Below the pieces are notes generated by a model, which was given only the letters and a program-made list of their open reading frames with translations, had not been told where the DNA came from and made no database searches. A stretch of DNA of 64,000 nucleotides. Origin: Escherichia coli. Its GTDB lineage: Bacteria > Pseudomonadota > Gammaproteobacteria > Enterobacterales > Enterobacteriaceae. Below are positions 1 to 64,000 of the stretch, one piece after another. Location of the stretch: NCBI RefSeq assembly GCF_030013595.1, contig NZ_CP122768.1, one strand, 5' to 3'. How positions within the stretch are numbered: the first letter of the stretch is position 1; each line of letters opens with the position of its first letter. Made by a program: the position numbers and the translations under genes.

Positions 1-213
1 CCGTGATCGGTTATCGGGGCTTTGACTGCGAAAGTATCGGCATCTTTTTTATTCATAACCTCGATGAATTTATCGGTTTCTTTCCGCGCATGTTTAATCG
101 CGTCAGACATCGCTTGTTTATCATAACCTCCCGTCACTAACGTATCCGAAACTTCACTAAAGCCCGCGGTAGTAAAAAATAGCAGACTCAACATAAGTAA
201 TATCTTTTTCATT
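1..213 (-). CDS. Secreted protein of unknown function, N-terminal fragment (continues beyond window start); position matches yegJ in K-12 synteny
   Basis: Reverse-complement translation from ATG at 213 gives MKKILLMLSLLFFTTAGFSEVSDTLVTGGYDKQAMSDAIKHARKETDKFIEVMNKK..., a typical signal peptide; divergent from yegI. Not in ORF track because it is truncated. Confidence 0.5.
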
Positions 214-411
214 TTTTCTCCAGAATCCCTTTGTAGTCAAAGTTAGCAAAAACCTGTGGAAGTTAATCATTATCAGGCCGAAATTGAATTGTATCCTGAT
301 AAAATTGCATTATCATTTTTATTCTTGAGTGGGTTTTCCCCATATAGAAATAATTTTAATGGTTAGTTGTTATTATTCATTGAAATATAATATAACTACC
401 CGCGAAATATT

Positions 412-2358
412 ATGAAAACAAATATAAAAGTATTTACATCGACAGGTGAATTGACCACTCTTGGCCGTGAACTGGGCAAAGGTGGTGAAGGCGCGGTTTA
501 TGATATCGAGGAGTTTGTCGATAGCGTCGCCAAGATTTATCACACGCCGCCACCCGCCTTAAAACAGGACAAACTTGCCTTTATGGCTGCGACAGCTGAC
601 GCGCAGTTGTTGAATTATGTCGCCTGGCCGCAGGCAACGCTTCACGGTGGACGAGGCGGAAAAGTTATCGGTTTTATGATGCCAAAAGTTTCTGGTAAAG
701 AACCGATTCATATGATCTATAGCCCGGCACATCGTCGCCAGAGTTACCCTCATTGTGCGTGGGATTTTCTACTCTATGTTGCGCGCAATATTGCTTCATC
801 TTTTGCTACGGTTCACGAGCACGGGCACGTCGTGGGTGACGTAAACCAGAACAGTTTTATGGTAGGTCGCGACAGCAAAGTGGTACTGATTGATAGCGAC
901 TCCTTTCAGATTAACGCCAATGGCACACTGCATTTATGCGAAGTCGGCGTGTCGCATTTTACGCCGCCAGAGCTACAAACCTTGTCGTCATTTGTCGGCT
1001 TTGAACGCACAGAAAATCACGATAATTTTGGCCTTGCGTTGCTGATTTTTCACGTCTTGTTTGGTGGCCGGCATCCTTATTCTGGTGTGCCGCTTATCTC
1101 TGATGCGGGTAATGCGCTGGAGACGGATATTACCCATTTCCGTTATGCCTACGCGTCAGATAATCAGCGACGTGGTTTAAAACCGCCGCCACGATCGATT
1201 CCGCTATCGATGTTACCGAGTGATGTTGAAGCCATGTTTCAGCAGGCATTCACGGAAAGTGGCGTGGCAACCGGGCGTCCGACGGCTAAAGCGTGGGTAG
1301 CGGCACTTGATTCTCTGCGCCAACAGTTAAAGAAATGTCCCGTTTCGGCAATGCATGTTTATCCCGCTCATTTGACCGACTGCCCGTGGTGTGCGCTGGA
1401 TAATCAAGGCGTTATCTATTTTATTGATCTCGGCGAAGAGGTCATTACCACCAGCGGTGATTTTGTGCTGGCGAAAGTCTGGGCGATGGTGATGGCGTCA
1501 GTAGCACCGCCAGCATTGCAATTGCCATTACCCGATCATTTCCAACCGACTGGCAGGCCGCTTCCTTTAGGCCTGTTACGGCGCGAATACATCATTCTGA
1601 TTGAGATCGCACTGTCAGCGTTATCGCTGTTGCTTTGCGGCCTTCAGGCAGAACCGCGTTATATTATTTTGGTTCCTGTGCTGTCGGCTATCTGGATTAT
1701 TGGCAGTCTGACAAGCAAAGCGTACAAAGCAGAAGTTCAGCAACGCCGTGAGGCATTTAATCGCGCGAAAATGGACTATGACCATTTATTCAGCCAGATC
1801 CAACAGTTGGGCGGGCTGGAAGGTTTTATCGCCAAACGGACGATGCTCGAAAAAATGAAGGACGAAATGCTCGGGTTACCGGAAGAAGAAAAACGTGCTC
1901 TGGCAGCACTTCACGACACCGCAAGGGAACGGCAGAAGCAGAAGTTTCTGGAGGGATTTTTTATTGATGTTGCCTCTATTCCCGGCGTTGGCCCTGCGCG
2001 TAAAGCGGCGTTACGGTCCTTTGGTATTGAAACAGCAGCGGATGTTACCCGTCGTGGGGTTAAGCAAGTGAAAGGGTTTGGTGATCATCTGACCCAGGCA
2101 GTTATCGACTGGAAAGCAAGTTGCGAACGCCGTTTTGTGTTCAGGCCGAATGAAGCGGTAACGCCAGCAGACAGACAAGCGGTAATGGCGAAAATGACCG
2201 CCAAACGACATCGGCTGGAATCGACGTTGACTGTCGGCGCGACAGAGTTGCAGCGATTCCGCCTTCATGCTCCAGCACGGACCATGCCGTTGATGGAACC
2301 GTTACGTCAGGCGGCAGAAAAACTGGCTCAGGCGCAGGCAGATTTAAGCCGCTGCTGA
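412..2358 (+). CDS. yegI: Eukaryotic-like Ser/Thr protein kinase family protein with C-terminal membrane/helical region
   Basis: 648 aa ORF; glycine-rich loop GKGGEGAVYD, catalytic-loop-like HGHVVGDVNQNSF, DSDSF (DFG-like); hydrophobic segments around residues 390-440; synteny next to yegD/alkA. Confidence 0.85.
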   Translation: MKTNIKVFTSTGELTTLGRELGKGGEGAVYDIEEFVDSVAKIYHTPPPALKQDKLAFMAATADAQLLNYVAWPQATLHGGRGGKVIGFMMPKVSGKEPIHMIYSPAHRRQSYPHCAWDFLLYVARNIASSFATVHEHGHVVGDVNQNSFMVGRDSKVVLIDSDSFQINANGTLHLCEVGVSHFTPPELQTLSSFVGFERTENHDNFGLALLIFHVLFGGRHPYSGVPLISDAGNALETDITHFRYAYASDNQRRGLKPPPRSIPLSMLPSDVEAMFQQAFTESGVATGRPTAKAWVAALDSLRQQLKKCPVSAMHVYPAHLTDCPWCALDNQGVIYFIDLGEEVITTSGDFVLAKVWAMVMASVAPPALQLPLPDHFQPTGRPLPLGLLRREYIILIEIALSALSLLLCGLQAEPRYIILVPVLSAIWIIGSLTSKAYKAEVQQRREAFNRAKMDYDHLFSQIQQLGGLEGFIAKRTMLEKMKDEMLGLPEEEKRALAALHDTARERQKQKFLEGFFIDVASIPGVGPARKAALRSFGIETAADVTRRGVKQVKGFGDHLTQAVIDWKASCERRFVFRPNEAVTPADRQAVMAKMTAKRHRLESTLTVGATELQRFRLHAPARTMPLMEPLRQAAEKLAQAQADLSRC

Positions 2359-2370
2359 GCCAGTTTTCAA

Positions 2371-3723
2371 TTAACGAAACACCACTTCCGCCCAGCGTGC
2401 CAGCCCGGCGGTGACGGAGCCAAAGTCATCGCCGCCTGCAATCGGAATGCCCGGCAACTGTTCTGCCAGCGCTTTTTTAATCAGCGGCGAACGGGCGCTA
2501 CCGCCGGTCAGGTATATAACGTCCGGTTTTTCCTGGGCGTTATCCAGCGCCAGTTGCACCTGTTCCAGAATTCGCGCAAGCGGCTGGCTGAGGGCGCTTT
2601 CCAGCCCTTGCTGGCTAATCAGCGTAGCCAGTTCATCGCTGATAAACGGCAGTGAGGCGCGAGTTTCCGCAGTGCTGGAAAGAGCAATTTTGCTCTCTTC
2701 TGCGCTGCGTACCAGGCGATAGCTTAAACGCTGACGCCAGACTTTCTGTAACAGGGCCACTTTTTCCGGTTCGCGGGCATCGCGTACCAGATCGTTAAGC
2801 AGACGACCGTTGGCACTACTGTAGAAATCACTCTGCGCAGGAACGTCGTTGATGGCAACCGCATTCCACCACGGCAGAATCGGCAGGGCGATGCCTTTTT
2901 CGGTTTCGCCACCCATGCCCAGTAACGGCATCAGGTTTTTAAACGCCAGCGCGATATCCAGATCGTTACCGCCAATACGGCAACCACTGTGACCCAGCAG
3001 GCTGGCTTCACGATCGAGACGCGAACGCCACTGCGGCCCCATCAGCAGCAATGAACAGTCAGTCGTACCACCGCCGATATCCACCACCAGCACCCGTTTT
3101 TCTTCCTGCAAGGTGGCTTCGTAATCCAGCCCAGCCGCGACCGGCTCGTACTGGAATACCACGTCCCTGAATCCGGCACGCTTCGCCGCGCGTTCCAGAA
3201 TCCCTTGCGCCTGGGCGTTTGCTTCATCGCCGCCAAGCCCCTGGAAGTTGATCGGGCGACCAATCACTGCCTGAGTAATTGCCTCCGGCAGTTGAGCCTG
3301 CGCCTGTTGGCGAATGTGCAACATCATTGCGCAGACCAGATCCTCAAACAGCGCTACCTGCTGCGGTTTTAAGCCGCTGGCACCGAGGAACGATTTTGGT
3401 GATTTCACAAACCACACTTCTTCTGGATCATCAATGTACTGTGCCAGTGAGGAAAGACCGAACTGCACGCTTTTCGCCGTAACATCGATATCTTCTTCGC
3501 GGTTATAACGAATCGCCCGACGCAACAGCGCCTGCGTTTCATCGTCGTCTGCCGGAACATCATGATGGCGGTACAGCCATTCGCTTACCGCTTCACGCGT
3601 TGGCGCGCAAAGCATTGAAGGCAGCAGCGTGCTGTCGTTTTCCATTTTTAGCAAGTGCGGTTTACCGTCACGCATGACCGCCACTGAACAGTTTGCTGTA
3701 CCGTAATCAAAACCAATAAACAC
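2371..3723 (-). CDS. yegD: Hsp70/actin-like ATPase family protein
   Basis: ORF-track 471 aa ORF trimmed to the GTG giving VFIGFDYGTANCSVAV... (450 aa); DnaK-like phosphate-1 motif (IGFDYGT), DIGGGTTD motif present; convergent with yegI, stop codons 12 bp apart. Confidence 0.85.
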   Translation of the reverse strand: MFIGFDYGTANCSVAVMRDGKPHLLKMENDSTLLPSMLCAPTREAVSEWLYRHHDVPADDDETQALLRRAIRYNREEDIDVTAKSVQFGLSSLAQYIDDPEEVWFVKSPKSFLGASGLKPQQVALFEDLVCAMMLHIRQQAQAQLPEAITQAVIGRPINFQGLGGDEANAQAQGILERAAKRAGFRDVVFQYEPVAAGLDYEATLQEEKRVLVVDIGGGTTDCSLLLMGPQWRSRLDREASLLGHSGCRIGGNDLDIALAFKNLMPLLGMGGETEKGIALPILPWWNAVAINDVPAQSDFYSSANGRLLNDLVRDAREPEKVALLQKVWRQRLSYRLVRSAEESKIALSSTAETRASLPFISDELATLISQQGLESALSQPLARILEQVQLALDNAQEKPDVIYLTGGSARSPLIKKALAEQLPGIPIAGGDDFGSVTAGLARWAEVVFR

Positions 3724-3856
3724 GAAATAATCCCCATGCCGGTGAAGAAGGGGCGTGACTTTAGCGAAATGTTGCCGTCGCGACAACCGGAATATGAAAG
3801 CAAAGCGTAGCGTCTGAATAACGTTTATGCTGAAAGCGGATTAACAAGGAGATGCG

Positions 3857-4705
3857 ATGTATACCCTGAACTGGCAGCCGCCGTATGACTGGTCGTGGAT
3901 GTTGGGATTTCTCGCCGCCCGTGCAGTGAGTGGTGTGGAAACGGTCGCGGACAGTTATTATGCCCGTAGTCTGGCGGTGGGCGAATATCGCGGCGTGGTG
4001 ACTGCTATTCCGGATATAGCCCGCCATACTCTGCACATAAATTTAAGTGCAGGTTTAGAACCCGTTGCCGCTGAGTGTCTGGCGAAAATGAGCCGCCTGC
4101 TTGATCTGCAATGTAACCCGCAGATTGTTAACGGTGCGTTGGGCAAGTTAGGCGCGGCGCGGCCCGGATTGCGTTTACCCGGCAGTGTTGATGCTTTTGA
4201 GCAGGGCGTGCGGGCGATTTTAGGCCAACTGGTGAGCGTGGCGATGGCGGCAAAATTGACCGCCAGAGTGGCACAGCTTTATGGCGAACGGCTGGATGAT
4301 TTTCCGGAGTATATCTGCTTCCCCACGCCTCAGCGGCTGGCAGCAGCCGACCCGCAGGCATTAAAAGCGTTAGGCATGCCGTTGAAACGGGCAGAGGCAC
4401 TGATTCATCTGGCAAATGTGGCGCTGGAGGGCAGCTTACCAATGACAATTCCGGGCGATGTGGAGCAGGCGATGAAAACGCTGCAAACTTTTCCGGGTAT
4501 CGGGCGCTGGACGGCGAATTATTTCGCTTTGCGTGGCTGGCAGGCGAAAGATGTTTTCCTGCCGGATGATTATCTGATTAAACAGCGATTTCCGGGAATG
4601 ACACCAGCACAAATCCGCCGTTATGCCGAACGCTGGAAGCCCTGGCGCTCTTATGCGCTGTTGCATATCTGGTATACGGAAGGCTGGCAACCAGACGAAG
4701 CATGA
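3857..4705 (+). CDS. alkA: 3-methyladenine DNA glycosylase II
   Basis: 282 aa ORF MYTLNWQPPYDWSWMLGFLAARAVSGVETV...; length and sequence match AlkA; HhH-GPD region present. Confidence 0.92.
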   Translation: MYTLNWQPPYDWSWMLGFLAARAVSGVETVADSYYARSLAVGEYRGVVTAIPDIARHTLHINLSAGLEPVAAECLAKMSRLLDLQCNPQIVNGALGKLGAARPGLRLPGSVDAFEQGVRAILGQLVSVAMAAKLTARVAQLYGERLDDFPEYICFPTPQRLAAADPQALKALGMPLKRAEALIHLANVALEGSLPMTIPGDVEQAMKTLQTFPGIGRWTANYFALRGWQAKDVFLPDDYLIKQRFPGMTPAQIRRYAERWKPWRSYALLHIWYTEGWQPDEA

Positions 4706-4715
4706 CGTTGGTCGC

Positions 4716-4806
4716 CGGATGCGGTGCGAGCGCCTTATCCGGCCTGGAGAATGAGCGATTTGTAGATTTGTAGGCCTGATAAGACGCGTTAGCGTCGCAT
4801 CAGGCA
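4716..4806. repeat. REP (repetitive extragenic palindromic) elements between convergent alkA and dgcE
   Basis: gccggatgcggtgcgagcgccttatccggc and gtaggcctgataagacgcgttagcgtcgcatcaggc; the same core recurs many times in this window. Confidence 0.85.
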
Positions 4807-4822
4807 ATGGGCAAACGCTCCC

Positions 4823-7800
4823 TCAGTTAATCGCGAAATAACTACTATTCACCAGCAAATCCAGCGGTTGGGCATCGGCAATCACATCACCATAAATCAG
4901 ATCGACGCCGATGCCCGAAAGCGTATCCATCACTAAGGGTAAAACGACTGGCCCGGCTATAGTCTTCACCCCGAGTCGCTGAGCGTGCCCCAGAATAATC
5001 GTAATCAGCATCTCATCCATCAAATTACCCTGCACGTTGGCGCATAAATCCCCATCAAGTAGCAGGTAATCTGCCATATTCGCTTTCAGCGAGTTGAAGA
5101 TTTGCAGATCGCGGCCCACCTGGCTGAGCACTATCCGACATCCCGCCAGCCGCAGTTTTTGCACGCTTTCTGCGTGATCTAAAATCGCTTCTGCCGGAAT
5201 AACCAGATGTAATAACCGTGGTGGTAGAGGGCTATTTTCCATCTGCTCAAGCAGGTCATTCACCAGCGTGGCGCTACTCAAACCGGCAACGGAAAGGGGG
5301 AGGGCGATGCTTATGCCTTTACTGGCAACCGCTTTGGCAGCCTGCTGGAAAAATTCGTGGAATACCCGTCGGTCAAGAGCATGGCTAAGTGCCGGATCGC
5401 TGCAGCTACGACGAAATGTTTGTTCATCAATAATCTCGCCTTCGCAACTCCACAGCTTAAGTGAAATCAGCCACAAATTACGCGCTTCCGGGATCCGTGG
5501 CGAAGCGACACCGTGGGCGATCATCATCAACTGATTCTCTTTAATCATCCGCCACTGTTCATCAAGCGACATCGCCGCCTGTTCGCTATGTGCGGCAGCT
5601 TGCTGCGGTTCGTAAATCGTCACCCGGCCCCGGCCACCATTTTTGGAGGCATAACAGGCGATATCAGCCTGCGACATCACTTCAGCCGCCTGATGATTGT
5701 TGTCATCAATCAAGGTAATCCCGGCACTGGCACCTACCCGATGTACACGTCCTTCCCAGATAAAGTGATAGTCATTCACAGCACTGATAATACGTGTAGC
5801 GATAAAACGCGCACTTTCGACATTGCAGTCTGGCAGCAGCAGACCAAATTCATCACCGCCGAGCCGCGCCAGCACGTCGCTGGAGCGCAGCATGCTCAGC
5901 ATCAACGACGCCAGTTCGCGCAGTAAAGCGTCGCCCGCCGCATGCCCGGCGCTGTCATTCACCGCTTTAAAGCGATCAAGATCGATAAACACCAGGGCAT
6001 GTCGCTGATGCGTACTGTTTACCGTTTGCAGCAGGATGCGTAGTTGCTTCTCAAAACTGGCGCGATTGGCGAGATGCGTCAGTGCATCATGGGAGGCGCT
6101 GTAGCTCAGCTGGCGCAGCATTTTGCGTGATTCGGTGACGTCCTGAATCACCAGAACCGAACCAATATTGCTGCCGTCCAGAGTACTTAACGGCGTAATA
6201 CTGTAATGCACGTCGTAGCTGCCGCCGCTCCGGCAGTGCAACACCACATCTTGTTCAATCGCGGAACGTGAGGTGTCGGCACTGTAAATGTTTTCCATTA
6301 ATGGTCCGTTGTCGCCAAAAGTAATATGCAACACCGTCAGGAGCGGAACACCTAATGCTTCTTCCTGCGTCCAGCCGCTCATCTTCTCCGCCACTGGATT
6401 CATAAAGGTAATTTTCATTGCCATATCAATACAGACCACGGCTTCGCCGATGGAGTCCAGCGTAATGTGCAGGCGCTCTTTTTCCTGAAACAATGCCTCG
6501 TTAAGCTGTTTAACCTCGGTCATATCCATATTAATGCCGAGCAGGCGTTCGACTTCGCCTTCTTTATTCAGTACCCGGTTGGCGAGGGCGCGGATATGGC
6601 GGATGCCATCTTTCACGGCAATGCGAAATTCCAGCTTAAAGGGCGAGCGTGATTGCAACGAATCACGAATCACTTTTTCGGCATGCTGGCGATCTTCCGG
6701 CAGCACGCACTCGTACCACACCTGCCAGTTCGGTTTGATATGCGGAGGAATTTCATACAGCTCGAACATCCGCTTATCCCAGCTAAAAATATTCGGCTTC
6801 AGCTCCCACTCCCAGATGCCAATCCCGCCCGCTTCGTTAGCCAGCGTGATGCGTTCCATCAGTTGCTGATTCACCTGTTCGGTGCGTTTTAGCTCGTTAA
6901 TGTCTTCAATCTGAGCGATAAAATAGAGCGGCGTGCCATCCGTGTGGCGCACCAGTGAGACGGCAAGCAACGCCCAGACAACATCGCCATTGCGGTTGTA
7001 GTAACGTTTTTCCATTGAATAGGTGTTTATTTCACCGCTTATCAGCTTTTCAACCTGTTGGAGATCTTTATTGAGATCCTCCGGCCAGGTCAGTTGCTGA
7101 AAGGTGAGTCCGCGCAGCTCTTCCTGACTGTAACCGAGAAACTGGCAGAGTGCTTTGTTGGATTGCAGCCATTGTCCCTCGGTGCCCACTAATGCCATGC
7201 CGATGGCGGAATATTCCATGGCGTTCCGAAAGCGGGTTTCGCTTTCGGAAATGTGTTTGCGTTCCGCACGAAAGGCATACATCACCATGGTCATGATGTT
7301 GGCGGGCAGCAGGATCAGCAAAAACGGTAGCCACGGCATATGGCTCGTCAGGTACGTACGCGGCGTAGCAAGCAGGGAGGGATCCGCGGCCATCATCAGC
7401 GACACCATCATTACCGTGGTAAGGAAGATCAAAAAGGCTTCCATTCGTGGCAGGCGCACGGCGCTCCACATCAACAGCACAATAATGAAAGTAAAAGGCC
7501 ACGGCAGATACAGCATCGAAAGCCAGCTTAACGTCAGTGTGATGGCTAACGTGAGCAGCGACTCAAAAAGCAACCGTGGGTTGCGATGGCGCAGCAGATA
7601 GTGTGGTTTAAATAACAATCCCAGCGGCACCAGTGCCAGAGCGCCGATGGATTCTGACAGTACCCATATCAAAAATGCCCTGAGAGGATCGTCTCCGGGC
7701 GTCAGCAGGACAACCAGAACACCCCCCAACAGAGGTGGAACAATGGCGCTGCCGAGTGCCAGACGCAGCCAGTCAGCCAGATTTTGCAAGGGGTTATACC

Positions 7801-8140
7801 ACGGCAGCAATTTACGTAGCAGCACTGCCCCGACCACGGCTTCAACAATATTGATGGTCGTCCAGGTCATGTTCAGCGAGCTGGTGGAAAAAAGCAGGAT
7901 GGATGCGGCGATATTTCCCAGCGAACAGCTCAGCGCAATTCCCGGCCACATGCGCCCGGCATGGCGATAAAACGCCACCATCATGATGGACGTCGGGAAC
8001 CACAGTGGGGCGAGTTGGGTGCCAAACTGCGAAAGCTCAAGCGAGAAAAGGGTAAAGATAAACGAGACTAAACCTAAACTGACCAGGTGAAGCAGCGGGT
8101 GGGGCAGGGCAATTAATACATGCTGTGATTGTTTGCTCAT
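4823..8140 (-). CDS. dgcE: Diguanylate cyclase with MASE1 membrane domain, PAS domains, GGDEF and degenerate EAL domain
   Basis: 1105 aa ORF; N-terminal polytopic membrane region, RLGGDEFGLLLP (GGDEF motif) visible; synteny alkA/udk. Confidence 0.9.
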   Translation of the reverse strand: MSKQSQHVLIALPHPLLHLVSLGLVSFIFTLFSLELSQFGTQLAPLWFPTSIMMVAFYRHAGRMWPGIALSCSLGNIAASILLFSTSSLNMTWTTINIVEAVVGAVLLRKLLPWYNPLQNLADWLRLALGSAIVPPLLGGVLVVLLTPGDDPLRAFLIWVLSESIGALALVPLGLLFKPHYLLRHRNPRLLFESLLTLAITLTLSWLSMLYLPWPFTFIIVLLMWSAVRLPRMEAFLIFLTTVMMVSLMMAADPSLLATPRTYLTSHMPWLPFLLILLPANIMTMVMYAFRAERKHISESETRFRNAMEYSAIGMALVGTEGQWLQSNKALCQFLGYSQEELRGLTFQQLTWPEDLNKDLQQVEKLISGEINTYSMEKRYYNRNGDVVWALLAVSLVRHTDGTPLYFIAQIEDINELKRTEQVNQQLMERITLANEAGGIGIWEWELKPNIFSWDKRMFELYEIPPHIKPNWQVWYECVLPEDRQHAEKVIRDSLQSRSPFKLEFRIAVKDGIRHIRALANRVLNKEGEVERLLGINMDMTEVKQLNEALFQEKERLHITLDSIGEAVVCIDMAMKITFMNPVAEKMSGWTQEEALGVPLLTVLHITFGDNGPLMENIYSADTSRSAIEQDVVLHCRSGGSYDVHYSITPLSTLDGSNIGSVLVIQDVTESRKMLRQLSYSASHDALTHLANRASFEKQLRILLQTVNSTHQRHALVFIDLDRFKAVNDSAGHAAGDALLRELASLMLSMLRSSDVLARLGGDEFGLLLPDCNVESARFIATRIISAVNDYHFIWEGRVHRVGASAGITLIDDNNHQAAEVMSQADIACYASKNGGRGRVTIYEPQQAAAHSEQAAMSLDEQWRMIKENQLMMIAHGVASPRIPEARNLWLISLKLWSCEGEIIDEQTFRRSCSDPALSHALDRRVFHEFFQQAAKAVASKGISIALPLSVAGLSSATLVNDLLEQMENSPLPPRLLHLVIPAEAILDHAESVQKLRLAGCRIVLSQVGRDLQIFNSLKANMADYLLLDGDLCANVQGNLMDEMLITIILGHAQRLGVKTIAGPVVLPLVMDTLSGIGVDLIYGDVIADAQPLDLLVNSSYFAIN

Positions 8141-8457
8141 TACCGCTTTATCCGCAAGACCTGGTCGCCAGTATTCGTTTCTGTGTTTATGCTAGTACAA
8201 AAGTTTTACATTTTATATGCGAATTGCTCATAAAGTGACGTAAAGGCGGATAATTTGCGCAACTGCGTATAACATTTTTTACCTTACATAAAACTGATCA
8301 ACGTAATTTGCCCCCGGGAATTCTTTGTCAACAATTAACTCTGAGCGCGCGGCAACGCTATTCGACTGGTATCAGACGGATGAAATCCCTATAATTGCCG
8401 CGTTTGGCGCTTCGTCGCCCCCTTCCTAACATCCAGGTTAATCAGGTCGCTAAATAT

Positions 8458-9099
8458 ATGACTGATCAGTCTCATCAGTGCGTCATTATCGGTATCGCTG
8501 GCGCATCGGCTTCCGGCAAGAGTCTTATTGCCAGTACCCTTTATCGTGAATTGCGTGAGCAAGTCGGTGATGAACACATCGGCGTAATTCCCGAAGACTG
8601 CTATTACAAAGATCAAAGCCATCTGTCGATGGAAGAACGCGTTAAGACCAACTACGACCATCCCAGCGCGATGGATCACAGTCTGCTGCTTGAGCATTTA
8701 CAAGCGTTGAAACGCGGCTCGGCAATTGACCTGCCGGTTTACAGCTATGTTGAACATACGCGTATGAAAGAAACGGTGACGGTTGAGCCGAAGAAGGTCA
8801 TCATTCTCGAAGGCATTTTGTTGCTGACGGATGCGCGTTTGCGTGACGAACTTAACTTCTCCATTTTCGTTGATACCCCGCTGGATATCTGCCTGATGCG
8901 CCGCATCAAGCGTGACGTTAACGAGCGTGGGCGTTCAATGGATTCAGTGATGGCGCAATATCAAAAAACCGTGCGCCCGATGTTCCTGCAATTCATTGAG
9001 CCTTCTAAACAATATGCGGACATTATCGTGCCGCGCGGCGGGAAAAACCGCATCGCGATCGATATATTGAAAGCGAAAATAAGTCAGTTCTTTGAATAA
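8458..9099 (+). CDS. udk: Uridine/cytidine kinase
   Basis: ORF-track ORF trimmed to internal ATG giving [26 protein letters not shown] (213 aa); P-loop GASASGKS. Confidence 0.92.
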
Positions 9100-9190
9100 G
9101 CTTGATAAATTGTGTACCGTTCAGTGATAACCTGGTATGCCCTTGACGTAATTGGCGTTAAGGGAGTGATGCGCGAAAGGAGAAAATGCC

Positions 9191-9772
9191 ATGCGTCTGT
9201 GTGACCGAGATATTGAAGCCTGGCTTGATGAAGGCCGTTTGTCGATCAACCCACGTCCGCCAGTGGAGCGTATTAACGGCGCGACGGTGGATGTACGCCT
9301 GGGCAATAAATTTCGTACCTTCCGTGGTCACACGGCAGCGTTTATCGATCTGAGCGGTCCCAAAGATGAAGTGAGCGCCGCGCTTGACCGCGTGATGAGC
9401 GATGAGATCGTTCTCGACGAGGGCGAGGCGTTCTATCTTCACCCAGGAGAGCTGGCGCTGGCGGTGACGCTGGAGTCGGTGACGCTGCCAGCCGATCTGG
9501 TGGGCTGGCTGGACGGGCGTTCCTCACTGGCGCGTCTGGGGCTGATGGTGCACGTCACCGCGCACCGCATCGATCCGGGCTGGTCTGGTTGCATTGTGCT
9601 GGAGTTCTACAACTCCGGTAAGCTGCCGCTGGCGCTGCGTCCGGGCATGTTAATTGGTGCGCTGAGCTTTGAGCCGCTTTCCGGCCCGGCGGCGCGACCT
9701 TACAACCGCCGTGAAGATGCGAAATATCGCAACCAGCAGGGCGCGGTAGCCAGCCGAATCGATAAAGACTAA
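9191..9772 (+). CDS. dcd: dCTP deaminase
   Basis: 193 aa [26 protein letters not shown]...; conserved size and sequence. Confidence 0.93.
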
Positions 9773-9793
9773 TTCAGGCCCATTGAGGATACC

Positions 9794-11647
9794 ATGAGAC
9801 GATTTCTGACGACGCTGATGATACTCCTGGTCGTGCTGGTGGCCGGGTTATCTGCGTTAGTGTTGCTGGTGAATCCGAATGATTTCCGCGACTATATGGT
9901 CAAGCAAGTTGCTGCACGTAGCGGTTATCAATTGCAGCTCGACGGGCCACTGCGTTGGCACGTCTGGCCGCAGCTTAGTATCCTCTCCGGGCGAATGTCT
10001 CTCACCGCCCAGGGCGCAAGCCAGCCACTGGTTCGCGCCGACAACATGCGTCTGGACGTGGCGCTTTTACCACTACTGAGTCATCAACTGAGCGTTAAGC
10101 AGGTGATGCTAAAAGGGGCAGTGATCCAACTGACGCCGCAGACGGAAGCGGTGCGCAGTGAAGACGCTCCGGTTGCACCGCGCGACAATACCTTGCCGGA
10201 TCTGTCAGACGATCGCGGATGGTCGTTTGATATATCCAGTCTTAAGGTGGCGGACAGCGTGCTGGTGTTCCAGCATGAAGATGACGAGCAGGTGACAATC
10301 CGCAATATTCGCCTGCAAATGGAACAAGATCCCCAACATCGTGGTTCATTTGAGTTCTCCGGGCGGGTTAATCGCGATCAGCGCGATCTCACGATATCCC
10401 TTAACGGTACGGTAGATGCTTCTGATTATCCGCATGATTTAACGGCGGCTATTGAACAAATTAACTGGCAGTTGCAGGGTGCCGATTTACCAAAACAAGG
10501 TATTCAGGGGCAGGGGAGTTTCCAGGCCCAGTGGCAGGAGTCACATAAACGCCTTTCATTTAACCAAATTAGTTTGACCGCCAATGATAGTACGCTAAGC
10601 GGGCAAGCACAGGTTACGCTGACAGAGAAACCGGAATGGCAGCTGAGGCTGCAATTCCCGCAACTGAATCTTGACAACCTCATCCCGCTTAATGAAACCG
10701 CGAATGGTGAAAACGGTGCCGCGCAGCAGGGGCAGAGCCAATCAACGTTGCCGCGCCCGGTCATTTCTTCGCGTATTGATGAACCGGCCTATCAGGGACT
10801 GCAAGGCTTTACGGCTGATATTTTGTTGCAGGCCAGTAACGTGCGCTGGCGCGGAATGAATTTTACAGATGTTGCCACGCAAATGACCAACAAGTCGGGT
10901 TTGCTGGAAATTACTCAACTGCAGGGCAAACTTAACGGTGGACAGGTTTCACTGCCGGGCACGCTGGACGCGACATCAATAAATCCGCGGATAAACTTCC
11001 AGCCACGGCTGGAAAACGTTGAGATTGGTACCATTCTGAAGGCGTTTAACTATCCGATTTCGTTGACCGGAAAAATGTCACTGGCTGGTGATTTCTCCGG
11101 TGCTGACATAGATGCCGACGCATTCCGCCACAACTGGCAAGGACAGGCACATGTCGAAATGACCGACACGCGCATGGAAGGGATGAACTTCCAGCAGATG
11201 ATTCAGCAAGCGGTAGAGCGTAATGGCGGTGATGTGAAGGCCGCTGAAAACTTTGATAACGTGACGCGGCTTGACCGCTTTACCACCGATTTGACGTTGA
11301 AGGATGGCGTCGTGACGTTAAACGACATGCAAGGTCAATCGCCTGTGCTGGCGCTGACAGGGGAAGGCATGTTGAATCTGGCAGATCAAACCTGCGACAC
11401 CCAGTTTGATATTCGGGTCGTGGGTGGCTGGAACGGGGAAAGCAAACTGATTGATTTCCTGAAAGAAACGCCAGTACCGCTGCGGGTTTATGGCAACTGG
11501 CAGCAACTCAATTACAGCCTGCAAGTGGATCAGTTACTGCGCAAACATCTACAGGACGAAGCGAAACGTCGCCTGAATGACTGGGCCGAGCGGAATAAAG
11601 ATTCCCGTAATGGCAAAGATGTGAAGAAGTTGCTTGAGAAGATGTAG
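9794..11647 (+). CDS. asmA: Outer-membrane-protein assembly factor AsmA
   Basis: 617 aa ORF with N-terminal membrane anchor MRRFLTTLMILLVVLVAGLSALVLLV; synteny dcd-asmA. Confidence 0.9.
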   Translation: MRRFLTTLMILLVVLVAGLSALVLLVNPNDFRDYMVKQVAARSGYQLQLDGPLRWHVWPQLSILSGRMSLTAQGASQPLVRADNMRLDVALLPLLSHQLSVKQVMLKGAVIQLTPQTEAVRSEDAPVAPRDNTLPDLSDDRGWSFDISSLKVADSVLVFQHEDDEQVTIRNIRLQMEQDPQHRGSFEFSGRVNRDQRDLTISLNGTVDASDYPHDLTAAIEQINWQLQGADLPKQGIQGQGSFQAQWQESHKRLSFNQISLTANDSTLSGQAQVTLTEKPEWQLRLQFPQLNLDNLIPLNETANGENGAAQQGQSQSTLPRPVISSRIDEPAYQGLQGFTADILLQASNVRWRGMNFTDVATQMTNKSGLLEITQLQGKLNGGQVSLPGTLDATSINPRINFQPRLENVEIGTILKAFNYPISLTGKMSLAGDFSGADIDADAFRHNWQGQAHVEMTDTRMEGMNFQQMIQQAVERNGGDVKAAENFDNVTRLDRFTTDLTLKDGVVTLNDMQGQSPVLALTGEGMLNLADQTCDTQFDIRVVGGWNGESKLIDFLKETPVPLRVYGNWQQLNYSLQVDQLLRKHLQDEAKRRLNDWAERNKDSRNGKDVKKLLEKM

Positions 11648-11667
11648 GTTACCAGGTGACCAGTCCT

Positions 11668-11704
11668 GTAGGCCTGATAAGACGCGTAAAGCGTCGCATC
11701 AGGC
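11668..11704. repeat. REP element downstream of asmA
   Basis: gtaggcctgataagacgcgtaaagcgtcgcatcaggc, same palindromic unit as at 4771 and in the BIME arrays. Confidence 0.8.
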
Positions 11705-11939
11705 GTTCGTGGCGGCATCATTATATTCTGAATATGTAAGATCGAAGGCTGTTCCGTTCACTTGATGTTCCTCGTTACTATGGAACGCTCAAGCCGGTGA
11801 ACGTGCCAGGGTGGCTCAATCGCCACCACCCTGGCAACCCGGGCCCACACCCCCGCTGTGATGTCCATGTACCACAGACAACGCTTCATTGCTGAAGTTA
11901 TAAGGCGTTACGCAGCATCGGGTAAAATGACCGATACCA

Positions 11940-13523
11940 TCACACCTCGTACTCCATCTCGCCATCCTTACGCAGCGGTATAATCTGCACCTTCTGCACG
12001 CGATGGCTTTCTACCTGCAACGTTTTAAGCAAATAATCCCCCACCTGAACTTCTTCGCCAGGTTTTGGAATACGCTGCAAATACTCCATCAACAGCCCGG
12101 CAATGGTGTGATATTCACGTTTTTCATCCAGCGGCAGCGGCACATATTGCACCAGATCCTCCAGCGGCATATGACCATTCGCCGTCCAGGAACCGTCCGC
12201 ATTCTTCTGAATATCATGGCGGGCGTCGATCTCTTCCACTTCGTTCGGTAAGTTACCGGCAATGGTTTCAGTGACGTCACTTAATGTCACAATCCCTTCC
12301 ACCGAGCCAAACTCATCCACCACAAAAGCAAAGTGCGTGCGGGCATTACGGAACTGCTCCAGGGCAGGTAACAACGGCAAGGTTTCCGGGAACACCAGCG
12401 GCTGGCGAATCAACACCCGCAGGTTGAGCGGTTCGCCGCGCAGAGACTGTTGTAGCAGGTCGATAACGTGAACAACACCGAGCAAATCTTCTGCGTCATC
12501 ACCGTCGGTAACCACCAGCCGCGTATGCTGATTTCGCTCCAGCAACTGGTGGATCTCGTCTTCCGGCGCGTTGAGATCGATATGCTCAATATCGTGGCGC
12601 GACGTCATAATGCTGCTGACGGTACGCTGGTTAAGATTTAGTACCCGCTCAATCATCCGCCGTTCCTGCGGATTAAAGATCTGCTGGTTACCATGATCCA
12701 CCAGCATGGACGCGGTTTCGGCGTCCAGTTCCGCATCTTCTTTTTGCCCGCTAAGCAGGCGCATTACCGCTTCGGTAGTCCGCTGGCGCAGCGTCTGGTT
12801 AGCGGAAAGAAAACGTCGCCGGTTAAAGATAGCCAACTGATTGAGCGCCTCGATCATCACCGAGAAACCAATGGCAGCGTACAGGTAGCCTTTCGGAATG
12901 ACGAAGCCGAAACCTTCTGCCACCAGGCTAAAGCCAATCATCAACAGGAAGCTTAAGCAGAGAATAACGATCGTCGGGTGACTGTTAACAAATTGCGTTA
13001 ACGGCTTGCTGGCCATCAACATCAGGCTGATAGCGATAACCACGGCGGCCATCATGACCAGTAAATGGTCGACCATCCCGACGGCGGTAATCACTGAGTC
13101 GAGTGAGAAAATGGCGTCCAGTACCACAATTTGCGTCACCACGCCCCAGAACTTCGCACCTTTGCGTTGTGTGGGATTATTGCTGTCTTTCCCTTCCAGC
13201 CGTTCGTTCAGCTCCATCGTGGCTTTGAACAACAGGAAGAAACCACCAAACAGCATGATTAAGTCGCGGGCACTAAAGGTAAACGAGCGGAAGCTGAACA
13301 GCGGTTGAGTCAGGGTGACCAGCCAGGAGATTGACGCCAGCAGTAACAGGCGCATTAACATTGCCAGCAGCAGCCCGGTAACCCGTGCGCGGTCACGCTG
13401 CTTCGGCGGTAGTTTTTCGGCGAGGATGGCAATAAAGACCAGGTTATCAATGCCGAGGACCAGTTCGATCACAATCAGCGTGATTAACCCGGCCCAGATA
13501 GACGGATCGGCAATCCATTCCAT
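11940..13523 (-). CDS. yegH: TerC-family membrane protein with CBS and CorC/HlyC transporter-associated domains
   Basis: ORF-track 549 aa trimmed to [34 protein letters not shown] (527 aa); TerC-like N-terminus, CBS-pair region. Confidence 0.85.
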
Positions 13524-13684
13524 AGTAAGTACAAAACCTATTCGTTGTATGACAAATGTCACAATTCGATCATGGATAAATCGGGGCAAAAATGCAATGT
13601 TGCAGCACTATTTATCTCATATTATTTGAGGGTAATAACCTCACATTATCCCTGAATTAAAAGTGGTAATAATAAAACATTATT

Positions 13685-13698
13685 TAAGAAATATCGCA
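13685..13698 (+). promoter_or_regulatory. Candidate RcsAB box upstream of the cps promoter
   Basis: taagaaatatcgca resembles the RcsAB-box consensus (TaAGaatatTCctA) as I recall it; located in the AT-rich region upstream of wza. Match is partial. Confidence 0.3.
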
Positions 13699-13964
13699 TG
13701 TGGAGGCGCAATATTAAATATTGTCAACCTAAAGAAACTCCTAAAAACCATATTGAATGACACTTAATATAATTCTTAAAAATAGCCAATTGCCGAATTG
13801 TTACCTTGCCTGCTATTCCGTTAGCTGTAACACTTCCTCCTGCATTATTGGAGAGCCAATATTCAATTACCATAATGTCACCTTATATTCGGAAGTTAAT
13901 TTCCGCAATAACCCTTTCTCATCAACGATTGTATGCTGAGAGGGTGTGAAAAATTAAGCTAAAT

Positions 13965-14003
13965 CAGTGTATTGGTAGCTAAAAAGCCAGGGGCGGTAGC
14001 GTG
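13965..14003 (+). promoter_or_regulatory. JUMPStart element containing ops (RfaH recruitment site) in the wza leader
   Basis: cagtgtattggtagctaaaaagccaggggcggtagcgtg; contains GGCGGTAGCGTG; near-identical 39-bp element also at 40062. Confidence 0.85.
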
Positions 14004-14181
14004 TCTGGATGCCTGAAAGACCAGTCTGAATTATTCTGTCAATAGCCTGCGGATGAAATCAATTTTTTTAGGACTGATGCCAGTTAAATTTTTATTCAAT
14101 TAACTGCAAGGTAAATGTGCATGGCGACATTGCTATTAATAGTGCACAGGATAATTACTCTGCCAAAGTGATAAATAAACA

Positions 14182-15321
14182 ATGATGAAATCCAAAATGA
14201 AATTGATGCCATTATTGGTGTCAGTAACCTTGATAAGCGGTTGCACAGTACTTCCGGGCAGCAATATGTCGACGATGGGCAAAGACGTCATCAAACAGCA
14301 GGACGCTGATTTCGATCTCGACAAAATGGTGAATGTTTATCCGTTGACCCCGCGCCTGATTGACCAATTACGTCCACGACCCAACGTAGCGCGCCCCAAT
14401 ATGACGCTGGAAAGCGAGATCGCGAATTACCAGTATCGCGTCGGGCCGGGCGACGTTCTGAATGTCACCGTCTGGGATCACCCGGAACTCACCACGCCAG
14501 CCGGTCAGTACCGCAGCTCCAGTGACACCGGCAACTGGGTACAGCCTGACGGCACTATGTTTTACCCGTATATCGGCAAGGTTCACGTAGTCGGGAAAAC
14601 GCTCGCTGAAATCCGCAGTGATATTACCGGGCGCTTAGCGACGTACATCGCTGACCCGCAGGTGGACGTTAATATCGCCGCCTTCCGCTCACAAAAGGCC
14701 TATATCTCCGGACAGGTGAATAAATCCGGTCAACAGGCGATCACCAACGTACCACTGACCATTCTCGACGCCATCAACGCCGCAGGTGGCCTGACCGACA
14801 CCGCTGACTGGCGCAACGTGGTGCTAACACACAATGGTCGTGAAGAACGCATTTCTTTGCAGGCGCTGATGCAAAACGGCGACCTCAATCAGAACCGACT
14901 GCTTTATCCCGGCGATATTCTCTACGTGCCGCGTAATGATGATCTGAAAGTGTTTGTGATGGGTGAAGTGAAGAAACAGAGCACCCTGAAAATGGACTTT
15001 AGCGGCATGACCCTGACTGAAGCCCTGGGCAATGCCGAAGGTATCGACATGACCACCTCCAACGCCAGCGGCATCTTTGTCATTCGTCCGCTGAAAGGCG
15101 AGGGCGGGCGTAATGGCAAGATTGCCAATATCTACCAGCTGGATATGTCCGATGCGACGTCGCTGGTGATGGCGACAGAATTCCGCCTGCAACCTTATGA
15201 CGTGGTGTATGTCACCACCGCCCCGGTTTCCCGCTGGAACCGTCTGATCAATCAGTTGCTGCCAACTATTAGCGGTGTCCGTTACATGACGGATACAGCC
15301 AGCGACATTCATAACTGGTAA
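14182..15321 (+). CDS. wza: Colanic acid outer-membrane polysaccharide export lipoprotein
   Basis: 379 aa; lipoprotein signal [21 protein letters not shown]; first gene of cps cluster. Confidence 0.93.
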
Positions 15322-15326
15322 TCGTC

Positions 15327-15770
15327 ATGTTTAACAACATATTAGTTGTCTGTGTCGGCAATATTTGCCGTTCCCCGACGGCGGAACGCTTACTGCAACG
15401 TTATCACCCGGAGCTGAAAGTGGAGTCCGCTGGACTCGGCGCGCTGGTCGGTAAGGGCGCTGATCCTACCGCTATCAGCGTCGCCGCAGAACATCAACTG
15501 TCTCTGGAAGGTCACTGTGCCCGTCAAATCAGCCGCCGTCTGTGTCGCAACTACGACCTGATTTTGACCATGGAAAAGCGCCATATCGAACGCTTATGCG
15601 AGATGGCACCCGAGATGCGCGGCAAAGTGATGCTGTTTGGTCACTGGGATAACGAATGTGAAATCCCCGATCCGTATCGCAAAAGCCGGGAAACGTTTGC
15701 AGCGGTGTACACATTACTTGAACGGTCTGCCCGCCAGTGGGCGCAGGCATTGAACGCAGAGCAGGTATAA
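15327..15770 (+). CDS. wzb: Low-molecular-weight protein-tyrosine phosphatase
   Basis: 147 aa; CVGNICRSP active-site P-loop (CX5R) at N-terminus. Confidence 0.93.
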   Translation: MFNNILVVCVGNICRSPTAERLLQRYHPELKVESAGLGALVGKGADPTAISVAAEHQLSLEGHCARQISRRLCRNYDLILTMEKRHIERLCEMAPEMRGKVMLFGHWDNECEIPDPYRKSRETFAAVYTLLERSARQWAQALNAEQV

Positions 15771-15772
15771 GA

Positions 15773-17935
15773 ATGACAGAAAAAGTAAAACAACATGCCG
15801 CTCCGGTAACGGGCAGTGATGAAATCGATATTGGTCGCCTGGTCGGTACAGTCATTGAAGCGCGCTGGTGGGTGATTGGCATCACCGCCGTATTTGCCCT
15901 CTGTGCTGTGGTTTACACCTTCTTCGCCACGCCGATTTATAGTGCCGACGCACTGGTACAAATCGAGCAAAACAGCGGCAATTCGTTAGTGCAGGACATT
16001 GGTTCGGCATTAGCCAATAAACCGCCAGCATCGGACGCCGAGATCCAGTTGATTCGTTCGCGTCTGGTGCTTGGTAAAACGGTGGACGATCTCGACCTCG
16101 ATATTGCGGTGAGCAAAAACACGTTCCCGATTTTCGGTGCGGGTTGGGATCGCCTGATGGGACGTCAGAACGAGACGGTGAAAGTGACCACCTTTAACCG
16201 CCCGAAAGAGATGGCGGACCAGGTGTTTACGCTTAATGTGCTGGATGACAAAAACTACACCCTGAGCAGCGACGGCGGCTTTAGCGCCCGGGGGCAAGCG
16301 GGCCAGATGCTGAAAAAAGAAGGCGTCACGCTGATGGTTGAAGCCATTCACGCCAGCCCGGGCAGTGAGTTTACCGTCACCAAATACTCCACGCTGGGGA
16401 TGATCAACCAACTGCAAAACAGCCTGACGGTAACGGAGAACGGCAAAGACGCTGGCGTTTTGAGCCTGACTTATACCGGTGAAGATCGTGAACAGATCCG
16501 CGACATTCTTAACAGCATCGCCCGTAACTATCAGGAACAAAATATTGAGCGCAAATCGGCGGAAGCGTCGAAAAGCCTCGCCTTCCTCGCGCAACAGTTA
16601 CCGGAAGTACGTAGCCGCTTGGATGTTGCCGAAAACAAACTGAATGCCTTCCGTCAGGATAAAGATTCTGTTGATCTGCCGCTGGAAGCGAAAGCGGTGC
16701 TCGATTCGATGGTGAACATCGACGCCCAGTTGAACGAACTGACCTTTAAAGAGGCGGAAATCTCCAAGCTGTACACCAAAGTTCACCCGGCGTACCGCAC
16801 GCTGCTGGAGAAACGTCAGGCGCTGGAAGACGAAAAAGCCAAACTTAACGGTCGCGTAACGGCGATGCCGAAAACCCAGCAGGAGATTGTCCGTCTGACC
16901 CGCGATGTCGAGTCTGGTCAGCAGGTCTATATGCAACTGCTGAATAAAGAGCAGGAGCTGAAAATCACCGAAGCCAGCACCGTCGGCGATGTGCGCATTG
17001 TTGACCCGGCAATCACTCAGCCTGGTGTGCTAAAACCGAAGAAAGGGCTGATTATCCTTGGGGCGATTATTCTTGGCCTGATGCTCTCTATCGTGGGTGT
17101 GCTGCTGCGCTCGTTGTTTAATCGCGGCATCGAAAGCCCGCAGGTGCTGGAAGAACACGGTATCAGCGTCTATGCCAGCATCCCGTTGTCGGAATGGCAG
17201 AAAGCGCGCGATAGCGTCAAAACCATCAAAGGGATTAAACGCTATAAACAGAGCCAGCTACTGGCGGTGGGGAATCCAACCGATCTGGCGATTGAAGCCA
17301 TCCGCAGTCTGCGTACCAGTCTGCACTTCGCGATGATGCAGGCGCAGAACAATGTGTTGATGATGACCGGGGTTAGCCCGTCAATCGGTAAAACCTTTGT
17401 CTGCGCCAACCTGGCGGCGGTGATCAGCCAGACCAATAAACGCGTGTTGTTGATCGACTGCGATATGCGCAAAGGCTACACCCACGAGCTGTTGGGCACC
17501 AATAACGTCAATGGCCTGTCGGAAATTCTGATTGGTCAGGGCGATATTACTACCGCAGCTAAACCGACCTCTATTGCCAAATTTGACCTGATCCCGCGCG
17601 GTCAGGTGCCGCCAAATCCTTCTGAACTGTTGATGAGCGAACGCTTTGCCGAACTGGTGAACTGGGCGAGTAAAAACTATGACCTGGTGTTGATTGATAC
17701 GCCGCCGATTCTGGCAGTGACCGATGCGGCAATTGTTGGTCGTCACGCTGGAACCACGTTAATGGTGGCGCGTTATGCGGTCAACACCTTGAAAGAAGTG
17801 GAAACCAGTCTGAGCCGCTTTGAGCAAAACGGTATTCCGGTGAAAGGGGTGATTCTGAACTCCATCTTCCGCCGCGCCAGCGCGTATCAGGATTATGGCT
17901 ATTACGAATACGAATATAAGTCGGACGCGAAATAA
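15773..17935 (+). CDS. wzc: Tyrosine autokinase / polysaccharide co-polymerase
   Basis: ORF-track ORF trimmed to MTEKVKQHAAPVTGSDEIDIG (720 aa); Walker A GVSPSIGKT; C-terminal tyrosine-rich tail YQDYGYYEYEYKSDAK. Confidence 0.92.
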   Translation: MTEKVKQHAAPVTGSDEIDIGRLVGTVIEARWWVIGITAVFALCAVVYTFFATPIYSADALVQIEQNSGNSLVQDIGSALANKPPASDAEIQLIRSRLVLGKTVDDLDLDIAVSKNTFPIFGAGWDRLMGRQNETVKVTTFNRPKEMADQVFTLNVLDDKNYTLSSDGGFSARGQAGQMLKKEGVTLMVEAIHASPGSEFTVTKYSTLGMINQLQNSLTVTENGKDAGVLSLTYTGEDREQIRDILNSIARNYQEQNIERKSAEASKSLAFLAQQLPEVRSRLDVAENKLNAFRQDKDSVDLPLEAKAVLDSMVNIDAQLNELTFKEAEISKLYTKVHPAYRTLLEKRQALEDEKAKLNGRVTAMPKTQQEIVRLTRDVESGQQVYMQLLNKEQELKITEASTVGDVRIVDPAITQPGVLKPKKGLIILGAIILGLMLSIVGVLLRSLFNRGIESPQVLEEHGISVYASIPLSEWQKARDSVKTIKGIKRYKQSQLLAVGNPTDLAIEAIRSLRTSLHFAMMQAQNNVLMMTGVSPSIGKTFVCANLAAVISQTNKRVLLIDCDMRKGYTHELLGTNNVNGLSEILIGQGDITTAAKPTSIAKFDLIPRGQVPPNPSELLMSERFAELVNWASKNYDLVLIDTPPILAVTDAAIVGRHAGTTLMVARYAVNTLKEVETSLSRFEQNGIPVKGVILNSIFRRASAYQDYGYYEYEYKSDAK

Positions 17936-17944
17936 CGAGATCCG

Positions 17945-18001
17945 CTGTCGGATGCGATGCTGACGCATCTTATCCGACTTACGCTCACGCCGCATCCGGC
18001 A
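17945..18001. repeat. REP-like palindromic element between wzc and wcaA
   Basis: gtcggatgcgatgctgacgcatcttatccgac ... gccgcatccggc. Confidence 0.6.
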
Positions 18002-18063
18002 ACAGAACCCGTAAACAAGCTTATAAACCGGCAGAACATCTCGACACTCCGGGAGAACAACCT

Positions 18064-18903
18064 ATGAAAGACAATCCGCTGATCTCAATCTATATGCCGA
18101 CCTGGAACCGCCAACAACTGGCGATTCGGGCAATAAAATCGGTTTTGCGCCAGGACTACAGCAACTGGGAGATGATCATCGTGGATGATTGCTCCACCTC
18201 CTGGGAACAACTGCAACAGTACGTCACTGCCCTCAACGATCCGCGTATTACCTACATTCACAACGACATTAACAGCGGGGCGTGCGCGGTACGTAACCAG
18301 GCGATTATGCTGGCGCAAGGGGAATACATCACCGGGATCGATGATGATGATGAATGGACACCCAACCGTCTGAGCGTCTTCCTCGCCCATAAACAGCAAC
18401 TGGTCACTCACGCCTTTTTGTACGCTAACGACTACGTTTGCCAGGGCGAAGTCTATTCCCAACCAGCAAGTTTGCCGCTATATCCCAAATCGCCGTATTC
18501 ACGCCGCCTGTTCTACAAACGCAATATCATTGGCAACCAGGTCTTTACCTGGGCATGGCGTTTCAAAGAGTGTTTGTTCGATACCGAACTGAAAGCGGCA
18601 CAGGATTACGACATCTTCCTGCGGATGGTGGTGGAGTACGGCGAACCGTGGAAAGTAGAAGAGGCGACGCAGATCCTGCATATCAATCACGGTGAAATGC
18701 AGATCACCTCGTCACCGAAAAAATTCTCCGGATACTTCCACTTTTACCGCAAGCACAAAGACAAATTCGACCGTGCCAGTAAAAAATATCAGCTGTTTAC
18801 CCTCTACCAGATCCGCAATAAACGTATGACCTGGCGCACTTTGCTGACGCTGCTGTCGGTGCGTAACGGCAAACGTCTGGCTGATGGTATTCGGGGGCGC
18901 TAA
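18064..18903 (+). CDS. wcaA: Colanic acid glycosyltransferase (GT2)
   Basis: 279 aa; ISIYMPTWNRQQLAIRAIKSVLRQ, DDCS and DDDDE motifs typical of GT2. Confidence 0.9.
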   Translation: MKDNPLISIYMPTWNRQQLAIRAIKSVLRQDYSNWEMIIVDDCSTSWEQLQQYVTALNDPRITYIHNDINSGACAVRNQAIMLAQGEYITGIDDDDEWTPNRLSVFLAHKQQLVTHAFLYANDYVCQGEVYSQPASLPLYPKSPYSRRLFYKRNIIGNQVFTWAWRFKECLFDTELKAAQDYDIFLRMVVEYGEPWKVEEATQILHINHGEMQITSSPKKFSGYFHFYRKHKDKFDRASKKYQLFTLYQIRNKRMTWRTLLTLLSVRNGKRLADGIRGR

Positions 18904-18905
18904 AG

Positions 18906-19394
18906 ATGCTGGAAGATCTACGCGCCAACAGCTGGAGTTTACGCCCGTGCTGCATGGTTCTTGCCTATCGCGTCGCTCATTTTTGTTCGGTGTGGCGCAA
19001 AAAGAACGTTCTCAACAATCTGTGGGCGGCCCCGCTGCTGGTGCTGTATCGCATTATCACCGAATGCTTTTTCGGTTATGAAATCCAGGCTGCCGCGACC
19101 ATTGGCCGCCGCTTTACTATCCATCACGGTTACGCCGTAGTGATCAATAAAAACGTGGTAGCGGGGGATGATTTCACCATTCGCCACGGCGTCACTATCG
19201 GCAATCGGGGGGCCGATAACATGGCATGTCCACACATTGGCAACGGCGTCGAACTCGGTGCCAACGTCATTATTCTTGGTGATATCACGCTTGGTAACAA
19301 CGTCACCGTGGGCGCGGGCAGCGTGGTGCTCGACTCTGTCCCGGACAACGCGCTGGTGGTGGGAGAAAAAGCGCGAGTGAAGGTAATTAAATGA
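18906..19394 (+). CDS. wcaB: Colanic acid acetyltransferase (hexapeptide-repeat)
   Basis: 162 aa; left-handed beta-helix repeats (IGNGVELGANVIILGDITLGNNVTVGAGS). Confidence 0.9.
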   Translation: MLEDLRANSWSLRPCCMVLAYRVAHFCSVWRKKNVLNNLWAAPLLVLYRIITECFFGYEIQAAATIGRRFTIHHGYAVVINKNVVAGDDFTIRHGVTIGNRGADNMACPHIGNGVELGANVIILGDITLGNNVTVGAGSVVLDSVPDNALVVGEKARVKVIK

Positions 19395-20608
19395 ATATTT
19401 TGCAATTTAATGTGCGACTGGCGGAAGGCGGGGCAGCAGGTGTGGCGTTAGATCTCCACCAGCGTGCGCTGCAACAGGGGCTGGCGTCACATTTTGTCTA
19501 CGGTTACGGCAAAGGCGGCAAAGAGAGCGTCAGCCATCAGAACTATCCGCAGGTCATCAAACATACGCCGCGGATGACCGCGATGGCGAATATTGCTCTG
19601 TTTCGTCTGTTTAATCGCGATCTGTTTGGCAATTTCAATGAGTTATATCGCACCATTACTCGCACAGCGGGTCCGGTGGTCCTGCATTTTCATGTGCTGC
19701 ACAGCTACTGGCTAAATCTTAAGAGCGTGGTGCGCTTTTGCGAAAAAGTGAAAAACCATAAACCGGACGTCACTCTGGTCTGGACGCTGCACGACCACTG
19801 GAGTGTTACCGGACGCTGCGCCTTTACCGACGGTTGCGAAGGCTGGAAAACAGGCTGCCAGAAATGCCCGACCTTAAATAACTATCCGCCGGTGAAGATT
19901 GATCGCGCACACCAACTGGTGGCGGGCAAACGCCAGTTATTCCGTGAGATGCTGGCGCTGGGCTGTCAGTTTATTTCCCCCAGCCAGCATGTGGCTGACG
20001 CTTTCAATAGCCTGTACGGTCCAGGGCGTTGCCGGATTATCAATAATGGCATTGATATGGCAACTGAAGCGATTCTGGCGGACTTGCCTCCGGTGCGCGA
20101 AACCCAGGGCAAGCCGAAAATCGCGGTGGTGGCGCATGATCTGCGTTACGACGGCAAAACTAACCAGCAACTGGTACGCGAGATGATGGCGCTGGGCGAC
20201 AAAATTGAACTGCATACCTTTGGTAAGTTCTCGCCGTTCACCGCTGGCAACGTGGTTAATCACGGCTTTGAAACCGACAAACGTAAGCTGATGAGCGCGC
20301 TCAATCAGATGGATGCGCTGGTATTCAGTTCTCGCGTCGATAACTACCCGCTGATTTTGTGTGAGGCGCTATCGATTGGCGTGCCGGTGATTGCCACCCA
20401 TAGCGATGCGGCGCGGGAAGTGTTGCAAAAATCCGGCGGTAAAACCGTCAGCGAAGAAGAGGTGCTGCAACTGGTGCAGTTAAGCAAACCGGAAATCGCG
20501 CAGGCGATATTTGGTACCACGCTGGCTGAGTTCAGCCAACGCAGCCGTGCCGCTTACAGTGGACAACAGATGCTGGAGGAGTATGTCAACTTCTATCAGA
20601 ATCTGTAG
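19391..20608 (+). CDS. wcaC: Colanic acid glycosyltransferase (GT4-like)
   Basis: 405 aa; start overlaps wcaB stop (ATGA); synteny. Confidence 0.9.
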   Translation: MNILQFNVRLAEGGAAGVALDLHQRALQQGLASHFVYGYGKGGKESVSHQNYPQVIKHTPRMTAMANIALFRLFNRDLFGNFNELYRTITRTAGPVVLHFHVLHSYWLNLKSVVRFCEKVKNHKPDVTLVWTLHDHWSVTGRCAFTDGCEGWKTGCQKCPTLNNYPPVKIDRAHQLVAGKRQLFREMLALGCQFISPSQHVADAFNSLYGPGRCRIINNGIDMATEAILADLPPVRETQGKPKIAVVAHDLRYDGKTNQQLVREMMALGDKIELHTFGKFSPFTAGNVVNHGFETDKRKLMSALNQMDALVFSSRVDNYPLILCEALSIGVPVIATHSDAAREVLQKSGGKTVSEEEVLQLVQLSKPEIAQAIFGTTLAEFSQRSRAAYSGQQMLEEYVNFYQNL

Positions 20609-21800
20609 CTACCTGCTGCTGCCGCTGATCTACCTGCTGGTTAACGTCAAAATCGCCCAGCTTGGTGAAAGTTTCCCCATCACCATCGTAACTTTTTTAC
20701 CTGTTTTGTTACTGCTGTTTTTAGAACGCATCAGCGTTAAAAAATTGATGATTGCCTTAGGGATTGGCGCGGGACTCACGGCGTTTAACTATCTGTTTGG
20801 TCAGTCGCTGGATGCCAGTAAATACGTCACTTCAACTATGCTGTTTGTCTATATCGTGATCATTATTGGTATGGTGTGGAGTATTCGCTTTAAAACGATT
20901 TCGCCACACAACCATCGCAAGATATTACGTTTCTTTTATCTGGTGGTCGGGCTGGTGGTGGCGCTGGCGGCGGTGGAGATGGCGCAAATTATCCTCACCG
21001 GCGGCAGCAGTATTATGGAGTCGATTTCGAAATATCTGATTTACAGCAACAGCTATGTGCTGAATTTCATCAAATTCGGCGGCAAGCGCACGACAGCACT
21101 TTATTTCGAACCGGCATTTTTCGCTCTGGCATTAATCTCAATTTGGCTCAGCATCAAACAGTTTGGTATCAAAACGCCTAAAACAGATGCTATGATTCTC
21201 GCAGGGATAATATTATCCGGATCGTTTTCAGGGGTTATGACCTTTATCCTGTTTTATTTGCTGGAGTGGGCATTTCAATATCTGAATAAAGAGGCGATTA
21301 AGAAAAAGTTACCGTTAGCATTGATTTCTCTGGCTGTATTCCTGGTTGGTGTGGTAATTGCATTTCCTTATATTTCCACCCGTCTGGGCGATTTAGGTAC
21401 GGAAGGATCGTCATCGTATTATCGTATTGTCGGTCCGCTGGTGATGGTCGGTTATTCTTTGACCCATATTGACGGTGTAGTCAGATTTGGCTCACTTTAT
21501 GAATATGTCGCATCATTCGGAATATTTAACGGTGCGGATGTCGGAAAAACCATAGACAATGGTTTGTATCTGCTGATTATTTATTTTTCCTGGTTCGCAG
21601 TGTTTTTATCGCTGTGGTACATGGGGAAAGTGATAAAAATGATGATCAACGCTTTTGGTGATAACCGCAATTTTCGCGTGCAATTATATCTTTTTACTCC
21701 GGTGTCGCTGTTTTTTACCGGTTCGATATTTAGCCCGGAATATGCATTTTTAATCGTCTGTCCGTTTATTTTGCGAAAAGCGTTAAATATTACGAGGTAA
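20583..21800 (+). CDS. wcaD: Colanic acid polymerase (Wzy-like polytopic membrane protein)
   Basis: ORF-track 429 aa trimmed to [21 protein letters not shown] (405 aa); highly hydrophobic. Confidence 0.88.
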
Positions 21801-21810
21801 GAATAAGAAC

Positions 21811-22557
21811 ATGTTGCTTAGCATAATCACTGTCGCGTTTCGTAACCTCGAAGGGATAGTCAAAACACATGCCTCGCTGGCGCATCTGGCGCTGGCGGAA
21901 GATATCAGCTTCGAATGGATTGTTGTCGATGGCGGTTCCAATGACGGCACCCGTGAGTATCTGGAAAATCTCAATAGTATCTATAACCTACGCTTTGTCA
22001 GCGAGCCAGATAACGGTATCTACGACGCCATGAACAAGGGCATTGCGATGGCACAAGGCAAGTTCGCGTTGTTTCTCAATTCGGGCGATATTTTTCATCA
22101 GGATGCCGCAAATTTTGTCCGTAAGTTAAAAGTGCAAAAAGATAACGTGATGATCACCGGCGATGCGCTGCTGGATTTTGGCGACGGGCATAAAATTAAA
22201 CGTAGCGCCAAACCGGGTTGGTATATTTATCACAGCCTGCCCGCCAGCCATCAGGCGATATTTTTCCCGGTATCCGGCTTGAAAAAATGGCGTTATGACC
22301 TGGAATATAAAGTTTCTTCCGATTACGCGCTGGCAGCCAAAATGTATAAAGCCGGTTATGCATTTAAAAAACTCAATGGCCTGGTGTCTGAATTTTCCAT
22401 GGGTGGGGTATCAACAACCAATAATATGGAATTGTGTGCTGACGCCAAAAAAGTCCAACGGCAAATATTACATGTGCCTGGCTTCTGGGCAGAATTATCC
22501 TGGCATTTACGCCAACGTACTACCTCAAAGACGAAAGCCTTATATAACAAAAGCTGA
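21811..22557 (+). CDS. wcaE: Colanic acid glycosyltransferase (GT2)
   Basis: 248 aa; [29 protein letters not shown] motif. Confidence 0.9.
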
Positions 22558-22572
22558 ATATAAGGGAAAACG

Positions 22573-23121
22573 ATGCAAGATTTAAGTGGGTTCTCGGTGC
22601 CGAAAGGGTTCCGGGGCGGCAACGCTATTAAAGTGCAATTGTGGTGGGCAGTACAGGCAACATTATTTGCCTGGTCGCCACAAGTATTGTATCGCTGGCG
22701 GGCATTTTTATTACGTTTATTCGGGGCGAAAATAGGAAAAAACGTAGTTATTCGTCCGTCAGTAAAAATTACCTATCCGTGGAAATTAACCTTAGGTGAT
22801 TACGCGTGGGTCGGCGATGAGGTCAATTTATATACCCTCGGTGAAATAACCATTGGCGCACATTCGGTGATATCGCAAAAAAGTTATTTATGCACCGGGA
22901 GCCACGACCATGCAAGTCAACATTTCACCATTAACGCCACGCCTATTGTGATTGGCGAGAAATGTTGGCTGGCAACCGATGTCTTTGTTGCCCCAGGCGT
23001 CACAATCGGCGACGGCACCGTCGTGGGGGCGCGAAGCAGTGTTTTTAAATCGCTTCCGGCAAATGTGGTTTGCCGGGGGAATCCCGCAGTGGTGATACGC
23101 GAACGCGTTGAAACTGAATAA
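22573..23121 (+). CDS. wcaF: Colanic acid acetyltransferase (hexapeptide-repeat)
   Basis: 182 aa; hexapeptide repeats (VGDEVNLYTLGEITIGAHSVIS...). Confidence 0.9.
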   Translation: MQDLSGFSVPKGFRGGNAIKVQLWWAVQATLFAWSPQVLYRWRAFLLRLFGAKIGKNVVIRPSVKITYPWKLTLGDYAWVGDEVNLYTLGEITIGAHSVISQKSYLCTGSHDHASQHFTINATPIVIGEKCWLATDVFVAPGVTIGDGTVVGARSSVFKSLPANVVCRGNPAVVIRERVETE

Positions 23122-23147
23122 ATTCAAAAAATACAGAGGAATAAGAC

Positions 23148-24269
23148 ATGTCAAAAGTCGCTCTCATCACCGGTGTAACCGGACAAGACGGTTCTTACCT
23201 GGCAGAGTTTCTGCTGGAAAAAGGTTACGAGGTGCATGGTATTAAGCGTCGTGCATCGTCATTCAACACCGAGCGCGTGGATCACATTTATCAGGATCCG
23301 CACACCTGCAACCCGAAATTCCATCTGCATTATGGCGACCTGAGTGATACCTCCAACCTGACGCGCATTTTACGTGAAGTGCAGCCGGATGAAGTGTACA
23401 ACCTGGGCGCAATGAGCCACGTTGCGGTCTCTTTTGAGTCACCAGAATATACCGCAGACGTTGATGCGATGGGTACGCTGCGCCTGCTGGAGGCGATCCG
23501 CTTCCTCGGTCTGGAAAAGAAAACTCGTTTCTATCAGGCTTCCACTTCTGAACTGTACGGTCTGGTGCAGGAAATTCCGCAGAAAGAAACCACGCCGTTC
23601 TACCCACGCTCTCCGTATGCGGTCGCCAAACTGTATGCCTACTGGATCACCGTTAACTACCGCGAATCCTACGGCATGTACGCTTGTAACGGTATTCTCT
23701 TCAACCATGAATCCCCGCGCCGCGGCGAAACCTTCGTTACCCGCAAAATCACCCGCGCAATCGCCAATATCGCCCAAGGGCTGGAGTCGTGCCTGTACCT
23801 CGGCAATATGGATTCCCTGCGTGACTGGGGCCATGCCAAAGACTACGTAAAAATGCAGTGGATGATGCTGCAACAGGAACAGCCGGAAGATTTCGTTATC
23901 GCGACCGGCGTTCAGTACTCCGTGCGTCAGTTCGTGGAAATGGCGGCAGCACAGCTGGGCATCAAACTGCGCTTTGAAGGCACGGGCGTTGAAGAGAAGG
24001 GCATTGTGGTTTCCGTCACCGGGCATGACGCGCCGGGCGTTAAACCGGGGGATGTGATTATCGCCGTTGACCCGCGTTACTTCCGTCCGGCAGAAGTTGA
24101 AACGCTGCTCGGCGACCCGACCAAAGCGCACGAAAAACTGGGCTGGAAACCAGAAATCACCCTCAGAGAGATGGTGTCTGAAATGGTGGCTAATGACCTC
24201 GAAGCGGCGAAAAAACACTCTCTGCTGAAATCTCACGGCTACGACGTGGCGATCGCGCTGGAGTCATAA
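23148..24269 (+). CDS. gmd: GDP-mannose 4,6-dehydratase
   Basis: 373 aa; [38 protein letters not shown]-binding GxxGxxG. Confidence 0.95.
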
Positions 24270-24271
24270 GC

Positions 24272-25237
24272 ATGAGTAAACAACGCATTTTTATCGCTGG
24301 CCATCGCGGAATGGTCGGTTCCGCCATCACCCGTCAGCTCGAACAGCGCGGTGATGTGGAACTGGTATTACGTACCCGCGACGAGCTGAACCTGCTGGAC
24401 AGCCGCGCGGTGCATGATTTCTTTGCCAGCGAGCGCATTGACCAGGTCTATCTGGCGGCGGCGAAAGTGGGCGGCATTGTTGCCAACAACACCTGTCCGG
24501 CGGATTTCATCTACCAGAACATGATGATTGAGAGCAACATCATTCACGCCGCGCATCAGAACGGCGTGAACAAACTGCTGTTTCTCGGATCGTCCTGTAT
24601 CTACCCGAAACTGGCAAAACAGCCGATGGCAGAAAGCGAGTTATTGCAGGGCACGCTGGAGCCGACCAACGAGCCTTACGCCATTGCCAAAATCGCCGGG
24701 ATCAAACTGTGCGAATCTTACAACCGCCAGTATGGACGCGATTACCGCTCAGTCATGCCGACCAACCTGTATGGCCCGCATGACAATTTCCACCCGAGTA
24801 ACTCGCATGTGATCCCAGCATTGCTGCGTCGCTTCCACGAGGCGACGGCACAGAATGCACCGGACGTGGTGGTGTGGGGCAGCGGTACACCGATGCGCGA
24901 ATTTCTGCACGTCGATGATATGGCGGCGGCAAGCATTCATGTGATGGAGCTGGCGCACGAAGTCTGGCTGGAAAACACCCAGCCGATGTTGTCGCACATT
25001 AACGTCGGTACGGGCGTTGACTGCACTATCCGCGAGCTGGCGCAAACCATCGCCAAAGTGGTGGGTTACAAAGGTCGGGTGGTTTTTGATGCCAGTAAAC
25101 CGGATGGTACGCCGCGCAAACTGCTGGATGTGACGCGCCTGCATCAGCTTGGCTGGTATCACGAAATCTCACTGGAAGCGGGGCTTGCCAGCACTTACCA
25201 GTGGTTCCTTGAGAATCAAGACCGCTTTCGGGGGTAA
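24272..25237 (+). CDS. fcl: GDP-L-fucose synthase
   Basis: 321 aa; [23 protein letters not shown]. Confidence 0.95.
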
Positions 25238-25719
25238 TGATGTTTTTACGTCAGGAAGACTTTGCCACGGTAGTGTGCTCCACACCGCTTGTCTCTCTCG
25301 ATTTTATTGTCGAGAACAGTCGCGGCGAGTTTCTGCTTGGCAAAAGAACCAACCGCCCGGCGCAGGGTTACTGGTTTGTGCCGGGAGGGCGCGTGCAGAA
25401 AGACGAAACGCTGGAAGCCGCATTTGAGCGGCTGACGATGGCGGAACTGGGGCTGCGTCTGCCTATAACAGCAGGCCAGTTTTACGGTGTCTGGCAGCAC
25501 TTTTATGACGATAACTTCTCCGGCACGGATTTCACCACTCACTATGTGGTGCTCGGTTTTCGCTTCAGAGTAGCGGAAGAAGAGCTGTTACTGCCGGATG
25601 AGCAGCATGACGATTACCGCTGGCTGACGCCGGACGCGCTGCTCGCCAGTAACGATGTTCACGCTAACAGCCGCGCCTATTTTCTCGCTGAGAAGCGTGC
25701 CGGAGTACCCGGATTATGA
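25237..25719 (+). CDS. gmm: GDP-mannose mannosyl hydrolase (Nudix)
   Basis: ~160 aa; Nudix-like region; start may be the second ATG (25240). Confidence 0.9.
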
Positions 25720-26939
25720 AAATACTGGTCTACGGCATTAACTACTCGCCGGAGTTAACCGGCATCGGCAAATACACCGGCGAGATGGTGGAATGGCTGG
25801 CGGCACAAGGTCATGAGGTGCGGGTTATTACCGCACCGCCTTACTACCCGCAATGGCAGGTGGGCGAGAACTATTCCGCCTGGCGGTACAAACGAGAAGA
25901 GGGGGCCGCCACGGTGTGGCGCTGCCCGCTGTACGTGCCAAAACAGCCGAGCACCCTGAAACGCCTGTTACATCTCGGCAGTTTTGCCGTCAGCAGTTTC
26001 TTTCCTCTGATGGCGCAACGTCGCTGGAAGCCGGATCGCATTATCGGCGTGGTGCCAACGCTGTTTTGCACGCCGGGAATGCGCCTGCTGGCGAAACTCT
26101 CTGGTGCGCGTACCGTGCTGCATATTCAGGATTACGAAGTGGACGCCATGCTGGGGCTGGGCCTTGCCGGAAAAGGCAAAGGCGGCAAAGTGGCGCAGCT
26201 GGCGACGGCGTTCGAACGTAGCGGACTGCATAACGTCGATAACGTCTCCACGATTTCGCGTTCGATGATGAATAAAGCCATCGAAAAAGGCGTGGCGGCG
26301 GATAACATCATTTTCTTCCCCAACTGGTCGGAAATCGCCCGTTTTCAGCATGTTGCAGACGCCGATGTTGATGCCCTTCGTAACCAGCTTGGCCTGCCGG
26401 ATAACAAAAAAATCATTCTTTACTCCGGCAATATTGGTGAAAAGCAGGGGCTGGAAAACGTTATTGAAGCTGCCGATCTCCTGCGCGATGAACCGCTGAT
26501 TTTTGCCATTGTCGGGCAGGGCGGCGGCAAAGCGCGGCTGGAAAAAATGGCGCAACAGCGTGGTCTGCGCAACATGCAATTTTTTCCGCTGCAATCGTAT
26601 GACGCTTTACCCGCACTGCTGAAGATGGGCGATTGCCATCTGGTGGTGCAAAAACGCGGCGCGGCAGATGCCGTATTGCCGTCGAAACTGACCAATATTC
26701 TGGCGGTAGGCGGTAACGCGGTGATTACTGCAGAAGCCCACACAGAACTGGGACAGCTTTGCGAAACCTTTCCGGGCATTGCGGTTTGCGTTGAACCGGA
26801 ATCGGTCGAGGCGCTGGTGGCGGGGATTCGTCAGGCGCTCCTGCTGCCCAAACACAACACGGTGGCACGTGAATATGCCGAACGCACGCTCGATAAAGAG
26901 AACGTGTTACGTCAATTTATAAATGATATTCGGGGATAA
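25716..26939 (+). CDS. wcaI: Colanic acid glycosyltransferase (GT4)
   Basis: 407 aa; [28 protein letters not shown]. Confidence 0.9.
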
Positions 26940-26941
26940 TT

Positions 26942-28378
26942 ATGGCGCAGTCGAAACTCTATCCAGTTGTGATGGCAGGTGGCTCCGGTAGCCGCTTATG
27001 GCCGCTTTCCCGCGTACTTTACCCCAAGCAGTTTTTATGCCTGAAAGGCGATCTCACCATGCTGCAAACCACCATCTGCCGCCTGAAAGGCGTAGAGTGC
27101 GAAAGCCCGGTGGTGATTTGCAATGAGCAGCACCGCTTTATTGTCGCGGAACAGCTGCGCCAACTGAACAAACTCACCGAGAACATTATTCTCGAACCGG
27201 CAGGGCGTAACACTGCACCAGCCATTGCGCTGGCGGCGCTGGCGGCAACACGTCATAGTCCGGAGAGCGACCCGTTAATGCTGGTGCTGGCGGCGGATCA
27301 TGTGATTGCCGATGAAGACGCGTTCCGTGCCGCCGTGCGTAATGCCATACCGTATGCCGAAGCGGGCAAGCTGGTGACCTTTGGCATTGTGCCGGATCTA
27401 CCTGAAATCGGTTATGGCTATATTCGTCGCGGTGAAGTGTCTGCGGGTGAGCAGGATACGGTGGCCTTTGAAGTGGCGCAGTTTGTCGAAAAACCGAATC
27501 TGGAAACCGCTCAGGCCTATGTGGCAAGTGGCGAATATTACTGGAACAGCGGCATGTTCCTGTTCCGCGCCGGACGCTATCTCGAAGAACTGAAAAAATA
27601 TCGCCCGGATATTCTCGATGCCTGTGAAAAAGCGATGAGCGCCGTCGATCCGGATCTCGATTTTATTCGCGTGGATGAAGAAGCGTTTCTCGCCTGCCCG
27701 GAAGAGTCGGTGGATTACGCGGTCATGGAACGTACGGCAGATGCTGTTGTGGTGCCGATGGATGCGGGCTGGAGCGATGTCGGCTCCTGGTCCTCATTAT
27801 GGGAAATTAGCGCCCACACCGCCGAGGGCAACGTTTGCCACGGCGATGTGATTAATCACAAAACCGAAAACAGCTATGTGTATGCCGAATCTGGCCTGGT
27901 CACCACCGTCGGGGTGAAAGATTTGGTGGTAGTGCAGACCAAAGATGCGGTGCTGATTGCCGACCGTAACGCGGTGCAGGATGTGAAAAAAGTGGTCGAG
28001 CAGATCAAAGCCGATGGTCGCCATGAGCATCGGGTGCATCGCGAAGTGTATCGTCCGTGGGGCAAATATGACTCTATCGACGCGGGCGACCGCTACCAGG
28101 TGAAACGCATCACCGTGAAACCGGGCGAGGGCTTGTCGGTACAGATGCACCATCACCGCGCGGAACACTGGGTAGTGGTAGCGGGAACGGCAAAAGTCAC
28201 CATTGACGGTGATATCAAACTGCTTGGTGAAAACGAGTCCATTTATATTCCGCTGGGGGCGACGCACTGCCTGGAAAACCCGGGGAAAATTCCGCTCGAT
28301 TTAATTGAAGTGCGCTCCGGCTCTTATCTCGAAGAGGATGATGTGGTGCGCTTCGCGGATCGCTACGGACGGGTGTAA
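26942..28378 (+). CDS. cpsB: Mannose-1-phosphate guanylyltransferase
   Basis: 478 aa; [17 protein letters not shown] nucleotidyltransferase motif; C-terminal cupin region. Confidence 0.95.
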
Positions 28379-28380
28379 AC

Positions 28381-28660
<280 letters not shown>

Positions 28661-28746
28661 AATGCGAAACCGCGGTGTAAATAATGACAAAAACAAAATT
28701 GGCCGTTTCGGTCAGGGCCAACTATTGCCTGAAAAAGGGTAACGAC

Positions 28747-30117
28747 ATGAAAAAATTAACCTGCTTTAAAGCCTATGATATTCGCGGGAAATTAGGCGAA
28801 GAACTGAATGAAGATATTGCCTGGCGCATTGGTCGCGCCTATGGCGAATTTCTCAAACCGAAAACCATTGTGTTAGGCGGTGATGTCCGTCTCACCAGCG
28901 AAACCTTAAAACTGGCGCTGGCAAAAGGTTTACAGGATGCGGGCGTTGACGTGCTGGATATCGGTATGTCCGGCACCGAAGAGATCTATTTCGCCACGTT
29001 CCATCTCGGCGTGGATGGCGGCATCGAAGTTACCGCCAGCCATAACCCGATGGATTATAACGGCATGAAACTGGTGCGCGAAGGGGCTCGCCCGATCAGC
29101 GGTGATACCGGACTGCGCGATGTCCAGCGCCTGGCTGAAGCCAACGACTTTCCTCCCGTCGATGAAACCAAACGCGGTCGCTATCAGCAAATCAACCTGC
29201 GTGACGCTTACGTTGATCACCTGTTCGGTTATATCAATGTCAAAAACCTCACGCCGCTCAAGCTGGTGATTAACTCCGGGAATGGCGCAGCGGGTCCGGT
29301 GGTGGACGCCATCGAAGCCCGCTTTAAAGCCCTCGGCGCACCCGTGGAATTAATCAAAGTGCACAACACACCGGACGGCAATTTCCCCAACGGTATTCCT
29401 AACCCGCTGCTGCCGGAATGCCGCGACGACACCCGCAATGCGGTCATCAAACACGGCGCGGATATGGGCATTGCCTTTGATGGCGATTTTGACCGCTGTT
29501 TCCTGTTTGACGAAAAAGGGCAGTTTATCGAGGGCTATTACATTGTCGGCCTGCTGGCAGAAGCGTTCCTCGAAAAAAATCCCGGCGCGAAGATCATCCA
29601 CGATCCGCGTCTCTCCTGGAATACCGTTGATGTGGTGACTGCCGCAGGCGGCACCCCGGTAATGTCGAAAACCGGACACGCCTTTATTAAAGAACGTATG
29701 CGCAAGGAAGACGCCATCTACGGTGGCGAAATGAGCGCCCACCATTACTTCCGTGATTTCGCTTACTGCGACAGCGGCATGATCCCGTGGCTGCTGGTCG
29801 CCGAACTGGTGTGCCTGAAAGGAAAAACGCTGGGCGAACTGGTGCGCGACCGGATGGCTGCGTTTCCGGCAAGCGGTGAGATCAACAGCAAACTGGCGCA
29901 ACCCGTTGAGGCGATTAATCGCGTCGAACAGCATTTTAGCCGTGAGGCGCTGGCGGTGGATCGTACCGATGGCATCAGCATGACCTTTGCCGACTGGCGC
30001 TTTAACCTGCGCACCTCCAACACCGAACCGGTGGTGCGCCTGAATGTGGAATCGCGCGGTGATGTGCCGCTGATGGAAGCGCGAACGCGAACTCTGCTGA
30101 CGTTGCTGAATGAGTAA
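28747..30117 (+). CDS. cpsG: Phosphomannomutase
   Basis: ORF-track ORF trimmed to [26 protein letters not shown] (456 aa); TASHNP active-site serine motif. Confidence 0.95.
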
Positions 30118-30171
30118 TGTCGGATCTTCCCTTACCCCACTGCGGGTAAGGGGCTAATAACAGGAACAACG

Positions 30172-31566
30172 ATGACAAATCTAAAAAAGCGCGAGCGAGC
30201 GAAAACCAATGCATCGTTAATCTCTATGGTGCAACGCTTTTCAGATATCACCATCATGTTTGCCGGACTATGGCTGGTTTGCGAAGTCAGCGGACTGTCA
30301 TTCCTCTACATGCACCTGTTGGTGGCGCTGATTACGCTGGTGGTGTTCCAGATGCTGGGCGGCATCACCGATTTTTATCGCTCATGGCGCGGTGTTCGGG
30401 CAGCGACAGAATTTGCCCTGTTGCTACAAAACTGGACCTTAAGCGTGATTTTCAGCGCCGGACTGGTGGCGTTCAACAATGATTTCGACACGCAACTGAA
30501 AATCTGGCTGGCGTGGTATGGGCTGACCAGTATCGGACTGGTGGTTTGCCGTTCATGTATTCGCATTGGGGCGGGCTGGCTGCGTAATCATGGCTATAAC
30601 AAGCGCATGGTCGCGGTGGCGGGGGATTTAGCCGCCGGACAAATGCTGATGGAGAGCTTCCGTAATCAGCCGTGGTTAGGGTTTGAAGTGGTGGGCGTTT
30701 ACCACGACCCGAAACCGGGCGGCGTTTCTAACGACTGGGCGGGTAACCTGCAACAGCTGGTCGAGGACGCGAAAGCGGGCAAGATTCATAACGTCTATAT
30801 CGCGATGCAAATGTGCGACGGCGCACGAGTGAAAAAACTGGTCCATCAATTGGCGGACACCACCTGTTCGGTGCTGCTGATCCCCGATGTCTTTACCTTC
30901 AACATTCTCCATTCACGTCTCGAAGAGATGAACGGCGTTCCGGTGGTGCCGCTGTATGACACGCCACTTTCCGGGGTTAACCGCCTGCTCAAACGTGCGG
31001 AAGACATTGTGCTGGCGACGCTTATTCTGCTGCTGATCTCCCCGGTGCTGTGCTGTATTGCGCTGGCGGTAAAACTCACTTCACCAGGGCCGGTTATTTT
31101 CCGCCAGACTCGCTATGGCATGGATGGCAAACCGATCAAAGTGTGGAAGTTCCGTTCGATGAAAGTGATGGAGAACGACAAAGTGGTGACTCAGGCGACG
31201 CAGAACGATCCGCGCGTCACCAAAGTGGGGAACTTTCTGCGCCGCACCTCGCTGGACGAATTGCCGCAGTTTATCAATGTGCTGACCGGGGGGATGTCGA
31301 TTGTCGGTCCACGTCCACACGCGGTGGCGCATAACGAACAATATCGCCAGCTCATTGAAGGCTACATGCTGCGCCATAAGGTGAAACCGGGCATTACCGG
31401 CTGGGCGCAGATTAATGGCTGGCGTGGCGAAACCGACACGCTGGAGAAAATGGAAAAACGCGTCGAGTTCGACCTTGAGTACATCCGCGAATGGAGCGTC
31501 TGGTTCGATATCAAAATCGTTTTCCTGACGGTATTCAAAGGCTTCGTTAACAAAGCGGCATATTGA
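30172..31566 (+). CDS. wcaJ: Undecaprenyl-phosphate glucose-1-phosphate transferase (colanic acid initiating enzyme)
   Basis: 464 aa; N-terminal TM helices, C-terminal sugar-transferase domain (PGITGWAQINGWRGETD). Confidence 0.93.
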   Translation: MTNLKKRERAKTNASLISMVQRFSDITIMFAGLWLVCEVSGLSFLYMHLLVALITLVVFQMLGGITDFYRSWRGVRAATEFALLLQNWTLSVIFSAGLVAFNNDFDTQLKIWLAWYGLTSIGLVVCRSCIRIGAGWLRNHGYNKRMVAVAGDLAAGQMLMESFRNQPWLGFEVVGVYHDPKPGGVSNDWAGNLQQLVEDAKAGKIHNVYIAMQMCDGARVKKLVHQLADTTCSVLLIPDVFTFNILHSRLEEMNGVPVVPLYDTPLSGVNRLLKRAEDIVLATLILLLISPVLCCIALAVKLTSPGPVIFRQTRYGMDGKPIKVWKFRSMKVMENDKVVTQATQNDPRVTKVGNFLRRTSLDELPQFINVLTGGMSIVGPRPHAVAHNEQYRQLIEGYMLRHKVKPGITGWAQINGWRGETDTLEKMEKRVEFDLEYIREWSVWFDIKIVFLTVFKGFVNKAAY

Positions 31567-31567
31567 T

Positions 31568-33046
31568 ATGAGCTTACGTGAAAAAACCATCAGCGGCGCG
31601 AAGTGGTCGGCGATTGCTACGGTGATCATCATCGGCCTCGGGCTGGTACAGATGACCGTGCTGGCGCGGATTATCGACAACCACCAGTTCGGTTTGCTTA
31701 CCGTGTCGCTGGTGATCATCGCGCTAGCAGATACGCTTTCTGACTTCGGTATCGCTAACTCGATTATTCAGCGAAAAGAAATCAGCCACCTTGAACTCAC
31801 CACGCTGTACTGGCTGAACGTCGGGCTGGGGCTTGTGGTGTGCGTGGCGGTGTTTTTGTTGAGTGATGCCATTGGCGACGTGCTGAATAACCCGGACCTG
31901 GCACCGTTGATTAAAACATTGTCGCTGGCGTTTGTGGTGATCCCCCACGGGCAACAGTTCCGCGCGTTGATGCAGAAGGAGCTGGAGTTCAACAAAATCG
32001 GCATGATCGAAACCAGCGCGGTACTGGTGGGCTTCACTTTTACGGTGGTTAGCGCCCATTTCTGGCCGCTGGCGATGACCGCGATCCTCGGTTATCTGGT
32101 CAATAGTGCGGTGAGAACGCTGCTGTTTGGCTACTTTGGACGCAAAATTTATCGCCCCGGTCTGCACTTCTCGCTGGCGTCGGTGGCACCGAACTTACGC
32201 TTTGGTGCCTGGCTGACGGCGGACAGCATCATCAACTATCTCAATACCAACCTTTCAACGCTGGTGCTGGCGCGTATTCTCGGCGCGGGCGTGGCAGGGG
32301 GATACAACCTGGCGTACAACGTGGCCGTTGTGCCGCCGATGAAGTTGAACCCGATCATCACCCGTGTGTTGTTTCCGGCATTCGCCAAAATTCAGGACGA
32401 TACCGAAAAGCTGCGCGTTAACTTCTACAAGCTGCTGTCGGTAGTGGGGATTATCAACTTTCCGGCGCTGCTCGGGCTGATGGTGGTGTCGAATAACTTT
32501 GTACCGCTGGTCTTTGGTGAGAAGTGGAACAGCATTATTCCGGTGCTGCAATTGCTGTGTGTGGTGGGTCTGCTGCGTTCGGTGGGTAACCCGATTGGTT
32601 CGCTGCTGATGGCGAAAGCGCGGGTCGATATCAGCTTTAAATTCAACGTATTCAAAACATTTCTGTTTATTCCGGCGATTGTTATTGGTGGGCAGATGGC
32701 GGGCGCAATCGGCGTCACGCTCGGTTTCCTGCTGGTGCAGATTATCAACACCATTCTGAGTTACTTCGTGATGATTAAACCGGTTCTTGGTTCCAGTTAT
32801 CGCCAGTACATCCTGAGTTTATGGCTGCCGTTTTATCTCTCGCTGCCGACGCTGGTGGTCAGTTATGTGCTGGGCATTGTGCTGAAAGGGCAACTGGCGC
32901 TGGGGATGCTGCTGGCGGTGCAAATAGCCGCGGGCGTGCTGGCGTTTGTGGTGATGATTGTGCTGTCGCGCCATCCGCTGGTGGTGGAAGTGAAGCGTCA
33001 GTTTTGCCGCAGCGAAAAAATGAAAATGCTTTTACGGGCGGGGTGA
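31568..33046 (+). CDS. wzxC: Colanic acid repeat-unit flippase (Wzx family)
   Basis: 492 aa polytopic membrane protein; synteny. Confidence 0.9.
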   Translation: MSLREKTISGAKWSAIATVIIIGLGLVQMTVLARIIDNHQFGLLTVSLVIIALADTLSDFGIANSIIQRKEISHLELTTLYWLNVGLGLVVCVAVFLLSDAIGDVLNNPDLAPLIKTLSLAFVVIPHGQQFRALMQKELEFNKIGMIETSAVLVGFTFTVVSAHFWPLAMTAILGYLVNSAVRTLLFGYFGRKIYRPGLHFSLASVAPNLRFGAWLTADSIINYLNTNLSTLVLARILGAGVAGGYNLAYNVAVVPPMKLNPIITRVLFPAFAKIQDDTEKLRVNFYKLLSVVGIINFPALLGLMVVSNNFVPLVFGEKWNSIIPVLQLLCVVGLLRSVGNPIGSLLMAKARVDISFKFNVFKTFLFIPAIVIGGQMAGAIGVTLGFLLVQIINTILSYFVMIKPVLGSSYRQYILSLWLPFYLSLPTLVVSYVLGIVLKGQLALGMLLAVQIAAGVLAFVVMIVLSRHPLVVEVKRQFCRSEKMKMLLRAG

Positions 33047-33074
33047 GTTGTTGTTTTCGGTTCCGACAACGGTT

Positions 33075-33552
33075 GCCGGGTGCAGCGTAAAACGCCTTAT
33101 CCATCCTACGGTTCTGTGCTCGGGACCTGTAGGCCTGATAAGACGCGTCAGCGTCGCATCAGGCACTGAATGCCGGATGCGGCGTGAACGCCTTATCCGG
33201 CCTACGGTTCAGGGCTTGGATCTTGTAGGCCCGATAAGACGCGCCAGCGTCGCATCAGGCACTGAATGCCGGATGCGGCGTAAAACGCCTTATCCGGCCT
33301 ACGGTTCTGTGCTCGGGTCTTGTAGGCCTGATAAGACGCGCCAGCGTCGCATCAGGCACTGAATGCCGGATGCGGCGTGAACGCCTTATCCATCCTACGG
33401 TTCTGTGCTCGGGACCTGTAGGCCTGATAAGACGCGTCAGCGTCGCATCAGGCACTGAATGCCGGATGCGGCGTGAACGCCTTATCCGGCCTACGGTTCT
33501 GTGCTCGGGTCTTGTAGGCCTGATAAGACGCGGCCAGCGTCGCATCAGGCAA
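33075..33552. repeat. BIME array: about five tandem REP-pair units (~86-106 bp period)
   Basis: cgtcgcatcaggcactgaatgccggatgcggcg recurs at ~33153, 33259, 33345, 33440, 33540; overlapping ORF-track ORFs in both strands are artefacts. Confidence 0.9.
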
Positions 33553-33611
33553 AAAACGGCAACGAACAAAACAAACACAGCCTCACCTGGCATCAAATTT
33601 ATGAGGAAAAA

Positions 33612-34892
33612 ATGAAATTACTTATTCTGGGCAACCACACTTGCGGCAACCGCGGCGACAGCGCCATCCTGCGCGGCTTACTTGATGCCATCAACATCCT
33701 CAATCCACACGCCGAAGTGGATGTGATGAGCCGCTATCCGGTCAGTTCTTCCTGGCTGCTCAACCGCCCGGTAATGGGCGATCCGCTGTTCCTGCAAATG
33801 AAACAACACAACAGCGCGGCGGGCGTTGTCGGGCGCGTTAAAAAAGTCCTCCGTCGCCGCTATCAACACCAGGTACTGCTCTCACGCGTCACCGACACTG
33901 GCAAGCTGCGTAATATCGCCATCGCCCAGGGATTCACCGACTTCGTGCGCCTGCTGTCAGGTTACGACGCCATTATTCAGGTCGGCGGATCGTTTTTTGT
34001 CGATCTCTACGGCGTGCCGCAGTTTGAACATGCGCTTTGCACGTTTATGGCGAAAAAGCCGCTGTTTATGATTGGTCACAGCGTCGGTCCCTTCCAGGAT
34101 GAGCAATTTAACCAACTGGCGAACTACGTTTTCGGTCACTGCGACGCGCTGATCCTGCGCGAATCGGTCAGCCTTGATTTGATGAAACGCAGCAATATCA
34201 CTACCGCAAAAGTGGAACATGGCGTCGATACCGCGTGGCTGGTCGATCACCACACAGAAGACTTCACCGCCAGCTATGCCGTCCAACACTGGCTGGACGT
34301 TGCCGCACAACAGAAAACGGTAGCAATTACCCTGCGCGAACTGGCACCGTTCGACAAACGTCTCGGCACCACTCAACAAGCGTATGAAAAAGCCTTTGCC
34401 GGGGTGGTCAATCGCATTCTCGACGAAGGGTATCAGGTGATTGCGCTTTCCACCTGTACGGGCATCGACAGCTATAACAAAGACGATCGCATGGTGGCGC
34501 TCAATCTACGCCAGCACATCAGCGATCCTGCCCGTTACCACGTAGTGATGGATGAACTTAACGATCTGGAAATGGGCAAAATTCTCGGTGCCTGTGAACT
34601 CACCGTCGGTACGCGCCTGCACTCCGCCATTATCTCAATGAACTTTGCCACCCCGGCGATTGCCATCAACTATGAACATAAATCCGCCGGGATCATGCAG
34701 CAGCTGGGACTACCGGAGATGGCAATTGATATCCGTCATTTATTAGACGGTAGCCTGCAAGCGATGGTTGCGGATACCTTAGGCCAGCTTCCGGCGCTGA
34801 ACACGCGACTTAACGAAGCCGTTAGTCGCGAACGTCAGACGGGAATGCAGATGGTGCAATCTGTGCTTGAACGCATCGGGGAGGTGAAATGA
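33612..34892 (+). CDS. wcaK: Colanic acid pyruvyltransferase
   Basis: ORF-track ORF begins inside the BIME array; trimmed to MKLLILGNHTCGNRGDSAILRGLL (426 aa). Confidence 0.9.
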   Translation: MKLLILGNHTCGNRGDSAILRGLLDAINILNPHAEVDVMSRYPVSSSWLLNRPVMGDPLFLQMKQHNSAAGVVGRVKKVLRRRYQHQVLLSRVTDTGKLRNIAIAQGFTDFVRLLSGYDAIIQVGGSFFVDLYGVPQFEHALCTFMAKKPLFMIGHSVGPFQDEQFNQLANYVFGHCDALILRESVSLDLMKRSNITTAKVEHGVDTAWLVDHHTEDFTASYAVQHWLDVAAQQKTVAITLRELAPFDKRLGTTQQAYEKAFAGVVNRILDEGYQVIALSTCTGIDSYNKDDRMVALNLRQHISDPARYHVVMDELNDLEMGKILGACELTVGTRLHSAIISMNFATPAIAINYEHKSAGIMQQLGLPEMAIDIRHLLDGSLQAMVADTLGQLPALNTRLNEAVSRERQTGMQMVQSVLERIGEVK

Positions 34893-36109
34893 AGGTCGGC
34901 TTCTTTTTACTGAAATTTCCGCTGTCGTCAGAAACCTTCGTTCTTAACCAAATCACTGCGTTTATTGATATGGGCTTTGAGGTGGAGATTGTCGCGTTGC
35001 AAAAAGGCGATACAGAGAACACCCACGCGGCATGGACGAAATACAACCTTGCCGCCAGAACCCGCTGGTTACAGGACGAACCTACGGGCAAAGTGGCGAA
35101 GCTGCGCCACCGCGCCAGCCAGACCTTACGCGGCATTCATCGTAAAAATACCTGGCAGGCGCTCAACCTCAAGCGCTATGGCGCAGAGTCGCGGAACCTG
35201 ATTTTGTCTGCCATTTGCGGTCAGGTTGCAACACCATTTCATGCCGATGTCTTTATCGCTCATTTTGGTCCTGCGGGGGTAACCGCAGCAAAACTACGCG
35301 AACTGGGTGTCATTCGCGGCAAAATTGCCACCATCTTCCACGGTATTGATATCTCCAGTCGGGAAGTGCTCAACCACTACACTCCCGAATATCAACAACT
35401 GTTTCGACGTGGCGACCTGATGTTACCGATAAGCGATCTGTGGGCCGGAAGGCTGCAAAAAATGGGCTGTCCGAGGGAAAAAATCGCCGTATCGCGCATG
35501 GGCGTGGACATGACGCGTTTTAGCCCGCGTCCGGTGAAAGCGCCCGCAACGCCGCTGGAAATCATTTCCGTCGCACGCTTAACCGAGAAAAAAGGTCTGC
35601 ATGTGGCGATTGAAGCCTGCCGTCAGTTGAAAGAGCAGGGCGTGGCATTTCGCTATCGCATTCTCGGCATTGGCCCGTGGGAACGACGCCTGCGCACCCT
35701 CATCGAACAATATCAACTGGAAGATGTGGTAGAGATGCCGGGCTTTAAACCGAGCCATGAAGTGAAAGCGATGCTCGACGACGCGGATGTCTTCCTGTTG
35801 CCATCGGTAACGGGCGCGGATGGTGATATGGAAGGCATTCCAGTGGCGCTAATGGAAGCGATGGCGGTCGGCATTCCAGTAGTTTCTACTCTGCATAGCG
35901 GAATACCGGAACTGGTGGAGGCCGATAAATCCGGCTGGCTGGTGCCTGAGAACGATGCTCGCGCACTGGCACAACGTCTGGCGGCATTTAGCCAACTGGA
36001 CACTGACGAACTGGCTCCGGTTGTCAAACGTGCGCGCGAAAAAGTCGAACACGATTTTAACCAGCAGGTGATCAATCGAGAACTCGCCAGCTTGCTGCAG
36101 GCTTTATAG
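34889..36109 (+). CDS. wcaL: Colanic acid glycosyltransferase (GT4)
   Basis: 406 aa; start overlaps wcaK stop (ATGA). Confidence 0.9.
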
Positions 36110-36119
36110 AGGAGAACGC

Positions 36120-37514
36120 ATGCCATTTAAAAAACTCTCCCGACGCACGTTCCTGACGGCAAGCTCGGCGCTTGCCTTCCTCCATACCCCTTTCGCTCGC
36201 GCACTTCCCGACCAACAGAGCGTTAACATTAACGACTACAACCCACACGACTGGATCGCCTCATTTAAACAAGCCTTCAGCGAAGGGCAAACGGTCGTCG
36301 TGCCTGCCGGATTCGTTTGTGACAATATCAACACCGGCATCTTCATTCCTCCTGGCAAAACGTTACACATCCTCGGAAGCCTGCGAGGCAACGGCAGAGG
36401 GCGATTTGTCTTACAGGACGGCAGCCAGGTGACAGGGGAGAAGGGCGGCAGTATGCATAACATCACCCTGGATGTGCGTGGTTCTGACTGCACCATCAAA
36501 GGGCTGACGATGAGCGGCTTTGGCCCGGTGACGCAGATCTATATCGGCGGCAAAAACAAACGGGTCATGCGTAACCTGACCATCGATAACCTGACCGTTA
36601 GCCACGCTAATTACGCCATCTTACGCCAGGGATTTCATAACCAGATAATCGGTGCCAACATCACCAATTGTAAGTTCAGCGACTTACAGGGCGATGCCAT
36701 TGAATGGAACGTGGCGATTAACGACCGCGATATTTTGATATCCGACCACATCATCGAGCGCATCAACTGTACCAACGGCAAAATCAACTGGGGCATCGGC
36801 ATAGGCCTTGCGGGAAGCACTTACGATAATAATTACCCAGAAGATCAGGCAGTGAAAAACTTTGTCGTAGCGAATATCACGGGATCGGATTGTCGGCAGT
36901 TGATCCATGTTGAAAATGGTAAACATTTTGTTATTCGTAATATCAAAGCCCGCAATATCACGCCGGATTTCAGTAAGAAAGCAGGCATTGATAACGCGAC
37001 AGTTGCTATTTACGGTTGTGACAATTTCGTGATTGATAATATTGAAATGATTAATAGCGCCGGGATGTTAATCGGCTATGGGGTAATTAAAGGCAAATAT
37101 CTCTCGATACCGCAAAATTTCCGAGTGAATAATATTCAACTGGATAACACCCATCTTGCTTATAAATTGCGCGGCATCCAAATCTCCGCCGGGAATGCTG
37201 TCTCCTTTGTGGCGCTGACTAACATTGAGATGAAGCGTGCCTCGCTGGAGCTTCACAATAAACCGCAACATCTTTTTATGCGTAATATCAAAGTGATGCA
37301 GGAATCCTCAGTTGGACCAGCATTGAGCATGAACTTCGACATGCGCAAAGACGTACGCGGTGTCTTTATGGCGAAAAAAGAAACACTGCTGTCACTTGCA
37401 AATGTTCATGCGATGAATGAAAGAGGGCAAAGCTCCGTCGACATCGACAGGATTAATCACCATATTGTTAATGTGGAAAAGATTAACTTTAGATTGCCGG
37501 AACGGAGAGAGTAG
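36120..37514 (+). CDS. wcaM: Colanic acid biosynthesis protein, Tat-signal, beta-helix-like
   Basis: 464 aa; twin-arginine-like signal [15 protein letters not shown]. Confidence 0.9.
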
Positions 37515-37671
37515 ATTTGCGACCATTCATAAACTTACTGGATATAATGTTCTAAAAGATTATAATCCTCACACTAACTGTTAAAGCTGGGGCTGGGCAG
37601 CATTGACTACTCAGGGAAGGTACTCATCTTTATCTTGTGTTTCTTACGTAACAACCAGACTAAAGTGATTT

Positions 37672-38667
37672 ATGAACGATAACGTTTTGCTCATAGGAGC
37701 TTCCGGATTCGTAGGAACCCGACTACTTGAAACGGCAATTGCTGACTTTAATATCAAGAACCTGGACAAACAGCAGAGCCACTTTTATCCAGAAATCACA
37801 CAGATTGGTGATGTTCGTGATCAACAGGCACTCGACCAGGCGTTAGCCGGTTTTGACACTGTTGTGCTACTGGCAGCGGAACACCGCGATGACGTCAGCC
37901 CTACTTCTCTCTATTATGATGTCAACGTTCAGGGTACCCGCAATGTGCTGGCGGCCATGGAAAAAAATGGCGTTAAAAATATCATCTTTACCAGTTCCGT
38001 TGCTGTTTATGGTTTGAACAAACACAACCCTGACGAAAACCATCCACACGACCCTTTCAACCACTACGGCAAAAGTAAGTGGCAGGCAGAGGAAGTGCTG
38101 CGTGAATGGTATAACAAAGCACCAACAGAACGTTCATTAACCATCATCCGTCCTACCGTTATCTTCGGTGAACGGAACCGCGGTAACGTCTATAACTTGC
38201 TGAAACAGATCGCTGGCGGCAAGTTTATGATGGTGGGCGCAGGGACTAACTATAAGTCCATGGCTTATGTTGGAAACATTGTTGAGTTTATCAAGTACAA
38301 ACTGAAGAATGTTGCCGCAGGTTATGAGGTTTATAACTACGTTGATAAGCCAGACCTGAACATGAACCAGTTGGTTGCTGAAGTTGAACAAAGCCTGAAC
38401 AAAAAGATCCCTTCTATGCACTTGCCTTACCCACTAGGAATGCTGGGGGGCTATTGTTTTGATATCCTGAGCAAAATTACGGGCAAAAAATACGCTGTCA
38501 GCTCAGTGCGCGTGAAAAAATTCTGCGCAACAACACAGTTTGACGCAACGAAAGTGCATTCTTCAGGTTTTGTGGCACCGTATACGCTGTCGCAAGGTCT
38601 GGATCGAACTCTGCAGTATGAATTCGTTCATGCCAAAAAAGACGACATAACGTTTGTTTCTGAGTAA
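37672..38667 (+). CDS. gnu: NAD-dependent 4-epimerase of the Gne/Gnu family (GlcNAc-PP-Und to GalNAc-PP-Und)
   Basis: 331 aa; MNDNVLLIGASGFVGTRLLETA Rossmann start, YxxxK (YGKSK) catalytic motif; location between wcaM and galF as in several non-K-12 E. coli serogroups; composition more AT-rich than flanking genes. Confidence 0.75.
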   Translation: MNDNVLLIGASGFVGTRLLETAIADFNIKNLDKQQSHFYPEITQIGDVRDQQALDQALAGFDTVVLLAAEHRDDVSPTSLYYDVNVQGTRNVLAAMEKNGVKNIIFTSSVAVYGLNKHNPDENHPHDPFNHYGKSKWQAEEVLREWYNKAPTERSLTIIRPTVIFGERNRGNVYNLLKQIAGGKFMMVGAGTNYKSMAYVGNIVEFIKYKLKNVAAGYEVYNYVDKPDLNMNQLVAEVEQSLNKKIPSMHLPYPLGMLGGYCFDILSKITGKKYAVSSVRVKKFCATTQFDATKVHSSGFVAPYTLSQGLDRTLQYEFVHAKKDDITFVSE

Positions 38668-38909
38668 TGCAGACGAGTCAGAGAAAAAAGGACCAGGTTG
38701 GACTACGATTATTCGGAAAGAGGTACTGATTAAATTATCAGTATGCGGAATTCCGAGTAATCCGAGTAACCCAGATGCTGATGGTGTGTAGTGTTATCCT
38801 AAGGTTTAAGCAAAGTTATGCGGAACTAAGCTTTGGTATATAGCCATAACGTTTGGCTAACCTATGGCAATAATTTACGCACTATCAGCCACTTAGAGGT
38901 AGGAAAAGA

Positions 38910-39803
38910 ATGACGAATTTAAAAGCAGTTATACCGGTAGCAGGTCTTGGGATGCATATGTTGCCTGCCACTAAGGCGATTCCCAAAGAGATGCTACCGA
39001 TCGTCGACAAGCCAATGATTCAGTACATTGTTGACGAGATTGTGGCTGCAGGGATCAAAGAAATCCTCCTGGTAACTCATGCGTCCAAGAACGCGGTCGA
39101 AAACCACTTCGACACCTCTTATGAATTAGAATCTCTCCTTGAACAGCGCGTGAAGCGTCAACTACTGGCGGAAGTACAATCTATCTGTCCGCCGGGCGTG
39201 ACCATTATGAACGTGCGTCAGGGTGAACCTTTAGGTTTAGGCCACTCCATTTTATGTGCGCGACCTGCCATTGGTGACAATCCATTTGTCGTGGTGCTGC
39301 CAGACGTTGTGATCGACGACGCCAGCGCCGACCCGCTACGCTACAACCTTGCTGCCATGATTGCGCGCTTCAATGAAACGGGCCGTAGCCAGGTGCTGGC
39401 AAAACGTATGCCGGGTGACCTCTCTGAATACTCCGTCATCCAGACCAAAGAACCGCTGGACCGTGAAGGCAAAGTCAGCCGCATTGTTGAATTTATCGAA
39501 AAACCGGATCAGCCGCAAACGCTGGACTCAGACATCATGGCCGTAGGTCGTTATGTGCTTTCTGCCGATATTTGGCCGGAACTTGAACGCACTCAACCTG
39601 GTGCATGGGGGCGTATTCAGCTGACTGATGCTATTGCCGAACTGGCGAAAAAACAGTCCGTTGATGCCATGCTGATGACTGGTGACAGCTACGACTGTGG
39701 TAAAAAAATGGGCTATATGCAGGCATTCGTGAAGTATGGATTACGCAACCTGAAAGAAGGGGCGAAGTTCCGTAAAGGGATTGAGAAGCTGTTAAGCGAA
39801 TAA
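38910..39803 (+). CDS. galF: UTP-glucose-1-phosphate uridylyltransferase paralogue
   Basis: 297 aa; [43 protein letters not shown]. Confidence 0.95.
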
Positions 39804-40061
39804 TGAAAATCTGACCGGATGTAACGGTTAATAAGAAAATTATAACGGCAGTGAGGATTCGTGGCGAAAGTAATTTGTTGCGAATATTCCTGCCGTTGTT
39901 TTATATAAACAATCAGAATAACAACGAGTTAGCAATAGGATTTTAGTCAAAGTTTTCCAGGATTTTCCTTGTTTCCAGAGCGGATTGGTAAGACAATTAG
40001 CTTTTGAATTTTTCGGGTTTAGCGCGAGTGGGTAACGCTCGTCACATCGTAGGCATGCATG

Positions 40062-40100
40062 CAGTGCTCTGGTAGCTGTAAAGCCAGGGGCGGTAGCGTG
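40062..40100 (+). promoter_or_regulatory. JUMPStart element with ops site upstream of the O-antigen operon
   Basis: cagtgctctggtagctgtaaagccaggggcggtagcgtg; contains GGCGGTAGCGTG; 76 bp upstream of rfbB start. Confidence 0.88.
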
Positions 40101-40175
40101 CATTAATACTTCTATTAATCAAACTGAGAGCCGCTTATTTCACAGCATGCTCTGAAGCAATATGGAATAAATTAG

Positions 40176-41261
40176 GTGAAAATACTTGTTACTGGTGGCG
40201 CAGGATTTATTGGTTCTGCTGTAGTTCGTCACATTATAAATAATACGCAGGATAGTGTTGTTAATGTCGATAAATTAACGTACGCCGGAAACCTGGAATC
40301 ACTTGCTGATGTTTCTGATTCTGAACGCTATGTTTTTGAACATGCGGATATTTGCGATGCAGCTGCAATGGCACGGATTTTTGCTCAGCATCAGCCAGAT
40401 GCAGTGATGCACCTGGCTGCTGAAAGCCATGTTGACCGTTCAATTACAGGTCCTGCGGCATTTATTGAAACCAATATTGTTGGTACATATGTCCTTTTGG
40501 AAGCCGCTCGCAATTATTGGTCTGCTCTTGATAGCGACAAGAAAACTAGCTTCCGTTTTCATCATATTTCTACTGACGAAGTCTATGGTGATTTGCCTCA
40601 TCCTGACGAGGTAAATAATACAGAAGAATTACCCTTATTTACAGAGACAACAGCTTACGCGCCAAGCAGCCCTTATTCCGCTTCAAAAGCATCCAGCGAT
40701 CATTTAGTCCGCGCGTGGAAACGTACCTATGGTTTACCAACCATTGTGACTAATTGCTCTAACAATTATGGTCCTTATCATTTCCCGGAAAAATTGATTC
40801 CATTGGTTATTCTCAATGCTCTGGAAGGTAAGGCATTACCTATTTATGGCAAAGGGGATCAAATTCGTGACTGGCTGTATGTTGAAGATCATGCGCGTGC
40901 GTTATATACCGTCGTAACCGAAGGTAAAGCGGGTGAAACTTATAACATTGGTGGACACAACGAAAAGAAAAACATCGATGTAGTGCTCACTATTTGTGAT
41001 TTGCTGGATGAGATTGTACCGAAAGAGAAATCTTACCGCGAGCAAATTACTTATGTTGCCGATCGCCCGGGACACGATCGCCGTTATGCGATTGATGCAG
41101 AGAAGATTAGCCGCGAATTGGGCTGGAAACCGCAGGAAACGTTTGAGAGCGGGATTCGGAAGACAGTGGAATGGTACCTGTCCAATACAAAATGGGTTGA
41201 TAATGTGAAAAGTGGTGCCTATCAATCGTGGATTGAACAGAACTATGAGGGCCGCCAGTAA
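40176..41261 (+). CDS. rfbB: dTDP-glucose 4,6-dehydratase
   Basis: 361 aa, GTG start; [31 protein letters not shown] catalytic motif. Confidence 0.95.
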
Positions 41262-42163
41262 TGAATATCCTCCTTTTCGGCAAAACAGGGCAGGTAGGTT
41301 GGGAACTACAGCGTGCTTTGGCACCTTTAGGTAATTTGATTGCTCTTGATGTTCACTCCACTGATTATTGTGGTGATTTTAGTAATCCTGAAGGTGTAGC
41401 TGAAACAGTCAAAAGAATTCGACCTGATGTTATTGTTAATGCTGCGGCTCACACCGCAGTAGATAAGGCTGAGTCAGAACCCGAATTTGCACAATTACTC
41501 AATGCGACTAGTGTTGAATCAATTGCAAAAGCGGCTAATGAAGTTGGGGCTTGGGTAATTCATTACTCAACTGACTACGTATTCCCTGGAAATGGCGACA
41601 CGCCATGGCTGGAGACGGATGCAACCGCACCGCTAAATGTTTACGGTGAAACCAAGTTAGCCGGAGAAAAAGCGTTACAGGAACATTGCGCGAAGCATCT
41701 TATTTTCCGTACCAGCTGGGTATACGCAGGTAAAGGAAATAACTTCGCCAAAACGATGTTGCGTCTGGCAAAAGAGCGCGAAGAACTGGCTGTGATAAAT
41801 GATCAATTTGGTGCGCCAACAGGTGCTGAGCTGCTGGCTGATTGTACGGCACATGCTATTCGTGTGGCACTGAATAAACCGGAAGTCGCAGGTTTGTACC
41901 ATCTGGTAGCCAGTGGTACCACAACCTGGCACGATTATGCTGCGCTGGTTTTTGAAGAGGCGCGCAAAGCAGGTATTCCCCTTGCACTCAACAAGCTCAA
42001 CGCAGTACCAACAACAGCCTATCCTACACCAGCTCGTCGTCCACATAACTCTCGCCTTAATACAGAAAAATTTCAGCAGAACTTTGCGCTTGTCTTGCCT
42101 GACTGGCAGGTTGGTGTGAAACGAATGCTCAACGAATTAATTACGACTACAGCAATTAAATAG
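41261..42163 (+). CDS. rfbD: dTDP-4-dehydrorhamnose reductase
   Basis: 300 aa; [20 protein letters not shown]. Confidence 0.95.
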   Translation: MNILLFGKTGQVGWELQRALAPLGNLIALDVHSTDYCGDFSNPEGVAETVKRIRPDVIVNAAAHTAVDKAESEPEFAQLLNATSVESIAKAANEVGAWVIHYSTDYVFPGNGDTPWLETDATAPLNVYGETKLAGEKALQEHCAKHLIFRTSWVYAGKGNNFAKTMLRLAKEREELAVINDQFGAPTGAELLADCTAHAIRVALNKPEVAGLYHLVASGTTTWHDYAALVFEEARKAGIPLALNKLNAVPTTAYPTPARRPHNSRLNTEKFQQNFALVLPDWQVGVKRMLNELITTTAIK

Positions 42164-42217
42164 TTTTTGCATCTTGTTCGTGATGGTGGAGCAAGATGAA
42201 TTAAAAGGAATGATGAA

Positions 42218-43096
42218 ATGAAAACGCGTAAAGGTATTATTTTAGCGGGTGGTTCTGGTACACGTCTTTATCCTGTGACTATGGCTGTCAGTAAACAGCT
42301 ATTACCTATTTATGATAAGCCGATGATCTATTACCCGCTCTCTACACTGATGTTGGCGGGTATTCGCGATATTCTGATTATTAGTACGCCACAGGATACT
42401 CCTCGTTTTCAACAACTGCTGGGTGACGGTAGCCAGTGGGGGCTAAATCTTCAGTACAAAGTGCAACCGACTCCAGATGGGCTTGCGCAGGCGTTTATTA
42501 TCGGTGAAGAGTTTATCGGTGGTGATGATTGTGCTTTGGTTCTTGGTGATAATATCTTCTACGGTCATGATCTGCCGAAGTTAATGGATGTCGCTGTTAA
42601 CAAAGAAAGTGGTGCAACGGTATTTGCCTATCACGTTAATGATCCTGAACGCTACGGTGTCGTTGAGTTTGATAAAAACGGTACGGCGATCAGCCTGGAA
42701 GAAAAACCGCTACAACCAAAAAGTAATTATGCGGTAACCGGGCTTTATTTCTATGATAACGACGTTGTCGAAATGGCGAAAAACCTTAAGCCTTCTGCCC
42801 GTGGTGAACTGGAAATTACCGATATTAACCGTATTTATATGGAACAGGGGCGTTTATCCGTTGCCATGATGGGGCGTGGTTATGCATGGCTGGATACGGG
42901 GACACATCAGAGTCTTATTGAAGCAAGCAACTTCATTGCCACCATTGAAGAGCGCCAGGGACTAAAGGTTTCCTGCCCAGAAGAAATTGCTTACCGTAAA
43001 GGGTTTATTGATGCTGAACAGGTGAAAGCATTAGCGGAGCCGCTGAAAAAAAATGCTTATGGACAGTATCTGCTGAAAATGATTAAAGGTTATTAA
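42218..43096 (+). CDS. rfbA: Glucose-1-phosphate thymidylyltransferase
   Basis: 292 aa; [17 protein letters not shown]. Confidence 0.95.
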
Positions 43097-43100
43097 TAAA

Positions 43101-43658
43101 ATGAACGTAATTAAAACAGAAATTCCTGATGTGTTAATTTTCGAGCCGAAAGGTTTTGGTGATGAGCGTGGTTTCTTTATGGAAAGCTTTAATCAGAAAG
43201 TTTTCGAAGAAGCTGTAGGACGTAAGGTTGAATTTGTTCAGGATAACCATTCGAAGTCTAGTAAAGGTGTTTTACGCGGGCTGCATTATCAGTTAGAACC
43301 TTATGCGCAAGGGAAATTGGTACGTTGCGTTGTTGGTGAGGTTTTTGATGTAGCTGTTGATATTCGTAAATCGTCGCCTACCTTTGGTAAATGGGTTGGG
43401 GTGAATTTATCTGCTGAGAATAAGCGGCAATTGTGGATCCCTGAGGGATTTGCACATGGTTTTTTGGTGCTGAGCGAGACTGCGGAATTTTTATATAAAA
43501 CGACGAACTATTATCATCCTGATAGTGATAGAGGGATTGTATGGAATGATCCTATTCTGAGCATAAAATGGCCGACGATAGAACATAATAATTATATTTT
43601 ATCGATTAAAGATGCAAGGGCTAAAGAATTGCATAACATGAAGGAATTATTTTTGTGA
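43101..43658 (+). CDS. rfbC: dTDP-4-dehydrorhamnose 3,5-epimerase
   Basis: 185 aa; cupin-fold sequence VLRGLHYQLEPYAQGKLVRCVVGEVFDVAVDIR. Confidence 0.95.
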   Translation: MNVIKTEIPDVLIFEPKGFGDERGFFMESFNQKVFEEAVGRKVEFVQDNHSKSSKGVLRGLHYQLEPYAQGKLVRCVVGEVFDVAVDIRKSSPTFGKWVGVNLSAENKRQLWIPEGFAHGFLVLSETAEFLYKTTNYYHPDSDRGIVWNDPILSIKWPTIEHNNYILSIKDARAKELHNMKELFL

Positions 43659-44887
43659 GTATTGTAAAGAATACTTTATGGAATATAAGTGGGTATATTA
43701 TACCATCATTAATAGCAATTCCTGCGTTAGGTATACTGTCTAGAATTCTAGGGGCCGAGCAATTTGGCCTTTTTACGTTAGCTATTGCCTTAGTTGGATA
43801 TGCAAGTATTTTTGATGCTGGATTGACCAGAGCTGTTATAAGAGAAGTATCAATATATAAAAATGTTCATAAAGAATTAAGATCGATCATTTCAACTTCA
43901 ACGGTAATTCTAACTATATTGGGCTTGATTGGCGGTAGTGTATTATTTTTGAGTAGCAATGTAATTGTTAAATTATTAAACATTAACGCGAATCATGTTG
44001 TAGAATCTGTCAAAGCAATATATATTATTTCAGCTACCATACCCTTATACTTGTTAAACCAAGTCTGGTTGGGGATTTTTGAGGGGATGGAAAAGTTCAG
44101 AAAAGTAAATTTAATAAAATCAATTAACAATTCTTTTGTGGCTGGATTACCAGTGATTTTCTGTTTTTTTCATGGAGGATTACTAAGTGCCATATATGGT
44201 TTAGTTATGGCAAGAGTCTTATCACTTATAGTGACCTTTATATTTAGTCGAAAACTAATAATATCATCTGGGCTGTCTGTAAAAATTGTAACAGTTAAAA
44301 GATTAATCGGCTTTGGAAGCTGGATAACAGTTAGCAATATTATTAGCCCTATTATGACATATATGGATCGTTTTATTCTTTCACACATTGTGGGGGCTGA
44401 TAAAGTTTCTTTTTATACTGCTCCGTCTGAAGGTATACAACGCTTAACGATATTACCAAGTGCGTTGTCCAGAGCTATTTTTCCAAGATTAAGTTCAGAA
44501 TTGCAATCGGTAAAGCAAACTAAAATATTATCATATTTTATAATGGTTATTGGTATACTTCCAATTGTAATTTTGATAATTATTTTATCAGATTTTATAA
44601 TGTCCGCTTGGATGGGACCTACATATCATGGGACGCCAGGTATAGTATTAAAAATTCTTGCAATAGGTTTCTTTTTTAATTGCATTGCACAAATCCCATT
44701 TGTTTCAGTTCAGGCTAGTGGAAGATCAAAAATTACAGCTATTATTCATTTGCTCGAAGTTATCCCATATTTATGCATATTATATATTTTTATTTATCAT
44801 TGGGGAATTGTTGGAGCCGCAATAGCATGGTCTGTAAGAACATCGTTAGATTTTTTGATATTATTATTAATTGATAAGAAATATTAA
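43655..44887 (+). CDS. wzx: O-antigen flippase (Wzx family polytopic membrane protein)
   Basis: 410 aa, GTG start overlapping rfbC stop; strongly hydrophobic, many predicted TM helices; visibly AT-rich codon usage. Confidence 0.8.
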   Translation: MSIVKNTLWNISGYIIPSLIAIPALGILSRILGAEQFGLFTLAIALVGYASIFDAGLTRAVIREVSIYKNVHKELRSIISTSTVILTILGLIGGSVLFLSSNVIVKLLNINANHVVESVKAIYIISATIPLYLLNQVWLGIFEGMEKFRKVNLIKSINNSFVAGLPVIFCFFHGGLLSAIYGLVMARVLSLIVTFIFSRKLIISSGLSVKIVTVKRLIGFGSWITVSNIISPIMTYMDRFILSHIVGADKVSFYTAPSEGIQRLTILPSALSRAIFPRLSSELQSVKQTKILSYFIMVIGILPIVILIIILSDFIMSAWMGPTYHGTPGIVLKILAIGFFFNCIAQIPFVSVQASGRSKITAIIHLLEVIPYLCILYIFIYHWGIVGAAIAWSVRTSLDFLILLLIDKKY

Positions 44888-44942
44888 TAGCGAATTGATT
44901 TTAGGGATTACTTCCTCAAGCCCATCTAATTAGAGTGCAAAC

Positions 44943-45719
44943 ATGACTTCTGATTTTTATAACTCAAAAGACAAAAGTTTAAGTGTTCTTTTGTTTTTTG
45001 GGTTTATATTTTTCCTTACACGTAGCTTTCCATTTATTCAATATAGTTGGATTATGGGGGGGTTTTTATGTCTTTGTATCATGTCATTTACAAAGAAAAT
45101 TGCAAACGGAATATATCACTATCCTGTTATTTTAATATTTCTATTAGCTCTTTTTATAAATTTTATTTATTCCTATATCAAGGGTAACGATATAGCGATA
45201 ATAATTAGGTTTTATATTATCATATTATTTATATTATGTGCTTATTTTTGCTCTTATGGAACCATCTCGATTGTTAAAATATTTTTATATTTAATGGTAT
45301 TACAGGCGGTTATTATATCCATCATTAGTATTTATATGACAAAAACATATGGTATTGGTGATTATTCAGCACTAAGACATTATTTTTTGGAGAATGATTA
45401 TGGTGATGTTTATACATATGGAAGTGGTTTCTATAGAGTTCAAATTAAAGGAAATGCTCTCATTCCATTTGCCTTTATGTTGCATATAGTCATAAAAGAT
45501 TATTTCTATTATCGATTCAAAAATACAATAACCGTTATTCTGGCTATAGGTACTATAGTGGCTGGTAATTTTGCATATTTTGTTTCGATATGCTTGTTTT
45601 TTATGTATATTATACTATGTTCTAAATCTAACTCACGATACGCTAAATTAAGGAAAATTATTTTTGGGGTTTTTCTTACTGTGATTCTCCCTTTTTTATT
45701 ACATATTCAATTGAGTTGA
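44943..45719 (+). CDS. wzy: Wzy-like O-antigen polymerase, N-terminal portion (258 aa); likely the first part of a frameshifted gene
   Basis: Very hydrophobic, multiple TM helices with one larger loop (YGIGDYSALRHYFLENDYGDVYTYGSGFYRVQIKGN); too short for a complete Wzy. Confidence 0.5.
   Translation: MTSDFYNSKDKSLSVLLFFGFIFFLTRSFPFIQYSWIMGGFLCLCIMSFTKKIANGIYHYPVILIFLLALFINFIYSYIKGNDIAIIIRFYIIILFILCAYFCSYGTISIVKIFLYLMVLQAVIISIISIYMTKTYGIGDYSALRHYFLENDYGDVYTYGSGFYRVQIKGNALIPFAFMLHIVIKDYFYYRFKNTITVILAIGTIVAGNFAYFVSICLFFMYIILCSKSNSRYAKLRKIIFGVFLTVILPFLLHIQLS

Positions 45720-64000: not shown

Follow-up and report, generated by a model that had tools for sequence, protein, structure and literature searches.

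The GC-rich hairpin between asmA and yegH of Escherichia coli: very probably a module of a core-deleted TRIP1/RRS repeat

Introduction

The genes asmA (plus strand, stop at 11647) and yegH (minus strand, stop codon at 11940-11942), the latter encoding a TerC-family protein, converge in the 64-kb stretch of Escherichia coli DNA analysed here (the window, to which all plain coordinates refer). The gap between them raises a simple question: what is the GC-rich inverted repeat that it contains, and what may this repeat do? An initial annotation had described a 9-bp perfect stem followed by a C-rich tract in a gap of about 290 bp; it had proposed a bidirectional Rho-independent-like terminator or else a structured small RNA or protein-binding site, and had named no described feature at this place.

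Two sets of published elements bear on the answer. TRIP1 repeats of E. coli reportedly go back to Rudd in 1999. Full-length TRIP1 copies span 264-273 bp and have a "double-Y" fold, and the elements called RRS span 222 bp. TRIP1 was later treated by Li et al. 2024 (PMC10888264), with five loci, namely a (aqpZ-ybjE), b (putP-ycdN), c (yohI-yohG), d (alx-sstT) and e (copA-ybaP); TRIP1b of K-12, with 146 bp, is a partial form of TRIP1a minus an internal 125 bp (PMC10888264). RRS stands for the replication risk sequences of Pham et al. 2023 and 2024 (PMC10287960, PMC11194060). RRS-lysO and RRS-dusC, GC-rich elements of 222 bp, lie 650 kb either side of dif; RRS give rise to lagging-strand post-replication gaps, are conditionally essential and affect supercoiling, and Pol I, II and IV are blocked in vitro at their G-quadruplex site (PMC10287960, PMC11194060).

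Results

The inverted repeat in the asmA-yegH gap

The features of the gap are the following; modules are numbered as in the family fold described below.

11804-11836, minus strand: GC-rich hairpin, a perfect 11-nt inverted repeat (very probably module 2 of a TRIP1/RRS-family element, G-rich strand)
11755-11803, minus strand: module 3 helix, CGTTCAC (11755-11761) with GTGAACG (11797-11803), predicted in both strand folds
11767-11771 with 11782-11786, minus strand: inner stem of module 3 (GTTCC/GGAAC), predicted by folding and enclosed by the CGTTCAC/GTGAACG helix
11829-11854, minus strand: G-run tract GGGGGTGTGGGCCCGGGTTGCCAGGG, the complement of the plus-strand C-rich tract of the initial annotation, overlapping one hairpin arm
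11856-11877, minus strand: small hairpin CUGUGGU-ACAUGGAC-AUCACAG on the 5' side of the element on the G strand, with a 7-bp stem in the fold of the intact allele
11672-11704, no strand assigned: REP element, an inverted repeat that is not part of the hairpin repeat
11844/11845, no strand assigned: deletion junction, 8 nt from the stem, from BLAST and alignments A1 and A5

The gap between the two stop codons measures 292 bp, in agreement with the earlier estimate. The arms of the repeat, at 11804-11814 (TGCCAGGGTGG) and 11826-11836 (CCACCCTGGCA), are 11 nt each, 100% complementary and separated by an 11-nt loop, and on the minus strand a twelfth pair, G.U, is possible; the stem is perfect as described, with 11 bp and not 9. 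The hairpin lies 156 nt past the asmA stop and 103 nt past the yegH stop, and by folding energy the minus strand reached -24.4 kcal/mol (z = -2.6) and the plus strand -22.0 kcal/mol (z = -3.9). Four loci in the window have perfectly matched inverted repeats of 11 bp or more with arms 3-20 nt apart, against a mean of 0.43 in dinucleotide shuffles, which speaks against a chance origin; the other three are at 7224-7250, 50788-50823 and 60409-60441. As had been noted, the plus-strand tract that follows the stem, caacccgggcccacaccccc, is rich in C and lacks a T run; beyond the stem the plus strand reads CAACCCGGG and the minus strand CACGTTCAC. A consensus scan of 11400-12200 on both strands found neither terminators nor promoters.

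The separation of the hairpin from the REP element was borne out by an Rfam scan of the gap, in which a sub-threshold naRNA4 (RF02564) match covered 11671-11743, that is the REP element, and none fell on the hairpin. Like REP/BIME sequences, the hairpin belongs to GC-rich palindromic intergenic repeats found at gene 3' ends, and one REP lies 100 nt away in the same gap; unlike them, it has no sequence similarity to REP and is part of a composite of roughly 300 bp with few copies per genome. REP-like BLAST matches elsewhere in the window derive from positions 1516-1558 of the intact allele (L002, see below) and not from the hairpin. The same Rfam scan gave a RAGATH-5 match of 17 bits (E = 2.8), which was attributed to chance. 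Two short ORFs over the hairpin (43 aa, 11758-11889; 49 aa, 11816-11965) were also set aside, as they span the deletion junction in a region with non-triplet indels among copies.

On the G strand, the small hairpin at 11856-11877 directly adjoins the 5' side of the deleted core. One of its pairs is G.U on the minus strand and would turn into an A.C mismatch if the plus strand folded. Its loop contains AUGGAC, of the AYGGAY type, and would be a third AYGGAY-type loop, specific to the asmA-yegH copy.

The hairpin very probably belongs to the TRIP1/RRS repeat family

BLAST of the intact gap (L002) against E. coli genomes gave a median of 3 matching places per genome (range 1-10) in 5,425 out of 5,426 genomes, and the matches that were fetched lay at aqpZ-lysO, putP-efeU, dusC-yohP, alx-sstT and proX-ygaY. 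Pairwise BLAST put the length of the element at about 265-310 bp and separated two subfamilies, one with the aqpZ, putP, dusC and alx copies and the other with the asmA-yegH and proX copies. L002 aligned to L005-L010 with 77-84% identity over 181-253 nt (E 1e-33 to 1e-52), and the window segment 11750-11844 aligned to the proX-side copy (L006 1158-1252) with 78% identity (E = 1e-15); by BLAST, the window contains only one partial copy of the repeat. A core-pattern scan of one genome per species identified 83 loci, nearly all of them in Enterobacteriaceae and up to seven in one genome, in Escherichia, Citrobacter, Enterobacter, Klebsiella, Kluyvera, Pluralibacter, Pseudescherichia, Raoultella and other genera.

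The first four fetched loci (aqpZ, putP, dusC and alx) are the published TRIP1a-d loci, and TRIP1a is the same element as RRS-lysO and TRIP1c the same as RRS-dusC. Both the loci and the copy number in K-12 agree with TRIP1. The RSA repeat (150/151 bp, 6 copies in K-12) was considered as another identity and rejected, since TRIP1 fitted both loci and copy number, though RSA may still be a synonym or a relative. The supposed lack of a described feature was therefore correct for the locus and not for the family, which is published as TRIP1 (PMC10888264) and as RRS (PMC11194060, PMC10287960): neither the asmA-yegH nor the proX copy is among the five TRIP1 loci of PMC10888264. The search criterion of that study was >80% coverage of TRIP1a, b or c, and the asmA-yegH copy aligns to TRIP1a over about 69% of the TRIP1a length, below that value.

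The asmA-yegH copy is an uncatalogued, diverged and, in the window, degenerate member of the TRIP1/RRS family. Its intact allele has the "double-Y" fold and shares the order of stems with TRIP1a-d (alignments A2, A3 and A5), and TRIP1b of K-12, also an internally deleted remnant that has kept the hairpin, is accepted as a member. The copy differs from published members in its stem, CCAGGGTGG at asmA-yegH against GCAGGGGGCGGC, in a location about 90 kb nearer dif than RRS-dusC and, in the window, in lacking P1 and both core hairpins, hence in not being full-length. We consider it very probable that the hairpin is the GC module of a core-deleted TRIP1/RRS copy, most likely a relic, and not an intrinsic terminator.

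A mobile-element reading was weighed at this point, in which the hairpin would mark the end of a non-autonomous element and serve as the site for a transposase or recombinase acting in trans. The number of matching places per genome, the up to seven core-pattern loci, the presence or absence of copies at given loci and the inversion in place of the dusC copy between strains would agree with mobility. However, no associated transposase gene was seen, there was no phage match, the plasmid matches were chromosome-sized or non-mobilisable records, and the hairpin is internal to the element and not terminal, which makes this reading very improbable. At alx-sstT we found no clean empty site or target duplication, K-12 having a different repeat-like sequence there.

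Some individual copies deserve mention. K-12 and strain 201609 have TRIP1c/RRS-dusC at the same place in opposite orientations (L009 1147-1408 versus L095 1116-1377): at dusC-yohP the element aligns forward at 89% identity and both flanks align in reverse at 97.5%, which matches the published finding of TRIP1c in both directions. At the dusC locus of E. coli O170:H18 (L011 1305-1539), an IS110-family transposase gene adjoins a truncated TRIP1c copy; the match ends at query position 153, which suggests that the insertion sequence landed in the TRIP1c core. The alx-sstT gap of K-12 (L097 3547-3944) contains another GC-rich repeat-like sequence (GGGAGAGGGTCGGGGTGAGGG ... CCCCTCACCCTAACCCTCTCCCC) where other strains have TRIP1d, and similar CCCCCTCACCC-like motifs flank several Enterobacter copies in alignment A3. 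A RefSeq 100-aa "hypothetical protein" (WP_001441093.1; L008 1092-1394) lies almost wholly inside TRIP1d on the G strand and is probably a spurious gene call.

Compensatory changes preserve the hairpin on the G strand

On its G-rich strand, an intact member of the family is predicted to fold into three modules. Module 1, the TwoAYGGAY-like core, is a long closing stem, P1, around two hairpins with A(Y/G)GGAY loops; module 2 an 11-12-bp GC hairpin overlapping G tracts, which corresponds to the published RRS "G-quadruplex" site; and module 3 a helix, CGTTCAC...GTGAACG, closing a variable region.

The conservation of the stem through compensatory changes, named as a check by the initial annotation, was followed in alignment A3, which comprises 77 distinct copies in G-strand orientation; these are paralogues and orthologues and not independent samples, so that counts of alignment cells overstate the number of evolutionary events. 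RNAalifold placed the hairpin at columns 327-362 and the neighbouring helix at columns 364-370 with 410-416. Over the 14 pairs of the two, 97.1% of the cells were standard pairs compared to 83.5% in shuffles (0 of 500 shuffles reached this value), 160 double-sided changes were counted where 49.6 were expected, and slid controls were 34-60% paired. Up to four pair types occur at single positions, an observation unaffected by the kinship of the copies. In the hairpin, pair 329:360 is AU in 46 copies, CG in 21, UA in 5 and GC in 1, and pair 333:359 is GC in 40, AU in 27 and GU in 7; in the helix, whose pairs covary between the subfamilies, pair 366:414 is CG in 47 and UA in 26, and pair 369:411 is CG in 41, AU in 26 and UA in 8. 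The stems can be divergent and yet complementary, as in CCAGGGTGG/CCACCCTGG, GCAGGGGGCGGC/GCCGCCCCCTGC, TTAAGGGGGCT/AGCCCCCTTAA, TCAGGGAGGC/GCCTCCCTGA and ACAGAGGGC/GCCCTCTGT, and the hairpin reaches -15 kcal/mol or better in 75 of the 77 copies. A structure based on the TRIP1a minimum-free-energy fold (86 pairs), applied to the 77 copies, also exceeded its controls, with 88.9% of cells paired in P1, 97.3% in hairpin 1 and 96.7% in hairpin 2; the loops of the core hairpins in intact copies are A(U/G/A)GGAU and A(G/U/C)GGAY.

The G strand, which is the minus strand of the window and the sense strand of yegH, carries about 42 G.U against about 11 A.C cells (RNAalifold pair table, two doubtful pairs left out), and in the E. 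coli O45:H2 variant of the asmA-yegH hairpin one pair becomes G.U on the G strand. The excess of G.U over A.C and the O45:H2 change point to the G strand as the one that folds, and together with the compensatory changes they show that selection maintains the hairpin as a single-strand structure formed by the G strand.

These results bear on both functions first proposed for the hairpin. As a bidirectional Rho-independent-like terminator it would end the asmA and yegH transcripts, and it does resemble intrinsic terminators in being a stable GC-rich stem-loop downstream of convergent genes, in a gap without any other terminator-like site. It differs from them in its 11-nt loop and in the lack of a T/U run after the stem on either strand; no U tract adjoins the hairpin in any of the 77 copies, the loop and stem variation is typical of a structural module, and the hairpin is a module of a dispersed repeat with differing gene contexts, its G strand being antisense to both neighbours at aqpZ-lysO and putP-efeU. 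A terminator role is thus extremely improbable. The other proposal, a structured small RNA or protein-binding site, fared better in one respect: the stem is indeed kept by compensatory changes across the 77 copies, as part of a larger structured element. It is, however, a module of the repeat rather than a small RNA in its own right, and in the window the remainder of the structure has been lost by deletion.

The window allele arose by an internal deletion

We queried the gap by megablast against 5,426 complete E. coli genomes and found three forms.

Long form (e.g. strain CUVET21-424, L002): gap of 450 bp, intact, about 1,425 genomes
K-12 form: gap of 273 bp, 177-bp deletion between ATCGGGTA and ATTGGGTA, the remaining genomes
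Window form: gap of 292 bp, 158-bp deletion (L002 1698-1855) between the direct repeats CCGGGC and CCGGAC, 388 genomes

By BLAST, positions 1-1697 of L002 correspond to 10148-11844 of the window and positions 1850-3450 to 11839-13439; the junction in the 388 genomes is identical to that of the window. The missing 158 bp comprise the closing stem P1 together with the two A(Y/G)GGAY hairpins, so that module 1 was lost by a deletion between CCGGGC and CCGGAC at the base of P1. What is left, at 11755-11836, is modules 2 and 3, next to the G-run tract. Three further Escherichia genomes among the GTDB species representatives (L029, L053 and L062) also have an intact copy between asmA and yegH, which makes the long form appear ancestral and both short forms derived.

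The hairpin has been retained in all three independent deletion remnants, that is K-12 TRIP1b, the K-12 asmA-yegH form and the window form, and in two of the three internal deletions an endpoint lies 0-8 nt from it. Such hairpin-sparing deletions would be expected if a stable hairpin provokes slippage, and equally if selection retains the hairpin.

The core of intact copies resembles the TwoAYGGAY RNA motif

TwoAYGGAY (RF01731; Weinberg et al. 2010, PMC2864571) is a motif with two AYGGAY terminal loops, an often very long P1 and no known function, collected from gut metagenomes, Clostridia and gamma-proteobacteria (PMC2864571). With the full model, the core of intact TRIP1 copies scored 28.2-36.6 bits on the G strand, the gathering score being 43, and a divergent copy of Pseudocitrobacter faecalis (L035 2218-2281) scored 49.2 bits in a local match over the two hairpins only. 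This divergent copy stands head-to-head beside a TRIP1 copy and has the same three modules. RF01731 had no match in the window, which also lacks the two AYGGAY hairpins within P1, because the core is deleted there.

The likeness extends to several traits. Intact family copies have a long closing stem with two adjacent hairpins and the loops AUGGAU and A(G/U/C)GGAY, they occur in multiple copies without a link to particular genes, and the Psychromonas members of the TwoAYGGAY alignment have the loops ACAUGGAUGU and ACAGGGACGU, like the TRIP1 hairpins. On the other hand, the Rfam model covers neither the GC hairpin nor the CGTTCAC/GTGAACG helix, and TRIP1 copies score below its gathering score. 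We regard the tie between the TRIP1 core and TwoAYGGAY as a well-supported resemblance and not as proven membership. Among the literature mentioning TwoAYGGAY there was no TRIP1 or RRS paper.

A second, divergent TwoAYGGAY-like element head-to-head with a TRIP1-type copy was seen in several species (L035 2190-2440, L064 2064-2125, L085 635-692, L086 2389-2445 and L066 947-1010).

The resemblance gives some ground for an RNA element in the yegH 3' UTR, in which the hairpin and helix would block exonucleases or bind a protein in a REP-like manner and the intact copies would be structured RNAs of the TwoAYGGAY type. The G strand is yegH sense, with no terminator between the stop codon and the hairpin, and both the covariation and the excess of G.U over A.C imply that this strand folds; the core matches RF01731 at 28-37 bits, with the one divergent neighbour at 49.2 bits. 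A rough ORF-based count, to be taken as a hint only, has the G strand co-oriented with the 5'-side gene in 44 of 61 copies, but this bias is confounded with replication direction, since genes tend to be co-oriented with replication. Moreover, a search of the literature on the asmA-yegH gap for a small RNA or a feature of the 3' UTR returned nothing relevant and no transcript evidence, no promoter or terminator consensus surrounds the intact TRIP1a copy, G.T pairs stabilise single-stranded DNA folds too, and the core is missing in the window. An RNA function of the window copy is, on balance, unlikely.

G-quadruplex potential and replication orientation

The published RRS G-quadruplex, 5'-GGGGGTGCAGGGGGCGGCGG-3' (PMC11194060), aligns to one arm of the family hairpin plus the adjacent G run; hence the hairpin and C-rich tract first noticed here are the homologue of the RRS G-quadruplex site, read on the complementary strand. 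The published polymerase stops in RRS-lysO and RRS-dusC map to the segment homologous to the hairpin (PMC11194060). The exact sequence GGGGGTGCAGGGGGCGGCGG is absent from the window, and the homologous minus-strand tract GGGGGTGTGGGCCCGGGTTGCCAGGG fits the canonical motif: it is the only match to four G3+ runs with N1-7 spacers in the 64 kb, both strands considered (11829-11854, minus strand), a motif that exists because the deletion joined G runs.

In a G4Hunter-style scoring, the window allele reached 1.32 and the intact asmA-yegH allele 0.96. Fifty of the 77 copies scored at least 1.5 and 23 scored below 1.2, the latter including the asmA-yegH subfamily (0.8-1.1); given these values, a G-quadruplex is not a conserved trait of that subfamily.

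In K-12 coordinates, asmA-yegH lies at 2.1395 Mb, within the left replichore, and its G strand is the plus strand and thus the leading-strand template, an assignment with which the positive GC skew of the window plus strand agrees. This sets the copy apart from the RRS: RRS-dusC, at a distance of 90 kb, has its G strand as the minus strand and the lagging-strand template. According to a 2026 preprint, with the G4 strand as lagging-strand template nearly all passages leave gaps, with the C strand in that role about two thirds of encounters do, and neither strand as leading-strand template leads to efficient gap formation.

We therefore considered whether the window copy could still act as a reduced RRS, its hairpin and G-run tract folding in single-stranded DNA, stalling polymerase and causing local gaps or slippage. 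The published polymerase stops at the hairpin segment, the sole canonical motif in the 64 kb and the deletion endpoints close to the hairpin, as slippage would predict, speak for such activity. It is nevertheless quite unlikely: the G strand is the leading-strand template, an orientation reported as inactive, the published gap-forming unit is the 222-bp element and not the hairpin alone, and the G-quadruplex score is modest at 1.32, those of the subfamily being 0.8-1.1.

Discussion

Published experiments on intact RRS locate both DNA polymerase stalling and the origin of post-replication gaps in the hairpin segment. The window copy would at most form a stable stem-loop in read-through yegH transcripts, which is possible because the stretch from the stop codon to the stem has no terminator, or present replication with a minor obstacle. 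With its core deleted and its G strand serving as leading-strand template, the orientation reported as inactive, it is most likely inert, and we infer that it is a decaying, non-functional relic. Three observations speak against this. All three deletion remnants keep the hairpin, which could mean selection; the deletion created the sole canonical motif of four G3+ runs in 64 kb, which could give some activity; and the C strand belongs here to the lagging-strand template, with the C strand of a full RRS causing gaps in about two thirds of encounters. The copy may accordingly act as a weak replication obstacle through its C strand or its new G4 motif.

For the window, the unexplained hairpin is resolved, with the likelihood given above, as a relic of a described repeat family. 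The interest of the asmA-yegH locus itself is low, and that of the family-level results, namely the second subfamily, the hairpin covariation without a conserved G-quadruplex and the link to TwoAYGGAY, is moderate. The diverged RRS-like subfamily of asmA-yegH and proX-ygaY is reported neither by the published catalogue nor by the published G4 search, with the intact asmA-yegH copy in roughly 1,425 of the 5,426 complete genomes. Compensatory change keeps the hairpin and the multi-stem fold throughout the 77 copies, and high G-quadruplex propensity is limited to one subfamily; conservation of the fold over that of the G-quadruplex bears on the proposed mechanism of gap formation. The likeness to TwoAYGGAY ties an RNA motif without a function since 2010 to a DNA element with an experimental phenotype, and suggests as hypotheses that RRS act via a structured RNA or that TwoAYGGAY motifs act as single-stranded DNA structures.

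A tentative joint reading, which we would not yet favour over its negation, is that TRIP1/RRS represents an enterobacterial branch of TwoAYGGAY, in which selection would act on the three-module fold of the G strand and not on a G-quadruplex, asmA-yegH and proX would form a second, uncatalogued subfamily and the hairpin would provoke slippage. If so, about a quarter of E. coli genomes would contain one more intact element of RRS type, at about 90 kb from RRS-dusC, and the hairpin as a slippage hot spot would explain the repeated internal deletions that spare it.

Minor observations in the window

REP-like arrays with a spacing of about 88-97 bp at 28444-28656 and 33073-33550 match the REP element of the asmA-yegH gap by BLAST. 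The segment 40001-48000 has a G+C content of 0.366, compared to 0.48-0.55 elsewhere in the window, and a strong positive GC skew.

Follow-up and report, generated by a model that had tools for sequence, protein, structure and literature searches.

The RcsAB box was reportedly described by Wehland & Bernhard in 2000 for wza, rcsA, galF of Klebsiella and amsG of Erwinia. Both the transcription start and the RcsAB site of wza are said to have been mapped, by Stout in 1996 and in the same work of Wehland & Bernhard. At amsG of Erwinia amylovora, the RcsAB site defined by experiment is reportedly 23 bp long and located at -555 to -533 from the ATG. The antitermination system formed by JUMPstart/ops and RfaH reportedly goes back to Hobbs & Reeves in 1994 and Bailey et al. 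in 1997.

The consensus of the RcsAB box is given as TaAGaatatTCctA, in which the most conserved positions are capitalised (PMC4325325), and a structure-derived RcsB box reads TN(G/A)GAN4TC(T/C)NA (PMC7913699, Huesa et al. 2021). The wza gene is dependent on RcsA and RcsB through an RcsAB box (PMC2478693; PMC9976346), and its promoter was described as having a -10 site, a -35 site and this box (PMC2478693). Two wza promoters are listed by RegulonDB (PMC9764084). In CFT073, initiation at wza is bound and silenced by H-NS, and RfaH joins at ops after the silencing has been lifted (PMC9765446). The wza promoter, its RcsAB dependence, the silencing by H-NS and the antitermination by JUMPstart and RfaH are already textbook knowledge. 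The practical yield of the present analysis consists of the exact coordinates of these elements, together with their equivalents in MG1655, and of a predicted wza start.

Results

The Intergenic Region Between yegH and wza

The window, i.e., the whole stretch of 64,000 nucleotides of Escherichia coli DNA that was analysed, contains the following control region:

13524-14181, 658 bp: divergent intergenic region of yegH and wza, based on the RefSeq annotation of identical and near-identical E. coli records

The yegH gene is located on the minus strand with its annotated ATG at 13523, and the ATG of wza, the first gene of the colanic-acid operon, is found at 14182. An earlier note, made from the sequence of this DNA, had described a non-coding stretch of about 590 bp starting at 13590. 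Its actual extent is the 658 bp given above, as the left edge at 13590 came about artificially, through an ORF extended to a TTG start. The description of the DNA in front of wza as AT-rich is borne out by a GC content of 0.35 (0.29-0.41 in single 200-bp segments) against 0.49-0.58 in the flanking genes. Its naming as a cps leader and promoter is likewise correct, since the region matches yegH/wza of E. coli both by its RefSeq neighbours and by its mapping to MG1655. It is the known colanic-acid (cps/wza) control region.

The region is 100% identical to that of E. coli CP53 and, without indels, 98.5% identical to that of K-12. Coordinates in MG1655 (NC_000913.3) are obtained by subtracting the window position from 2,151,425. 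The intergenic region was found in 4,831 of 5,426 complete E. coli genomes, and the remaining 595 are without the promoter region. In E. coli KE51 (NZ_CP141080.1), an IS1 is inserted 65 bp into the intergenic region, and a deletion extends from wza through most of the colanic-acid cluster, of which a glycosyltransferase fragment, wcaM and galF remain.

For the comparison between genera, 80 orthologous wza loci were collected from Escherichia, Salmonella, Citrobacter, Enterobacter, Lelliottia, Kosakonia, Phytobacter, Cedecea, Buttiauxella and others. The positions of boxes were measured from a conserved TGTCAA anchor in block A (described below), and an anchored profile was computed over 71 loci. 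Searches of the 5,426 E. coli genomes with 40-bp tiles were confounded by adjacent polymorphisms, and an alignment of 8 Escherichia sequences was used instead. As for an anchor at amsG of Erwinia, the matches listed by the Wza homologue search comprised only close Enterobacteriaceae.

JUMPstart and ops in the wza Leader

Two nested elements were identified in the leader of wza:

13965-14003, plus strand: JUMPstart element, Rfam family RF01707, matched over its full length with 57.3 bits and E = 4e-12
13992-14003, plus strand: ops element, the 12-mer GGCGGTAGCGTG, 190 bp before the wza ATG, loading site of the antiterminator RfaH

The match lies above the gathering score of RF01707, which is 35, and agrees with the location near the 3′ end of the leader that the earlier note had given for JUMPstart/ops. 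No other RNA family was matched in the region by the Rfam search. JUMPstart/ops is kept in 73 of the 80 orthologous loci, with ops about 190 bp before wza. At the same distance from wza, a ChIP signal of RfaH was observed at ops in CFT073 without hns and stpA (PMC9765446).

A Full-Core Rcs Box at 13685-13698

The 14-mer that the earlier note had flagged as a candidate RcsAB box is found exactly at the position given there, and is referred to as site M:

13685-13698, plus strand (MG1655, NC_000913.3: 2,137,727-2,137,740): site M, TAAGAAATATCGCA, candidate box of the full dimer type for RcsAB/RcsB, same sequence in K-12

It is located 267 bp before JUMPstart, where about 280 bp had been estimated. 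The partial agreement with the RcsAB consensus that had been claimed for it could be reproduced: of the 14 positions of M, 9 agree with TaAGaatatTCctA, among them all the capitalised ones, i.e., T1, A3, G4, T10, C11 and A14. Within 13524-14181 it is the sole match, on either strand, to the full core T.AG.....TC..A. It also fits the structure-derived pattern TN(G/A)GAN4TC(T/C)NA except at position 12, which is G and not T/C. The conserved right half of M is TCGCA and departs from the usual TC(C/T)(T/N)A.

As a single sequence, M is not above chance. In simulated sequences of 658 bp with the composition of the intergenic region, a core match occurred with a frequency of 0.25, which fell to 0.12 when 9 or more of 14 identities were required in addition. 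Nor is the core pattern enriched in the window (19 observed, 23.5 expected).

A Rigid Module of Four Conserved Blocks

By alignment and by the anchored profile of the wza loci, a conserved rigid module of four blocks, A to D, was identified, in which two further Rcs-like boxes, named P and B, are located:

13721-13748, plus strand: block A, composed of TTGTCAACC, site P and AAAA, with the consensus TTGTCAAtaT.AAg.AAaTCCTAAAA; highest conservation of the region
13730-13743, plus strand (MG1655: 2,137,682-2,137,695): site P, TAAAGAAACTCCTA, conserved in its right half, weak in its left half
13763-13783, plus strand: block B, CTTAATATAATTCTTAAAAAT, near-universal, with the consensus CTTAATATTAaTCTTAAAA
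13765-13778, plus strand (MG1655: 2,137,647-2,137,660): site B, the second half-site box with TC(C/T)TAAAA
13805-13813, plus strand: block C, with the consensus CCTTGCCTG
13821-13836, plus strand: block D, with the consensus TTAGCTGCAACAATTC

In 65 of 67 loci, A and D are 100-102 bp apart, whereas the distance to ops varies between 256 and 292 bp. Blocks A and B each finish in TC(C/T)TAAAA, in which an A-tract follows what corresponds to the right half, that of RcsB, of an RcsAB box. At least two copies of the half-site TC[CT][TG]AAA are present upstream of the -10 region in 67 of 69 loci. Of 67 loci, 59 have the half-site of B at 34-35 bp from that of P, and 61 have it at 31-32 bp before the -35 region.

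Site P agrees with the RcsAB consensus at 10 of 14 positions, without the G at position 4. As both G4 and A5 of the left half are missing in E. coli, P is not a full dimer site. The right half with its A-tract (AATCCTA plus AAAA) was found in nearly all of the 71 loci, and P shows no variable position among the 8 Escherichia sequences. In 6 loci, among them Atlantibacter (where it reads TGAGGCTAATCCTA), one Citrobacter freundii, Siccibacter and Kosakonia cowanii, the position of P is occupied by a full-core box.

Promoter and Transcription Start of wza

A promoter of wza was predicted downstream of site B:

13806-13834, plus strand: predicted sigma-70 promoter of wza, with the -35 hexamer TTGCCT at 13806-13811, a 17-bp spacer and an extended -10 element TGtAACACT at 13826-13834 (hexamer at 13829-13834)
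About 2,137,583 in MG1655: predicted wza start; alternative start at about 2,137,647

The combination TTGCCT/TGtAACACT reached the top score on the plus strand of the E. coli region (8.2, simple sigma-70 weight matrix), and the same position is the best conserved promoter position across the 71 loci. TTGCCT is present in 63 of 69 loci and TGnAACAAT in 66 of 69. The spacer is exactly 17 bp long in all 69 of them, while its sequence varies. Furthermore, positions 13815-13852 contain no variable position among the 8 Escherichia sequences. The predicted wza start at about 13841-13842 would give a leader of about 340 nt. Relative to a start at about 13842, B would be centred near -70, P near -105 (-112 to -99) and M near -150. 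A leader of about 340 nt with an RcsAB box about 100 bp upstream presumably applies to wza, and both values fit the TTGCCT/AACACT model.

Start-site data sets were also searched. The wza start is absent from that of Kim 2012 (PMC3415461), which includes yegH and rcsA, and no wza start is contained in the CFT073 data sets, as the operon is silent under standard conditions. A crude scan of the region for sigma-E sites gave nothing convincing. The only promoter-like hit of an automatic prediction, TGGAGA-16-CATAAT at 13849-13876, was discarded since it is confined to E. coli and lacks conservation across the loci. Only Escherichia, with three sequences carrying the promoter, has AACACT as the -10 hexamer; in the other 66 loci it is AACAAT. 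AACACT is the weaker of the two and may render colanic-acid expression more activator-dependent in Escherichia.

Comparison of the Boxes With the rcsA Operator

Upstream of rcsA in E. coli, TAAGGATTATCCGA is followed by AAAA, and the rcsA upstream 'box1' overlaps the YdaT footprint described in PMC11879457. The best match of a 33-bp segment of the rcsA operator within the wza region is block A with site P (22/33 identities, the next best match having 17; P ~0.006 by simulation). For the box1 segment of rcsA the best match is block B (20/31, P ~0.04). In a count by hand, 10 of the 14 positions of site M are identical in the rcsA box TAAGGATTATCCGA, but the extended rcsA operator aligns best elsewhere, namely with P in block A. 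As the best alignments fall on blocks A/P and B, it is P and B, and not M, which appear closest to the validated rcsA operator. A motif match alone cannot decide which of the three Rcs-like boxes is the functional operator.

Conservation of Site M

In the anchored profile, M forms an island of conservation upstream of the module of blocks A to D. A full-core box is located 36-38 bp upstream of the TGTCAA anchor, i.e., at the position of M, in 49 of 71 loci. M is missing in about one in four of the orthologous loci, in contrast to P and B, which occur in nearly all. Among the 8 Escherichia sequences, one of the 14 positions of M is variable and does not belong to the core, with 6 of 8 positions variable in the left flank (13674-13681) and 8 of 12 in the right flank (13699-13710). 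Because the spacing is fixed across genera and a footprint of conservation is visible within Escherichia, M is regarded as functional and not as a chance match. Based on this comparison of sequences, it is considered a dimer-type box for RcsAB/RcsB that is under selective constraint, which upholds the proposal of the earlier note that the 14-mer is an RcsAB-type site.

Two short hypervariable stretches were seen in Escherichia: besides 13699-13710, the stretch 13748-13761 is variable at 12 of 14 positions among the 8 sequences, and the conserved boxes are sharply bounded by them. The allele of the window at 13706-13710, GCGCA, is a minority one, and the 30-mer at 13699-13728 occurs exactly in only 800 of 5,426 genomes.

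The yegH Side and Site U

The opposite end of the region contains the promoter of yegH and a fourth box-like sequence:

13562-13597, minus strand: yegH promoter, with the -35 hexamer TTGCAT at 13597-13592, the -10 hexamer CATGAT at 13574-13569 and the start at 13562
13606-13619: site U, CACTATTTATCTCA, with 3 of 6 core positions in E. coli, 8 bp upstream of the yegH -35 hexamer

The yegH start was taken from the supplement of Kim 2012 (PMC3415461), where it is mapped to 2,137,863 of MG1655 version 3, which equals 13562 in the window. Both hexamers are conserved across genera. An inverted repeat, TGACA-AA-TGTCA, is located at 13551-13562, exactly at the mapped start, and occurs in most of the 71 loci. 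It looks like a candidate operator for a repressor of yegH.

Upstream of the anchor, the broad zone which includes U contains a full-core box in 40 of 71 loci; in 65 of 71, such a box is present in this zone, in the M zone or in both. Full boxes of the U type are often located about 131 bp upstream of the anchor, like TGAGATTTCTCTTA in Enterobacter and TAAGAATAATCGCA on the minus strand in Kosakonia. Across genera, the M-type sequence TAAGAnnnATCGCA and canonical palindromes such as TGAGATTTCTCTTA replace each other at U. The M zone of Atlantibacter contains TGAGGATATTCCTA, a box with the full consensus whose position is shifted upstream by about 10 bp relative to M. U is degenerate in Escherichia, Salmonella and most Citrobacter, with only its right half retained. 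By this alignment of sequences, the E. coli site U is a degenerate remnant of the full RcsAB-type palindrome of other genera. The full U palindrome was found in loci L028, L035, L062, L064, L067, L081 and others, at 8 bp upstream of the yegH -35 hexamer and with its centre at about -50 from the yegH start, which suggests that yegH may be under Rcs control in the genera that carry it.

Small Open Reading Frames

Two small ORFs overlap the conserved blocks:

13757-13939, plus strand: 60-aa ORF, not annotated in RefSeq records
13724-13873, minus strand: 49-aa ORF, 'hypothetical protein' WP_162829205.1 and WP_162863342.1 (RefSeq/PGAP)

The 60-aa ORF is not a gene, in agreement with the earlier note. 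By tblastn, it shows no conservation at the protein level: its similarity is limited to residues 1-30, which are encoded over conserved DNA blocks, and even other Escherichia sequences align only up to residue 46. The 49-aa ORF is annotated in many E. coli genomes, including CP53, but not in K-12, and overlies the blocks of the wza promoter. Its tblastn matches across genera are confined to these blocks, without any conservation at the protein level. For both strands alike, the matches of the small ORFs end at the edges of conserved DNA blocks. This 'hypothetical protein' of many RefSeq E. coli genomes, located over promoter DNA, is probably a spurious call.

Discussion

Proposed Layered Control of wza

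The elements described above can be combined into a model of layered control, with H-NS silencing, a conserved sigma-70 promoter, RcsAB activation from upstream through M together with P and B, and elongation under RfaH, which we consider fairly probable as a whole. According to the literature, the AT-rich DNA bound by H-NS keeps the wza promoter off. Transcription would start near 13842 from the conserved TTGCCT-17 bp-TGnAACA(A/C)T promoter. RcsB, together with RcsA, would switch this promoter on from upstream, and the sites named here for this step are a proposal. M is most likely the high-affinity entry site of RcsA-RcsB, which may cooperate with the half-site boxes P (about -105) and B (about -70) so that RNA polymerase is recruited and H-NS displaced. 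A distal action of RcsAB has a precedent: relative to the rcsA start in the data of Kim 2012, the RcsAB boxes of rcsA are found at about -125 and about -158, comparable to the distance of about 150 bp for M. Finally, following the literature, RfaH loads at JUMPstart/ops in the leader, predicted at about 340 nt, and the 20-kb operon is thereby transcribed to its end. In evolution, M and U seem to have been interchangeable upstream boxes, with other genera using M, U or both.

The wider proposal, a multi-site Rcs architecture with two half-site boxes and a distal full box that was turned over between M and U, is drawn from the comparison of loci and is tentative. As far as the literature was searched, no description of such a layout was found for the colanic-acid control region. 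If it should be true, yegH of Enterobacter, Kosakonia and their relatives would, on account of U, also be expected to be controlled by Rcs. In addition, the multi-box layout could guide the design of reporter constructs for colanic acid and Rcs.

Rival Readings

Which of the boxes is the published RcsAB box of wza bears directly on this model. Full-text searches of the literature with the sequences of M, P, B and the promoter gave no relevant paper that quotes them, and no coordinates of the wza box are given in the reviews and papers citing the RcsAB box. M is the only full dimer site and the sole 14-mer that agrees with every conserved consensus position, which favours it, and its chance of being the published box is put at about even. 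The likeness to the rcsA operator, the universality and the location about 100 bp upstream of the predicted start favour P, which lies 45 bp downstream from M and for which the chance is considerable, though below even. That the published box is neither of the two is improbable. A mapped footprint away from M in the region, which the earlier note had named as a refutation, is a prospect at or somewhat below even, given the rival boxes P and B nearer to the promoter.

An 'RcsA box' common to the rcsA and cps promoters was reportedly described by Ebel & Trempy in 1999, and counts for P. The corresponding reading, in which P, possibly together with B, is the published essential box and M an accessory Rcs site absent from the literature, has a good though less than even chance. 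P with its flanks is the best match of the rcsA operator and B that of box1. The right half of P with its A-tract is near-universal, it is extended to a full core in the 6 loci named above, and at -112 to -99 it fits a wza box about 100 bp upstream and a leader of about 340 nt. Against this, P in E. coli lacks G4 and A5 and so is not a full dimer site, all of the most conserved letters of the consensus (PMC4325325) are present in M but not in P, and binding in vitro would be expected to favour the full site over P. If the published box should nevertheless be P, M would represent an unannotated distal RcsAB operator, and the earlier note would have singled out the wrong 14-mer.

The promoter itself might be a different one. 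An activator-dependent promoter at blocks A and B, with a -10 region TAATAT/TATAAT at 13765-13773, no -35 region and a start at about 13778, would make P a class II RcsB box and place M at about -87, and TTGCCT/AACAAT would in this case represent either an element of the leader or a second promoter. The gap of 21-24 bp between P and this -10 region resembles the geometry of rprA, whose RcsB box TGAGACGAATCTGA, centred at -42.5, has its end 23 bp upstream of the -10 region. An RcsB site is usually found directly next to the -35 region (PMC5651002), and two wza promoters in RegulonDB (PMC9764084) would also suit such an arrangement. Its promoter score is poor, however, and it leaves the rigidly spaced pair of blocks C and D, with every hallmark of a promoter, unexplained. 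Since recognisable -10 and -35 sites were reported for wza (PMC2478693), the TTGCCT/AACACT model is favoured, and the promoter at blocks A and B is regarded as rather unlikely.

Two further readings concern the nature of M. It could be the conserved site of a different regulator, either another partner of RcsB or an unrelated factor, with its RcsAB likeness partly coincidental. The right half TCGCA is strongly conserved and yet atypical for Rcs boxes, and the match of M as a single sequence is not significant. But it is precisely by TA(A/G)GA in the left half and TC at positions 10-11 that Rcs boxes are defined, the M-type TAAGAnnnATCGCA and the palindrome TGAGATTTCTCTTA interchange at U across genera, and the M zone of Atlantibacter holds the full-consensus TGAGGATATTCCTA, so that this reading is improbable. 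That M is a functionless chance match in AT-rich DNA would agree with the 12% of simulated sequences that contain the core with at least 9 of 14 identities and with the core not being enriched in the window. Its conservation at a fixed position in about 50 loci of many genera, and its footprint between hypervariable flanks in Escherichia, speak so strongly against it that it is very improbable. The layered control through M with P and B is retained as the preferred reading.

Comparison With Known Systems

The wza leader is a standard member of the JUMPstart/ops-RfaH antitermination system, with a full-length Rfam match and the 12-nt ops on the non-template strand, and no difference from that system was seen.

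The RcsAB box at promoter P1 of galF in Klebsiella, TAAGATTATTCTCA, occupies the same genomic slot, with galF divergent from yegH. In K. quasipneumoniae, for which the region was fetched through YegH, it is located 186 bp before the galF ATG. The yegH-galF region of Klebsiella differs in that it is without the wza promoter module. Because blocks A to D are absent, the galF promoter is not orthologous to that of wza and does not provide an anchor for the functional wza box. In the K. quasipneumoniae locus, TAAGATTATTCTCA lies inside a longer, near-perfect palindrome, GAGAATAAGATTATTCTC (positions 4408-4428 of L087), which gives two overlapping registers of the box, 7 bp apart.

Compared with the box of the RcsB homodimer, as in rprA (TGAGACGAATCTGA), M deviates at just one of the specified positions, 12, with G for T/C. 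Boxes for RcsB only abut the -35 region, with a centre at about -42 in rprA, whereas M is located further upstream, at 87 bp in the model with a promoter at blocks A and B and at 150 bp in the TTGCCT/AACACT model.

M resembles the RcsAB boxes in being a pseudo-palindrome of 14 bp whose conserved positions are occupied by T, AG, TC and A. It is likewise located in AT-rich, H-NS-bound DNA upstream of a capsule operon dependent on RcsA and RcsB, in a distal position as in rcsA. It differs from them in agreeing with the consensus at 9 of 14 positions and in its right half, which is TCGCA and not TCCTA, and the rcsA operator resembles site P more than M.

Follow-up and report, generated by a model that had tools for sequence, protein, structure and literature searches.

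Two 39-nt sequences in the leaders of the colanic-acid (cps) and O-antigen (rfb) operons of an Escherichia coli O147 strain are, with high confidence, JUMPstart elements whose 3′ third is the 12-nt ops signal, which loads RfaH for anti-termination of both operons. The analysis itself covered the identity of the sequences, their position and strand, their membership of the family and their orthology to loci bound by RfaH; the mechanism comes from the literature. The window, by which we mean the entire analysed stretch of 64,000 nucleotides, comprises the yegH–cps–galF–rfb–gnd–ugd–his region, and its serogroup-specific genes matched only 6 of 5,426 complete genomes, each with at least 99.9% identity and annotated as O147. 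A preliminary description of this DNA had reported two near-identical 39-mers, and this was borne out by a repeat finder applied to the whole window, which grouped the cps-leader copy at 13965-14003 (+; CAGTGTATTGGTAGCTAAAAAGCCAGGGGCGGTAGCGTG) and the rfb-leader copy at 40062-40100 (+; CAGTGCTCTGGTAGCTGTAAAGCCAGGGGCGGTAGCGTG) in one repeat family (D7) with 34 of 39 positions identical (87%). The five mismatches (T/C, A/T and T/C, followed by A/G and A/T) fall at exactly those positions that the preliminary description had written as degenerate. The Rfam JUMPstart family (RF01707; gathering score, 35) matched the cps copy with 57.3 bits (window-wide E-value of 1.6e-10) and the rfb copy with 60.0 bits (2.6e-11), and its covariance model covered both 39-mers at full length (model 1-38), with coordinates identical to those of the repeats. 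Alignment of the DNA flanking the two copies revealed no similarity outside the 39-mer. Since these flanks are unalignable, the 39-mer constitutes an island of conservation rather than a piece of duplicated DNA.

Each 39-mer ends with GGCGGTAGCGTG, so that the earlier assertion that both copies contain the ops motif holds: exact 12-mers are found at 13992-14003 (+) for cps, starting 190 nt 5′ of the wza ATG, and at 40089-40100 (+) for rfb. When one mismatch was allowed, these two sites were the only matches in the window (0.35 expected from shuffled sequences). Both copies match the ops consensus GGCGGTAGnnTG, including G4, G5, T6, A7 and G8 and the pause-inducing T11 and G12. Both ops sequences are located on the non-template strand, with the elements and all downstream genes sharing the + strand. 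Both elements are intergenic and lie outside any real open reading frame (ORF), and consensus promoter scans of these leaders gave weak results. The 8-mer GGCGGTAG occurs six times in the window versus 1.3 times expected; the four additional occurrences (2498-, 13405+, 26702+ and 43931+) were rejected as ops sites because they are situated in coding DNA and carry two to three mismatches to the 12-mer. The last of these belongs to the ops-like sequence GGCGGTAGTGTA at 43931-43942 (+) inside wzx, on the non-template strand of the rfb operon, with the mismatches C9T and G12A. Within each JUMPstart, the hexamer GGTAGC is present twice, 21 nt apart (13974-13979 and 13995-14000; 40071-40076 and 40092-40097). 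The upstream hexamer covers the 5′ stem arm and loop of the hairpin described below and has the ops core bases G4-C9 without the pause-inducing flanks; its T is not kept in the Aeromonas and Idiomarina versions. Downstream of ops, YCTGR is frequent across genera (CCTGAT, CCTGAA, TCTGGA and others), being present in the cps copy (14004-14009, TCTGGA) and absent from the rfb copy (CATTAA).

The cps element is embedded in a 592-nt gap of 35% GC between yegH (-) and wza and ends 178 nt 5′ of wza (ATG at 14182), and the rfb element is embedded in the 372-nt galF-rfbB gap and ends 75 nt 5′ of rfbB (GTG at 40176). The assignment of wza and rfbB as the downstream genes agrees with the annotation of identical genomes. 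The colanic-acid operon wza-wzb-wzc-wcaA...wcaM (14182-37514, +), delimited from ORFs, annotation and a gap table, comprises 20 same-strand genes in 23.3 kb. The O147 O-antigen operon (40176-47845, +; ORFs and annotation) extends over 7.7 kb with a GC content of 36% and consists of rfbBDAC, wzx, wzy and two glycosyltransferase genes. Two untranslated gaps interrupt the cps operon, 368 nt between cpsB and cpsG and 565 nt between wzxC and wcaK, and both are occupied by tandem REP/BIME arrays (Rfam naRNA4, six matches) at 28380-28660 and 33124-33550, where Rho could act. A need for anti-termination is plausible because of these REP-filled untranslated gaps and the AT-rich, foreign-type rfb DNA. 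The rfaH gene is a core gene of E. coli and is located outside the window.

The region displayed further features. An Rfam algC RNA motif (78 bits) was detected at 28693-28742 (+), directly 5′ of the start of cpsG (phosphomannomutase), and a match to the enterobacterial small RNA STnc240 (68 bits) at 63266-63340 (+). The O147 O-antigen polymerase gene wzy is broken into two ORFs (44943-45719 and 45716-46129); its T-tract at approximately 45692-45697 contains six T here and seven in CV839-06 and UMNF18, whose wzy is intact (395 amino acids). The split reflects either a sequencing error in the homopolymer or a genuine frameshift, in which case the O antigen would be single-unit. Two further genes, which encode a GlcNAc-P-P-undecaprenol 4-epimerase (5′ of galF; 37672-38667, +) and an NAD-dependent epimerase (after ugd; 50837-51841, -), are not part of the rfb unit controlled by ops; synthesis of the O147 sugar precursors probably requires both.

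Occupancy of the orthologous loci by RfaH is known from chromatin immunoprecipitation sequencing (ChIP-seq) in E. coli CFT073. RfaH was found on the O-antigen unit in the wild type and on wza-wcaM only in a Δhns ΔstpA strain (Hustmyer et al. 2022, PMC9765446), its absence from wza-wcaM in the wild type being due to silencing of the promoter by H-NS. In the supplementary table of the same study, the wza ops of CFT073 is given as GGCGGTAGCGTG with its start 190 nt 5′ of wza, and the O-antigen ops follows the start of its transcription unit by 67 nt; the study also reports that functional ops sites are confined to leaders (PMC9765446). Thus, CFT073 and the strain investigated here have an identical ops 12-mer, which is equally far (190 nt) from wza. 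Homology also covers the segment between galF and ops, which the O6 strain UPEC 536 matches at 97.7%. The distance from the ops start to the first O-antigen gene is 87 nt here compared to 71 nt in CFT073, as the serogroup differs (O147, with rfbBDAC first). Reviews also describe colanic-acid production as regulated by RfaH.

In the published mechanism, polymerase pauses at ops position U11, and the non-template ops strand forms a hairpin (G2:C9, C3:G8 and G4:A7) from which G5 and T6 are flipped out (PMC5995543, PMC11001881). Recruitment of RfaH needs G4, G5, A7 and G8, and the pause needs T11/G12 (PMC5995543); every base published as needed for either step is present in both copies. Autoinhibited RfaH recognizes the hairpin, opens, binds polymerase and persists through the operon, where it counteracts both pausing and termination by Rho and brings in the ribosome through its refolded KOW domain. 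Applied to these leaders, transcription would begin at an intergenic promoter 5′ of each element, the cps promoter being Rcs-activated and H-NS-silenced and the rfb promoter being situated inside the galF-rfbB gap. Polymerase transcribing ops would halt at U11, and the exposed non-template GGCGGTAGCGTG would form the small DNA hairpin that displays G5/T6. Autoinhibited RfaH would read this hairpin, open and take NusG's place on polymerase, after which it would ride through the operon, reducing pausing and Rho-dependent termination and coupling polymerase to ribosomes. Because RfaH remains bound, expression would reach the distal genes in both the 23-kb cps unit and the 7.7-kb, AT-rich rfb unit. 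According to the preliminary description, the two elements directly show that both operons are long RfaH-dependent units. The sequence tests and the CFT073 ChIP-seq data support this reading; however, "directly shows" was an overstatement, since sequence reveals a signal and not dependence, and we infer the RfaH dependence of the operons in this strain by analogy. The cps unit is normally silent (H-NS-repressed and Rcs-activated), and because RfaH was seen on CFT073 cps only in the Δhns ΔstpA strain, its ops is idle in ordinary growth until the Rcs system or a loss of H-NS switches on the promoter.

The two elements had also been proposed as anchor points for promoters located upstream, and the position of the CFT073 O-antigen ops, 67 nt downstream of the start of its unit, indicates that the promoter of the O-antigen unit is indeed upstream. 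The promoter coordinates given here are of low confidence, as the counts from consensus scans were no better than those for shuffled sequences. For the cps leader, the scan returned a single weak match, fewer than in the shuffles, namely the candidate sigma-70 promoter TGGAGA-16-CATAAT at 13849-13876 (+), 5′ of JUMPstart. On the opposite strand of this AT-rich promoter region, RefSeq annotates a 49-amino-acid hypothetical protein (13724-13873, -) in many genomes, which is probably a spurious call. Further upstream, a candidate RcsAB box of low confidence, TAAGAAATATCGCA, is found at 13685-13698 (+) 5′ of the cps promoter. It is the single match to the loose core TAAGA-N4-TC-N2-A in 13401-14200 and resembles the Klebsiella box TAAGATTATTCTCA (PMC3438125); the strict RcsAB consensus gave no match in the cps leader with up to three mismatches. 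On the + strand between galF and the rfb JUMPstart, no consensus promoter was found above the threshold, and the sole + strand match in the rfb leader scan (39781-39810) overlaps the 3′ end of galF, with a count no better than in shuffles. A candidate rfb promoter below the scan threshold, TTGTTT-17-GACAAT at 39969-39997 (+), was read from the sequence, likewise with low confidence. The start that it implies would be near 40004 and the leader 172 to 173 nt long, also with low confidence. This length agrees with the 173-nt leader that Marolda and Valvano are said to have described in 1998 for the O7 cluster. Transfer of the 67-nt distance from CFT073 would place the rfb start near 40022, and the start derived from the candidate promoter lies 18 nt upstream of that position. 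All of these predicted sites, the candidate promoters as well as the RcsAB box, are located 5′ of the elements, as the model requires. The elements fix the 5′ ends of both polysaccharide transcription units for annotation and tell experimenters in which area to search for promoters and which genes are expected to show polarity when rfaH is mutated.

The 5′ half of JUMPstart contains a hairpin, for which the Rfam consensus structure gives a 5-bp stem (cUGGu/gCCAg) and a 9-nt loop. It corresponds to UUGGU, the 9-nt loop AGCUAAAAA and GCCAG in the cps copy (13972-13990, +; Rfam structure, register and covariation) and to CUGGU, the 9-nt loop AGCUGUAAA and GCCAG in the rfb copy (40069-40087, +; Rfam structure and folding). 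One of the five differences between the copies converts the outer C-G pair of the rfb stem to U-G in cps. The predicted energies are -2.1 kcal/mol for cps and -4.1 kcal/mol for rfb, and that of the his pause hairpin treated below is -4.6 kcal/mol. For the rfb hairpin, pair probabilities were 0.6 to 0.87 in the RNA free to fold when polymerase pauses at ops; the cps hairpin was marginal, with a predicted probability of 0.03 to 0.86 depending on the assumed 5′ end. Folding of the 39-mers and of 91-nt contexts in comparison to shuffled sequences gave no support for structure (z = -0.03 to -0.99). In both copies, one unpaired G lies between the stem and ops G1, so that at the U11 pause the RNA 3′ end is 12 nt beyond the 3′ base of the stem.

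Conservation of this register was assessed by a scan for GGGGCGGTAGCGTG in one genome per species, which yielded at least 120 loci and did not force a stem; a perfect 5-bp stem ending at the first G of the match was scored as in register. Among the matches listed, 32 of 40 gamma-proteobacterial sites not within a long ORF showed a perfect stem in register, compared to 1 to 9 of 40 for other registers. The non-gamma-proteobacterial matches listed, mostly within long ORFs, had a stem in register in 10 of 62 cases and did not distinguish it from other registers. The latter were discarded, since among the matches listed they behave as chance occurrences, inside long ORFs and without the hairpin register. 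The stems are diverse, with at least 17 distinct sequences (e.g., CUGGU/GCCAG, CAGGU/GCCUG, CAGGA/UCCUG, CAAGA/UCUUG and UGAUG/CAUCG) and loops of 6 to 13 nt across leaders among the matches listed. In Pseudomonas, Stutzerimonas and Marinobacterium (seven loci) as well as Nitrincola and Marinobacter (three loci each), the upstream sequence is unrelated and a 5-bp hairpin is found in the same register; examples of these variant ops hairpins are CAGGA-12/13 nt-UCCUG and CAAGA...UCUUG. When 24 elements from enterobacteria, Aeromonas and Idiomarina were aligned to assess covariation, 90.8% of the stem cells were paired, a value as high being reached in 0 of 500 shuffles. Double changes occurred at two stem pairs (U-A to A-U; U-G to A-U, G-C and C-G), and the frequent G-U pairs argue that the sense strand forms the structure. 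An alternative pairing of the conserved 5′ CAG with the loop CUG was rejected, as its 79% of paired cells arose mostly from conservation and was roughly matched when the alignment was slid by three columns. Weinberg et al. 2010 described a conserved stem-loop in JUMPstart and nothing beyond this.

These properties of the stem could suggest that JUMPstart acts chiefly as RNA, with the stem-loop as a cis-regulatory element (e.g., for protein binding or stability) and ops in a secondary role. Rfam indeed lists JUMPstart among RNA motifs and draws a 5-bp stem, this stem shows covariation and holds its register in 32 of 40 gamma-proteobacterial leaders among the matches listed, and the G-U pairs point to a sense-strand structure. 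We nevertheless consider an RNA-level role of this kind very unlikely, because the invariant part of the element is ops, which has been demonstrated structurally and genetically to work as non-template DNA. In addition, ops alone is sufficient to recruit RfaH in vitro on templates without native upstream sequence (PMC5995543, PMC11001881), and the hairpin has little predicted stability (-2.1 and -4.1 kcal/mol), with a whole-element folding z of -0.03 compared to shuffles.

Conservation of the leaders bears on two other explanations. In 4,818 of 5,426 complete E. coli genomes, the cps leader was matched along 80% or more of its length, and the rfb leader matched 2,950 to 3,660 genomes, among them K-12 MG1655 at 96.7%. 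In clusters that do not have rfbB as the first gene, the BLAST match ended at query positions 296 to 299, equivalent to window positions 40099-40102, in 12 of 16 sampled genomes. Because the inter-serogroup match ends there in these genomes, the 3′ edge of the rfb ops (40100) is the left border of serogroup-specific DNA. It might be argued that the repeat is mainly a recombination landmark for the exchange of O-antigen clusters and not a regulatory site, as in the genomes mentioned the homology breaks off no more than 2 nt from the 3′ end of the rfb copy. This is extremely unlikely: a homology edge follows from conservation beside a variable cluster, and a landmark would leave unexplained both the cps copy, which is flanked on either side by conserved DNA in 4,818 genomes, and the presence of JUMPstart in other operons and genera. 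The homology break at the rfb ops is therefore best read as following from conservation, not as serving a function of its own. That the cps copy is an inactive relic, with the rfb copy alone being functional, would fit the silence of cps under standard conditions, the lack of RfaH at this locus in wild-type CFT073 and the weaker cps hairpin with its U-G first pair. However, RfaH is present on CFT073 wza-wcaM once the promoter is de-repressed, the cps ops is exact within a leader conserved species-wide, and colanic-acid production has been described as RfaH-regulated, which leaves the relic explanation a negligible probability. Hence, we retain the reading of both copies as RfaH-loading JUMPstart/ops elements.

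In both JUMPstart copies, the 3′ base of the stem is located 12 nt before U11. Hairpin-stabilized (class I) pauses have a working distance of 11 to 12 nt (PMC4227799). The his leader in the same window (60404-60527, -) offers a direct comparison, as its pause hairpin (60481-60511, -) consists of CCUGA, an 8-nt loop and UCAGG, with 11 nt to the pause U. The his and JUMPstart hairpins share a 5-bp stem, a loop of 8 to 9 nt and a subsequent consensus pause U followed by G, and the spacers from stem to pause are 11 nt (his) and 12 nt (JUMPstart to ops U11). Since a covarying stem at a fixed register has his-like geometry, we tentatively propose that native ops may be a hybrid pause that is established by the DNA signal, with the JUMPstart hairpin in the exit channel prolonging it or limiting backtracking; we regard this as possible but doubtful. 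A longer ops pause would widen the loading window for scarce RfaH. RfaH is reported to suppress hairpin-stabilized pausing and could for that reason then release the hairpin-held complex. A literature search found no paper linking the JUMPstart hairpin to ops pausing. On a published in vitro template, polymerase can be stopped at ops G5 by leaving out UTP (PMC11001881), which suggests that this template is missing the native upstream sequence with its U residues. Against a role in pausing stand the weakness of the hairpin, the dependence of the cps pair probability on the 5′ end, folding no better than that of shuffles and the classification of ops as hairpin-independent. If the hairpin does modulate the ops pause, in vitro work on ops without native upstream RNA would have studied an incomplete signal. 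The fixed-register hairpin is the one point of possibly wider importance in this analysis and might repay experiment.

Compared to known systems, the resemblance between JUMPstart and the his leader is only geometric: his is a class I, hairpin-stabilized pause, whereas ops has been described as class II, i.e., backtrack-stabilized and hairpin-independent (PMC5995543). The closest known element is JUMPstart itself (Hobbs and Reeves 1994; RF01707) together with ops (Bailey, Hughes and Koronakis 1997), which is the same 39-nt element with the same invariant GGCGGTAGCGTG. JUMPstart/ops signals in these leaders were already known, and the present reading is correct but ordinary. As known for JUMPstart/ops, both ops copies precede long envelope-polysaccharide operons, and the known elements occur in the same E. 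coli leaders (colanic acid and O antigen) and in the same orientation as the two copies in the window, with no difference of substance.

Follow-up and report, generated by a model that had tools for sequence, protein, structure and literature searches.

The gene now called gnu was first named gne and taken to encode a UDP-GlcNAc 4-epimerase (Wang et al. 2002), whereas the O157 enzyme was later reported to be inactive on UDP-GlcNAc and to convert UndPP-GlcNAc to UndPP-GalNAc after WecA (Rush et al. 2010); both studies are cited here as they are presented in PMC3682973. Cunneen et al. (2013) gave the gene its present name, with O157 as the reference strain (PMC3682973), its position just upstream of galF has been described as a marker of GalNAc-initiated O units (Liu et al. 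2019, PMC7685785), and a 2021 paper annotated the wcaM-gnu-galF arrangement in a new serogroup. The Gne1 protein of E. coli O86:B7 is identical to that of O157, but O86 has in addition a true gne, which lies within the O-antigen cluster and serves a second GalNAc residue (PMC3682973). Gnu of Yersinia pseudotuberculosis (O3, O6, O7, O10 and others) belongs to the same clade, presumably catalyses the same reaction and shows an absolute correlation with GalNAc as first sugar, yet it is only about 50% identical and its gene lies inside the O-antigen cluster instead of upstream of galF (PMC3682973). More distant are GalE/Gne (clade A) and the GnaB enzymes WbpP and TviC (clade B), which have in common with Gnu the extended-SDR fold, a Ser/Tyr/Lys triad and C4 epimerisation via a 4-keto intermediate, but which, according to the literature, act on nucleotide-linked sugars, while the substrate of Gnu is lipid-linked.

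The DNA analysed here, a stretch of 64,000 nucleotides from Escherichia coli that we refer to as the window, has a gene of this kind at the expected place. The features around it are as follows:

36120..37514 (+): wcaM, the last gene of the colanic acid cluster (NF007517, 1023.9 bits)
37515..37671 (+): wcaM-gnu spacer, 157 bp, 36.9% GC, holding a sigma-70-like site
37672..38667 (+): gnu, a 331-aa extended SDR, very probably a GlcNAc-PP-undecaprenol 4-epimerase (open reading frame and identity to WP_000999466.1)
38668..38909 (+): gnu-galF spacer, 242 bp
38910..39803 (+): galF (TIGR01105, 689 bits)
40062..40100 (+): JUMPstart element containing the GGCGGTAG core (Rfam RF01707, 60 bits, E = 1.5e-12)

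A sequence-only reading of the window had described a 331-aa epimerase between wcaM and galF, at a junction that is empty in K-12. The open reading frame list of the window contains exactly such a gene, starting with ATG, and the RefSeq CDS coordinates of a genome that is 100% identical over the stretch agree with it. In K-12, the gap between wcaM and galF measures 174 bp and holds no gene, as had been stated. When K-12 and the window are aligned, however, homology ends about 14 nt past the wcaM stop codon and returns only in the last ~40 nt ahead of the galF ATG, so the K-12 spacer is unrelated sequence and not a clean empty site. At gnu, we found neither flanking direct or inverted repeats nor insertion sequences or their remnants as signs of mobile insertion. 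The junction is filled in 1307 of 5426 complete E. coli genomes (24%); the genomes sampled from the lower ranks of the search match just the wcaM and galF ends. The reading had further called gnu more AT-rich than its neighbours. This holds marginally for whole genes, with 45.4% GC for gnu compared to 47.6% for wcaM and 50.4% for galF, but not against the final 500 bp of wcaM, which at 42.4% GC exceed gnu in AT content; the statement was too strong. Within the gnu-galF spacer, we also noted a short tandem duplication at 38750-38775, in which TCCGAGTAA occurs twice, and an AT-rich hairpin, TACTGAT-loop-ATCAGTA, at about 38722-38743.

The encoded protein is 100% identical to WP_000999466.1, which occupies the same wcaM-galF locus in two independent O157:H7 genomes, neither of them EDL933, and whose CDS is also found at this locus in the O147 strain CV839-06. 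Its NCBI (PGAP) name is GlcNAc-PP-undecaprenol 4-epimerase. At the nucleotide level, the window gene differs from the O157 allele at 11 sites, all of them third codon positions and all synonymous. The O157:H7 gene is presumably the one with locus tag Z3206 in strain EDL933, and we take the EC number of the enzyme to be 5.1.3.26. Exactly this protein sequence occurs on at least 1000 contigs, and its 90% identity cluster has 2299 members. As the O86:B7 protein is identical to that of O157, Gne1 of O86 should also be the same protein as the one in the window. The claim that sequence and position mark the gene as a Gnu family member is thereby borne out, and the assignment to clade D of Cunneen et al. 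(2013) follows from the identity with the O157 protein. We therefore regard the open reading frame, with high confidence, as gnu, encoding a GlcNAc-PP-undecaprenol 4-epimerase, its activity being taken from the literature on the O157 protein. It is an already known gene in its known place, and the finding is correct but ordinary.

The reading of the locus that prevailed in 2002 would make the protein a classical Gne, which converts UDP-GlcNAc to UDP-GalNAc, after which WecA would transfer GalNAc-1-P directly. The original gne name rested on the assumption of such an activity (Wang et al. 2002, as cited in PMC3682973), and some entries in the 90% cluster still carry the name 'UDP-N-acetylglucosamine 4-epimerase'. 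For the O157 protein, however, with a sequence identical in two O157:H7 genomes to that of the window, no activity on UDP-GlcNAc was reported (Rush et al. 2010, in the account of PMC3682973), and E. coli O86 needs this gene plus a true gne (PMC3682973). Comparisons with the two nucleotide-sugar clades point in the same direction. Although the protein is an extended SDR by its match to the Pfam Epimerase family (PF01370, 107.6 bits; 3Beta_HSD, 95.7 bits), it reaches only 71.4 bits against the GalE model TIGR01179, the cut-off of which is 262.3, and this over residues 5-170 only; PRK10675 gives 56 bits against a cut-off of 394, and E. coli GalE structures match with 47.5 bits over residues 45-167, about one third of the protein. 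It thus lacks the full-length, above-threshold GalE similarity of clade A. The same applies to the TviC and WbpP similarity of clade B: the TviC model NF011728 has no match to Gnu at E<=0.001, and WbpP and WbgU are absent among the 60 best PDB sequence matches. As controls, NF011728 scores 121 bits and WbpP/WbgU score 127-139 bits against the other epimerase of the window. The comparison of Gnu with GalE/Gne paralogues that the sequence-only reading had suggested thus comes out in favour of Gnu, with the O157:H7 protein as the best homologue.

The structural evidence is consistent with this outcome. Gnu contains the Rossmann motif G9xxG12xxG15, S108 and Y132xxxK136, the signature that, together with PF01370, defines an extended SDR. 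In an alignment of 79 relatives at 34-57% identity, taken from 365 family clusters, G9, G12, S108 and Y132 do not vary, at least 90% of the sequences have K136, and the YxxxK motif aligns with that of the solved epimerase 8rdg. An AlphaFold2 model (pLDDT 96.8) shows the extended-SDR fold. The PDB contains no solved structure of Gnu or a close relative, the top sequence matches being at about 66 bits, and the solved folds closest to the model are NDP-sugar 4-epimerases and dehydratases. That the nearest folds include UDP-sugar 4-epimerases could be read in favour of a classical Gne, but these matches reach just TM 0.72-0.76 at about 20% identity, which is the distance that also separates Gnu from GalE/Gne and WbpP/TviC. 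Overall, we consider a classical Gne at this locus very unlikely.

Whether the strain makes use of its Gnu depends on the O antigen encoded beyond galF. Over the serogroup-specific part, the window matches six complete genomes with at least 99.9% identity, all of them annotated as O147, and by this sequence match its O-antigen cluster is that of O147. It comprises, with the genes that follow:

40176..43658 (+): rmlB, rmlD, rmlA and rmlC, for dTDP-L-rhamnose synthesis (NCBIfam equivalogs above their cut-offs)
43655..44887 (+): wzx, O147 flippase
44943..46129 (+): wzy, O147 polymerase, two open reading frames in the window (44943..45719 and 45716..46129)
46140..47015 (+): family-2 glycosyltransferase, rhamnosyltransferase-like
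47012..47845 (+): second family-2 glycosyltransferase
47950..49356 (+): gnd
49578..50771 (+): ugd (open reading frame as listed)
50837..51841 (-): NAD-dependent epimerase between ugd and wzz
52193..53227 (+): wzz (open reading frame as listed)

The distance of 'about 5 kb' that had been given between gnu and the O-antigen cluster is right for the serogroup-specific genes, which begin with wzx at 43655, but not for the usual start of the cluster, since rmlB at 40176 lies only 1.5 kb downstream.

The O147 unit has been described as ->2)-a-L-Rha-(1->2)-a-L-Rha-(1->4)-b-D-GalA-(1->3)-b-D-GalNAc-(1->, which equals the unit of Shigella flexneri 6 without acetylation (PMC4206707). In Table S2 of Cunneen et al., O147 is entered as 'need gnu', with a single GalNAc in the main chain and no GlcNAc (PMC3682973). 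Besides rmlBDAC, wzx, wzy and two glycosyltransferase genes, the cluster contains nothing, and neither an initiating transferase nor a GalE-like gne is found in it. Since GalNAc is the sole HexNAc of the unit and the cluster lacks both of these genes, O147 needs the Gnu step after WecA. This is the configuration known for Gnu-dependent clusters, with a GalNAc-initiated unit, wzx and wzy and no initiating transferase, the sugar structure being that of the literature. The functional link across galF that the sequence-only reading had drawn, and the GalNAc that it expected in the O unit, are therefore both supported. With respect to its closest relative, the window thus agrees with O157:H7 in the protein, in the wcaM-galF position and in an O unit with GalNAc as sole HexNAc, and differs in the 11 synonymous substitutions and in that its gnu is linked to an O147 instead of an O157 cluster; compared to O86, O147 has no gne in the cluster and needs none.

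Two further observations concern the remaining sugars of the unit. The two glycosyltransferase genes of the cluster (46140-47845) face three linkages after the first O147 sugar, and O147 has been counted among the clusters with one glycosyltransferase fewer than expected (Liu et al. 2019, PMC7685785). The epimerase on the minus strand at 50837..51841 matches the Klebsiella structure 5u4q with 634 bits, followed by the Bacillus cereus UDP-GlcA 4-epimerase (6zl6/6zla) with 151 bits. Judged by these similarities, it is probably a UDP-GlcA 4-epimerase (Gla/Uge) and supplies the UDP-GalA from which the GalA of O147 derives. Like gnu, this second epimerase gene linked to the O antigen lies outside the galF-gnd interval.

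It seemed conceivable that gnu had been carried into this background by recombination with galF-flanking DNA and is a passenger, dispensable for the O antigen of the strain. Cunneen et al. recorded gnu or gne where it was not predicted in 10 cases, and where it was expected but missing in 7 (PMC3682973), and among neighbouring serogroups the gnu-galF-rmlBDAC block is conserved at 96-98% identity. Furthermore, gnu does not share the transcriptional control of the O-antigen genes: the JUMPstart element belongs to the leader of the O-antigen operon and is located in the galF-rmlB interval, 3' of both gnu and galF, which places gnu outside the RfaH-controlled operon. In an Rfam scan of 37000..40600, nothing besides JUMPstart was detected. 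The wcaM-gnu spacer contains a sigma-70-like site, TGGATA-16-TATAAT at 37539..37566, a consensus match that makes it a possible promoter of gnu itself, and no convincing intrinsic terminator was found in the gnu-galF spacer. The gene is thus probably transcribed from its own promoter or via read-through from the colanic acid genes. Against a passenger, however, stands the need of the strain for a source of Und-PP-GalNAc, given that GalNAc is the only HexNAc of O147 and that no initiating transferase or gne is at hand in the cluster. In addition, gnu is intact in all six complete O147 genomes, and the contrast of 11 synonymous to zero non-synonymous differences from the O157 allele speaks for a gene in use. 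We therefore attach hardly any probability to dispensability and favour a Gnu that serves the O147 cluster.

The profile searches raised one other option, namely a lipid-active SDR of another type, for instance a reductase of the hopanoid or olefin type or an enzyme resembling sterol dehydrogenases. The highest scores for Gnu were indeed obtained with lipid-active SDRs and not with GalE (HpnA, 95.5 bits; OleD-type reductases, 74 and 68 bits; 3Beta_HSD, 95.7 bits), and a sterol-4-alpha-carboxylate 3-dehydrogenase ranks second among the PDB sequence matches; but all profile scores are far below the family cut-offs (for HpnA, 95.5 against 367.65), for which reason we rejected these functions. Gnu is favoured by the position of the gene, by the match to the O157 enzyme and by the link to GalNAc, which leaves this option next to no probability. 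E. coli is not known to make hopanoids or sterols. Taken together, the three alternatives account for well under a tenth of the probability.

Distant members of the Gnu family, with domains at 39-48% identity, also occur as parts of larger proteins (P0154, P0161, P0202, P0203 and P0262; locus L005, 6001-7944): four are fused with GT4 glycosyltransferases and one with a Bac_transf initiating transferase, the latter on a metagenomic contig, in a polysaccharide locus beside genes resembling those for diacetamido-sugar synthesis. The matches to lipid-SDR profiles and the fusions to GT4 and Bac_transf domains would fit a lipid-linked substrate of Gnu, but they are no proof of it.

For the gene itself, the O147 genomes stand in contrast to the published record. 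In the 2013 PCR survey, O147 was scored as 'gnu missing' (Table S2 of Cunneen et al., PMC3682973), whereas gnu is present in the window and in each of the six complete O147 genomes. One O157-based reverse primer, with its site at 38446-38463, differs from the window allele at three positions, two of which lie no more than six bases from the 3' end of the primer, while the other three of the four O157-based gnu/galF primers match the window exactly, including both primers of the gnu-galF pair. A PCR artefact may explain the missing score, but we would put this forward only tentatively. In any case, the window and all complete O147 genomes examined call for a small correction of the literature, in which O147 is listed as an exception that lacks gnu. 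If the score was indeed an artefact, gnu would mark GalNAc-initiated units more strictly than published.

In the window, wzy is interrupted. A run of six T at about 45692-45697 splits it into open reading frames of 258 and 137 aa, while CV839-06, against which we located the indel, has seven T at this run and a single wzy of 395 aa; each of the six O147 genomes is one base longer than the window over the matched span. This is either a real frameshift, which would make the strain semi-rough, or a homopolymer sequencing error. If real, the strain may not polymerise its O units. Even so, the loss of Wzy would leave Gnu needed for the single O unit.

We propose the following route for the initiation of the O147 unit. 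WecA, the gene of which lies elsewhere in the genome, would form Und-PP-GlcNAc on the inner side of the cytoplasmic membrane, and Gnu would act on it as a soluble or peripheral NAD-bound extended SDR. We found no transmembrane or strongly amphipathic segment in the protein, the highest hydropathy value (1.45) falling on a Rossmann strand and no hydrophobic moment standing out, so that contact with the substrate presumably takes place at the membrane surface. There Gnu would oxidise the lipid-linked GlcNAc at C4, giving a 4-keto intermediate, which would then be re-reduced from the opposite face to yield Und-PP-GalNAc, a hydride transfer that probably involves Ser108, Tyr132 and Lys136. We infer this NAD-mediated 4-keto chemistry from the Rossmann motif, the conserved triad, the confident model and the similarity to 4-epimerase folds. 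The O147 glycosyltransferases would next extend this sugar with GalA and two rhamnose residues, after which Wzx, Wzy and Wzz would complete the polymer. It is possible, though on balance doubtful, that Gnu works within a membrane-bound initiation complex with WecA and the first glycosyltransferase, and that it has a lipid-pyrophosphate site different from the pocket in which GalE-type enzymes bind the nucleotide. We raise this because the Gnu family is without a solved structure, its structural neighbours are as remote as TM ~0.75, and its distant members are fused to initiating transferase and GT4 domains.

Gnu can serve in E. coli to engineer glycans that are initiated with GalNAc. For annotators, the presence of gnu indicates that the O unit starts with a GalNAc made on the lipid carrier, and once it is recognised, the biological repeat unit is fixed for both O147 and Shigella flexneri 6.
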